Below are positions 1 to 64,000 of a DNA stretch of 64,000 bases, one piece after another (the stretch's first letter is position 1; every line of letters begins with the position of its first letter). This stretch comes from Octopus vulgaris (taxonomy: Eukaryota). The stretch is taken from NCBI GenBank assembly GCA_951406725.2, contig OX597820.1, forward strand, positions 26,784,001-26,848,000, given 5' to 3'. The notes below the pieces were generated by a model, which had not been told where the DNA came from, did no database searches, and was given only the letters and a program-made list of their open reading frames with translations. Both the position numbers and the translations under genes were made by a program.

Positions 1-73
1 TTATTTATTTGATGCTCAGAGGAATGGCTAGAGTTTCTATGTATGTGTGCATGCATGTATGTATGCATTCAAC

Positions 74-118
<45 letters not shown>

Positions 119-502
119 AGTATTGAAAATGTATTATAAAAAACTGATCGTGATATTATATTATGATAATTTCGATGATGATAGTTAATGAAAATATTTC
201 AGAAGAAAAATATATGATAATGGAAGTAATAATGATGAAAAAGAGAGTGAAGAGAGAGAGAGAGAGAGACAGAGAAAGAAAGAGAAAAGAAATAGAGAGA
301 GAGAGATAGAGGGAGAGAGTAAATAAGGAGGGGAGTTTGCCAATGTAATCTGCCTGACACTAAAACATCACACTAACACTGAACCTCTACCTACATTTTA
401 GGCTACATCATAGTAGGATCATTGAGCCACCTAATCAAATTATATACAGGAACAAATATATATATATACGTATGTATGTATGTATGTATGTATGTATATA
501 TA

Positions 503-544
<42 letters not shown>

Positions 545-547
545 CAC

Positions 548-590
<43 letters not shown>

Positions 591-600
591 CACATACATA

Positions 601-625
601 CATACGTTCATACATACATACAAAC

Positions 626-656
<31 letters not shown>

Positions 657-682
657 CATACATACGTTCATACATACATACA

Positions 683-718
<36 letters not shown>
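601..718. repeat. Tandem duplication of a ~60-bp compound microsatellite unit
   Basis: catacgttcatacatacatacaaaca(ta)n starts at both 601 and 661. Confidence 0.85.
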
Positions 719-722
<4 letters not shown>

Positions 723-1039
723 GGTATGTATATATGTATGTATATATATACACATATATGTAATGTATAAGTGAACAGTATCTCATGGGTGTGGATGTAT
801 TTTATTGAAATAAAAATTACTTAGTTCATTGAAGTAAAATAAAATAATATTTATCAAAAAGCGACTGAGTAAATAAATTGAAGGTTTTAATGGTACACTT
901 TAATTGAGGTTAATTGAAAATGAGAAGATTGTATCATTGAACCAGAGGTAGTGTCTGGTTGATATCAAAAGAGATGAACTTTCACATGGACAAATCAATC
1001 ATTCAGTCAACCAAATTCAATTTCAGAGACACTGTTGGG

Positions 1040-1360
1040 TGTCTCTAGGATGAAAAATGCATGGGAAAAGAAATAGTGGAGAGAACCAATGCATACTCAG
1101 CTCACTGTTCAGTAAAAATGTATATTAGTTTGACCACAAACACATTTAAGGCTAGATATATAGCACATATCCGTTTAGTATGTTTCCGAAGTAATTATCT
1201 CGTAACATCACATTCAAAATACAATCTTTGTTTTTGAGTGATGGAAGAGAAAGCAATCTTACAGTATAATGAAATATTATTACAGAAAACAAAAGCATAC
1301 GATATTTATTGTTGCCGCTGTCATCAACTTTCAGTTAAAAAAGCTCAAGATTTTATTACA
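1040..1360 (+). pseudogene. Decayed GIY-YIG endonuclease of a Penelope-like retroelement
   Basis: Frame from 1040 reads CL*DEKCMGKEIVERTNAYSAHCSVKMYISLTTNTFKARYIAHIR...VTSHSKY...ILLQKTKAYDIYCCRC. This matches the recalled PLE pattern CPLxGxC..IVY..YIGxTxxxFKxRYxxH..TxLSKY..ILxKAxxY..RC, with stops. Confidence 0.7.
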
Positions 1361-2015
1361 CAATTGTATTGTGGACAAAGATGATGAAACATTGTCACAT
1401 AACCTCCTTGTAAAGAAATTTGAACTTCACCTCTTTAAGTGCATGTTCATATAACAATGGAGTTTGAATTGCAAACTGATGAAATCCACAATATACAGCA
1501 AAACTGAGACAATAACTTGTGATACGATGCATAAAATCAAATTGGAGCATTATTTCCTCATAACAAGTTAAATACTGTAGCTCCCCACCTCTATCAGGGT
1601 AAACATGATTTCTTTTGCATGTGGCACAGAAAGAGCCATGTCTCATACAAAGAATATCTTACCATTAAACTTGGCATATGTACTGTCAATTGTGAGAATC
1701 AAATGGATTATTTACCTTAATCGTTAATGCATTCCAACAGATTAAGCATTATGCAAATTATACATTAAGAATAAAAAATTTTAACCATTAACCATCAAAT
1801 CAAGCCATTTAGCCAAAATTCAGTTCTATCAACATGTCAAACAAACGCAATTATATCTTATAAAGTAAAAATGATTTACAACAATGTCTGTTTCAATGCA
1901 TGATTTCATGAGGAATCTTGTAAAATGAATTGATATATATATATATACATATATATATATGCATATATATATATATATACTTATGTATTATATATATAGA
2001 TACGTATACATACAT

Positions 2016-2057
<42 letters not shown>

Positions 2058-2367
2058 TTATGTATTATATATATATATACGTATACATATATATATATAT
2101 ATGTATCATATACACACGCACACATATATATATAGATATATATTATATATGTGTGACTGTGTGTTGATGGATAAAGAGATAGATTGCTAGACGGACACAT
2201 AGATAGAGAGAAGTGAGATAAAATATACAATAGTTGTGAATATATATATATATATGTGTGTGTGTGTATGCCTATGTATTTATATTTCTATGTATATTTG
2301 TGCATACATACATGGGCACATATAATTTTGAAGATTTGTTTTCCTTCTTAATTTTCATACTAAAGAA

Positions 2368-2459
2368 TATTGATTTGGTAGCATTTAACATAGGGGCCAT
2401 TGTGTTCTCCATACAATGGGGATCCCCATGTTAAAGGGCTACCAAAATTTCTATCAATA
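2368..2459 (+). ncRNA. Hairpin H1, candidate pre-miRNA-like RNA
   Basis: Pairings tattgat/atcaata, ttggtagc/gctaccaa, tttaacat/atgttaaa, gggg/cccc, ccattgt/acaatgg; loop gttctccat. Confidence 0.45.
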
Positions 2460-2989
2460 ATGTTTAATATAAAACCTTGGTCTTGTATATTGTATAAGCT
2501 ATGGTGTAATATATTATATATTATTATATGGTATATAAGTATGTAATATACATGTATGTATGTATGTATGTATATATATATATAAACTGCAATACTACAA
2601 TGTATTACACAATGCATTATCTAAGATATTTTATTATTTAAAATATTAAATGAGGTGTTTTATTAAATAATGCATTATAGAAAGCATTCTTATTAAATAA
2701 AATATTACAATTTTGTTTTTGTTTCACTTTTGTTCTACCATACCAATATTTTGTAGGATGAGCTTTTGTTAAAGTAATTGTTACTGATTCATATTTCCCT
2801 TCATAGCAGTGCTCCAGCATGGTCATAGAACATCAGCTGGAACCTATAATTGAATGGAAAAATTGCTAGATGCCCTACCGAATCACTGAACCATATAGCA
2901 GGTTCAACTCTATACCAATTATACCACTTGCTACTGATAATAATGATGATAATAACAATAATGAATAAAAAAACGTCAATGTGCATAAT

Positions 2990-3072
2990 AATTGCATTAG
3001 ATAACATATACTGAGAGATCTGTTGTGTTCTCCATACAACAGGATCTGCAACAGTATTATGCTTTCACAATT
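2990..3072 (+). ncRNA. Hairpin H2, candidate pre-miRNA-like RNA with the same loop as H1
   Basis: Pairings aattg/caatt, catatactg/cagtat(t)atg, gatctgttgt/acaacag(g)atc; loop gttctccat. Confidence 0.4.
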
Positions 3073-3296
3073 GCCTTATCTATATATGAATAGTATTAAC
3101 ATATTAAGAATAAAACTTATTCACATGTAATTAAAATGTTTATGCATGGCTGATGTTATATATATATGAATATGAATACATATGCATTTATATGTATGTG
3201 TCTTTCCATACACACATTTATATACATATATATCCCCATAAATATAAGTATATACTTACATATGCATATATGTTTCTGTGTGTGTGCATGTGTACA

Positions 3297-3383
<87 letters not shown>

Positions 3384-3743
3384 ATTTACATATATATATA
3401 CATATATGTATATATAGATAGATACATACATACATACTTACATACAGGCATACATACATACATACATACATACATACATACATACATACATACATACATA
3501 CATACATACATACCTAAATATACATACACACACATGTATATGTGTATGTACATATACAGATATGCACATATATGTATGTATATATATGTGTGTGTATATA
3601 CACATGTATATATATAGGTGTGTATGTGCGTATATGTATTATATATATATATCTTTCTACATTTAAACATTGAAGTAGCCTTAGCTGGAAATATCATACA
3701 ATACTGCAATAATGATACAAATAAAAATAAACACAATAAATAT

Positions 3744-3768
3744 AATAATGATAATAATAATAATAATG

Positions 3769-3815
<47 letters not shown>

Positions 3816-3822
3816 TTTAATA

Positions 3823-3863
<41 letters not shown>

Positions 3864-3870
3864 TTTAATA

Positions 3871-3920
<50 letters not shown>
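3744..3920. repeat. (AAT)n microsatellite with a duplicated interruption
   Basis: Long (aat)n; ttttaataatagt occurs twice. Confidence 0.95.
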
Positions 3921-3989
3921 TCAGTTAACTGTTGGAAAATTCTTAGTTTGCTTTTTTTTTATTGTTGTATGTTTTGTGTTTTGTTTAAG

Positions 3990-4095
3990 TTCCAATCTAG
4001 TTGACAATATATGTGATTCAGATTGCGGTTGTGTTCTCCGAAACAACAGGAGTACACCAAAGTTATTATATATTGTCAAACATAGATTTCAGGAA
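3990..4095 (+). ncRNA. Hairpin H3, candidate pre-miRNA-like RNA with a variant of the H1/H2 loop
   Basis: Pairings ttcc/ggaa, aatcta/tagatt, ttgacaatatat/atatattgtcaa, gtgatt/agttat (G.U pairs), gttgt/acaac; loop gttctccgaa. Confidence 0.4.
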
Positions 4096-4261
4096 TAATC
4101 AAATACACAGTATATTGCAGAACATGCAATATGGGAATAACGAAAATCTTAATATAGCGTGACATTGGTATTTTCAGAAATGACAAGCCGGCAGTGATAT
4201 TGAACATTTTATCACCAAGCGTTCTTCATGCTGGAATACCTGATATGAATTATATTATGTT

Positions 4262-5440
4262 AGAGAGAAGATGGTAAAAAGACAACAAAATGGAAGCAGA
4301 TAAAGGGGAAATAGAAGAAATGAAGGAAGGAAAATGCTAGAATTTTATAAAAGAGAAAATGCTGTATGAAAATGGTATATTTTGGAGTAGGTGCATGACT
4401 TGGTGATTAAAATGCTGAGGAAATCACTTTAAATTCATAGGTTTGGTTCCTGGACTGGTGCATTATGTCCTTGGGCAAGGTTTTTCATTTCACAAAGTTC
4501 CATTCCGAGTTGTTGGAATTAAGTATTGATGAAATGAATTATATTATATAAGAGAGCAGACAAAACAAGATGGAAGAAGTAAAAAGGAAAAAGGAAAAAG
4601 AAAGAAAAATGAAAGAGAGCAAAGAAATTGTTAGAATTTAATGAAAGCCAAGATATTTTATATATAATGTGGTAATTTTCAGGTATGGCCTTGTGGATAG
4701 GCTTTTGAGCAAAGCATGTAAACTGTAAGTTCATGGACTTGATTCTCGAACTGGGTGATGCATTATATCTTTGGGCAAGAATTTTTATTTCAAGAGGTTT
4801 TTGTCCAGGTAGACATGAATTAGCACTGATGGAATGACTAACTAACTACGCCCTTTTCAAGCCTAGCCAGGCTCATGGGCCCGGTTTCCCGGTTTCTGTG
4901 GCATATATATTCCCCCCAGCTGGACGGGATGTCAGTCCATCGCAGCATTACTCAAGAAAGAGGAAGAGAGAGTGAGAGAAAGTTGTGGCGAAAGAGTACA
5001 ACAGGGGTCGCCACCACACCCTGCCAGAGCCTCGTGGAGCTTTTTAGGTGTTTTCGCTCAATAAACACACACAACACCCAGTCTGGGAATCGAAACTGCG
5101 ATCCTCCAACCGCGAGTCTGCTGCCCTAACCACTGGGCCATTGCGCCTCCACTGGAGTGACATATTACAAGAAACGACATTCACAAGATGAAAGAAACTA
5201 AAACTAAAAAAAGCAAGAAAGATGAAATGAAAGAAAGGAAAGAAATTTCCAGAATTTAATAACAGAGAGAATATTGTATGAATAATATATGGTGACTTTG
5301 GGTGTAAATGTGTGGCTTAGTGGTTAGAATGTTCATAGGGTGGATTCTTTGACTGGGTAGTGCATTATGTCCTTGAGCAATATAATTTATTTCATGAAGT
5401 TCCAGATCCCACATCTGAAACTGAATACTACTGACAGCTG
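4262..5440 (+). repeat. Old tandem triplication of a ~280-bp unit (purine-rich spacer plus decayed CORE-type SINE)
   Basis: Three units (~4262, ~4550, ~5180) share ...agaattt(a/t)at...tgcattat(g/a)tc(c/t)ttg(g/a)gcaa...atttca. Confidence 0.7.
4839..5152 (-). mobile_element. Full-length tRNA-derived SINE with TSD
   Basis: Minus strand begins gtggaggcgcaatggcccagtggttaggg (A box), has gtttcgattcc (B box) and an (agtt)n tail; flanks tggaatgac/tggagtgac (9 bp, 1 mismatch). Related copy at ~59900-60153. Confidence 0.9.
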
Positions 5441-5450
5441 ATGGGGAAGA

Positions 5451-5680
5451 TTAACCCTTTCAATACTAACCCATCCAGGATTGACCTTGCTTCTATAATA
5501 CAAACTTCCTGCTTTAAAGTGCTCTAAATATGAATCTTCCATCAAAATTCTATATTAATTTATGTTCCAAACCCCAGCTTAATAATGACTAAGTTATTTT
5601 ACTAAATTCTTCATTATTTTCAAAATTAATTATAGCAAAGTCAGAACATTTCAACAGAAATATGGTAACAAAATGGTTAA
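5451..5680. mobile_element. TTAA-bounded MITE (piggyBac-like ends)
   Basis: ttaacccttt...aaaatggttaa; the internal aagttattttactaaatt recurs at ~42605 and, decayed, at ~35660. Confidence 0.7.
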
Positions 5681-6242
5681 CCTTGTGATGGACAAGTGGA
5701 GGAGAGGAATCTTGAAATGTCAGTTACTTAAACACAATTGAAACCAAAATAACCTATGACCTAACTAGGTTTTAATGCTAACTTTTCAGTACTCTTCATA
5801 TTTCCAAAAACTAGTTTTGGCCTCAAAATGTTAAATTTCTTCCTTCTTTTCTCCTCTTTATGTCAAACTAATTGGTCTCACAAATGGTCACAGCTATTAT
5901 AAGGAAGATAATCATTTCATCATATTACGAAGCAGGATTAGAAATTTGAAACTGGAATTAAGGAATTATAATAAAAAAAGATGCAAATTTAATTTTATTT
6001 TGTTTTATGAAATGTATATATTTTAAAAAAAAATTTGCTTGATGAGACACAAACGGTCATGTATATTGTATTGTTGATCTAGTTAGCCATAGTAAATAAT
6101 ACTAGAAGTTCTTTTCATAGATTCTTTTTGGAAGGTAAATGACTAAGTTAACACCAAGGGGAGATTGCAAACTGGATTTTGGAAAAGCAACCAGTATGAT
6201 GCTGAAATATTCCTTGGATATATTTGCAAAAAGATACAAACC

Positions 6243-6288
<46 letters not shown>

Positions 6289-7820
6289 AACACACACACA
6301 CACACACACACAACAAAACACAATGCATGCAATATTTACATATCATATCTACAGATACTTATATATGACTGTATAGTTTCTCTCTTCACTCCCACATATT
6401 CTTATATTTTGTACAGTTATACTTTACATACATCCCCAAATATTGTATTTCATACAGTAATACAAGGCCTTATTCATAGAAGAATATTCAAATTATTTAG
6501 TTATGAACTTGAGACAATTTAAAATGTTTTTTTTTTCAAAAAAGACTTCTGTTTGAATCTCCATTGTAACACACACATTCCTAACAAAGGTCAGAAATTT
6601 GGAGGAGGGAATTTGTTGATTGCATTGACCCAAGTATTCGACTGGTATCTTATTTAATCAACTCTGAAAGACTGAGAGCCAAAAATTAACCTTGGTGGCT
6701 TTTGTATTCCGATTGTAAAGAGCAAGAACATATAGTGTCAGACATTTTCTCTGAGGCTCTAAAAATTCTCTCAATCCATTTTCCAATTTTCTTCTAATAT
6801 TGAAAAAAGCTCCATAATAACTCCTTTAAATTAGCCCTTCCTTAGACCTCCTGGAATATATTTTGATACATTTTTAAGCTACATTTTCTATCCATCAATA
6901 AAAGATCTTTCTCTACAAGAAAAAATAAAATAATACATAGAAACATCATTATTTCTAAATCTCTCAACAAGAGACAAGGTTCTATTATTTTTCTAAATTG
7001 TTCCATTGCAAATTATTCATGGAATCATCACTTTGTCTCAGAAATTATGGAAGCTGATTCTTTGCTTCCGTTATAAATTAAAGAGGGAATGAATTTTGAA
7101 TGCTCTGATTTGAAATTCTAACCAAGTTTGGGAAATATTCCATTGTATACATAACTAAAGTTGTGTGGCATTCTTGATAATGATGATGATGATGATGGTA
7201 ATTATTCTGCATACATATATACCATTCAGACATACATACAAATACACACAAACACACACACAAACATGCATGCATGCACACACACACACACACACACACA
7301 CATGCACATGCACTCATATATATCCCTCGTGATTACATACAGAGATGATCATTCCTATATATATATGTATACTTATATACATATATATATATACATATAT
7401 ACATATGCATATATATGTGTGTGCATGTATATATATATATATATACACATACATACACACACACATATGTATGTCGTCACGTATATATATATATATATAT
7501 ATACATATATGTATATATATATACATACACTAAGAATAAAACACATACACACACACTCACACACACACCATGCATTGTTGCATCACATTTTCTATTAGAC
7601 ACAATCTGATATCTTCAAGAGCTTTTTTTTTTCCATTATCTTTTAGGTGAGAACAAAATTCTAAGCCCTAATTTGAATTCTACATAAACCAAACATAGAA
7701 CAAATCTCTTGATGCTCTATGAGATTATTTTTGCCAACTAACTTATTTGGCTTCGGTTTTGACAGAAAATTTGCATAAAACTACTACTACTACTACTACT
7801 TCCTCTTCTTGTTATAATTA

Positions 7821-7822
<2 letters not shown>

Positions 7823-7897
<75 letters not shown>
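7823..7897. repeat. (ATT)n microsatellite
   Basis: Seen directly. Confidence 0.95.
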
Positions 7898-8573
7898 TTT
7901 ATTTAAAAAATTTTTTATTATAGATCTGGTGCAAACATTTATGAGAAATCTTTAATTGATTTTGAAATATGAAAATGATATTTCACTGGTTTCTAAATAA
8001 AATGAAAAATAGCTATCCATTGAATTTTTGGTTGATAAAATGATATCATATAGATATGTATATATATATATATATATATAGATATTGTGATATTGTTAAA
8101 AAAAACCCACTGACAACGAAAATAAAACTACTGCTGAGAAAGGAATTCAAAAGCAGGGCTCTGATACTAATTCCTTTAGAAATTAATAACTACTTCACTG
8201 ACCTCACAACAAAAATTTACAGAACTCACAATGAAATCTGGTAAGAAATATACAGCTTAGCCAGAGTTGAGTAACGGGAACTTAATAATTGTATAATAGG
8301 ATTAGTGTATTGGCGTATATCATGACAAGAGTAGCTGAAAGCTCAATAATGCTTGCTACTTCATAAAAGCACATCTTATATAATGCACACATGTTCAGAC
8401 ATATGTATTTGATGGATAAATATAATATGTATATACAAAACAAATATATAAGTATGTATATATGCCTTCATTTATTCTTATATTCTTTTACTTGTTTATA
8501 TATATATATATATATGTATGTATGCATATACATACACACACTCATATATATATATATGCATATACATATTTGA

Positions 8574-8614
<41 letters not shown>

Positions 8615-9135
8615 TATATACAGATATTTTAGAATCTTATGAGAGAAGTTTGCTAGATGTTCAAAAATTTCCATATCAGAAACCGTTTTCTCCATGTGCT
8701 AAAGCTCTCTGCTCACAACAAGACTTACGAACAGAAGCATAATTGGTTGGAAGAAGGGGACAGCAAACCAGAGAACAAGATGACTTGTCCCACAGCTAAT
8801 TAATCAAAGACCTTGGAATGAGATCCCTGATTATTTGAAGGAGTTACTGAAGTTGCTTTGAGTGTTTCATGCATTGCATGGCAACAGGGGGAAAGAATTT
8901 CATCTTTATTTTTGCCAAATAACATAGTCTTGATTTGCAATGAAGGCTAAGGCTACTTGAAATTTTGAAATTGATGGCTAAAGCAATTTTTACATAGTAG
9001 CTATTCTTTTTAGAACATAATAGAAACAAAAATAATATACATACATATATGAATGTATATATATCTACATATATAGCTGTCCAAGTCAGGAAAAACAGGC
9101 ACTCATATATAAGGTAATAAAGTATATATATATAT

Positions 9136-9188
<53 letters not shown>

Positions 9189-10131
9189 ATCTATATGTAC
9201 ATACATGATCAAATAACAAGATATAAATAGAGGATTGAATTATTTGGGATTTAATTCTTAGGATCAATGGAGTTTAAAAATCGCTTTAGTTTTCTTTGTC
9301 TTATTATGAACAAACTCCCATACCAAGTTTAGCTTATGAGCCTTATGATTAAAAGAGCAACAACTGTGACATGATCATCATCATTATCATCATCATTATG
9401 ATTATCATGATGATGATCATCATCAGCAACAACAAGTTCATTTGCATTTAATTTCCAAGCAATAATTCTTTCCTGTCTGAAACCTTTTTGAGTGAGGGAT
9501 CATAGGATAGGAAAGAGTTGTAAAATTCTAAGCCTTTCATATACAATTTGGCATTATTTATTTATTTATTTATATATTTATTTATTTATTTATTTATTTA
9601 TTTATTAGTTTTACAAAGCAAACTATTTCTCCTTGAAGAGCATATTTATATGTGAACCCAATGTTTGGGGTTAGCAAGAGGAGGTTTATAAAGTTTATAT
9701 TATTTGCATAACAACAGCAATGCAAGCTTTTAAAAAAAAAGTCAAACATTTTTAAAAGACAAACAAGTTCTCCATAAAGAACGGTTTAGACTCCTAACCC
9801 TTTATTGTTAATATAAATTCATTTTTAAATCCATGTATATATATATTTTTTAAAACCACCAAAATATAAACAATAAATATCTTTGAATACATATATTTGT
9901 GCAATTACATTGTATTATTTATGTGATAAAGGAAAACAGTAAATTATTTACTATTCACCTGTAGTTGATATTATTTTGTGTGTTTTTTGTATTTATTTAC
10001 AATAAATTTTGCCAGCAACAAAACAGGCTTTACTTTCTTTCTTTTAAAAGTAATTTATACATTTGCATAATAGCCGTAAATATATCTTCAAATATATCTT
10101 TTATTAATATATACATACATGAATATATACA

Positions 10132-10171
<40 letters not shown>

Positions 10172-10316
10172 CATATATATCTATGTATGTTTATATATGT
10201 ACATACATACACATACATGTATATATATGTATAGTGGTAAAGTTTGTAACACAGGTAGGAAACCTTAGAAATTATATGTTAAAAAGGACAAAAATTGGGT
10301 GAGATTATTATTATTA

Positions 10317-10377
<61 letters not shown>

Positions 10378-10649
10378 CTGGAAAATTAGCAATTTCATTG
10401 AAACAATGCTGCAGCAAATGGGTTGCATAAAATAAATCTCTACATAAAAGAATTTTGTAATTTTGTACAGTAACACACACATACTCTCCCTAACAATTAT
10501 GGGTTGACGAACAATATATATATATGTATATATATACATATATACATACATTCATATATATATTATTCACATTGATACTTACACATACATATATATTGAA
10601 GTGTGATATGAAGGGCATTATTAATATCATCACCATCATTTTCATTGGC

Positions 10650-10850
10650 ATTGGTTTCAAATCTTAGCACAGGGCCAGTAATTTTAGGGGAAGGGTATGT
10701 CACTTACATCGATCGATCCAAATACATAACTGGTATTTATTTTATTGAAAGGATGGAAGGCAAAGTAGACATCATTTGAATGTAAGGATGGAGGAAATAC
10801 TGTTAAGTATTTTGTCCATTGTGGCAACAAATCTTCCAGTTCGCTGCCTT
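10650..10850 (-). mobile_element. Decayed tRNA-derived SINE (family A)
   Basis: ttggtttcaaat..gcacagggccag..actggtatttattttattg..aaggatggaaggcaaag matches the 21450 and 28965 copies. Confidence 0.7.
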
Positions 10851-11544
10851 ACTATTTTCATCAATGTCGATATTATTATTATGATCAGAAATAGTAGTAG
10901 TAGTAGCAGTAGTAGTAGTAGTAGTAGCAGTAGTATTAGTAATAGTAGTAGTAGTTGGCTCTTATTATTGCCATCTGCTTTCCAGCAAATGCAATGCACT
11001 ACACACACACATGTGTGCACGCACACACACACACACGCACACACACAAGCACATATATTTGCTATATATTTCTTTGTATGTTTCCTAAACATCTTTATAT
11101 CCGTAAAGAAGAGTCACAGTAACAGATATTCTTGGTATAAAGATCGCAAGTATAAGAATGCAAATGAGAAGCTAACACTCACACATGCATACAGGCACAC
11201 TAACACATATGTACATATATACACTAACACATATGTACATATATACACACACAAACAAAAAATATCAAGTTATGTATAACTTTTCAATCAATGATACTAA
11301 AAGTATTAGTTGTTTGTTTTTAAAATTTCATGACTATGTTGCCATAGTGATATGGAAGGCTTTTTTTCTGATATAGTCTTTTATTACAGTGAAGCAATAC
11401 CTACAAACATACATATATACATAATACATACGTACATATATATATGTATATGTATGTGTGTGTATGTATATATATATATATATATATATCTCTCTCTATA
11501 TATATATATATATATTATATATATTATATATATAAATATGTGAA

Positions 11545-11794
11545 GGTGTGTTGCGTAGTGGTTAGGCTGTTGCACTCAAGATTGTTAGATCATGGGTTCA
11601 GTTCTCTGACTGGGCAGCACATTGTGTTCTTGAGCAAAATCACTTCGTTTCATGTTGCTCCAGTGCTCCTTTTGATCAGTGGGAATTGTTGGCTTGGGGT
11701 GGTGGGGGTGGTGTCGTTTGAAGGCTAAAACAACACAAAAGTTCATTGCGACCAGCAATGTGTAACAATATCTGATACCCTGGTCAGTCACGTG

Positions 11795-11797
<3 letters not shown>
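11545..11797 (+). mobile_element. tRNA-derived CORE-type SINE
   Basis: gtagtggttagg (A box), gggttcagttc (B box), then tgtgttcttgagcaaaatcactt; a related tail lies on the minus strand at ~34760-34925. Confidence 0.7.
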
Positions 11798-11835
<38 letters not shown>

Positions 11836-11932
11836 TATATATATATGTATATGCATATGTATATGTATGTATATATATATATGTATACATATATATGTGT
11901 ATATATATATATTTTTTTTCCAAGTAAGCTTT

Positions 11933-11965
<33 letters not shown>

Positions 11966-12657
11966 TTAAAGCTGATTGCTGCTTTTTAAGGTAACCATAC
12001 AATGATGAAGTGAGAAGGCAGCATTGTTCTTGTTTTTTAACCCTAGGTCAGCTTTGACAGGAACAAATCTATGGAAGGAATTCCAACAGCTGTGACCATT
12101 GAATCATTTTTCATACATTTAGAATTTCCTTGTTTAAGGTGTCTTTATATTTTTAAGATGGTAGAATGCCATTTTTATTTCGATAGCTCAGAATCTATGT
12201 CCAGCAGCTGAACAACTGCCTTGTAGATACTTTCCACTTCAATGGTCCAGTCTGGCAAAAATGGTCAAATAGAATTATGATAGTAAGGCCTTTGAATTGG
12301 TCAAACCATGCTGGGAATAATTCAACACTTTAACATATAAGCCTTTGTGTTTCTATCAATGCAAAAACATTTATATATTTATTTATTTTTCTATTGGTTG
12401 GGTGTTATGGTGTATGTTTGAATGGGGAAAGACCAAGGTGTGATAAAATTAAAACCAAGAAAACAGTGCATCCCATGAGATCCTACCATAGCCTAACAAT
12501 GGTGGAGGGTTCCTTAGTTACTTGCAGATCGATGAAAATTGATCTGCATTCTATATAAAGATATCTATATTCTACATATGTAAATGTGTGTGTGTGTTTG
12601 TGTGTGTACATATATAAATACATAAATAAATATACACACAAATATATATATATGTAC

Positions 12658-12701
<44 letters not shown>

Positions 12702-13075
12702 ACACACTCATAAATATATACATACAAACATGTGCACAAATATGTACATGTGTTTGTGTATATATATTTTGTAAATGATGTGAGTTGTTTTTGTTAATGT
12801 AAATATATATATGAGTGTATGCATATGCCTATGTGTAATGTATCTGCATTTGTTATTGGGTTTCTGTAATATATATATATGTATGTATATATATTTTAGG
12901 TGTGTCTTTGTATGTATATATATTATATATTTATATATGATATATATGTGTATATATCTATATCCTACTCATAGCTGGATGCATCTGTAACTTGCAAGAG
13001 ATTCTGAATACTTTCCCCTGATATGTATACTAGATCTATATATAAAGTATGTATACATCTATATAAATATACACA

Positions 13076-13119
<44 letters not shown>

Positions 13120-13388
13120 TATGTATATATATATATATATATGTGTATATATGCATAATCTAACTAAAAATTATGAAGTGTGTGTTTTCTAGAAGCCAAA
13201 TAAGTTTTCTGATTCATTTCTGTCGAGATAGAAAGGTCTAATGGAAATTCATATCAAATGCATCACACATGCACAATGCATATAAATATTTGCCAGTTCG
13301 TGCTCACACAGACAAGCACATAGGTGCACACACCACCATACACATTTATGCATAAATATAAATTAAGGTAGCACCGAAATGATCATAA

Positions 13389-13434
13389 TTACCACCACCA
13401 TCATCATCATTATCATCACCATCACCATCATCAC

Positions 13435-13479
<45 letters not shown>

Positions 13480-13484
13480 TATCA
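13389..13484. repeat. (ACC/ATC)n microsatellite
   Basis: Seen directly. Confidence 0.9.
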
Positions 13485-13720
13485 AAGAGTCTCTGGTTAA
13501 TATTTAATTATTTTGTTGATTTGTAAATTTCTATTCTTAGAGGTGTTTATATTAGCTATTCATGTATATTACTCTTTTCTACAAACGTATTTTCACATGC
13601 AATTGGTTATATATGCATCTATATCTACATCTACATCTATATCTATATCTATATTTATATGTGCAAAATAATGAATTTAATAATAAATATTTCCCGTACT
13701 GAACACACACATATGCACAA

Positions 13721-13761
<41 letters not shown>

Positions 13762-13944
13762 TTTGAGAGTTAGAGAGAAAATACAACACTCAAAAATTAT
13801 GTAATGTGATATTCTGTACATACATATATAGATATTTATATATGCATGTATATGCATACATATATATTCATATATATATATGTATATATGTATTTTAATA
13901 TATATATATATATATATATAACAATCTCCCCCTCTCTCTTTCTG

Positions 13945-14004
<60 letters not shown>

Positions 14005-14897
14005 AAGAAAGAGAGCGAGAGAAAGAGAGAGGAGTGATGGTAGAGAAAGATTGTTACATATATGCAAAGAAAAATGTGGTAGGAGAAATGTTTGAAGATT
14101 GATAAAAAAAATGGCATGATAGATTGCTGGATAGATATCCCATAGTATAGAAAATTTCCATTAAAACAACATAAAGAAATGGACTCACATACACAAAAAA
14201 ACACACACACATACACACAACTTGCATATTCTTAAATGTACATACAAATAAAGATTATAACTACATATCCATATTTACCCATTCACACGCATATGTTTTT
14301 TTCTCTTACTTAGACAAACATCAGAAATTACACCCACACACCCACACCCACATTACATAAAATCTACACATCATGCATATATTTATACAATACATATATA
14401 CATAGATATTACTCTAAAGGTTAGTAGGGCTACTATTTATTTCATCAAAAGGTCACTGAAATTGAATAATATGAAACGATCATTTTATCGTCACCTTCAT
14501 GCCACCAATTTTAATTTTTGCAATAATATTAGTTGATGGATGTTTAGGCTGCAATCATGCTGGTCACAGGATTCCCACACACCTACTTCAGCATAAATAT
14601 TTGAAAAATAACTCTCCCAAATTCTCAGATGTTAGTAAATTTTAAGCAATGCAGAAAACTTTTAGTCTATGGTAATTGTGACACCATACGTAACTACACA
14701 TAATGTCTTTTGCAAGTATCTCTATTAACATTTTATGAAGTTTCTTGTCAGATACATATCAGATTCCAGATATATTTGAAGTATGTAGCCATAATGCAAC
14801 TATGTAGTTTACATAATAATTTCTTCAAATTGGTTTCAGCTGGGGTTATTTAAAAAACAAACAAACAACGTTTCTTGTTGTTACTGAAATCAATGTT

Positions 14898-15102
14898 ACT
14901 CCTCCTCTCTTTCCCAATCGCCCTTCTCCTCAACTCCTCCTCCTCCTCCTCCTCCATTCCTCCTCTTCCTCTCCCCACCCTCTTCTTCGTCTCTGCCTTC
15001 CCTAGTGCTCCCCCACCCATTGTCATCATTGATGTTGTCACCATACTCCCGTCCCCTATCCTCCTCCTCCTCCTCTTCCTCCTCTTCTTCCTCCTCCTCC
15101 AC
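14898..15102. repeat. (CCT)n-rich polypyrimidine tract
   Basis: Seen directly; it explains the poly-E, poly-R and poly-L ORFs. Confidence 0.85.
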
Positions 15103-15380
15103 CACATAATCATCACCATTATTATCACCATTGTTTTTGTATCAATTTTGTTGTGTCCTGGCTGACATTTGAAAATTTACATTTTATAATCTACATATAT
15201 GATAATAACGATAATAATGCTAATAATGACAACAACAACAACAAAAAACATGTTTGAAAGCCTAATCAATGAGCCCTTACTTCTATAGGACACAAATATA
15301 TTAATTCTTGCATCAAGTTTGTATGAAGGGATCTGTTGTATAGAAGTTGAACTAGGAGATGCTGATTAAGTTATCTACAA

Positions 15381-15447
<67 letters not shown>

Positions 15448-15578
15448 CATATACAGAGATGTATACATATATATATATATGTATATATATGTATATGTAT
15501 ATGTATATATGTATATAAATATATATACACATGCATATGTATATATACAAATATGCATATACATACATACAAATATGC

Positions 15579-15617
<39 letters not shown>

Positions 15618-15678
15618 CACACATATGTATATATATGTATAAACATATATGTATATATGTATATATGTATATATATTT

Positions 15679-15722
<44 letters not shown>

Positions 15723-15891
15723 ATGTGTGTATGTATATGTGTGTGTATGTATATATGTATATGTGTCTATATATATTTTCTTTTCAAATCATTGAAGTGT
15801 ATTGTTAAATAAAGAAGATTGTCTGACATTGTGGGCTGGATATGTAATCACTCTTTCTATTGAACATTAAAAAAACAGAGAAAGACATGCA

Positions 15892-15931
<40 letters not shown>

Positions 15932-16019
15932 ACATAGTTATGTATGTATGTGCACATGTATGTATCTTCCTATCAATCTACCTATGAATATATGCATGTA
16001 TACACACATACACACATAC

Positions 16020-16081
<62 letters not shown>

Positions 16082-16602
16082 AAATTTGAAGCTGCTTGAT
16101 TTATCCTTTTGTTATTCTTCTAGCTTCTATATCCGATAGCTGTCTGAACTTACAAATTAGTAATGAATCCCATTTCTATAATGACTTTGTCAAGTGATAG
16201 ACTAAAACCATCATTTTTACCATTTCTTATATTTTCATTTGTAATGGAAAATCCTTCTTTTCAGAAACATATCAACTCTATCTATTTATAGATGGAATCA
16301 GGCAAGCTGTTCTTCTATTTATTTATTCATACAGATCAAGATGAAATGACTACTGGATTTCACTATATAATCAATATTATATAGTTAGTGTTACATAATA
16401 ATTGGCATATTCATGTTTTCCAAATTGTTAAATGATTTATTAATCATATGCTGTTGAAACAGCTGTAACCAAAGAAGAATTTCAATTCCTGTACCTTTCA
16501 TCAGTCAATTTTAATCACCTTCATCTCTTCAGTGTGTGTATGAGTACATATGCATGCATACATACATACATACATACATACATACATACATACATACATA
16601 CA

Positions 16603-16636
<34 letters not shown>

Positions 16637-16685
16637 CATATATACAAAAATCAATTTACATATGCATATACATATGTATGTATGC

Positions 16686-16718
<33 letters not shown>

Positions 16719-16944
16719 TGTATGTATGTATGTATGTATGTATGTATATATGTGTGTGTGTATAATTATATGTGTGCATATATATTCATCTATAGAATGC
16801 AAACTAACAAAATAGCAGAAATTTTAAGTACAATATATAATGTATGCCTTGTTTATTATAAATATTCAATTTTGTGTTTTCACTTGGTTTGAATGATCCA
16901 TATATGCAAATAAAAAAAATCACATATAGTTCTATAATATGCAT

Positions 16945-17102
16945 AAGAGACTGTGTGGTAAGAAGCTTGCTTCCCAACCACGTGACTCTGGATTCAGTCC
17001 CACTCCATGACACCTTGGGCAAGTATCTTCTACTATAGCATCAGGCTGACCAAAGCCTTGTGAGCGGATTTGGTAAATGGAAACTTAAAGAAGTCCATCA
17101 TA
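16945..17102 (+). mobile_element. tRNA-derived CORE-type SINE (family B)
   Basis: ctgtgtggtaagaagcttgcttcccaaccac..ggattcagtccc..caccttgggcaagtatcttctactatagc..ccaaagccttgtgagcggatttggta. Confidence 0.85.
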
Positions 17103-17344
17103 TATATGTATATATGGATTTATTTGTGTATCTATCTACATATATGAATTCATTCTGTATACATCCAACAGTAAAGAGATGGCTAGATATATCCATATAT
17201 CTAGCTGTCCTTACATAAACACACATAAGCAAATCAGATTATATGTTTGTATACACGGACAGAGAAGAAAAAAATATATATGTGTGTGTGTGTGTGTGTA
17301 TACATATATATATATATATATATATATGCATGTATATATATGTT

Positions 17345-17399
<55 letters not shown>

Positions 17400-17757
17400 A
17401 TCAAAAAAGGGGGTCGAATTAATTAATTATTAATAAATTCGACCAAGCAGTATTCGGTATGTAAAGACCATTTACGGTATATTTGAAGTATTAATTTATA
17501 AAAATATGGTAAAGTAAAAGAATTCACTTTATATTTCAACATGCATGCAAGTTTCTGTATACATCCAACAGTAAAGAAATGGATAGATATAACTCCATAG
17601 ATGTATATGGATGTGATCTTTCATTGTTTTCACTTATACCTATGTGAGTTATTGTTCTGAGTATGCATTGTCTGGAGACAGAGTTGAAGAAATAGCCAAA
17701 TATATATGTATTTGAAAAGTTCGTGTGTGTGTGTGTACTTACCATATTTTTATAAAT

Positions 17758-17788
<31 letters not shown>

Positions 17789-17789
17789 G

Positions 17790-17912
<123 letters not shown>

Positions 17913-18504
17913 ATATATATACATATATATGTATATAGATTGATAGCTAGATAGTTAGATAAAAGTGTTGATAAATATATGGAGAAACAGAGATAGAGAG
18001 AGAGAGAGGAGAGAGATGGAGATAAAGAGAGACAGAGAAGGGGAGAGGGAACAAGAAAGAGAGAAAGAGGGGTAATGAAGGACAATGGAACAAAATTATG
18101 CAATAGAGTGAAAGATTTTCAATAACATAATAAAATATACATGTTGTGTATACATGTCCAAATACATATTTTATATGTATGTAAATGTATGTATGTATGT
18201 GTGTGTGTGTGTATGTATGTGGGACTTGCTCCCTATACAATTATTTACATAATTTAATACATACCCCTGGATCAAACAAAAGAATATTTATTACTCAATG
18301 AAGTGAACTATTTTATGAAATGCAGTCTAGTATATGTGTATATATGTAAATGTTAAGGATATAACATGTAGCATATACACACACATGAGCTTGCTTATGA
18401 TATACAGCTATATACATACATGCAATTATATTTACATAGATGCATGTACGTATACATGCATGTGTATATATAACTATATATGTGTGTGTGTGTGTATGTG
18501 TGTG

Positions 18505-18547
<43 letters not shown>

Positions 18548-19665
18548 AATGTAAATATACATCTAAATGTGTATATGCATTTGTATTTACTTATATTTCT
18601 GTATACATACATATATATATATACATATATTCATGTATATATATATATATATATATATGCTTATTTATCCAAATATATGTTTATGTTTATATATATACAT
18701 ACACACACACGCACACACAGATATATATATATTTATATATAGGCATACATATATATACATATATGCATATATGCATACATACATGCATATACACACTCAC
18801 ACATACATATATATATATATATACTGATGCAGCTATATACATATACATACATAATTGATTTCCATATATGGAGACAATGGCAAGAGCTCATATTTCAAAG
18901 TTAACACATGAAACAATTTTCCCTCTTTGTGGCTGAAATTATATTTTTCAGATTTTATATTTTTCTTTCTTTTTTCTCAAAAATACAAAAGAAAAGAATA
19001 TATATTTAATAGCAGTAACAAAATCAATGTCTCCAACAATAACACGAATAAAACACATAGTAGGAACTACATAAGCTGAAAAAGAAACAATACATAATAC
19101 ACTAGCAAATTTTTTAAAATATCTTTGATTATATACAGGAGAAATGAATGATATTGAATGATTTAGAGAGAGGCAGTAATTGAGAGACAGTGAAGGATTG
19201 GTGAGACATGATTGAGTATGAGAGTATGAGGAGAGAGAGAGGAAGAGATAGAGAAAAGGAGAAAATAAGGGAGAGAGATAGAAGGATATAAATTTAGATA
19301 ATTAAGTAATACAATACTGTAATTTTATTATTGTGAACCACTGAAACATCATATCATATAGATACTCACAAATGGATGAATGTGCAAACATTGTCAATGT
19401 GTGTGTGTGTGTATATATGCATATATATCCATATATATGCATATGTATAATATATATATATATATGTGTTTACATACATATATATGACATATATATATAT
19501 GCATATATATCCATATATATGCATATATATAATATATATATATGTATATGTATTTACATACATATATATACATATTATATATACATATACATATATATAT
19601 ATATACATACATAATATCTATAAGTACATATACACATATGAACATACACACTAACACACACACAC

Positions 19666-19700
<35 letters not shown>

Positions 19701-20342
19701 ACTATCCACAAGTATGTGTGTGTGTTTACAACTATGTATAATACGATATCTCGCAGTAATTCTCTCTGGTTAATTTAATCACACATCACCCAGAAACTAC
19801 GATTTTGCTCTCTCTCTCTCTCTCACTTTCTCTTTCAAGCTGTGCACAAAAGGAAATACTCACTCTTTTGATTTTCTTAAAAGACCTTTCTTCTGATATA
19901 TAGCACTAAAAATAATATTATCAATAACAACAACAGTAATATATGAAGTTGATGAAAAGAAAGACCAACACTAACAAGTATGGTACATTGACTTTACAGT
20001 TTTCTCCTTTGTAAATCTAATGGATTAAATTATAAGATCAAAGACGTTTATTTAGTGTTAATTTCATGTTTGAGCTCTTGTTAAGTGTTTGACATTACAA
20101 CAGTTTTAATGTTTAATAGTTTCATCAGTTCTTGTTATCATTATTGTTTTATTAACTCTCTCACATACACAATAAATATATCTGTATGTAAATATATATA
20201 TATATTTATATAACGTATATATCTTATATATATATGTATATAATGTTATATATAGATTTATGTATATGTATTTATATATGTATTATATGTGTGTGTGCAA
20301 CTATACATAATTAAAATAATGCATATTATATACATATATAGG

Positions 20343-20757
20343 TATATATATTATATATTATAATAATAACAGTAGGGAATATAAATTTCAGTTAACTGGA
20401 ATTCTTCAATAAGATAAATTGTGATTTCATTTTTCATTAACATTGTTGTATTATATTCGATTATTTATTGTTAACATACGTATATTTCTATATATATTTG
20501 TTAATTATTATATGCTAAGATACATCAGTTTTATTATCTTAGACCTGAAGAGTGGCTATATTTTTAAATTGAATTAATTTTAATAGTATCGATTTTATTA
20601 TTATCTATTTAAAGATATAGTCACGAAACGTGCGTAGTCAATTTAATGTTTATTTAATTTAGTGATTTTTTGAATAATATTTATTTTTTCTATATAATAT
20701 AGATAATATCTTTCACTATTGAATTACTTAATAGAGGTTATTTCTCTTAATTATATA
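20343..20757 (+). mobile_element. AT-rich (TA)n-inserted element carrying a hammerhead, probably PLE-derived
   Basis: Ends agtagggaatataa... and ...aatatctttca..agaggtt..ttctct are shared with the 40411-40737 element; flanked by (TA)n. Confidence 0.6.
20542..20639 (+). ncRNA. Type I hammerhead ribozyme motif
   Basis: gac-CTGAAGA(20545-51)-stem II gtggctatatttttaaat/atttaaagatatagtcac-GAAA(20625-28)-cgtgcg-TA-gtc; predicted cleavage after GUA. Confidence 0.8.
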
Positions 20758-20758
20758 C

Positions 20759-20815
<57 letters not shown>

Positions 20816-21157
20816 TTATAACGTACTGTTAAAAGGAATATATACATTTATATATATATATGCGCGCGTGTGTGTGTATCTATGTATCTGAGAAAGATTT
20901 TCTTAAAAAAATAATGTTATGTTTAACAGAGACCTGATGGAAGAAAACCGTTGTGTATACGCTTTTTGCTGTTTTCAGCTTTTTCAATGTGCTGTTTCCA
21001 ATAAAGTGCACTTATAGCAAATCTTCATTTATCATGTCTATATTAATCATCTTTTTAATAGTTGTATTACTATCATTAAAATTTATGAGTTATTTTTCTA
21101 AGAACGTTTCTTGATACACACGCACACACACATGATATATATATATACATACATACA

Positions 21158-21273
21158 GCACCAGGAGAGAAGACAAAAAGACAAAATAAACTAGCAAAAA
21201 AAAAAAAAAATTACTGGATATCGAGTCATTTCTATGCTACTTTATTTTGTCTTTTTGTCTTCTCTCTTGGTGT
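21158..21273. repeat. Inverted repeat with ~38-bp arms
   Basis: caccaggagagaagacaaaaagacaaaataaactagca / tgctactttattttgtctttttgtcttctctcttggtg. Confidence 0.9.
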
Positions 21274-21449
21274 AATATGAACATTTAATGGGGTTTTAGA
21301 GTCAGGTTTTGGCTGCTATTTCCAGCGTGGCAGTATCTCTTAGATACCCTAAATTATAATTTTAATAATAATTATTACCTTTGAAGATCGATATTTAAAT
21401 TAACGATTTATCCTTATTTATATAAATTTATATATATATATATATATTT

Positions 21450-21673
21450 ATTGCCCACAAGGGGCTAAACATAGACGGGACAAACAAGGACAGACAAAGG
21501 GATTAAGTCGATTACATCGATCCCAGTGCATAACTGGTACTTTATTTACCAACCCCGAAAGGATGAAAGGGAAAGTCGACCTCAGCAAAATTTGAACTCA
21601 GAACGTAACGGCAGACAAAATACGGCTACGCATTTCGCCCGGCGTGCTAACGTTTCTGCCAGCTCGCCGCCTT
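21450..21673 (-). mobile_element. Well-preserved tRNA-derived SINE (family A, Meta-like central domain)
   Basis: Minus strand aaggcggcgagctggcagaaacgttagc (A box)...gagttcaaatt (B box)...tttcatcctttcgggg...aagtaccag; CpGs retained. Confidence 0.9.
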
Positions 21674-22239
21674 AATATATATATACATATACATACATAC
21701 ATGCATGTATATGTGTGTGTGCGTTTGTGTACATATACACATACACACACATACACATACATTCAGATATATATATACACAGGAGCGTGTGAATGTGTAA
21801 TTTATTACAATCTGAAAGACAGAAGAGAAACAAATACTACAGTGATTATATTATCTGCAGTAAAATTACGGAAACACATAGAATAGAACCAGCCTATGTA
21901 AATGCATTGAAATGTTATCATAATAATGTTATTAAAATGTATTGGAGATAGCAGTAAATTGGTGTATAGGAGCAGAATTGGTGTTGATAACTGTTATGGT
22001 TAGTGGTGGTGGCAATGGTGATAGTAATTGTAGACATTTTGTAAAATGAAATACAAATGAAACTAGTTCAAATGCTGTAAGAAAAACTGGTAATTGTGAA
22101 TTGTGAGAGAAACGACAATTTGCATCCCTTCATCCACCCTACTATTCAATCCATCACAAATCTGAAAATGAGAAGGAAATTTCTGAAATAAGAGACATAA
22201 GACATAGTAAAATTATGATATTATATATATATATGTATA

Positions 22240-22284
<45 letters not shown>

Positions 22285-22296
22285 CTATATATAGGT

Positions 22297-22371
<75 letters not shown>

Positions 22372-22438
22372 TACATACACATATGTTTATAGATATATAT
22401 CTGTGTATACATACTCCCCACACAGATATATATATATG

Positions 22439-22490
<52 letters not shown>

Positions 22491-22899
22491 AATACACAAT
22501 ACACATACACACACCACATATCTTCATCATCATCACCATCATCTTTATCATCAACATACTATGTCCACTTTCATTGCTGGCATGTGTAGGATGGGTTGTA
22601 ACATATGTAATGTGTGCATACATACAGAAATATCGTATCCAGTTATATTGTAGCATTTTTCTTTATAAACAACTTCATTTGAAAACTTTTCATATTTGAA
22701 TGGAAATAAAGTAAGATAAAATACATAGTATTCTGTTTATGTAAAAGATATATCTTAAAACAGAAATATCTTACAAAGGTTGAAAAGAAAATACAAAGAC
22801 ATATCTAAATATTTGTTAAAAATTCTGTAGGCAGCAGTGAATGAAATTATTGATGTGTAAATAAAGCTGATAGATATTTCCTGGATATAAAGTATAAGT

Positions 22900-23299
22900 G
22901 GGTGGTTAACACTATCAACCCCAGTGATAGACTGGTACTATATTTTATTGACCAAAACACGATGAAAGGGAAAGTTGAGCTGGTTAGAATTTGAACTCAG
23001 AACGAAAAGTGTCAGAAGAAATATACAAAAAAAAAATTTGCTAGCTCACTGCTTCAATAATTACTCTAACAACAACAATATTGACAATGGTTTCAAATTT
23101 TGGCACAAGGCCAGCAATTTTGGAGGAGGGAGTAAGTCAAATCGACCCCAGTGCTCAACTGGTACTTATTTTATTGACCCTGAAAGGATGAAAGACAAAG
23201 TCAATCTTGGCAGAGTTTAAACTGAGAATATAACGACAGATGAAATACCATTAAACATTTTGGCCAGTATGTCAACAATTCTGCTAGCTCACCACCTTA
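22900..23299 (-). mobile_element. Two adjacent family A SINE copies
   Basis: ccccagtg..actggtact..atgaaag..tt(g/a)aact occurs twice. Confidence 0.8.
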
Positions 23300-23333
23300 A
23301 ACAATAGCAATAATAATAATAATGATGATGATG

Positions 23334-23376
<43 letters not shown>

Positions 23377-23377
<1 letters not shown>

Positions 23378-24147
23378 CTATATATATAAAAGTGAGATAC
23401 TGTATGTTTGTTTGTCCAGCTATTATGCTTTTTCTATGTATAAAATCGAAATTCTGTCTCCTTCTTTATCCAGCAAAATGAAAGTATCTGGTTCAGGGGA
23501 AGCTATTATGCTATTGGCTAATTTGTCCCAACAAGAATTATGCAATAATACAGCACTAATTGTGCACAAACTTATGAGGAACTGCATTGAGGCAAATATT
23601 TTCACTGGTTGTGGTAAAGGTGACACTGTCTTCATTCCTCACATACCGGTTATACCATCTAAAGTCCCATTCCAATTTAAGCTGTTACAGTTTCCTATCC
23701 CACTTTCTTTTGTCATGAGCATTAATAAAACTCAGGGCCAAACACTAAAAGTTGCTGGATTGCATCTTTTTGCCTATGCACTCCAAATTAAAACAAATGA
23801 ACATTGTTTATAAAGAAGTATTCACTATTAATGCAACATGAATACTTCAATGACTTAATTTCAAGAATGAGTAAATTACCTATTTGAATGAAGTGTATTA
23901 TATACTTGCCATTACTCTATTCATAGATATAATAACACCTGCAACTCACTATTATTCTCATATAGTAAACAAACACAAGTTCATGTATAAAATTGATCTT
24001 TTTTTCCACTTCAATTATTACATATTTTTCTCTTATAAAATTACATGCATACAGGATGAGTAAATTATATATATAATAATACTTTAAATATGTCTCCCAA
24101 GAAACAATAAAAGTAATCACCTGATCAATGATGTGTATTACTACTAG
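23377..24147 (+). mobile_element. Internally deleted Helitron
   Basis: 5' end A|TCtatatatataaaa, 3' end CTAG|T (24144-47) preceded by a decayed subterminal hairpin (cacctgatcaatgatgtg), no TSD, PIF1 fragment inside. Confidence 0.85.
23454..23770 (+). pseudogene. Helitron RepHel PIF1 helicase C-terminal fragment
   Basis: IMLLANLS..LCNNTALIV..IFTGCGKGDTVFIPHIPVIPS..PFQFKLLQFPIPLSFVMSINKTQGQTLKVAG matches PIF1 motifs (MLLRNL, LCNGTRL, IPRI, QFP, AMTINKSQGQTL), with key residues substituted. Confidence 0.93.
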
Positions 24148-24159
24148 TTCTTTCTAATT

Positions 24160-24358
24160 CTACAACCAGGAATTTTAAGAGGCGCTGCTGGTTGATTCCA
24201 TTGACCCTAGTACTTGAGTGGTACTTTATTTCATCAAACCCTGTAAATATGAAAGGCAATGTCAATGTTGGCGAAATTTGGACTCAGAATCTAAAGAACG
24301 AAGAAATACTCTTAAACATTTTGTCCAACATGGTAATGACTGCCAGCTTGTTGTCTTA
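24160..24358 (-). mobile_element. Decayed family A SINE
   Basis: ttgaccctagt..tggtact..atgaaaggcaa..tttggactcagaa..tgccagct. Confidence 0.7.
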
Positions 24359-24732
24359 ATAATTATAATAATATGGTACTGAAAATTATTACCCAAATAT
24401 GCAATTATATATATATATATATATATATATGTTGTGTTTGTGTGCACACACATGTGTGTATGGCACTGAGATAGTAAATTTATTATTATGTCCTGAATAT
24501 GTGTTTTCTCTGTCACTGGTATCTTCTAACCTATGTGGTAGTTTATATTTTGCTGTAACAGAAGGGAAAAGACAGAGAGAAAGACAGAGGGGCGAGAGTG
24601 AGTGCATGTGAGGGGAAGAGGAGTGAGTATTTAAAGTAATATAAGAGTATGTTGTAAGGTAGATAGTGTATTGTTAGAAAGATAGATAAATAGAGAGATA
24701 GGTAAACAGTTTTTTATTTGGCCAGTGATATA

Positions 24733-24774
<42 letters not shown>

Positions 24775-26364
24775 CAAAAGGAAATGTAAATAAAATCATG
24801 TATAAAGAACATAAATAAAATATTATAAATAGTTGAAATAGAAAATGTATAGTGAAATTGCTGCAGAAATACTCACCTTGTGTTTATATTTTAGTCCAGA
24901 TTGTGGCAGTTTAAGTGTGGGTGTTGTTGGATATGTTTAATTTTGGAGGGGAGTGATATGGGGAAGGTTATATATTTGGGGATCTATGCAATAATAAAAC
25001 TAACACAGTGACATATTGATATCACTGTTGTTTAATTTTAGGTAAACTTAGATTGAGCAGATCTCTGAATCAGGGTATTCCAACCATGATCAACCCATCT
25101 TTTTGTATATCTAGCTCTACATTGGCCAATTTACTCTTTCAGTCTTTTTCTGAGTTGAAGGAATCTGGTCTTTTGTTTTTTGGTCCTGGCAAGTTGTAGA
25201 AGTTTCCATATTGTTTCAAAATGATAGTGTTACTGGATGAAGAGTGACTGATAGTGATATTTGGTGCTGGGCCATGCAAAGCCGGTAGAAAACACAAACC
25301 AGACGTGAAGCGTAGATTCCATTTTGAACTGTTTGTTAAATATTTTATTTATCAGAGCTAACTGCATACAGTTTATGCAATGATTACCAATATACATACA
25401 AATATATATACATACTTAACAAATGTGTGTATATATATATACATATATACATGTACACACACCACACGTTCACATAAATATATGTATGTAAACATGTACA
25501 AATATCTATGTGTGTGTGCATGCATGTGTGCATGTGTATGTCTAGGTTCAAGCCATTGTCCTTACCTCAGAGTGATACCCAGTCCCTCTGTTCAGGCTTG
25601 CTTGGGTGTTCGGCATGGAGTGGATAAAGCTAAGATTATGAAATGCAGTTGAGATGATAATGATTTATTATATAAGCCATATATCTTGGAGGGATTAAGA
25701 TCATTGATTAATTAGGATGATTTAGAAATTGATTGCTTCTTATTTAATCACGCTCTCATGTGTGAACAAAAGGCAAAGTCACCTATAGCAAGATTTGAAA
25801 CTGAGAATCTAAATTGGCAATGTTAGAATCCCATATGGACTATTTACCAATTGGTCTACCAATTCTGCCACTGACCACCGACCAGACTATGAACAACAAA
25901 ATGGGCTGTTGTGATAACTATAGCATTCAATCGAAACTTAAGTGGATGTCAGACAATAAAATGCATGGATCAAACAACCATGATGATACATTGAGAAACC
26001 TTTGAATTTAAAAGCCAAACACACAACCAGATAGTTTTAAATTTAGCAGCCATACTGCAAGAAAAAAAAAAAGAAGCTGCCCCATCGAAAAAACAAACAA
26101 AAGATAAAGCATAACAAAACAACAACATCTCAAAGGCTTTTCTTGTTTTGCTATACAAAATACAGATGAGACTAGATGGGTTTGTAGTTCAATTGTTGAC
26201 TTGGATTCCAGTAAAAGGAGATTGTAAACTTTAAATGTCTTTTTTAATAGTGCGATTGCTAGTGTGGTGAAAGTGTCTCAATCAACATATACTTATTTTT
26301 TGTTATTTATATTTTTTCTAACATGTCTTGTTCACATGTTATTTTTCCCAGTTAAAAGCCGGCG

Positions 26365-26404
<40 letters not shown>

Positions 26405-26413
26405 TAGATATAG

Positions 26414-26476
<63 letters not shown>

Positions 26477-26483
26477 TATATAC

Positions 26484-26515
<32 letters not shown>

Positions 26516-27009
26516 ATACACACACACATATATGTAACTATATGTGTATATGTATTTGCATACATACATACATAAATACATACACACACACATACACACA
26601 CATATAGAATAGTCCCAGTGTGGGGCTGAGGAGACCATAGTTCAAATTAGGACTTAGTGCATGTCAGTATTATGTAGAGTGTGTATGGTTATTTGTAGCA
26701 AGGTGTCCTATGTAGAGCATGTCTATCTCACAGGTTCACTTCCATGACTGTTTAGAATGACTATATATATATGTGTGTGTGAGTGTGTGTGTGTGTGTGT
26801 GAGTGCGTGAGTACGTGTGTGTGTGTTTGTGTATGTGTGTATTTAAATATGTATTATGTATATATGTATGTATATGTACATACATATATATATATATGTA
26901 TATATAAATATCTGTATGTATATATATATATATATACAAGTATGTGGACAAAAAAAAGGAAGTGGCACTCAACTCATTCAGTAAGAGTCACACATATTAT
27001 TTAGTAACA

Positions 27010-27146
27010 GTTTGATTCAGGTCTATGCAAGTCAAAGTTGTGTAGGCTCATAAAACGAACCTATCTTATCAGGCTTGTAGAACTGAATTTATGAACATCG
27101 TTTTATGAGCCTACAAAATTTTAAGTTGCATGGACCCAAATCAAAC
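27010..27146. repeat. Inverted repeat (~50-bp arms) with a decayed minus-strand hammerhead
   Basis: gtttgatt..gtaggctcataaaacga / tcgttttatgagcctac..aatcaaac. Confidence 0.85.
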
Positions 27147-27161
27147 TCTTTATAAATTTTA

Positions 27162-27241
<80 letters not shown>

Positions 27242-27864
27242 GACAGAGAGAGATGAGTTTGAAACCACTTTTCTTGCATTACTAGTACATACATAAAATC
27301 ATCAGTAAATTACTTTTCAAAAGATTCTTTATTTTTCAAAAACCATTATTTTTTAATTATTCATTTTTATTCTTAAAGATCTTTTCCTGCGGGAAATCAT
27401 GTTTAATAGAAATTGTTTGATACTTCTTACTTGGTATATTTTCTTTATATGTTATCAGGCCAAAATAGAAAAAAAAATAGAAAAAATGCATACATACTGA
27501 AAAGTAGAAGCTGTTGACAAGGTTGTAAAGCCTTTGACAAGGTTTAAGGCCTAACAACAACTGACAGGGTATTAAAATGATGTCATTAAGCAAGAATGTG
27601 ATATAACAAAGGTGTAAAAATGATGACATTGCCAATACTGATTTCTAATATAGACACAAATTTCAAGCAAAAGGGCTGTTTATAAAATCAAGTATTAAAT
27701 TTTCCCCCATGTTTGCTTAGCAGCTCCGGAAGGGGAAAATGACTTCAGCAAGATTTGAAATCAGAATGTCAATGACTGTAAAAAAAACCCAAAAAACAAA
27801 AACAAAAAAAAACAAAACAAAACACAATGAAAAATAACTACAATGAAAACCCATCTCTTACTGA

Positions 27865-28325
27865 TAATGTTTCTCATTTTGGCACAAGACCAGCAGACTT
27901 CAGAGGAGGATATTGTGAATATTCTTTTCTACTCTAGGTAGAAGGCCTAAAGTTTTTGGTGAGGGGGCGAGTCAATTAGATCGATCCCAGTATGCAACTG
28001 GTACTTAATTCATTGACCTTGGTGGGACTTGAACTCAGAATGTTAAGAGCCAGAGGAAATGCTATTAAGCATTTTTTCTGACATGCTAACAAATCTGCCA
28101 GCTAGCCACCTTGCTGTCAATGACAATAATTCTTTCTAATTTTGTCACTGAGCCAGAAAATTTGAGGGGAGGGGGCAGTACTTGACTGGCACTTATTTTA
28201 TCAACCTCAAAAGGATGAAAGGCAAAGCTGACCTTAATAGGATTTGAACTCAGAATGAAAAAGCTGGAAGAAATGTTACAAAGCATTTGGCCCAATGTGC
28301 TAATGAGTCTGCCAGCTCACTGCCC
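27865..28325 (-). mobile_element. Cluster of family A SINE copies and fragments
   Basis: Repeated ggcacaag.., gatcccagt..actggtact, ttgaactcagaatg, ctgccagct. Confidence 0.8.
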
Positions 28326-28714
28326 TGTTTGTCAATAGTAATAGTAAATAGTACTTTTATATGGAATTTTTATTGTAAATTATACAAATTAGGCATCAGG
28401 TATAATACATATTCATAATGAATTTAACTTGAAAAAAAAAATTGCCCCCATACCAAAAAAAAAACACAAAAAAAATACAAAATCACAAGACACTGTGTTA
28501 CATTTACATAAAAGGTGAAATGAATACATTATATTTCTGTTATGTACTTTTATATTTTTTGTTTTTCAAAGCTTAATAAAAGATTTACCATTATCCACTG
28601 TACTGGAACCATTCTTCCATTTCTTGTCTTTTTTGTTTTAATTTTGTGTGGTTTTAAAGATGAAGAAGAAAGAAAACTAGCAAAAAAAAAAAATGAATAA
28701 TAATACTAATCATA

Positions 28715-28933
28715 ATTGTTTCAAATTTTGGCAGAAGGCCAGCAATTTTCAGAGGGAGGCATTAGTCAATACCATCAATTCCAGTGAAATTTTTGGAGAA
28801 GGGAGTTAGTCAATTGATTATATTGACTATTGTTTCCAGGGTTCAACTGGTACATAATTTATCAAGCCTGAAAGGATGAAAGGTAGGATTTGAACTCAAA
28901 ATGTAAAGCTGAAAAACATGCCATTAAGATTTC

Positions 28934-28969
<36 letters not shown>

Positions 28970-29771
28970 TCTACTAAAGGCACAAGGCCTGAAATTTGGG
29001 GGCGGGACAGGACTAGTCGATTACATCGACCCCAGGACACAACAGGTACTTAATTTATCAACCCCAAAAGGATGAAAGGCAAAGTTGACCTCAGTGGAAT
29101 TTGAACTCAGAATGTAACGACAAGCAAAATACCATTAAGCATTTTGCCTGCCATTCTAACAATTCTGCCAGCTCACCGCCTTAATAATAATAATCACCAT
29201 CCGCCTTCCATGCTAATAATAATAATAATAATAATAACAATGGTTTCAAATTTTGGCACAAGGCCAGCAATTTCAGTGAGGGGATAAGTGAATTACATTG
29301 ACCTTGGTGCTCAACTGGTGCATATTTTATCTACCCTGAAAGGATGAAAGGCAAAGTTGACCTTGGAAGCATTTGAAATCAGAATATAAAGCCAGAAGAC
29401 AATCCACTAGGTGATATAGCACAATCTGGTGTGCTACCTGTTATGTATCTTGCTGTCTTAAGGTTGAAAGGTAGTGTTGACATTGGCGGATTTTTGAACT
29501 CAGAACATAAAGCAAAAAGAGATGCTGCTAAGCATTTTGCCTGCATTGATAATAATAATCCTTTCTACTATTGGCACAAGGCCTGAAATTTGGGGGTGGG
29601 GCATTAGTTGATTTCATTGACTCCAGGGCATAACTGGTACTTAAGTTGATCGACCCCTCCAAAAGGCAAAGTTAACCTTGGTGGAATTTGAACTCAGAAC
29701 GTAGAAGACAGATGAAAAACCGCTAAGCATTTCATTGGCATGCTAACAATTCATGCCAGCTCGCTGCCTTA
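28715..29771 (-). mobile_element. Head-to-tail array of about 5 family A SINEs separated by (AAT)n
   Basis: Copies at ~28715, 28965, 29239, 29440 and 29558, all in the same orientation. Confidence 0.9.
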
Positions 29772-29774
29772 AGT

Positions 29775-29792
29775 AATAATAATAATAATAAC

Positions 29793-29845
<53 letters not shown>

Positions 29846-29952
29846 TAATAATAATAATAATAATGATAATAATAATAACAATAATAATAATAACAATAAT
29901 AATAATAACAATAATAATAATAACAATAATAATAATAACAATAATAATAATA
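29775..29952. repeat. (AAT)n microsatellite with 15-bp higher-order periodicity
   Basis: (aat)n interrupted by aac at regular spacing. Confidence 0.95.
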
Positions 29953-30828
29953 GTAAATTAATATTTGATCATTTAAATTCACAAATTTAATGTATTAATT
30001 GCTTCATTCAAGTTGCTCATTTATTTTTTTAATTACTAATTACAAATTTGATTCCATTTCTTTTGTTTTTGTTTTACAATGAAGAAAATAAACATATTTG
30101 ATAATTCAAATTCAGAAATTTACAATAATAATTGCTCCATTCTGGGACCAAGAGAATGCTGAACATTTTTTTATATTCATTTATTTTTGTCTTTTCTTTC
30201 TTGTAATTAAATACATTTCTTTTTCTGTTTTCTTTTTCTTCTGTTTTGGGGGATTTTGAAAAATAAAGAAAATAAAGATAATAATAGAAATAAATAAAAC
30301 TAAATTATATTTTCATGATTTTGAATTCATAAATAAATTTTTTCTTATTCTTGATGCATTGAGTTTTTTTGTTTTTGTTATTCAGTGAATCAATTCATAC
30401 ATGTTTTCAGAATTTAAGCTTGTATGTTAACTATAACAGATTTTGATTATATACATATAAATTTAACAGAAACAACAGAGTGAGTCAAGAGCTGAAAGAT
30501 TCATGCATTAGCACTTATCAAATTTATATATTTTTACTTATGTATATATATATATTACTTTTACTTTTACTGGTTTCAGTCAGAGGCTGTGGCCATGTCG
30601 GGCACCACTGTGATGCGATTAAATTTACAGGATGCATGTTTTATGTGTGTGTGCATGCATATTTTGTGCATATAATGTATATGTGCATATACATGTATAT
30701 ATGTTTGTATGTGTGTGTATATATATATATATATACATGTATATACATATATATTTATATATCTATATGTATATATATATGTATGCATATATGCATGTAT
30801 ATATATCTGTATATATGTATATATATGT

Positions 30829-31035
30829 AGGTCCCGGGTTGAGTCGGGGTTAACCACAGTAAATAAGGTACTCAATACATAGCAGAGTAAATTAATTTAT
30901 TTTATAGAAGGAGCTTCTACAGGACTAGAACTGTTTCATTCAAATGAAATCATCAGGAAATCATCAGGAAGCTTCCTGATGATTTCATTTGAATGAAACA
31001 GTTCTAGTCCTGTAGAAGCTCCTTCTATAAAAAAA
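30829..31035. mobile_element. (TA)n-inserted element with a near-perfect palindrome, probably PLE terminal-repeat derived
   Basis: 30900-30968 is the reverse complement of 30975-31032 around aagctt, apart from an 11-bp duplication. Confidence 0.75.
30970..31020 (+). ncRNA. Type I hammerhead ribozyme motif, mirrored on the minus strand
   Basis: agcttc-CTGATGA-t ttc attt gaa t-GAAA-cag ttctagtc ctg-TA-gaagct; stem I is a perfect 6 bp; GUA site; stem II is closed by a non-canonical U.U. Confidence 0.75.
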
Positions 31036-31062
31036 ATATATGTATATATATATATATCTGTA

Positions 31063-31134
<72 letters not shown>

Positions 31135-31146
31135 TATATATATATA

Positions 31147-31227
31147 GGGAGAGTTTACGAAAAAAACAAAAGATGAAGACAGGTGGTGTACAAAACAAAC
31201 AGGTGTATTAGTATAACGCTCAGGAAT
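31147..31227. repeat. Dispersed repeat fragment (same family as 39386-39542)
   Basis: gggagag..aaaaaaacaaaaga..aagacaggtggtgta..tgtattagtataa is shared. Confidence 0.85.
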
Positions 31228-31745
31228 ATATATGTGTATGCATGTGTAAAAATGTTTTCATCTTTGAATTAAGTACTTCAACTTAATTTTTTTTTTTGGC
31301 TTACAATGATGAAGAGAAAATAAGAATGTAAATAAATTTAGATAATTTGATAATTTAAATTCATAAATATACTATAAAATTGCTTCGTTTGATCATTTCT
31401 CCAGTTTTGCTTTTGTTCATATGTTTATTTACTTGTTCTGGATTTATCACCATTTTTGTTTTATTTAAAAAAATTTTTCCTTTTATTTTAGAAATTTCAT
31501 CAAAAATAGTCGAATTAAAAGAATGAAAGAGGCAAAAAAAGTAAATTAAAGCAAATATTGTTTAATTTTATGGTGCAAAAAAAAAACTTCTGATAATTAA
31601 TTATATATTGATAAAGCCTTAATAACTTTTTGCACCTCTCTGCCTCCCAATAAAATAAAATAATAAATTGGTAACTGAAATATGTATTTTCTACTGTAAG
31701 TCTACACCTTCTAGATATATATATATATATACACCAACTTTCTCA

Positions 31746-31783
<38 letters not shown>

Positions 31784-32209
31784 ATTATACATACATACTT
31801 ATATATATGTAAGTATATATGCACACATACTCACACACACATGCACATGCATACACACATATATACATTTACATAGGTATGTGTGTGACTCTGTATGTGT
31901 GTGAGTGTGCATAATGAGTTGACCAAGGCTTAAAGATTTTGCCTTTAATAGCATATTGAATAAGCTTTTAAGGGGAAACTTTAAAGTTCCAATCAAAACA
32001 ATATTATCAGTAAATTTTCCTCTATCAAATATATGGAGTACCACTATCCGTAAACGTTTTTATGTATACATACATACATATATATATATATATAGCAAAA
32101 ACAATTAAGATCCAAGTGAATTCCAATGAATTCAAATGAATATGGTACTTAACTTAGATGTACCAGAATTCATTTATGGTATTAACCATAAAATAATGTG
32201 GGGTGATTA

Positions 32210-32301
32210 TAACCAAGAAAAAAGCAACAAGAATGGATTAGTAGATTAGTAGTTTAGTTTTGTACTAAACTACTAATCCATTCTTGTTGCTTTCTTGGTT
32301 A
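32210..32301. repeat. Palindrome in a (TA)n-flanked element
   Basis: taaccaagaaa..gcaacaagaatggattagtag..tttagt / actaaactactaatccattcttgttgctttcttggtta. Confidence 0.9.
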
Positions 32302-32323
32302 CATATATATATATATATGTATA

Positions 32324-32371
<48 letters not shown>

Positions 32372-32373
<2 letters not shown>

Positions 32374-32562
32374 CAGAAAATGGAGAAAACTATAGATCAA
32401 CAAGCACAGTTGGTCTGCATTTATAGCTTATTATTTAATGAAAAACATGGCATAACATTTATATGACATAAATGTTATGCCATGTTTTGTATTAAAATAA
32501 TATGTTATAAATGTGGTCCAATTGATGTGCTTGTTGATCTGTGGTTTTCTCTATTTTCTGAT
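32372..32562. repeat. Foldback with ~90-bp arms
   Basis: atcagaaaat..aaaacatggcataacatttat / ataaatgttatgccatgtttt..attttctgat. Confidence 0.9.
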
Positions 32563-32735
32563 AATTTATATTTGTTTCCTGATAAACTTTTGTTTATTCT
32601 GTTGTGACCGGTACGCTACGAGCATGATGTGCCAGCATACCCATGCCCTGAGATAACATGGGTAACAGATACCGATAGTATATATGGTTGTTTTATCCCT
32701 TAGTCAGTTATTATAACTGCTAACTCTGCTTACAT

Positions 32736-32908
32736 ATACATACATACATACATACATACATACATACATACATACATACATACATACATACATACATACA
32801 TACATACATACATACATACATACATACATACATACATACATACATACATACATACATACATACATACATACATACATACATACATACATACATACATACA
32901 TACATACA

Positions 32909-32939
<31 letters not shown>

Positions 32940-32968
32940 CATACATACATACATACATGCATACATAT

Positions 32969-32980
<12 letters not shown>
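32736..32980. repeat. Long (TACA)n microsatellite
   Basis: Seen directly. Confidence 0.97.
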
Positions 32981-33014
<34 letters not shown>

Positions 33015-33015
33015 T

Positions 33016-33055
<40 letters not shown>

Positions 33056-33072
33056 CAGACACATGCACACAT

Positions 33073-33105
<33 letters not shown>

Positions 33106-33599
33106 TGTGTATGTGTATACATTCAGAGACCCATTCAATCTTACATCTTTTCTTATACATATCACACAATATGAAATAAAACAACATGAAATAGAAAATA
33201 TTTATTAAAAAGAAATGTTGTAAAACACTAAGTGGAAATGTAGAAAAATATATGGGACAATGGTAAATGACCTAAGTAGGGGAAAAATAGAAGGGTACAG
33301 CTAAATTAAATGGAGGATATAAAAAAAGAGGGTTACTACTGGAGAATAGAATAATAAAGAAGCAAATGTAAGGGTTATTATTTGCCAGTACATTTGATTT
33401 AAAACTACATAAAATGTATTCTTTGATCAATCCTAGCTTAATTATTCAATTTGTTAATTAATTTATTATTAAATTGCCAAAGGATGTGAAAAAAAATATT
33501 TGGAAAAGAGGAAGGAATATAAAATTATTAAAAATAAAAATTTTGCTTGAATAACTGAGAATTTCAATAGGCTTAATTTATTCTTTTTTTCCTAATTCA

Positions 33600-33816
33600 A
33601 CACACACACACACACATTCTTGTTTGCACCCCACCTCACATTCTTGCTTGCACACACACACACACACACACACATGCTCGCCTGCACACACATACACACA
33701 CAGACACCCACAGATACACACACATGCACACACACACACATTCTTGCTTGCACACACACATACATGCTCGCTTGCACACACACACACACACATACACACA
33801 TACACACACACACACA
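33600..33816. repeat. Compound (CA)n minisatellite
   Basis: acattcttgcttgc and acatgctcgc motifs recur between CA runs. Confidence 0.85.
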
Positions 33817-34413
33817 AGTAAGCAAATCAACATGGATGGCTCTAATTCATCATTTGACCTTCTAGAAACCGCAACCAGATCTTTATCAATATACATCATG
33901 CGATTTTAAACAAGGCATAGGACATATTTTATAACGTACTCCTTGTATACTATATTACATCTACAAAGAAACGATTAGATAATCATGATGAAACACTTTT
34001 GATCATAGATCAGCTCAATCTAGGTTGATTTGGGCCAAGATACATCCCCCACCATCACCACCAACAACAACAAAATACCAAATAACTTATCATTAATCCT
34101 CTTCTATGCCGTCACATCTTCAAACATAATAATACCATTATTTAAGAAACCTTTACTGCTTGTGTAGTATCTTTAATATCCAGCGATGTACAGCCTACAA
34201 AGACACACATCCACATAGATATATACACATACATACATACATACATACATACATACATACATACATACGTACATACATACGTACATACATACATACATAC
34301 GTACATACATACATACATACATACATACATACATACATACATACATACATACATACATGCATACATACATATATACATATATCTATATATCTATATATAT
34401 ATATGTATATGCA

Positions 34414-34576
34414 ACAAGCTTCTTTCAGTTTCCATCTACCAAATCCACTCATAAGGCTTTGGTTGGCCTGAGGCTATGGTGGAAGACACTTATTCAAGGT
34501 GCCATGCAGTGGGACTGAACTCAGAACCATGTAGCTAGAACACAAGCTTCTTACCATACAACCATGCCTGTGGCTA
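34414..34576 (-). mobile_element. Family B CORE-type SINE
   Basis: Reverse complement of the 16945 copy. Confidence 0.85.
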
Positions 34577-35396
34577 TATTAGTCTTAATATAAGGTGTTT
34601 CAGTGGAACTGCGGTATGTTGACATGCAAGTTGATAATCCTTTATATGTTTTATACTGGACCATATGAATATAAGAGCGTTTATAGAATTGTTTGATAAT
34701 CTTAATTACTGTGAGGCATTTTATAACATATCACATGATTGTGTGATTAACTATCAGATGTTATACATCGCTGGTCACAATGCTCTGTTTTTTTGTTTTT
34801 TTTTGCATCGTTTTTAGCTTTTGAATGATGTCACCCTGCAAGCCAGGCAAGGAGGCCAACGTTACACTGGAATGGATGGCTAGTCTGTTACGCAGTTACT
34901 CCTTTACAGCTAAATGGACAGGACATATAGAAAAATCTAACTGCAATATTGAATATATGAGAATTTGAAATTGCCATTATGTAGTATGTGTTGGTTTGAT
35001 AATTTTAATCGCAGTAACATTTTGATAAGAGTGATCATTTCTGTAACTAACCTACCCTTCTTTGATACAAACTTCCAGTTTTAAAATTAGCCAAATTAAA
35101 ACCTTTCATTAACCTATTTTAATCCGCTGTCCTTATTTGGTTTGTTTACTGCAATAAAGGTTAACTGGGTGCTTCAGTATGTTTGTTATCCCTATTTATA
35201 TAACTCGCTTCAAAATTTTGACAGGGTTAACCTGGGCTAAAAAAATGGGTTAATATTTCCTGTTAAATCATGTTCAAAACATAATAATCCTTTGTAATTA
35301 TTTCTAATTTTGGCATCAAGCCAGAAATATTGAAGGATGGGTCAAGTTGATTACATGGACCCCAGTATTTGACTGGTACATTATTTTATGAAAGGC

Positions 35397-35530
35397 TGTT
35401 ATGTTGCACGTTTGGATGCTTTCTACCCAACTCTGCTCTTCTCTACTACTCATCATGATACCTAGGCTTCTCCCTCTATATCTACCTATTGGGCTAGCCT
35501 ACTTCATCGTCTGGGGGCGTCCACACAACA
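35397..35530 (+). mobile_element. 134-bp TG...CA element (solo-LTR-like) with a 5-bp TSD, inserted in a family A SINE
   Basis: aaggc|tgttatg...cacacaaca|aaggc; removing it restores the SINE motif atgaaaggcaaagttgac. Confidence 0.85.
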
Positions 35531-36331
35531 AAGGCAAAGTTGACTTCAGAGAGATTTGAGCTCAGACTGTAAAGATCTGGAGGAAATGCTGCTTAGTTTT
35601 TTGTCTAATGTGCTAACTATTCTCTTAGCTCACTTCCATATCACAGCTCAATAATGACAGGTATTTTACTGAATACTTCGTTATTTCCAAAACTAACTTA
35701 AAAAAGACAATGTGTTTCCAAAGAAATATGCTAACAAAGAAAAAAGTTAATTACTGTCAGGAAATATTTGAAATTTCAATAAATTTAATTGCAGGTAGGC
35801 AATATATGATATTTTGATCATTACAATTACCATGGGTGTAACATAGGATATTTCAATGATTTTGATTGCTATCAGGCACTGTATGACCTTTTAATAAGTT
35901 CAGTTGCCATATGACAATATATAACATTTCTAGAAGTTTAATTGCTGTGTAGCAATGCATCGCCACATTAAACTGCACAATTAAATTTCAGTGCATTGCA
36001 GCATTGCATTATCATACTGCAATTGCAATGTAGTGATGTATGAAACAATATGAAGTATTTCAATAAGTTTACCTGAAGTGTGGCAAAGTTCAATTGTCAT
36101 GTCAAAATGAGTTCAATTGCCTTGTCACAGTAAGTTCATCTCAATAAAGTAACATATGATATTTAAATTGGTAATTCAGTACCTTTTCCACATGCACATG
36201 CGAATGACACATTTGATTATCATTTCATTGATATATGATTGTGAAGTTGTTAATCCAATAACATTAATATTTTGTAAGGTGGGACGTTTCATTAAAGATG
36301 GAAACCTAAAGAAAATGCTTACTTGATGTAC

Positions 36332-36383
<52 letters not shown>

Positions 36384-36669
36384 CACACATGCACACATAT
36401 ATATATACACATACACACGCATATATATATATATCGTGCTGATGATTACTAAAAGGAATGAAATTGTCTTTATAATTGATTATCACTGGCTAGAAATTAT
36501 TAAAACTTCATCATAAACAAGCATATAAATGAACAATTAAATAAATAGATAAAATGTATGTACTGTATGCATCTTTTTCATGACTCCATAATCTCAATTC
36601 AAGCATCTACTCCCACACAATAGTATGAAGAAATGATTATCTCCCTTATAATAAATATTCACCACTACA

Positions 36670-36707
<38 letters not shown>

Positions 36708-37878
36708 TACACACACACACACATATATGTGTATGTATACATATATATATATGTGTGTATATATAACTGTGTGTATGTGTGTGTGCATGCATATATATAA
36801 TTATTAATAATAAAAGGTATATTTTGTTATTAATAATATATACTCTGGACAATTTTTACTATCCAGTGAAACATATATGGAATTACAGATCTGAAGAATT
36901 CCTAGAGTGACTTACATCAAATTGTATTCACAGACGTTAAATAATGATCGTTGTGATTAGCCATTAACTGGAGCTTAACTGAAAGCTAATAAGGTATCCA
37001 CCCGGATAATATATCCCTCCAAACTAACTTTTACATCATTATTATCATTATATACATACATACATACATACATACATACATACATAAATATATATTTGCG
37101 TGTATATATATATATATATATACACACATACACACCCACTCACAAACACATACACAGACAAATACATTCGTATTAATAAACATCATATCCATACGTTTAT
37201 CATATCAGTACATTATTCATATGACCAACTATAGAAAAACAAATTAATCTCCAAATTAATACTAATATAGACATAACATGTCAACTTTAATCCATTTTGA
37301 ATTCAACCAAAATATATAAAATTCAATAAATGATGTATCATGACATGTTTATTTATGATAACTATAATTTTCATGACGTGTTATAAAAGAAGTTTCATAT
37401 TTGAAAAATATATTAAAGAATTTTTTTTTGTTTTGTTTTGTTTTATTTTTGTATGCAAACTGAATCATAACTGAATGAATAAATATGTTTTGAAATAAGA
37501 TTTTAAAAAATCCTTTAACATTGGAATATAGAATTTATATATAAAATGTTAAAAAGAACTACCTTAAAATACAAGCAAAAAAAAAAATGAGTTAAAAGAA
37601 ATGATTATTTAAATTCACGAATGTAAGGATATTGTTTTCACAAGTATTCAAAACAAAACAAAATAGTAATATTAACAACATCGTCAACAACAACAGCAAC
37701 AATAATAATTTTTCGTGAAAAACGGAAAACAGAAATCATTATACATTTGTTGAATTGTTTTATTTGTTTATGTTTCTATCTGCAATAGATGTGTTTTGTG
37801 TCTTAATATCTTTTCACTGTGTTCTGAGCGAGTTAATAATTCGTGTTTCTTTCACATGCCCAGTTTTCTTTATGAATG

Positions 37879-37913
<35 letters not shown>

Positions 37914-38071
37914 CTGTGTGCATGCATGTATGGTGTGATAGTAGAAATTCAATATTATTATTGACTTGTTTTGTACCAATTTGCTGCTGTTTTACATGCA
38001 CAGACACACACACACATATACATACACATACATTAATATATACATAAATGCATATATATATACATATATAC

Positions 38072-38184
<113 letters not shown>

Positions 38185-38511
38185 CGTATAAGAATTTGTT
38201 TTGCAAGAAACAGATATTGTTATATATATGTGTGTGTGTATGTGTGTGTATGTGTATGTGTGAATGTGTGTGTGTGTGTGTGTGTTTGTGTGTATTTATG
38301 ATTATTCTTAAAAATATTGTTGAGGGTGACTTTGAATTTTTGGCCTGTTAAGCCATCATTGGACTCTGTGTATATGTGTGTTTGTGTAAATACATGTATA
38401 TTTTCCTCAAACAATACAATTGTACATTTTTATTATGAATGCATATATATTTCTATGTGTATGTACATTTATGATATGAGTATGTGTGTAAATAAGTATG
38501 CAATGGCAGGC

Positions 38512-38542
<31 letters not shown>

Positions 38543-39385
38543 TATTACATGTGTAAAGTGATAATTATTTAAGCACATCTGAAGCTTTATACCAACTTAC
38601 TGATGACTATATACATATATAACCGCCCCCCACCCCATACACATATTCTTTAAACACATTCACATATTATTTAAACCTTCAGTTGTATCCAACATAGAAT
38701 TTTTTACCAATAACAATCTGCTTAAGACGCCTAATTTTTTTGTAATAGAGAAGAGCCCTCCTCCTCCTCCTCCTCCTCCTCCTCATCATCATCATCATCA
38801 TTATCATCATCATCATTGTCGTTATGACCCTTAATGTTGCTATTGCTTTTAACAACTCTATGAGAGAAAACATGCATAAGTTTTAACAGGTAGGGCCTAT
38901 AATACTTCTCTGGATATTATGTGGGTTTCAACGTACCTAATATCTGACTTTAAATCTACCTCTCTACACCATCCATCTTCTTACACATCCTTTTATTCAC
39001 CAGTTTGTTTTCCTTAGAGTATGTCTATAATGGTTGCTCTCTCTGCTGTTGTCTTTTTCTGCCCAGCATGATTCATCCATTCGCATTAATAACACAATAT
39101 CGATGAAAATAAAATGTGAGCCAGTTAAGTATATGAATAACACTGATTGACAATCATGTAATAATTTAAATTGATATTCCAGATTGGTCACAGTCCACTA
39201 GCAGAAAATAGTTATTGAAAACAAATCAAAATTCAAATTTAGTTTCATCAAATTTTTCTTATTCTATTATGTATATATATATGACATGTATATTCATATA
39301 GTACATATATACACACACATATATATATGTATGTGTATGTATGCATATAAATGTGTATATATATATATAGACATACATACATATA

Positions 39386-39542
39386 GGAGGAGAATTCACA
39401 AAAAAACAAAAGACAAAGACAGGTGGTGTAGACAACAAATAGATGTATTAGTATAATGCTCGATAAGTGAAAAAGTCTTTAATGTTTCGAGCCTATGCAC
39501 TTCCACAGAAAGGAACACAGAAAGAAACAAGAAGAGAAAATA
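39386..39542 (-). mobile_element. (TA)n-embedded dispersed repeat with a decayed hammerhead-like motif
   Basis: Minus strand cttt-ctgtggaag-tgcataggctc-GAAA-cat-ta-aag; homologous to 31147-31227. Confidence 0.55.
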
Positions 39543-39641
39543 CATACATATATATATATAAAACCCTTTGTTTCCATAAAAAGAGGCAAACATTATCTTG
39601 TTGTATATGTATATGTATATATAGTTAATCCATATATATAC

Positions 39642-39698
<57 letters not shown>

Positions 39699-39925
39699 CG
39701 TGGTGCTGGTGCCACGTAAAATGCACCCACTACACTCTGTAAAGTGGGTAATGTTAGGAAGGGCATCCAGTCATAGAAACTATGTCAAAACAGACAACTG
39801 GAGCCTGAGCTCCAGTTGTTAACCGCTCAGCCGGCCAGCTTCTGTCAAACCATCCAATGCATGCCAGCATAGAAAGTGGATGTTTACTGATGATAATGAC
39901 GATGATGATGATGATGATGATGATA
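39699..39925 (+). mobile_element. SINE/LINE 3' tail family ending in (GAT)n
   Basis: gctggtgccacgtaaaa..gttaggaagggcatccag..catgccagcat; other copies at 45941-46241 (-), 46500-47150 (+) and 60660-60870 (+). Confidence 0.8.
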
Positions 39926-40410
39926 GCATATAGATGTACCATCAGTAATTACATTTGTAGAACACTTGTAAGTTTAAAGATGCACGTGGGTAGCCATTAA
40001 CTAGAATAAATTAGTTTATACATAACTGTATTGTAAAATAATAAACATACAAGCAAAGATACACATGTGTAACCATGGAACAGAACAAATTAATTTGCAC
40101 ATATCTATATTGTAAATAACAAATATAACAGGAAATAGTTTAGCATGTTTATATGTAGATAACCAGTTCTGTATCTATATCTGTTTACTTGTCTTCTGTT
40201 TGTTTTTCATGTTTGTGATGTATTTTTTTTTGTCTGACTCTTTGCTTGCTTGTTTTTGTTTGAATTTTGCTCTTTTATCATTTCAAGTTGGATAAAAGTC
40301 TTCTTTATTTAATGCTCATTTGTCATCTTTGATGAAAGATTCTATCATCGATGCTGTTGTTGTCATCATCATCATTGGATATATGTATATATATATAAGA
40401 TAATAATAAT

Positions 40411-40737
40411 AATAGTAGGGAATATAATTCCAAAACTTACAGGGAAATATTCAATTTAACAATTTTAAATAAATTTCACAATATATAATATATGTATATA
40501 ATTTAGAGAAATAAACCTCTATTAAACAATTCAAAACTGAAAGATGTTATTCTCACCAAATAGAAAACATATAAAAACCTTATTCTAAAACTCAATAAAG
40601 TACAATAAATAGTAAATGGTAGTATTTATTGTACTTTATTGATTTTTAGAATAAGGTTTTTATAGTACATGTTTTCTATATGGTGTGAATAATATCTTTC
40701 ATTTTTAAATTAACAGAGGTTTTTTTCTCTAAATCAT
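40411..40737. mobile_element. Foldback (~115-bp arms) related to the 20343 element
   Basis: atttagagaaa..aataaagtacaataaata / tatttattgtactttatt..tttctctaaat, axis near 40615. Confidence 0.8.
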
Positions 40738-40820
40738 ATATATATATATGTATATATATATTGTTTGTAAAAAACATAAAGTTGAAAGAAGAAGCACACT
40801 CTAAGATGTAGAACAGTATA

Positions 40821-41033
40821 TATTAAAAATGGAGAAGGCTGGTTTATAGGATTATATTAGGTTTCCTGTCCATAAAAGGTTTAGCTTTATGACATATCAT
40901 CAGATCCCCAAAACCTGTTGGCCCATGACCTCTTAAAAATATTTTTGGGATCTGATGATACGACATAAAACTAAACCCTTTATGAAGAGGAAACCTAATG
41001 TAATCCCATAAATGGCCTTCCCCATTTTTAATA
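40821..41033. repeat. Inverted repeat (~90-bp arms), each arm a hammerhead copy
   Basis: tattaaaaatgg..tatcatcagatccc / gggatctgatgata..ccatttttaata. Confidence 0.9.
40947..41007 (+). ncRNA. Type I hammerhead ribozyme motif, partly decayed
   Basis: gggat-CTGATGA(40952-58)-stem II cataaa/tttatg-GAAA(40990-93)-c ctaat g-TA-atccc. Confidence 0.65.
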
Positions 41034-42659
41034 CACACACACACATACATACCTACGTATATATGTTATATATGTGTGTATACATATGTGTGCATGTATA
41101 TATATATATATATCTATATGTATATCTATATACACACAGATATATATAAATATACACATATTTATATATACATATATATTTATATGTATATATATTTGCA
41201 TGCATGTATGTGTGTGTATTGTTATCACCATCATCTTGATAATCATTAATATAGGTATCATCATTAATTCAGTTCTTGTACATCTATATCGAAGTGGGGC
41301 AGTTTATTTGTTGTGAAACTTATATTTCTCCTGTAAGGTAGCCTCATCTCAAACGACCATGAATCATAAATGGAGTATGTTCATTGTTTTTGTTTTAAAG
41401 TCAAGTAAAACTGTATGTAAATCATCCCCAGTACTCATTTTAAATCTGCTGCTTATTCTTTTGACATCCTTTTGCTGAAACTCTAAGTTATGGGCACTGA
41501 AACCAGAAATTTCAAGCACCGAGAGAGAAATGCCAATACAAAGACACAGATACAGATGCAACCCCCCCCCCCCAAACAGACAGACAAACATACACACACA
41601 CACAAATTAATCAAATTCATTCATAATGCATTGGTTGTTCTGGAGTTGTAGAAGAAGACACATTCTGAAGGTGCCATACATTGAACTTGAAACTATATGC
41701 ATACAAAGTCATCTTCTTAACCACAAAGCCATGTATCGATTATTTCTTATGAAAATCCCATCATTATAAAAATGTATGATTGTAAATTTAGTATCATTGA
41801 ACTATAATTTAAACAAACCAATTGATGAAATATCCATCAATCTAGCTCTTCATTCATACATATATACACTCATATGCACATACATACATACATACATACA
41901 TACATACATACATACATACATACATACATACATAAATACATACATACATACATACATACATACATCTAGACAGCTAGATTGTTAATATGCATCATTTTAC
42001 CAAATTATCTGGTTGTTTGTTCATCAATTTGTTTATGCCATTGTCTATCTAGACAATTTATGAAACCATTTTTGTTTGAGGATCTTATGTTTGAGACCAT
42101 TAACTTTGCGTGATATGTTTGTGTTTTTGTGTTTCTGTATGTGTATTTTGTGTGTGAGCGTGAGTGTGTATGTACATACGTAGATACGTATATTGTATAT
42201 ATCTGTATATATTAGCATAATTGTATATGTATATATGCAAGTACATAGGAATTGTTTCAAATAATTTACTCCAAGTAGACACAAAAAACTTTGGATTTTT
42301 TAGAAGATGGAGATAAAAGATGTTAGCATTTATGATGCATTATTGTCAGTGATAAAAATGTAGGCAAAAATTACTTGACAAATGATATAAAGTGAGCCAT
42401 TAAATGTTCTTAATTCTGCATCCTGAAGAAAGGGAAAATCTTAGACATTGATCAAAATGTCAGCTTAACCTTATTAATATCATCTCACCTCAGACCACCC
42501 TTGACTCTATGTTGCAAACTTCCTATTTTAAATTAATCTAAATTAAAATCTCCCATTAAAATTTCATGCTAATTTATGTTTCAATTGCAAACTAAATAGT
42601 GACAAAGTTATTTTACTAAATTTTTCCTTATTTTCAACATATATTGAAACAAAGTCAGA

Positions 42660-43350
42660 GGATAACTTCAGAAATTCTCCAAGTCTAGATAACTTTATAT
42701 GCTATGTCTGATATTCAGTCAAAGTTTCAGTAAATATAACATAGTTAAAATTCTCAGTTCTTCATTCCCACAAACCCTGAAATTTTTATTAGATTTGACA
42801 TCAACTTAAAGTACAGAATGGATACCAATGATGGCAAGATCTAATTATGTTTTAGTAGAATTTTTCTTTCAAATCTTGTTGTGTCGACGCCCCAGACGAT
42901 GAAGTAAGCTAGCCCAATACGTAGATATAGAGGGAGAAGTCTAGATGTCGTAGGATTTGAGTAGAGGTCATTCGAATGTGCGATATAGCAGTGGAGATGA
43001 GGATGAGATCACTGTTATATCGCACGTTTGGATGACTTCTACTCAACTCCTATGACGTTTAGACTTCTCCCTCTATATCTACGTATTGGGCTAGCCTACT
43101 TCATCGTCTGGGAGCGTCGACACAACAAATTTCTCAAAATGGCTGGCTTTGAAAAAAGGGAAAGAACTAGAAAAAGGAAAACTTTAGCAGAGCTCACATG
43201 AAACCGATTTTGAATTCTAAAGCAAGAAGTAAGTTCAATATATTGGCATCATTTTTGAGAATTCTGATTTAAAATTTTTGGTTGAATTTTTTGGGTGCAA
43301 AACTGGAAATTTCCATTTCATCAAGTCAACATATCAAGAGCAAAAATATG
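42660..43350 (+). pseudogene. Possible highly decayed Mutator/MULE transposase, interrupted by the foldback element
   Basis: Short in-order motifs in shifting frames, SNYVLVEFFF, TDFE and GCKTGNFHFIKS, resemble MULE YxPLVFxL, TDFE and GCxFHxxQS. Confidence 0.3.
42877..43127. mobile_element. 251-bp foldback made of two inverted copies of the 35397 element
   Basis: Arms 42877-42990 and 43013-43127, 22-bp spacer, flanks aatct/aattt. Confidence 0.9.
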
Positions 43351-44672
43351 TAAGCATACTGGTGACTATTTTCCCCCAAACTACTAAACAGAATCAGAAG
43401 CTCACAGACCGGAAAATTCACATAAATATTTGAAGTGTAAATACACCAAAAGGGGAATCAAAAGAAGCTTGTAGATTCAGCTTAAAGATGTCTTAACAGA
43501 GGCAATACACACGTCTGAGAGTACATATAAAAAACGATTACTTTTGGATTGAAGCATTATAACTTTATCAAATAGTTCTGTCTTTTATTCATCAATGATT
43601 TTACTGAAAGCAATGTTTTGCAAGTATCAGGTTTTCTTTCCATATTTATCTTTCATTTCTTTCACTGGACAGGTCACATTTTTTTTTTTTTTATGCTGCA
43701 ATTTTTTTCTTCCAAAATAACTTTCAGACTTAAAGCCATTATAAAATTTATGAAGTATTTTAATTTGTCATTTTTACTATTTTTAAAAGTGTTTAAGAGA
43801 TTGATCTTAGTATACAGATATTTTTCATGGTGAGGAAGATTTTAGGTCAATCTTGCTATATAATAATAGTTTTTAATTATTTTTTTGCTTTTTCATTAAT
43901 TTATTATTAATACTAATATTTTTTTATGGAATCAGTTTATTTTTCAGAATAAATAAAAAAAAATTTTCAGTCACTATTCAGTGAAGTTTTTTGAAAAAGA
44001 AAATGCAATTTATCAATAATAATAAAAAAATCACTTGTTCATAACCTCTCACCTACCCTACATGCCCCTCCTCATGATTCCCAAAATAATCAAAATCAGA
44101 AAGATGGTAATCAAAATAAGAAAAGCACCTGGTTCCCTATATTTGCATCTCTCCTCAAATAAATAAATAAATAGATAAATAAATAGATAAATAAATAAAT
44201 AAAAATGTTTTTGTTGACATTGAATTGGTTATACAGACTTGTTTAAAATTCATTATATCAAAATGATCACATACTATACAGTATAAAATCAATTCACCAA
44301 GAAAGATATTAAATATGACACCATTCCAATATGACCACCAAATTAGATACAAATGCATTTCTGACTTGTTTGCGATTAACAACACTTTAAAAGATTAAAA
44401 AAGTTATGAATCTATTGTAAAACTGCACTTTTTTCGATGGTCATTAACATTTTTTTGTTTTGTATTTTTAGTTTTTTAAAGAAAAATTTTGGTAGTTTTT
44501 CAAATTAAAAATAAAATGTATTTTGATTTTTTTTTGTTCATTTTCATTGAGATTAAGGAGTAGAAAGTTTTATTAAAGCTATTTCCTTATCATGTGTAAT
44601 TCTAAGGAGACTGCTAGGTCAGTTCCGGAGACTACCACCTATATATATATATATATATATAGTATGTATATA

Positions 44673-44748
<76 letters not shown>

Positions 44749-45072
44749 AGTATATATATACATACATGTATATATATATATATACATATACATGTATATA
44801 TAGGTATATATAGGTATATATATATATATACACATAGGTATGTATATATATATGAATATATATATATGTGTATATATATATTTATATATATTTATACACG
44901 TATTAGACTCACACATGCACACACACACACCTACACACATTCACACATACACATTCAGAGAAATATTTATTGGTAGCAAATGCCTTGTATTTATGTAGAT
45001 ATATATTATATATATATGTATAAACACACACACTTATATATATATATAAATGAAGCTGATTATATATGGAAA

Positions 45073-45103
<31 letters not shown>

Positions 45104-45356
45104 GCATATACATGCACACATACAAAACTCTTGACTCATACCATCCTCTGTCACTTTCACATTTCATTCCATAATCTTCATGTACACACACTCACACACA
45201 AATCTTTTAATACACACACGTACAGACACTAGAATCAGATACGCTAACATAAAGGAAATAGCAAAATGCTCTCAGGACAGCAGATATGAATGTGTGTTAA
45301 ACCTTTGACTACCATAGATTGAATGGCATGACTGAAATCTTTCCCATGCGATGTTT

Positions 45357-45640
45357 CTTTTTATATTTTTGATCTAAGTATAGCTGTGTGGTCAAGAAGT
45401 TAGCTTCATAACCTTGTGGTTTCTGGTTCAGTTTTACTGTGTGGCACCTTTGACAAGTGTCTTTTTATATTTTATATTTTTATATTTTTGATCCAGGTAT
45501 GGATGTGAGGTCAAGAAGTTAGCTTCATAACCTCATGGTTTCTGGTTCAGTTCTACTTTGTGGCACCTTGGACAAGTGTCTTTTTATTGTAGTCCCAAAC
45601 TAACCAAAGCCTTGTCTGTGGATTTGGTGGACAGAAGCTG
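45357..45640 (+). mobile_element. Family B SINE with a tandemly duplicated 5' half
   Basis: tatatttttgatc..ggtcaagaagttagcttcata..ggtttctggttcagtt..gtggcacctt.gacaagtgtcttttt occurs twice. Confidence 0.85.
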
Positions 45641-45865
45641 GAAGCAGGTCATTTTCATCATCATCATGCTTAGAACATTGCAGTATATTTAGAGGGAATG
45701 TCCCATTCTTTACACATGTACCTGATGTGACACAAACTGTACAGATTGATGCAACACAACTAGATGCACAAAATCCTACCCTTAACTGACAGTTGAAGGA
45801 TGAGACAAAACAATCATTGTATTCAGTAAAGACTAGTGTCAAATCTATCTTCTATTTCCTTTGTC

Positions 45866-45899
<34 letters not shown>

Positions 45900-45940
45900 T
45901 CGTCATCATTATCATCATAATCACCATCAACATCATCATC

Positions 45941-46241
45941 ATTTAACGTCCGTTGTCCATGCTGGTATGGGTTGGATGGTTTGACCGGAGCTGGCATGCC
46001 GGAAGGCTACACCAGACTTCAGTCTGATTTGGCATGGTATTCTATGGCTGGATGCCCTTCATATCACCAACCATTCTGAGAGTGTAATAGGTGCTTTTAC
46101 GTTCCATTTGCAGGGTACTTTTAAATGTCACTGGCACGGGTGCCAATTTGTGTGACGCCAAAATCTGTCATGACTGCAATTTTGCTTGGTTTGATGGGTC
46201 TTCTTAAGCACAACATAATGCCAAAGGTCTCGGTCATTGCC
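45941..46241 (-). mobile_element. (GAT)n-tailed SINE/LINE 3' family copy
   Basis: tttaacgtccg..ccatgctgg.atgggttgga..ctggatgcccttc. Confidence 0.8.
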
Positions 46242-46551
46242 TAATATATATGTATATGTATAGACGTTTTATCAACCCTAGAAGGAGAAAAGGAAAAGTT
46301 GGCCTTGGTAGGATTTGATCTTAGAATATGGAGTTAGAACAAATCCATGTAGCATTTCATCTGATGCTGTCAGTTCACTGCTTTCGTCAGAAACCTATCC
46401 TACTCTGGACCTTCTTTTTCATACCTTATCCCTCTTTACTTCTCATCTCCTAGCATAAAGTTCCTTGTTTGAGGATAGTAGTCTTGCAAGCAGCATATCA
46501 ACTTCACTAGTGCTGGTGACATGAAAAAAGCACTCAGTACATGCTGTAAAG

Positions 46552-46713
46552 CAGTGTTTCTCAACCTTTTTGCCCTTGCATAACCCTTAAAATATATTAC
46601 ATGTCACAAGAAACTCCTGCACAAAAAAATTATATACCATATCTTTCTCACATTATTTATCATATATATATATATATACATATATATATACATATATATA
46701 TACATATATATAT

Positions 46714-46794
<81 letters not shown>

Positions 46795-46989
46795 GTTGTT
46801 ATATTTTTTTATAAGATAATAAGTTCGATAGGATGGTGTCGATATTTTAATAACAATAATATGTTGTGCATGTATCGTAATATTATGATCCTAAAATTAG
46901 CATTAGCTTATCTCACTCTTTCTCATGGAACCCTTAAGAACCTTTTGCAGAACCCTAGGGATCTGGGGAACCCCGGTTGAGAAACACTG
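46552..46989. mobile_element. hAT (Charlie-like) MITE with an 8-bp TSD
   Basis: Perfect 15-bp TIR cagtgtttctcaacc/ggttgagaaacactg; TSD ctgtaaag/ctgtgaag; splits a (GAT)n-tailed retroposon. Confidence 0.92.
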
Positions 46990-48050
46990 CTGTGAAGTAT
47001 TGGATTTTAAGAAGGTCATCCATCCATCCATCCATCCATCCAGAGAAAGCATGCCAAAGCAGACATTGAAGCTTGATATGATCCATGGACTCATCAGATC
47101 ATGTCAAAATGGCCAACCCATACCAACATAGAATATGGACGTTCAATGATGATGATGGTAATGATGATGATGATGATGAGGATGTTGGTGGTGGTGGTGG
47201 TGATGATGATGATGATAATGATTCTTGTCAGTAGTTGGAAAGTTGTACACCACATGGCTAATGTGACCACATGGACTGTAGACTTAAAAGATGAAATAGC
47301 ACATGTTTGTTTCTTTATACATTAAAGAGTGGTACGAAAAGAACAGATAACTGTGGAGATGAGGTTAGAATCTGTGCAAGAAGCTCAATAAGGGATGTCA
47401 TGTCACTTTGTTAAAAAAACACAACTAAAGAAATAGTAGTCAAATTGCTTCCAAACCACTCTCCACCATATTACAAAGAAGGAAAGAGAACTTAAGAAAG
47501 GGAAGGACATTATATATAATATGATATATTCCTCCTCCTCCTCCTCCTCCTCATCATCATCATCGCTGCCACCACCACTATTATTAAATTCAGAATCCGT
47601 CTCAGCATTTGTACTATATAGCCACGATCCACACCGTAATGGCATTAATTCCAGCCTTTTACATTCCTGAGTTCAAATTCCACCAAGGTCAACTTCAACT
47701 TTGACATGCTTTCCTCCAGGATCAATAAAATGAAGCAGCAGTCAAGAATTAGGATTGAATTGATGGGATCAGCCAACGCGCTCCAGTAAAAAACTGCCAA
47801 CCTCATATGTAAATTGTAAACCATTATCATTATTATTATTATTATTATTATTATTACATTTCAATCACTGCTGTCGTCATCATTTTCATCATTTCCATCG
47901 TAGACATTATCGTTGCCATTGTCACATTTATAATTATCAATATTGTTTAACAAAGTGCTGTCATTCCTTTTGAATCAAAGGTGAAAGAGGAAAGACTGCT
48001 AGCTTGTGTGGTTTCTATGATATAAAGGGTGTGTCTACTGACTGGGAGAA

Positions 48051-48083
<33 letters not shown>

Positions 48084-48174
48084 AAGAATGAGAGAGAGGG
48101 AGAGAGAGAGAATCCATGGATCACATAATGGATCAGAGAAAGCACTCCTGCTCATAAAAGGAAGCATTTTCCCT

Positions 48175-48210
<36 letters not shown>

Positions 48211-48426
48211 AATAATAATAATAATAACAACAACAACAATAACAACTGCAACAACATCAACAACATCAACAGCAGCATCAATATCAACGGGGAAGAATAT
48301 TAATGGCATAATGCTAGCAAAATGAAAGGCAGGTGTATAACCAAATCTACTCTAATTGAGTTACAGGAAAGAGTTACCTGGAGATTTGGTTGCATGTACC
48401 CATAACATGGTAATAAAGATAATAAT

Positions 48427-48639
48427 AATGGCTTCAAATTTTGGCACAAGGCCAGCAATTTTGTGGAGGGGTTAAGTCGATTACAATGACCCTAGGGCTC
48501 AATGGGTACTTAATTTATTGACTCCGAAAGAATGAAAGGTAAAGTCAACCTCAGTGGAATTTGAACTCAGAACTTAAAGATGGATGAAATATCTCTAAGC
48601 ATCTTGCTTGGTGTTCTATTTTGCCAGTTTGCTGCCTTA
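48427..48639 (-). mobile_element. Family A SINE
   Basis: ttcaaattttggcacaaggccagcaatt..gaatttgaactcagaac..tgccag..gcctt. Confidence 0.85.
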
Positions 48640-48654
48640 ATAGTAACAATAACG

Positions 48655-48713
<59 letters not shown>

Positions 48714-48987
48714 TGCTACCTAACCCCAAAATGGCAGAAATTCAAAAGATAGTGCTCATGGGAACTGCTCATATCCTACGCAAAATACTTTCTTCGTAAT
48801 CTCAAGTTTTAAAACAAACATAATTTTCGTATGGTTTTTTAGGCATTCACTAGTACAACACTAAGTACAAAACCAAATATATGGCACCCTAGGCATAACA
48901 CCAGCATGAACTTCCAACTTGTTGTCTCTTGAGGTCTCTGGGTGAGACTTGGAGCCAGCTTGTGTAAATGTAAAGCAAAAGTCAAAC

Positions 48988-48990
<3 letters not shown>
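48714..48990 (+). mobile_element. Dong/R4-like non-LTR retrotransposon 3' end in (AAT)n
   Basis: PKMAEIQKIVLMGTAHILRKILSS* plus 3' UTR, flanked on both sides by (aat)n. Confidence 0.75.
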
Positions 48991-49035
<45 letters not shown>

Positions 49036-49564
49036 TAATGCTGGATCATAGATATAGCATGCCCAGCTGACAAGGTATATGATGAGGAAGAAAGGAAAGT
49101 CGATAGGTTAGCTCATAGCAGTTGTGGTTGCTGTAATATCCTCGTTGTTGTTGACATCAGTCTATTGTCATTGTTGTCATCAACATTGTCATCATAGTTA
49201 TGATTTCTGTAACTCTTTACAACTTATATGATAAAACACTGACTGACATTGATGATGGTGATAGTAATGATAGTGATGAGGGTGATGATTATGATGATGA
49301 CGATGATAACAACTTCTTTTATTATCTAAAGCAGGATTCTGAATCCCCTATCCTTTTTGCTTGCATTAATGTTTTTGGAAATTGTTTCCTGATAAGGTCC
49401 TCAAAATCTCAGATGGAAAAATGTTAATAGCAAAACAAGCTATCTCAAAGAGTAACTTTTAATAAAGATGTTACATATTTTTTAAAAGATTTTCTGCTGA
49501 TTATTTTTAATAGTAACTGTTGTTTTATCTGTAATAACTCTATCAGTTGTTTAAGTTTAAATAA

Positions 49565-49601
<37 letters not shown>

Positions 49602-49796
49602 AACTGAGTTATATATATAAAAAGTGTTACAAGTTTGAGGTTATCAATCTGACCAAAATACTGTGTAAGCTCTCTGTTAGCACACCAGGTTAACGATATT
49701 GTTTAGATTAGTAAAGAATTCTGCGTATGCTTGTGGAAGCGGTCTGAGGTTATAGTTCATCACCATTGTATATTGTAAATCCATGGCTGTTTTCCA

Positions 49797-49842
<46 letters not shown>

Positions 49843-50022
49843 TGAAAAATGTGTGAGATCCTTGGTACAGTAAAGTATAATTGAAAAAAGAAAAAGAATG
49901 ACTTCACTGGTAGTTCTAATCAGTTTAATTTGTTATTTAAAAATTTTTTTAAAATAATATAAACTTTAGTTCATATAAATTTTTTAATTTTTTAAATAAT
50001 ATAAATTTAGTTCATATTTTCT

Positions 50023-50330
50023 GTGTGAGAGGAGCTCCAAGGAAGTGCTACAAAGACTGCCTCAAGAAGTCTCTAACAGCATGTCATATTGACCACCAAT
50101 GTTGGTCAGACCTGGTTGCGGACCATGATGTCTGGCACCACATAATCTTCAATGCAGTCAGTGAGTTTGAAGAACAAAGAAGAGATGCGCTTAAAGACAA
50201 GAGATGCAAGAGAAAGGTGCGAGCCACCTCATGGACCTGCCTTTCCCATATCGGACTTGTCAGACATGAGTGTGCATGCACACAACAATTATAGCCTTCC
50301 TGATCTTTGTTCGCGAAGCCGAGCCATGAT
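50023..50330 (+). mobile_element. RTE-clade LINE 3' fragment
   Basis: RGAPRKCYKDCLKKSL..W..L.AD...W...TCLSHIGLVRHECAC matches the RTE C-terminus (GxPxKRYKDxLK..WxxLAxDRxxW..CxSRIGLxSH), followed by a short 3' UTR. Confidence 0.88.
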
Positions 50331-50489
50331 ATATATATATATATATATATATGTACTTGTATGTGTGTATGCAAGTATGTGCATACATATGTATGTATTT
50401 TCATCTTTTATCTTTTTCCTTTTACTAGTTTCAGCCAGAAGCTGAGGCCATGCTGGGGCACTACCTTTCAGTGTGTTGGGTTTCTTTTC

Positions 50490-50810
50490 TGTACAGTTTC
50501 TGGTGAAATAGCAAGTTGGATGGGACTGCTCTTCTTTGGTCCTTCAATGGTTTATTTCATATTTCAGTTAAAAATCTGTCCAGATGCTCTTTCAAGACCT
50601 CTACATCTATACCTCACAAAACCCTGGGGCTGTTAGGCAGAATGATGAATAGTTGCAAAGCCTTGAAACACAAGCTATTACAGTACTGGGTCCTTCTTCT
50701 CGATGGAGAAGATGGGATCTTCAGTACTGTACAATGCTGTCCTGTTCAGTGGTTGGTAGAGCTTTCCATTTCAAGGTTGGGAGCTGGACCTTCCAGAATC
50801 TTCCATGTCA
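50490..50810 (-). mobile_element. CR1/L2-like LINE ORF2 C-terminal fragment
   Basis: Minus strand WKILEGPAPNLEMES..TGQHCTVLKIP..YCNSLCFKALQLFIILP..IDVEVLKEHLDRFLTEI*NKP..SNLLFHQ; LFNxLP/FKxxLDxFL-like motifs, with stops. Confidence 0.75.
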
Positions 50811-51072
50811 TTCAGCTGCATATAGTTGAAGTACTCAACTTGATCAGGCTTCCTTCGGTTTCTCACTTGAATCCAATTATATAGTGTCTATATACAGTAG
50901 GTGAGCAATACAGGATTTCAGGAGTTTATCCAAAGCTTGAAGATTGGACCCTGATCTGTATGGTAATGTGTTGAGCATTATAACACATCGTTAAATGCAT
51001 ATATATATATATATATATATATATGTTTATCTCATTATATGTGTGTGTGTGTGTGTGCATGCGTATACATAC

Positions 51073-51133
<61 letters not shown>

Positions 51134-51197
51134 CATATATGCATATACATCTTTATATATGTGTATGTATATCTATATACATATATGTATACATGTT

Positions 51198-51249
<52 letters not shown>

Positions 51250-51551
51250 TGAATATATATAGATACACATTTACATATACATAAATAAATGTGTGTGTAT
51301 ATGTGTATATATTGCAAAGTAAAAATTATTGACAATAGCAATCAATGGTAGTTTCAACAATAATATCAAAACAATATAGATAAAAAAAAATAGAAGTCCA
51401 ACAAAATCATAACAAAATATTTTCAAAATTCTTTATTCCGTGTAATATATATATATGTATACTCACTTACATATATATATGTGTGTGTGTATATATTATA
51501 TATATATACTCACATATATATATGTGTGTGTGATGATGATTATATATGTAT

Positions 51552-51621
<70 letters not shown>

Positions 51622-51763
51622 TATATACATACATACATATATATGTATATATATATATACATATATATACATACATATATATATATATATATATGTATGT
51701 ATATATATGTATATATATATATATATATACATACATATATATTATGTATGTATATAATATGTG

Positions 51764-51832
<69 letters not shown>

Positions 51833-52884
51833 TATACATACATATATATTTATAAAATAAGCGTTGAAATATTTGTTTTTCATTAAACATGTTATTATCT
51901 AAAGTAAAAAGAAAACAAAAAAACAATTATCATGTTAAATTTTGTCTTTCATAAAGTGTGTTGCAGAAGCAAGCACAAAAATTCGTTAGAGATAATTATT
52001 TTGAGTATCATATCTATATGCATGTGTAAGTATATGTATGCATGTGTGTGCATGTGCATGTGCACTATGTGTAAATGTTTTAAAAGCACATACATACATA
52101 TAACTACATTCATACATATATGCAAACATACATGAATGTTTACATATATACATACATGTATGCAGATATAAATGCATACATACCTTCATACATATACACA
52201 TACATAGATACATATATACATATGGGAAGCTTACAGCTCTTATATTCAGGCAATGGGAATTATTTGAACCTATTATCATAGGTGCATCATAACAAAATAT
52301 ATACATAGAAGCTTTGAAATACTCAAGTTCTCCAAATATAAGAACCAAGCTATCTGATTGGCAATTCTCCAACTACATCTGATTAGTGTCACAGTGAAAA
52401 TTTATAAAACATTCCAGGGCTTCTCCATTTGAAGTTCCTGTTCTGAACACATGGATACAACCATATATGCATATAGAATACATGGCCACAGAATTTATAC
52501 ACACGCAAGCCGTAATTAAGCACGCACACATGTATACTAATGTGGCATGCACATACATTGAATAAGTGCATTTTCCTCACACATATATCTACACATATAC
52601 ATGCACCAACTAATTCAAACATCTAGAAACTCTAGGAGCTCTTTTGACTTAAACAAAAAAAAAAAAAGCCTTGTTACTTTGTTAGTGGCTGACTTGAATT
52701 TTTCAAAGAAAAAGAAAATCTTAAATAAATCCCCCCTCAAAATACATATACATACATGCATACAAGCGTATATAGATACATATATATGTACATTTATATA
52801 AGCATATATAAACACATATTTACATACAAGCATAAATACAAGTAAAGTTACAGAAGCATTGATAATAGTTCAAATAGTTCAAAA

Positions 52885-53075
52885 TCAACGAGAGTTAGGA
52901 GAGGAAGACCTTTCCTCAGTCAAATATATGACACATCACTGCAAATTCTGAAAGGAAGCTGCAAGGAAGAGCATAGACCCAGTTGGAGAGAACCAGAAAA
53001 AAACAGCCGAAAGTCAAGAACAGTAGAGAAAAATTGTCGATGGCATATCCTCCATTGGAAGCAAAGGGCCTAACA
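52885..53075 (+). mobile_element. Decayed RTE-like LINE 3' end
   Basis: RRGRP...SWREPEKTAESQEQ*RKIVDGISSIG resembles RxRGRP..WxxxxxxAxDRxxWRxxVxxLCS. Confidence 0.6.
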
Positions 53076-53214
53076 GAAGCACTTATTCTAATAGTATTTT
53101 TTCTTTTGCTGAACTGCCATGTTACAGGAACATAAACGAATGTATACTGGCTAACAAGTAGTGAGAGACAACTACAAGCATTCATATGGACTCACACATG
53201 CTCCTACATGCAGA

Positions 53215-53365
53215 GAACAGGTTTCCATATAGTCTCCATTTACCAAATTCACTCACAAGGCAACGGCCAACCCAGAGTTTGGACATTTGTCCAAAGTGCC
53301 ATGCAGTGGGACTGAACTCATGTTACATGTGGTTGTGATGCAAACTTCTTAACTATGCAGTCGTA
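53215..53365 (-). mobile_element. Family B SINE
   Basis: ccaaattcactcacaagg..gtgccatgcagtgggactgaac..cttcttaac. Confidence 0.8.
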
Positions 53366-53517
53366 ACTCTGCTTATAATTTGCAAAGAATGGGAATTTGT
53401 GACACTGACACTTATCCCTCTAAAATATATTATGAAGTTAACTGGCTAAATCAGGGAGTGAAAACTATGTTTCAGTAAATAGTTAATCAATAACTTAGCA
53501 CCGGGTTGAATGATTAT

Positions 53518-53595
<78 letters not shown>

Positions 53596-53700
53596 TTAAG
53601 ACACTGAAGCAATATTAAAGATTTATTTTTGTAGTCAATTTAATCAATACCCAAGACTTAATTGCTATTTATTTGTCAAAGTCAGAAGAGAGAAATAGAA

Positions 53701-53754
<54 letters not shown>

Positions 53755-54029
53755 AGAGAGAGAGAAAGAAAGAGATTGATTGCATTGGATATGAAAACCT
53801 CTAGTGCTCCCTTCTGGAGCTGGTGACCTATGGGAGAATGATCAGTTTAAAATACTTCAGCATTTGCTTAAGGACTTCCTAAACTTATCATCCTTTTTGT
53901 AGAGTCCAGAAAGATACATTTTATATTTCCACCAACAGTAGGCAGAATTTGAATCCTAAACACTCAGAACATTGACAAGGTACACAACCGGAACAAATAC
54001 AATATGACAACTAAGCAATTTTACTAATC

Positions 54030-54662
54030 AACCACCTTTGATTGGTACTTTAATTATTGGCCCTGAAAGAACGAAAGGCAAAGTTGACCACGATGGGATT
54101 TGAAATCAGTGAGCTGGGGGTTTGAACTCAGGAAGTAAAGGATTGAAAACAAGACATTTCACCTAATATGGTAATGATTCCACCACTCCACTTTCCTCAC
54201 CATAACAACAGCAACAACAGCATTAACAATAAGGAATGACTTAAAATTTTGGCACTAGGCCATCAATTCCAGGGGTGGAGTGGGGGGCAGTAAGTTGATT
54301 CTGACCCCAGTGTCTAACTGGTATTTATTTTATCAACATCCAAAAGGATGAAAGGTAAAGTCGACCTTAGCAGATTTTGAATTCAGAATGTAAAGATGGA
54401 TAAAATGCCACTAAGCATTGCTAATGATCTTGTCAGCTTGTCCCCTTAATAATCCTTTCTATTATGAGCATGAGGCCTGAAATTTAGGGGAGGGAAATAG
54501 TCGATTGCATTGACCCCAGTAATCAATTTGTATTTATTTTATCAACCCTGAAAGGATGAAAGGCAAAGTTGACCTTGACAGAATTTGAACTCAGAACATA
54601 AAGACAGATGAAATACTGCTAGGCATTTCCTCCAGTATACTAAGGATACTGCCAGCTTGCCA
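54030..54662 (-). mobile_element. Tandem array of 3 family A SINEs
   Basis: gaaagg(c/t)aaagt(t/c)gacc..ttga occurs three times. Confidence 0.85.
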
Positions 54663-54734
54663 CTTTTTGCCTCCTTAATAATGACATGCAATAAGAAGAG
54701 CATGATATGATTTGTAATAAATAGAGATTGATTC

Positions 54735-54965
54735 TGTTTATTGAACTGAACAATATCTTGACACTATGTTTGTCTTCCTTGGGTTCAAAAGAAAAAACGA
54801 AAAGAATACAGAAATATGGAAACACAAAGTATGAATGGGAATATCCTGCATTCCTTTTTCTTCTATCTAAAATGGAACACAAGGCTATTGCATTCTTCTC
54901 ATTTTTCATTTTGAACCTGAGGAAGACAAACATACTGTTGAATTATTGTTCAACTCAATAAACAG
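54735..54965. repeat. Inverted repeat with ~75-bp arms
   Basis: ctgtttattga..tatgtttgtcttccttgggttcaaaa / ttttgaacctgaggaagacaaacata..tcaataaacag. Confidence 0.85.
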
Positions 54966-56658
54966 CCCACTGCCCTTCGTTTCTGATTTAGGCAAAAGGC
55001 CAGCGATCTTGTGTAAAGTACTCGACTGATACTTTAATTTATTGACTGCTAAAAATGAGAGGTTAGAGTTGGACATGGCAGGATTTGAACTCAGAATGTA
55101 GTTAGCTGGAAGAAATATTGCAAGGCATGTTAATGATTCCAGAACCTGTAGTAATTATTAGAGACAGTTATAATAATAATTTTCAAATACAGATATATAA
55201 GCATATATAAGAGGCAATATGTGATAGGTGTAAGCAAGAATTTATGAAGTTCAATTTTTTTACAATAACATAAGCAGGCTCCGGTAAAGATTTAAAGTCA
55301 GACTACATAATTAAATTAAACACAAATGAGCTAAGAAAAATAACCTACAGTGGCCAGTGGCATGTGTATGAACACTATACACAAATACAGGTCTGTCAAT
55401 TATCATCCAGCATAAACTGTTGATTTATTGAAATTATCTCCACCTCTAGATGATATATTATAATTACCAAATGGCAATTGAGACTAGCGCTATATGAGAA
55501 GGGGATATAATCTCAAGAATTAAGAATTTCTCCAAAACTGACATGCCATGAAGGAAAAAGACAGGCTTGTTGTCTGGAGATAAGAGTATGTTTCTGTCAG
55601 TTGATAATAACTTCAATAATAATTATTAAGTAAACAGTAAGATCTGAGGAAACTAGTACCCTCAATCTTTCGATATGGACATCACCACAAAAAAAAAAAA
55701 ATGGTTCTGCTTGAAATATCAAATGTTTCCTCTATTTACATTGCAAACTAAACTAATCCATTTGTCTTATAATAATTACAATAATTATTTTAATAATAAT
55801 GTTATAATAATTATAATAATAATGTTATAATAATTATAATAAATAAGTCTAATAATAATTATATTTTCTCATTATGGTTGTCATGGTGACATCAATTTGT
55901 CAAACCTACCCTAGTATATAATTGGTATTTATTTTGTTTATCGAATCTGCAATAAGGAATAAACAAAGCTGGCTCTAGCAGGATTGGAATTCAGAATGCA
56001 GAGGAGTGAAACCAAATGCTATATGGCATTTACCCATTCTGGGATTTTCCACTATTTCTACTCTGTCACAATCTTTTATTCTCATCCTCTTATTTCTCCT
56101 CCCACCTCTTCTCCCTTCTCTTTACATTATTATTTCAAAATCTGCTCCCACCACCAACTTCTGACACTGTGCTGGCATCCTTTGAATGGCATTGCTGTAG
56201 TAGAGCACATTGACACCGCTTTTGATCTATTGTCATCTCATCCATGAAGCATGACGTACTGACATCTAGCCCCATCTCTTCACTTCTTTCTTTCTCATCT
56301 CTTCCTTCTCAAAAACATGAATAAATTTCCACTGTCAACCAAAGCAAAGCAACATTCTTTTCTGTTTTTTGTTTAGCCTTTCATTCAAGAAATTAATGTC
56401 TTCCATTTGCATCACCATAGCCATAGAAGCTGAGCGGCCTTTTTTACTGCACACATTTGTTGATGTTGCCTTTAATGCCTTTTATGCCTTAAATCCAATA
56501 AGGTTCTGTTAAGGCCCTCACCACCTCTAGGTATAATAAAATAAATACCATCACGGTATAATGATTATAGGATCAAAAAACAATACCCTTTTCACCTCAT
56601 CATAAAAAAACAGGTCCCAAGTTCAATGCAGTGAATACACTTTCATCCTCATTATGTG

Positions 56659-56691
<33 letters not shown>

Positions 56692-56828
56692 TCATACACA
56701 CACACACATGCACACACATGTACACACATGCACACACATACATACACACACATTCTGTATCAAGCACCTGTGATTGTGAAAATGATTGAATAAAGTGTTC
56801 TTTTTTAAATAGTTGATTTAACAAATTT

Positions 56829-56878
56829 TGATTCTATAACTGACAGGTAGATGACTCTACCTGTCAATTATAGAATTA
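56829..56878. repeat. Near-perfect short palindrome
   Basis: attctataactgacaggtaga-tgac-tctacctgtcaattatagaat. Confidence 0.9.
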
Positions 56879-57430
56879 CAAAGTAGAGAGAAGAAGCGAT
56901 TAACTAGTCAGGTAAATTGCATCAAATAATAACACCAAGTGGATTAGCTACATTAATTAACATAATGAACAGTAATTAACTCTAGTGGATTAATTATATT
57001 AATTAACAGATCTATTATAGTATAGACATAACATTTTGTCATAGGTAATGTAGTTAGGTTTCTCTGTCTTTGTTCATCAAAGCTCTTCCTTATTATTGGT
57101 GTTGTTATTATTATTGTTATTTTTAGTCTATGTCTTTCATCCTTTTGGGGTTGATAAAATAAAGTACCAATCAGGTAGAGGGGTAATTTAATCTAATAGT
57201 CTCTTCCTCTAAAAAGGAGAAAAAACAAAAAAATCAACACCTGAGAACTTGAACCTATATTAGGAAGAGTTATCATTATATTTTGTCTTTTCGTGGAATT
57301 AGTGTTGTATCTAGTTTACTTCTACTTTCTGTCAGACCACAACTTGTGGTCCAAGATAAGGAGCATTTTCTACCTTCCGTATAAAAGATTTTTCCACTCT
57401 TTGTATCTGTTCTTAGGCTCTACATATCTG

Positions 57431-57501
<71 letters not shown>

Positions 57502-57506
<5 letters not shown>

Positions 57507-57688
57507 TAGTTTTATTTTTATAGCGTGCTTTCACTTCACTACCGAGCGCAGCTCTGTGTGCCTTGGGTATGTGCTGTGATTTGTTGTGATGCTCTGATGG
57601 TTACTGTATTGAAAGTGTTTTGCATAGTATGTGTGCAGCACCCAGTAGTGCAATTTTCTGTATGTTATGTAGTGCAATTTTCTGTATG

Positions 57689-57690
<2 letters not shown>
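57502..57690 (-). mobile_element. Dong/R4-like 3' fragment in (ATT)n
   Basis: Minus strand encodes IQKIALLGAAHILCKTLSIQ*; 24-bp duplication at the 5' junction. Confidence 0.8.
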
Positions 57691-57748
<58 letters not shown>

Positions 57749-57757
57749 ATCATCATC

Positions 57758-57868
57758 TAGGCAATAAGAAGAGTGCGATGTGATTTGCAATGGATTGTTT
57801 ATTTAACGGTTTGAAACATTAAATAAACAATTTATTACAAATTACAGCACAATCTTCTTATTGTTTAT
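57758..57868. repeat. Foldback with ~50-bp arms; family shared with 54688-54746 and 58388-58463
   Basis: caataagaaga..attgtttatttaa / ttaaataaacaat..tcttcttattg. Confidence 0.85.
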
Positions 57869-58242
57869 TTACCTTCACGATGAGTTACATCAATCTTTAT
57901 AAAATATTATTATTGTTGTTGTTTTTGCTGATGTTGTTGTTATTTTTGTCGTTGTTGTTATTATTTATTATTTCTATCATCATTGTTCAAAAGCTACGAC
58001 ATCCTATATCAGTTAGCAGGAATGTTTGTCTTGAGGCTTGGTGACAACGGGTCTCCTCAATTCTCTCAAGAATCCTTCTTAGGATTCATGCATAAAAAAG
58101 AATTGTACCTTTCTGCAGGTTGTCAATGTGATTCTCTTAGGTAGCAGTTTGTGTGTGTTGTGCCACATGCACCAATTATCAAAAGAACTATTGTCATTTT
58201 AATCTTCCTAAATCAGCCCCTTTTGCTATCATCATCATCATC

Positions 58243-58313
<71 letters not shown>

Positions 58314-58460
58314 TATTATTGTTGTTATTGTTATTATTGTTGTTATTATTATTAATCTATGAAGATTGACGTAGCTCTTGACAAAGGTCAATAAGTTATT
58401 AGGGCATAATATAATTTGTAATTGGATTGTTTACTGAATTCAATAAACAGATTCAATCTC

Positions 58461-58544
<84 letters not shown>

Positions 58545-58570
58545 CATCATCATCATCATTATCATTACTA

Positions 58571-58721
58571 TTCAGTAGTCTTATTTTTATCACTGCACCA
58601 CCGAATGCAGCTTTGTATGACTTGGGTACATGATGTGGTTTGTTTTGGTGTTTTTATTTTTACTGCATTGAAAGTGCTTTATATTGGATGTGTTTGGTGC
58701 CTAGCAGTGCTATTTTTTGCC

Positions 58722-58722
<1 letters not shown>
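58571..58722 (-). mobile_element. Dong/R4-like 3' fragment
   Basis: Homologous to the 57502 and 62538 copies; flanked by (att)n. Confidence 0.75.
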
Positions 58723-58769
<47 letters not shown>

Positions 58770-59899
58770 CATTGATGCTTTTGTTGTTGTTGTACACTGT
58801 GTTGTTGTTATCTATTTATTAGTTTCATCTTTATTCTTTGTGTTTGGTCTCACCTTTTTACTCCATGTAAATTCTCCCCACCTTTTACACACTGTTTCAT
58901 GTTTGTTATTTTCTTTAGTGTTTCATCTTTTGTATTTCAGCACTTTGTATTATCTCCCATTGTCTTGAACTCTTTAGTCTTAACCCTTTCGTATTGAAAT
59001 GAACTTTCATTGTTATTCCAGTAATGATTTTTACACTTCTCTCTAAAGATAGAATTACTATTTTCTGCTAGTCATGTTGCTTCGCAGAAAAAGGAAAAAA
59101 ATGACATATCTCAACAAAAAAATTAGTTTCAAATATGACATTCTTCTACAAAAAATAGACTGGTATATAAAATTGCTTTCCACCATTAAAGATAATGAAA
59201 TTTTGAGAGGCTATATCTGATTTCCAAAACAGAAGAGTCAATAAAATAATCATAGGATACTTGAAAAAAAATGCCTTACATTATTTGGTTACAAAATAGC
59301 TGATTTCAAGATTCATACAAGTCTAGTTATAGTTCTTTACATACTGAGTTCAAACCTCACTAAGGACAACTTTGCCTGTGGTCATTTAAGGCTGATGAAA
59401 TAGAATAACTTTCAAGAACTTGGAGGAGGGGGAGCAATATAATTGGTTAACCTCCTCTTTAAATTTCAGGTGGCTTTGTACCTGTATAAGAAATCATTCT
59501 TACTGAGGGTTGTGAACTGGCAGAATCAGTAGAGTGCTGGATAAAATGCCATGTGAAATTCCTTCCAGCATTTTATGATCTTGGCTTAAATCCTGTTCAG
59601 TTCAAATTTGCTTTTCATTTCTTTTATCTTTTGGAGTGGGGGGTGGGGGTGGGGGCAATAAAATGAAGTACCAGTGAAGTCCTGAGGTCAATGTACTCCT
59701 CATAAAACTACTGATCTTGTGCCAAAATTTGAAACACTTATTATTGTTATTATCATTATGGAGTGGTGAGCTGGCTGAATTGTTAAAATTCCAGGTAAAA
59801 TGCTTAGTGGTATTTTGTCTGTCTTCATGTTCTGAGTGGCTTTTAATGGGTAGAGAGCTGGACTATCCTGGAGTACAGGGGATTTGCAATCTAGACTAG

Positions 59900-60153
59900 G
59901 GTCTGAAAGTTTACCACACCATAGTGGGTTACACCATGGTTCCTCTGCTTTGTGGCACAAGTAGGAAGAAAGAGTGAGAGAAAGTTGTGGTGAAAGAGTA
60001 CAGCGGGATTCAACACCCCACCCCAGGCTGGAGCCTCATGCAGCTTAAGTGTTTTTGCTCAATAAACACTCACAATGCCCGGTCTGGGAATCAAAACCGC
60101 GTTCTTATGACTGTAAGTCCGGTGCCCTAACCACACCACCATTGCACCTCCAC
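59900..60153 (-). mobile_element. tRNA-derived SINE (same family as 4839-5152)
   Basis: gagtgagagaaagttgtgg..ctcaataaacac..gtctgggaatc..gccctaaccac..cctccac. Confidence 0.85.
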
Positions 60154-61345
60154 TGATGCTGTTGTTACTTGATTTACTTAATAGGATGAGTGTAAAATAA
60201 ACAAACCAGCCAACCAGTCAGCCAGCCAACTAGCTAGCTAGCCAATCCAAATTATAATTCAGTGTATTCTAAGAAATATCTTTTGATCTATAATTATATA
60301 ATTTTTGTTCCTTACTTGGTTAATTCACCTTGTACATTCTCTGACCAGCCCTCCCTCTACCCATACACTCTTCCAGTCTCTACCTACCCACACACCCTGT
60401 TCTGTCTATACTCACTTCTGTTAACCTTCTTACACCTTGAAAGTTCACCATAACTCTTCATCCCTACTATTTTATCTTTCTCTTTCCAGTTCCAACCCAG
60501 TTACATTTTATATAATGTGAGTAGCCATGTAGCTCCTCAACAGCAAGCAATTTCTTCTGTTCTGGTCCCTGATCTCTCATCCTCTAGAAAAATCACATCC
60601 CTCTCTATTGCAGTTCCATTCATTTGAAGGGGTCCTTAATCTTGTGAACTACATGGTAACCTCTTTAGTGCTGGCTGGTGGTCACAAAAAAAGTCATCCA
60701 GTATACTGTGTAAAGTGATTAGCATTTAGGATGGCAGCCTGATTGTAAAAACCATACCAAAGCAGACACTGGAACAGGATGAAATTTTCTGGCTTATTGG
60801 ACCCTGTCAAATTGGCCAACCCATGCCAACATGGAATATGGATGTTCAAAATGATGATGATGATGATGTCGATGACGATGATGATGGTGGTAGTTGTGGT
60901 GGTTTATTCCTGATGTTCATTCCATGTTGTACTCCACATTGGTCCATTGACGAGCACTTCCAGTAGCATACTCCTCTGTGAGAAGATGTTGCTGTGTCTT
61001 GCTCTTCTTACTTCCATTTCCGAAGAAAGGAATGTTATGAATACCTCCTTCTCCATCTGCTAATCCTTCTCAATCTGCCAATTCTTCTCCCAGTGTGGGG
61101 CCATGGCAGTAAAACTCTCACCCAAGGTGCCATGCAGTAGGACTGAACCTGAGACCATGTTGTTGGGAAGTGAGCTTCTTAACCACATAACCATACCTGT
61201 ACCAACAATATAGATAAGTATATTTGGTAGGAAGAAAAAGAGAAAATGATTGGACGTCTGGCTCTTAACCCTGACCTTTAAACTCAACTCTGATTTTATG
61301 TATATATTGCTTAAGTTCCATTATCTTCTTCATGCTCCTCCTCCT

Positions 61346-61574
61346 TCAGCTCTTTAGTATTTAAACCAGTTATATCTGGCTAAAATATTCTACCTGTTTT
61401 GTGTTCGTAACCAGCCAGATCTAGCCTCTCACACTTATCATACAATGTCATTCTAAGAGTAAACAATCATATAATCAAACTCTCAAATCTATGAGATAAT
61501 CCATGATTAATTCAAAACAATGTAAATAAATAAGCATTACATTTGACAGAGCAATCTGAATGCTAAAGGGTTAA
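61346..61574. mobile_element. TTAA-type MITE, second family
   Basis: ctttagtattta ... tgaatgctaaagggttaa. Confidence 0.6.
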
Positions 61575-61730
61575 CTCTTCCTTCTCCCATTTACTTTCCT
61601 ACTTTTTCTCATAGATTACAAAATTCCAGTACTAGTTCTTCTCTGTCTAGTTGGTTAGAAATTGTCAAGTGCCCGTTCATTTTGATACCTACAAATGTCA
61701 CTTCATCCTATAATCATTTGCAGTGCCACT

Positions 61731-62462
61731 ATTCTCTAGGACTTGCCCATCCAAACTGATGCAGAAATAAACGTTAACAAGCCTGACAACAGTTTCAAAG
61801 ACCAAGAATATTTGGATTTGCATGCTTGTCAATATAACAATACAATTTCAAAGAAACACCTCTGTGAAAGTTACAGAGATGTTAACCAATTCTGAAGATC
61901 TGGAGATCAAATCTCTAGGAGGTAATGTTTGAGGACCAAAATAACATTAGAAGTCACTGAAACTCTAATACAACCGTGAGTAACCTGTGGCCTGAGGGTT
62001 GCAAATGGCTTGTGCATCTTTCTGAATGGCATGCCTAATAAAAAAAATTACCTTGAATTTTTTCATGGTGTGGCCTATCTGATTAGATGTGTCTCACTCA
62101 ACCTAGTTCTTGAAAAAAAGTTATCCATTCCTTCTTCAGTACTTATGAAGAAAGAAATAGAAAATTGACTATATCTGAGCAACATTAAGAATTATGAGAT
62201 GCATGATGACCAAAATGATGCTACTGGTTACTGAAGATCTAGTACTCATGAAGAAGGGAATGGAAAAGTTTGACTACCATATCCCAAGCATCATGAAGAA
62301 CTATGCAGTCCAGCCCAGAAGATTGCCCCACTGGGAACAGCCCACATATTACAGAGGGTGCTGTCAATCAAGAGACATCTTTAACATCTTCCCTATGGTA
62401 CCTTGGGAATCATAGAGCAGACACGACTTTACATCATATAAAACCAAAGCACAAAAGGAACA
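61731..62462 (+). pseudogene. Decayed restriction-like endonuclease region(s) of Dong/R4-like elements
   Basis: IL*DLPIQTDAEINVNKPD..EDLEIK resembles WDxxIxTDxxIxANRPD..KYxDLxIE; later AQKIAPLGTAHILQRVLSI. Confidence 0.7.
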
Positions 62463-62486
62463 ACAACAATAATAATAATAATAATG

Positions 62487-62537
<51 letters not shown>

Positions 62538-62544
<7 letters not shown>

Positions 62545-62756
62545 CAGACAAATACATAACATAAACACTAGGATTTACAAGTATATATATAGCATACAGA
62601 AAATAGCACTACTAGGTACTGCACTCATCCTATGGTGAAACACTTTCAATACAGTAAAAATAAGAGCACCGCAACAAACCACAGCACATACCCAAACACA
62701 CAGATCTGCTCTTGGTAGTGCAATGAAAGCACATGATAAAAATAAGGCTACTGAAT
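62538..62756 (+). mobile_element. Dong/R4-like 3' fragment in (AAT)n
   Basis: IYSIQKIALLGTALILW plus 3' UTR ending ctactgaat(aat)n. Confidence 0.8.
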
Positions 62757-62773
62757 AATAATAATAATAATGA

Positions 62774-62835
<62 letters not shown>

Positions 62836-62839
62836 GAAT

Positions 62840-63055
62840 AATGATTTCAAATTTTTGCTACAAGGGCAGCTTGTGGGAAGGGATTAAGTCGATTACATCA
62901 TCCCCAGTGTGTAACTGGTACTTATTTAAGTGACCCTGAAAGGATGAAAGGCAACGACGACCTTAGCAGAATTTGAACTTCGAATGTAGTGGCAGATGAA
63001 ACACCTCTAAACATTTTTCCCAGCGTGCTAATGATTCTGCCAGCTCACCACCCCT
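62840..63055 (-). mobile_element. Family A SINE
   Basis: aagtcgattacatc..aactggtact..gaaaggatgaaaggcaa..ttctgccagctcacc. Confidence 0.85.
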
Positions 63056-63689
63056 TCAATGATAATGATAATAATAATAATAATTATTATGATGATGATG
63101 ATGTCGATAATAACAACAATTACACAACAACAACAGCAATAACAACAGCAACAACAATAATTATTGCTAAAGCAAAAGACCATAATTTTTTTAATTGAAT
63201 GTCTAATTGATTAAACTGACCCTATACTTGACTGATGCTTGATTTTGTTGACCCCAAGGATAATGAAAAAGAAGATCAATGCTGGAATTCAAAGGCACCA
63301 GAAATCTGAGTATTGAATTAATTTCAATCTCTTAATGATTTTATGATCATATTTCTGATGAGATAAACTGTTTCTATGTTTTAATTAATTTTGAAAAATA
63401 TTTACGATTTTGAGGGTTTTGATAAAATAGCTTTATTTGAAATAATCAGGAAATGTATCTCACATTGGTAGTAGGCTTGAAATCTTGGTAAAGTGGGTTT
63501 TGTTGATTAAACTGATCCTAGTTTTTGACTAAGTAATGTGTAAGTCAAGTGCTAGGATTGATTTAACTGACTACCAAAATAACAAAAAAGCCTTACTTCC
63601 ATATTGGAAACAATTATTAAGCTGGTGTTTTGGACAATATTCAGAATGAGGTTCTTCAGTAAATTTCTGTCAAGAAATCATGTCACAAA

Positions 63690-64000
63690 CAGCATCATGG
63701 GTTGCACACCATCTGATTGCTCTATCAACAACTTTAAAAATGTGCTTGAGGGCCTACGTGGTATATGAGGAAGCCTGCAACAAATGCAGTGCATTTTGCA
63801 TTTGGCATATCAGAAAACTGCATATTTACATCAAAAGAACACATACACACAAACACCTCAGTTTATAAATACTTGGAGAAGCACTAGACTCAGGAACTTA
63901 CAGTTTCTAACAGAGCCACTAAACAAAATATAGGCAGCCTTCAAACCAAGGAGGCCAGCCTTACTAACAAGCTGAAGCCAGCTGTAAACAACATGAAACT
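63690..64000 (+). pseudogene. Decayed Penelope-like GIY-YIG endonuclease running off the window end
   Basis: CLRAYVVYEEACNKCSAFCI..RKLHIYIK/EHIHTNTSVYKY..SLQTKEASLTNKLKPAVN resembles VVYxxxCxxCxxxYIG..RxLxxRxxEH..LxxxEAxxIxxxxPxxN; frameshifted. Confidence 0.72.

What the first reader, a model, noticed from the sequence alone, without database searches (positions are those of the whole stretch)
2368..4095. Three hairpins with a shared apical loop but diverged arms: candidate miRNA-like or structured RNA cluster
Seen: H1 (2368-2459), H2 (2990-3072) and H3 (3990-4095) all carry TTGTGTTCTCC-(AT/GAA)-ACAA at the apex, followed shortly by GGA. Scanning by eye, I found this motif nowhere else in the window. 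The arms differ but each still pairs; the apical stem is ccattgt/acaatgg in H1 and ctgttgt/acaacag in H2, which looks compensatory. G.U pairs favour the + strand. In H1 and H2 a U-starting 22-mer (UAGCAUUUAACAUAGGGGCCAU 2379-2400; UAACAUAUACUGAGAGAUCUGU 3002-3023) lies directly before UGUG. Established: apical UGUG is the DGCR8/Microprocessor motif, and coleoid cephalopods have many lineage-specific miRNAs. Inference: a polycistronic cluster with diversified guides and a shared loop-binding signal. Caveats: the 3' arms have large bulges, H1 has no clear CNNC, and I match these to no known miRNA.
Basis: partly seen in the sequence, partly recalled or inferred. Interest (0 to 1): 0.75.

Follow-up and report, generated by a model that had tools for sequence, protein, structure and literature searches.

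The report
Three octopus hairpins sharing one tip
Three predicted hairpins lie within 1.7 kb of non-coding octopus DNA, each found once in the genome, with a shared short central sequence and stems that differ yet still pair; they are likely old duplicates kept as protein-docking RNA structures, and whether they yield microRNAs is untested.

Summary
TTGTGTTCTCC-N2/3-ACAA-YR-GGA occurs three times in 1.65 kb. Each copy lies in a predicted hairpin (z -5.8, -3.3, -4.3). Each hairpin is single-copy in the 2.8-Gb genome, while a neighbouring MITE-like hairpin gives 772 candidates in the same search. One correction: in H3 the motif is not the predicted apical loop (P = 0.01); it pairs with the 3' arm. 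H1 and H2 are 17/17 identical in the core but 29/64 in the arms, and 6 of 15 aligned pairs change on both sides. This is the pattern of structural hairpins and the reverse of typical miRNA genes. The proposed 22-mers would need 26-27-nt or longer partner arms, and no CNNC or correctly placed basal UG is present. A lower, canonical-looking duplex exists in H1 and H3, so miRNA is not excluded. There is no Rfam match, no further copy was established, and no cellular gene was detected between GILT (about 40 kb upstream) and an EF-hand gene (about 83 kb downstream). Transcription rests on one contig from a run only guessed to be RNA. Best reading: a locally triplicated RNA structure under selection that docks a protein (0.4). 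Rivals: regulated miRNA cluster (0.3), transposon relics (0.2).

The parts
2361..2466 (+). H1: predicted long bulged hairpin (41 pairs, -40.6 kcal/mol; core 2368-2459), 3'-side bulges of 4 and 7 nt
   Evidence: single copy
2400..2422 (+). H1 conserved core TTGTGTTCTCC-AT-ACAA then TGG-GGA; UCUCC 2406-2410 predicted unpaired (P 1.0)
2998..3082 (+). H2: predicted bulged hairpin (29 pairs, -22.8 kcal/mol; well-defined part 3005-3061); aligns without gaps to H1 over 76 nt
   Evidence: single copy
3023..3044 (+). H2 conserved core, 17/17 identical to H1, then CA-GGA; UCUCC predicted unpaired (P 1.0)
3991..4094 (+). H3: predicted hairpin with long basal stem (39 pairs, -28.8 kcal/mol) and a large internal loop
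   Evidence: single copy
4029..4057 (+). H3 core TTGTGTTCTCC-GAA-ACAA-CA-GGA; predicted to prefer the alternative helix 4031-4039 with 4049-4057 over the shared loop
2375..2447 (+). Possible lower-register pre-miRNA in H1 (22/22-nt arms, 18 bp, 29-nt structured loop, 11-bp lower stem); hypothetical
4002..4080 (+). Possible lower-register pre-miRNA in H3 (20-24/21-nt arms, 17-18 bp, 34-38-nt loop, 13-bp lower stem); hypothetical
830..2928 (.). Unspliced contigs from two runs guessed to be RNA: 846-1921 and 2303-2542 (X6, spans H1); 830-1653 and 2614-2928 (X12). Strand, ends and RNA origin not shown

Best explanation
The three hairpins are likely old local duplicates that selection keeps as RNA structures, each predicted to use a bulged stem of about 30-40 base pairs to present a conserved tip sequence that a protein would bind in an unannotated non-coding transcript. 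Shown: the shared core, the folding potential, single-copy status, weak arm homology and paired changes in the stems. Inferred: transcription of the + strand through all three, purifying selection on the core, and a protein partner. The conserved GGA just 3' of the tip can pair with UCC in the loop in all three; H3 is predicted to prefer that pairing, which would hide the site (inferred, untested).
For: Core 17/17 versus arms 29/64 identical between H1 and H2 (Fisher p 1.5e-5, region chosen after the fact). Arm similarity above genomic background for H1-H2 (p 0.013 and 0.019-0.024) and the H2-H3 3' arm (p 0.006). On a sequence-only alignment 6 of 15 pairs change on both sides (shuffles 2.3; 2 of 500 as high) and 82% of cells pair versus 30-49% when slid. 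Only 5 genome-wide matches of the motif with GGA, 3 of them here, control 16. Each hairpin single-copy. Compensated stems mark structural hairpins as opposed to miRNAs (PMC4105746 passages). A contig from a run guessed to be RNA spans H1 uncut.
Against: Only three sequences; the structure counted was derived from them; 2 of 6 arm comparisons (both H1-H3) and the H2-H3 5' arm are not significant. H3 is predicted to bury the motif. No ortholog from a distant species was available. Paired changes in inverted repeats can also arise by template-switch repair without selection (recalled). Canonical duplex registers exist in H1 and H3.
Confidence: 0.4

Rival explanations
1. A polycistronic miRNA cluster whose paralogues diversified their arms while keeping a conserved, structured loop that controls processing or is itself loaded as a loop-derived small RNA.
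For: Stems of 29-41 predicted pairs; UGUG 22 nt after a U in all three; a lower, homologous + register gives 20-24-nt arms with 17-20 bp, an 11-13-bp lower stem and precursors of 73-79 nt in H1 and H3, under the 80-nt mollusc limit. Exceptions to loop-first divergence are known: conserved regulatory loops, functional loops, mir-451, Drosophila testis clusters; loop-miRs (PMC3664828 abstract).
Against: In the lower register UGUG falls at positions 26-30; no UG at -14/-13 and no CNNC. H2 has no matching lower register on +. Any long hairpin offers such registers (69 in H1 +, 83 in H1 -). No two novel octopus families reported on one scaffold.
Confidence: 0.3
2. Neutral relics: a motif from a transposon end was duplicated locally, and each copy became a fold-back by inverted duplication and template-switch repair.
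For: An abundant element with about 135-bp terminal inverted repeats (family D, 1648 candidates) carries TTGTGTTCT..ACA-YR-GGA in the same order; the 3' flanks of H1-H3 resemble it weakly (p 0.084, 0.13, 0.032 against genomic sequence; 0.006, 0.052, 0.068 against shuffles). The region is repeat-rich (38% masked).
Against: 5' flanks show no likeness to family D (p 0.47-0.63) and a family-D profile scores H1 and H2 at E 10 and 42 and does not list H3. A second, unrelated 600-bp repeat (family A) holds the exact 11-mer with unrelated flanks and no hairpin, so partial matches arise easily here. No shared flanks beyond microsatellites. Neutral decay does not explain 17/17 core identity beside 45% arm identity.
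Confidence: 0.2
3. A DNA-level element: three binding sites for a transcription factor or recombinase at the tips of cruciform-forming inverted repeats.
For: The core is itself an interrupted palindrome (TTGT-N9/10-ACAA); folding energies are similar on both strands in H1 and H2.
Against: The arms are full of asymmetric bulges; the homologous + fold has 6 G.U pairs and no A.C 1x1 mismatch (a hand count of H2's alternative base gives one A.C), which leans to RNA.
Confidence: 0.07

Closest known systems
miRNA loci with constrained loops or fast-evolving arms: Drosophila testis-restricted clustered miRNAs, conserved-terminal-loop miRNAs, mir-451 (PMC4105746, passages read); loop-miRs (PMC3664828, abstract)
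   Same: Clustered paralogous hairpins of precursor size in which the duplex diverges as fast as or faster than the loop.
   Different: Those loci have read evidence of processing; here none could be examined. The stems here show changes on both sides, a constant 3'-side excess of about 4 nt, and no CNNC or basal UG at the expected places.
Repeated stem-loop modules in long non-coding RNAs, e.g. the hairpin array noted in octopus Zmast (earlier finding e1-8669343, unchecked; Zmast preprint 10.1101/2024.12.09.627507, abstract only)
   Same: Several related bulged hairpins in non-coding octopus sequence, candidate protein-docking units.
   Different: Three widely spaced, strongly diverged units rather than 25-30; another contig; no host transcript defined; no sequence comparison made.
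Protein-binding stem-loops present in several copies per RNA, such as iron-responsive elements (recalled, not from a call)
   Same: Conserved loop on a stem whose sequence may vary.
   Different: Different loop sequence, much longer stems, no mRNA host found; no Rfam family matches.
Non-autonomous terminal-inverted-repeat element 'family D' of this genome
   Same: Block order TTGTGTTCT..ACA-YR-GGA and a short bulged hairpin.
   Different: Over a thousand candidates, unrelated 5' flank, profile match not significant; common descent not established.

Membership tests
Canonical miRNA gene (MirGeneDB criteria) | Reads from both arms with homogeneous 5' ends and 2-nt 3' overhangs | not testable with these tools
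   All runs offered were contigs, none labelled small RNA
Canonical miRNA gene (MirGeneDB criteria) | Both arms about 22 nt (3p at most 26), at least 16 bp, precursor under 80 nt in molluscs | tested here: inconclusive
Canonical miRNA gene (MirGeneDB criteria) | Basal UG and CNNC motifs (common, not obligatory; positions recalled) | tested here: not met
   0 of 3 for each motif in both registers
Canonical miRNA gene (MirGeneDB criteria) | Apical UGUG next to the 5p arm | tested here: inconclusive
Canonical miRNA gene (MirGeneDB criteria) | Saddle-shaped divergence: arms conserved, loop variable | tested here: not met
   Among paralogues the reverse: core 17/17, arms 29/64; rule, which concerns orthologs
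Known Rfam families | Covariance-model score at the gathering threshold | tested here: not met
   0 matches in the window; at E up to 10, 1 of 106 matches touches a hairpin (bacterial AgvB, E 4.7, 17 bits against 56)
MITE or decayed dispersed repeat | Many dispersed copies | tested here: not met
   H1 and H3 1 match each; H2 1 match, the other 11 hits cover the microsatellite before it, 2 reaching its first bases; control hairpin 772 candidates. The tool warns that counts are lower bounds
H/ACA snoRNA | Hairpin with a guide pocket and an H or ACA box 14-16 nt below it (recalled) | tested here: not met
   H1 has no pocket and no ACA in the 30 nt after the 3' arm; ACA follows H2 and H3, but H2's internal loop lies about 19 nt above it by hand count; no second hairpin
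Structural RNA element under selection | Covarying base pairs among homologues | tested here: inconclusive
   6 of 15 pairs change on both sides, above shuffles and slid controls, but n = 3 and the structure came from these sequences
Structural RNA element under selection | Transcribed on one strand and conserved in distant species | tested here: inconclusive
   One contig over H1 from a run guessed to be RNA; a second organism label is identical over 2368-2459 but 99% identical around it too

The most novel reading that the evidence does not exclude
An octopus miRNA cluster that evolves backwards: three paralogous precursors keep one structured loop as a shared processing switch (or as the loaded guide itself) while their arms were rewritten in matched pairs into three different guides, with H3 able to fold the loop motif away.
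Probability: 0.2. Interest if true: 0.8.

Novelty: new variant of a known kind. Interest (0 to 1): 0.5.

Why it matters
Hairpin families with an invariant loop and compensated stems have usually pointed to a new RNA-protein interaction or an unusual small-RNA pathway. Cephalopod structured RNAs other than miRNAs and editing substrates seem little studied (one search, listed no octopus paper among its top 15). The three units give a compact, testable system: existing octopus small-RNA libraries decide miRNA or not in one mapping, and the 17-nt core is a ready bait for finding the binding protein. If the hairpins are transposon relics, the interest is low.

Tried and rejected
Rfam at two thresholds: nothing. 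tRNA scan: 0. Further copies: a covariance model of the three found no fourth in 214 kb (next best 19.8 bits against 66-85). Among 48 motif-bearing loci the best was L071 at 25.3 bits, and among 24 more the best was 15 bits. Of 37 other genomic loci with the motif or near variants, 4 had a centred hairpin at p < 0.05 (about 2 expected); L089 proved to be a family-D repeat, L013 belongs by eye to another repeat, L071 is single-copy and stays unresolved. Of the 36 matches, 20 were fetched and 16 were not examined. Metagenome (8 stretches) and viral (2) pattern hits form no comparable hairpin. The genome could not be scanned with the model itself, so remote paralogues with a changed core could be missed. 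Hammerhead, hairpin and HDV-like ribozymes, SECIS, K-turn and an H-type pseudoknot were considered from recalled consensus features and dropped by inspection; none appeared. A docking site: the only other TGTTCTCC in 214 kb lies 44 nt before the window on the - strand, which chance allows. Literature: six strings from the hairpins found 0 papers; GUUCUCC with stem-loop and apical loop 0; no hits in the supplements of PMC9699675, PMC11701709 or PMC8125070 as held. The parts of those supplements that I saw list no octopus mature sequences, the large data archive of PMC9699675 gave almost no text, and MirGeneDB itself could not be queried, so prior annotation is not excluded. Lack of cover over H2 proves nothing.

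Full report
Setting. The window is C7:26784001-26848000 of a 2.8-Gb genome in 227 contigs; earlier notes on this genome call it octopus, and I take that label as unverified. I fetched 100 kb upstream and 50 kb downstream. A GILT gene on + has its apparent last coding exon about 38 kb before the window (Pfam GILT 3.8e-11; further exons by motif). An EF-hand gene of neuronal-calcium-sensor type (type recalled) on - ends at about window coordinate 87,400. Of 119 filtered open frames of at least 48 residues between them, 4 hit Pfam: two reverse-transcriptase pieces, one Pif1 piece and one weak match below cut-off. Short exons or a very long intron of a distant gene are not excluded.

Observation. 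The 11-mer occurs at 2400, 3023 and 4029 only. All three regions fold far better than shuffles (z -5.79, -3.29, -4.25), also when the core is fixed and only the flanks are shuffled (0, 2 and 0 of 300). Genome-wide the pattern with ACAA has 18 matches against 9 for the reversed control; two more copies within 1.7 kb by chance would have a probability near 1e-10. Adding GGA leaves 5 matches, 3 of them here, against 16 for the control. The correction concerns H3: the shared apical stem has probability 0.01, the motif pairs with 4049-4057 instead, and forcing the shared loop costs 3.6 kcal/mol. Strand is only weakly indicated: + is better by 3.8 and 4.7 kcal/mol in H1 and H3 and worse by 3.4 in H2 in one set of windows; in another H1 and H2 differ by under 1 kcal/mol. 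The homologous + fold has 6 G.U pairs.

Not a dispersed repeat. DNA searches return only the locus itself for H1 and H3; for H2 the 11 other hits cover the microsatellite before it. A hairpin 3.4 kb before the window, found in a scan of 70 kb, gives 772 candidates in the same search, so the search does see MITE-like families. A covariance model of the three hairpins finds no fourth in 214 kb. Mismatch searches gave other motif-bearing loci; the best model score among 48 plus 24 loci was 25.3 bits against 66-85 for the training copies, and 4 of 37 had a centred hairpin at p < 0.05. One of these, L071, is single-copy with an 8-bp apical stem and a 3' bulge; it may be a fourth member or chance.

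They are likely paralogues with an unusual divergence pattern. H1 and H2 align without gaps over 76 nt. Arm similarity exceeds genomic background for H1-H2 (p 0.013; 0.019-0.024) and for the H2-H3 3' arm (p 0.006), not for H1-H3 or the H2-H3 5' arm (p 0.06); flanks share only microsatellites. The core is 17/17 identical between H1 and H2 while the arms are 29/64. On the sequence-only alignment, 6 of 15 named pairs change on both sides and 82% of cells pair, against 2.3 pairs in shuffles and 30-49% in slid controls. With three sequences and a structure derived from them this is suggestive only. In the shared register the 3' strand is about 4 nt longer than the 5' strand in H1 and H3 and, by hand count, in H2.

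miRNA test. PMC4105746 (passages) states that loop-first divergence characterises miRNAs and separates them from structural hairpins, whose stems gather compensatory changes; exceptions signalled regulated loops, functional loops or mir-451. No basal UG or CNNC sits at the recalled positions. H2 lacks this register on +, and long hairpins offer many registers on either strand. PMC9699675 (passages and section 6) reports 94 novel genes in 90 families, no two novel families on one scaffold, and calls the set an underestimate. Its supplements as held contained none of my search strings (one table file read in part). PMC12479628 (passages) finds no dedicated endo-siRNA pathway in molluscs, which weighs against hairpin-siRNA readings.

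Expression and conservation. Twenty of 24 listed runs hold part of the stretch. Four were laid on 700-3200. Unspliced contigs from two runs guessed to be RNA cover 830-1921, 2303-2542 and 2614-2928; one spans H1 with no difference; no joints were found. Contigs show neither strand nor ends, and DNA carry-over is possible. A second organism label is identical over H1, with 2 differences in 240 nt, which is too close to inform.

Transposon lead. One near-match led to an abundant element with about 135-bp terminal inverted repeats (1648 candidates) whose ends carry the blocks TTGTGTTCT, ACA and YRGGA in the same order. The 3' flanks of H1-H3 resemble it weakly (p 0.03-0.13 against genomic sequence), the 5' flanks not at all, and a profile gives E of 10 or more. 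An unrelated 600-bp repeat holds the exact 11-mer in unrelated flanks (14 of 19 loci examined by flank pattern). Descent from either is not established; I keep it as a rival.

Mechanism. Most likely a hairpin unit was duplicated twice long ago; spacers decayed into microsatellite; the stems drifted while pairing was kept; and the tip stayed fixed because a protein reads it. The shared sequence, folding potential, single-copy status and paired changes are shown. Selection, + strand transcription through all three, and the protein are inferred. Whether the bound hairpins are cut by Microprocessor is the open fork: structural module 0.4, regulated miRNA cluster 0.3, relic 0.2, DNA element 0.07.

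Verdict. A real, apparently undescribed three-member hairpin family; no match in Rfam, in the paper searches named above, or in earlier findings of this scan by place, sequence or words. MirGeneDB could not be checked. Interest 0.5; new variant of a known kind.

Noticed in passing
L028:6507-6602 (about 3.4 kb before the window): A 96-nt MITE-like hairpin with 19-bp arms and two TTAGGG units in its loop; 772 candidates genome-wide.
   Followed up: partly
L071:1475-1545 (G000:C1:19064052): Single-copy predicted hairpin with a one-mismatch version of the core at its tip, 8-bp apical stem and 6-nt 3' bulge; possible fourth member or chance.
   Followed up: partly
L093-L100, L086, L089: Abundant element of about 480 bp with about 135-bp terminal inverted repeats (family D); a TTAA-like flank at one end of L095 suggests a Kolobok-type element (recalled, untested). 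Its subterminal motif resembles the hairpin core.
   Followed up: partly
L104-L121, L001, L007, L009, L011, L014, L017, L018: Young repeat of about 600 bp (about 90% identity between copies, family A) that contains the exact 11-mer without a hairpin.
   Followed up: partly
window 4294-4502 and 5211-5404 (and by eye about 4620-4830): A second, old local duplication just downstream of H3, 66% identical over 218 columns.
   Followed up: no
window 23301-23813; L025:8388-8627; L028 about 8850-9220: Several Pif1-helicase fragments, probably Helitron remnants (the L028 piece by eye).
   Followed up: no
L019-L020, window coordinates about -91,900 to -89,300: Interrupted long frames with reverse-transcriptase-like and GIY-YIG-like stretches by eye, probably a Penelope-type element.
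   Followed up: no
L070:1440-1560 (G000:C18:78269641, - strand): Single-copy site with a two-mismatch core plus TGGG whose 3' flank is the best match to family D among the loci tested; centred hairpin not significant (p 0.19).
   Followed up: partly
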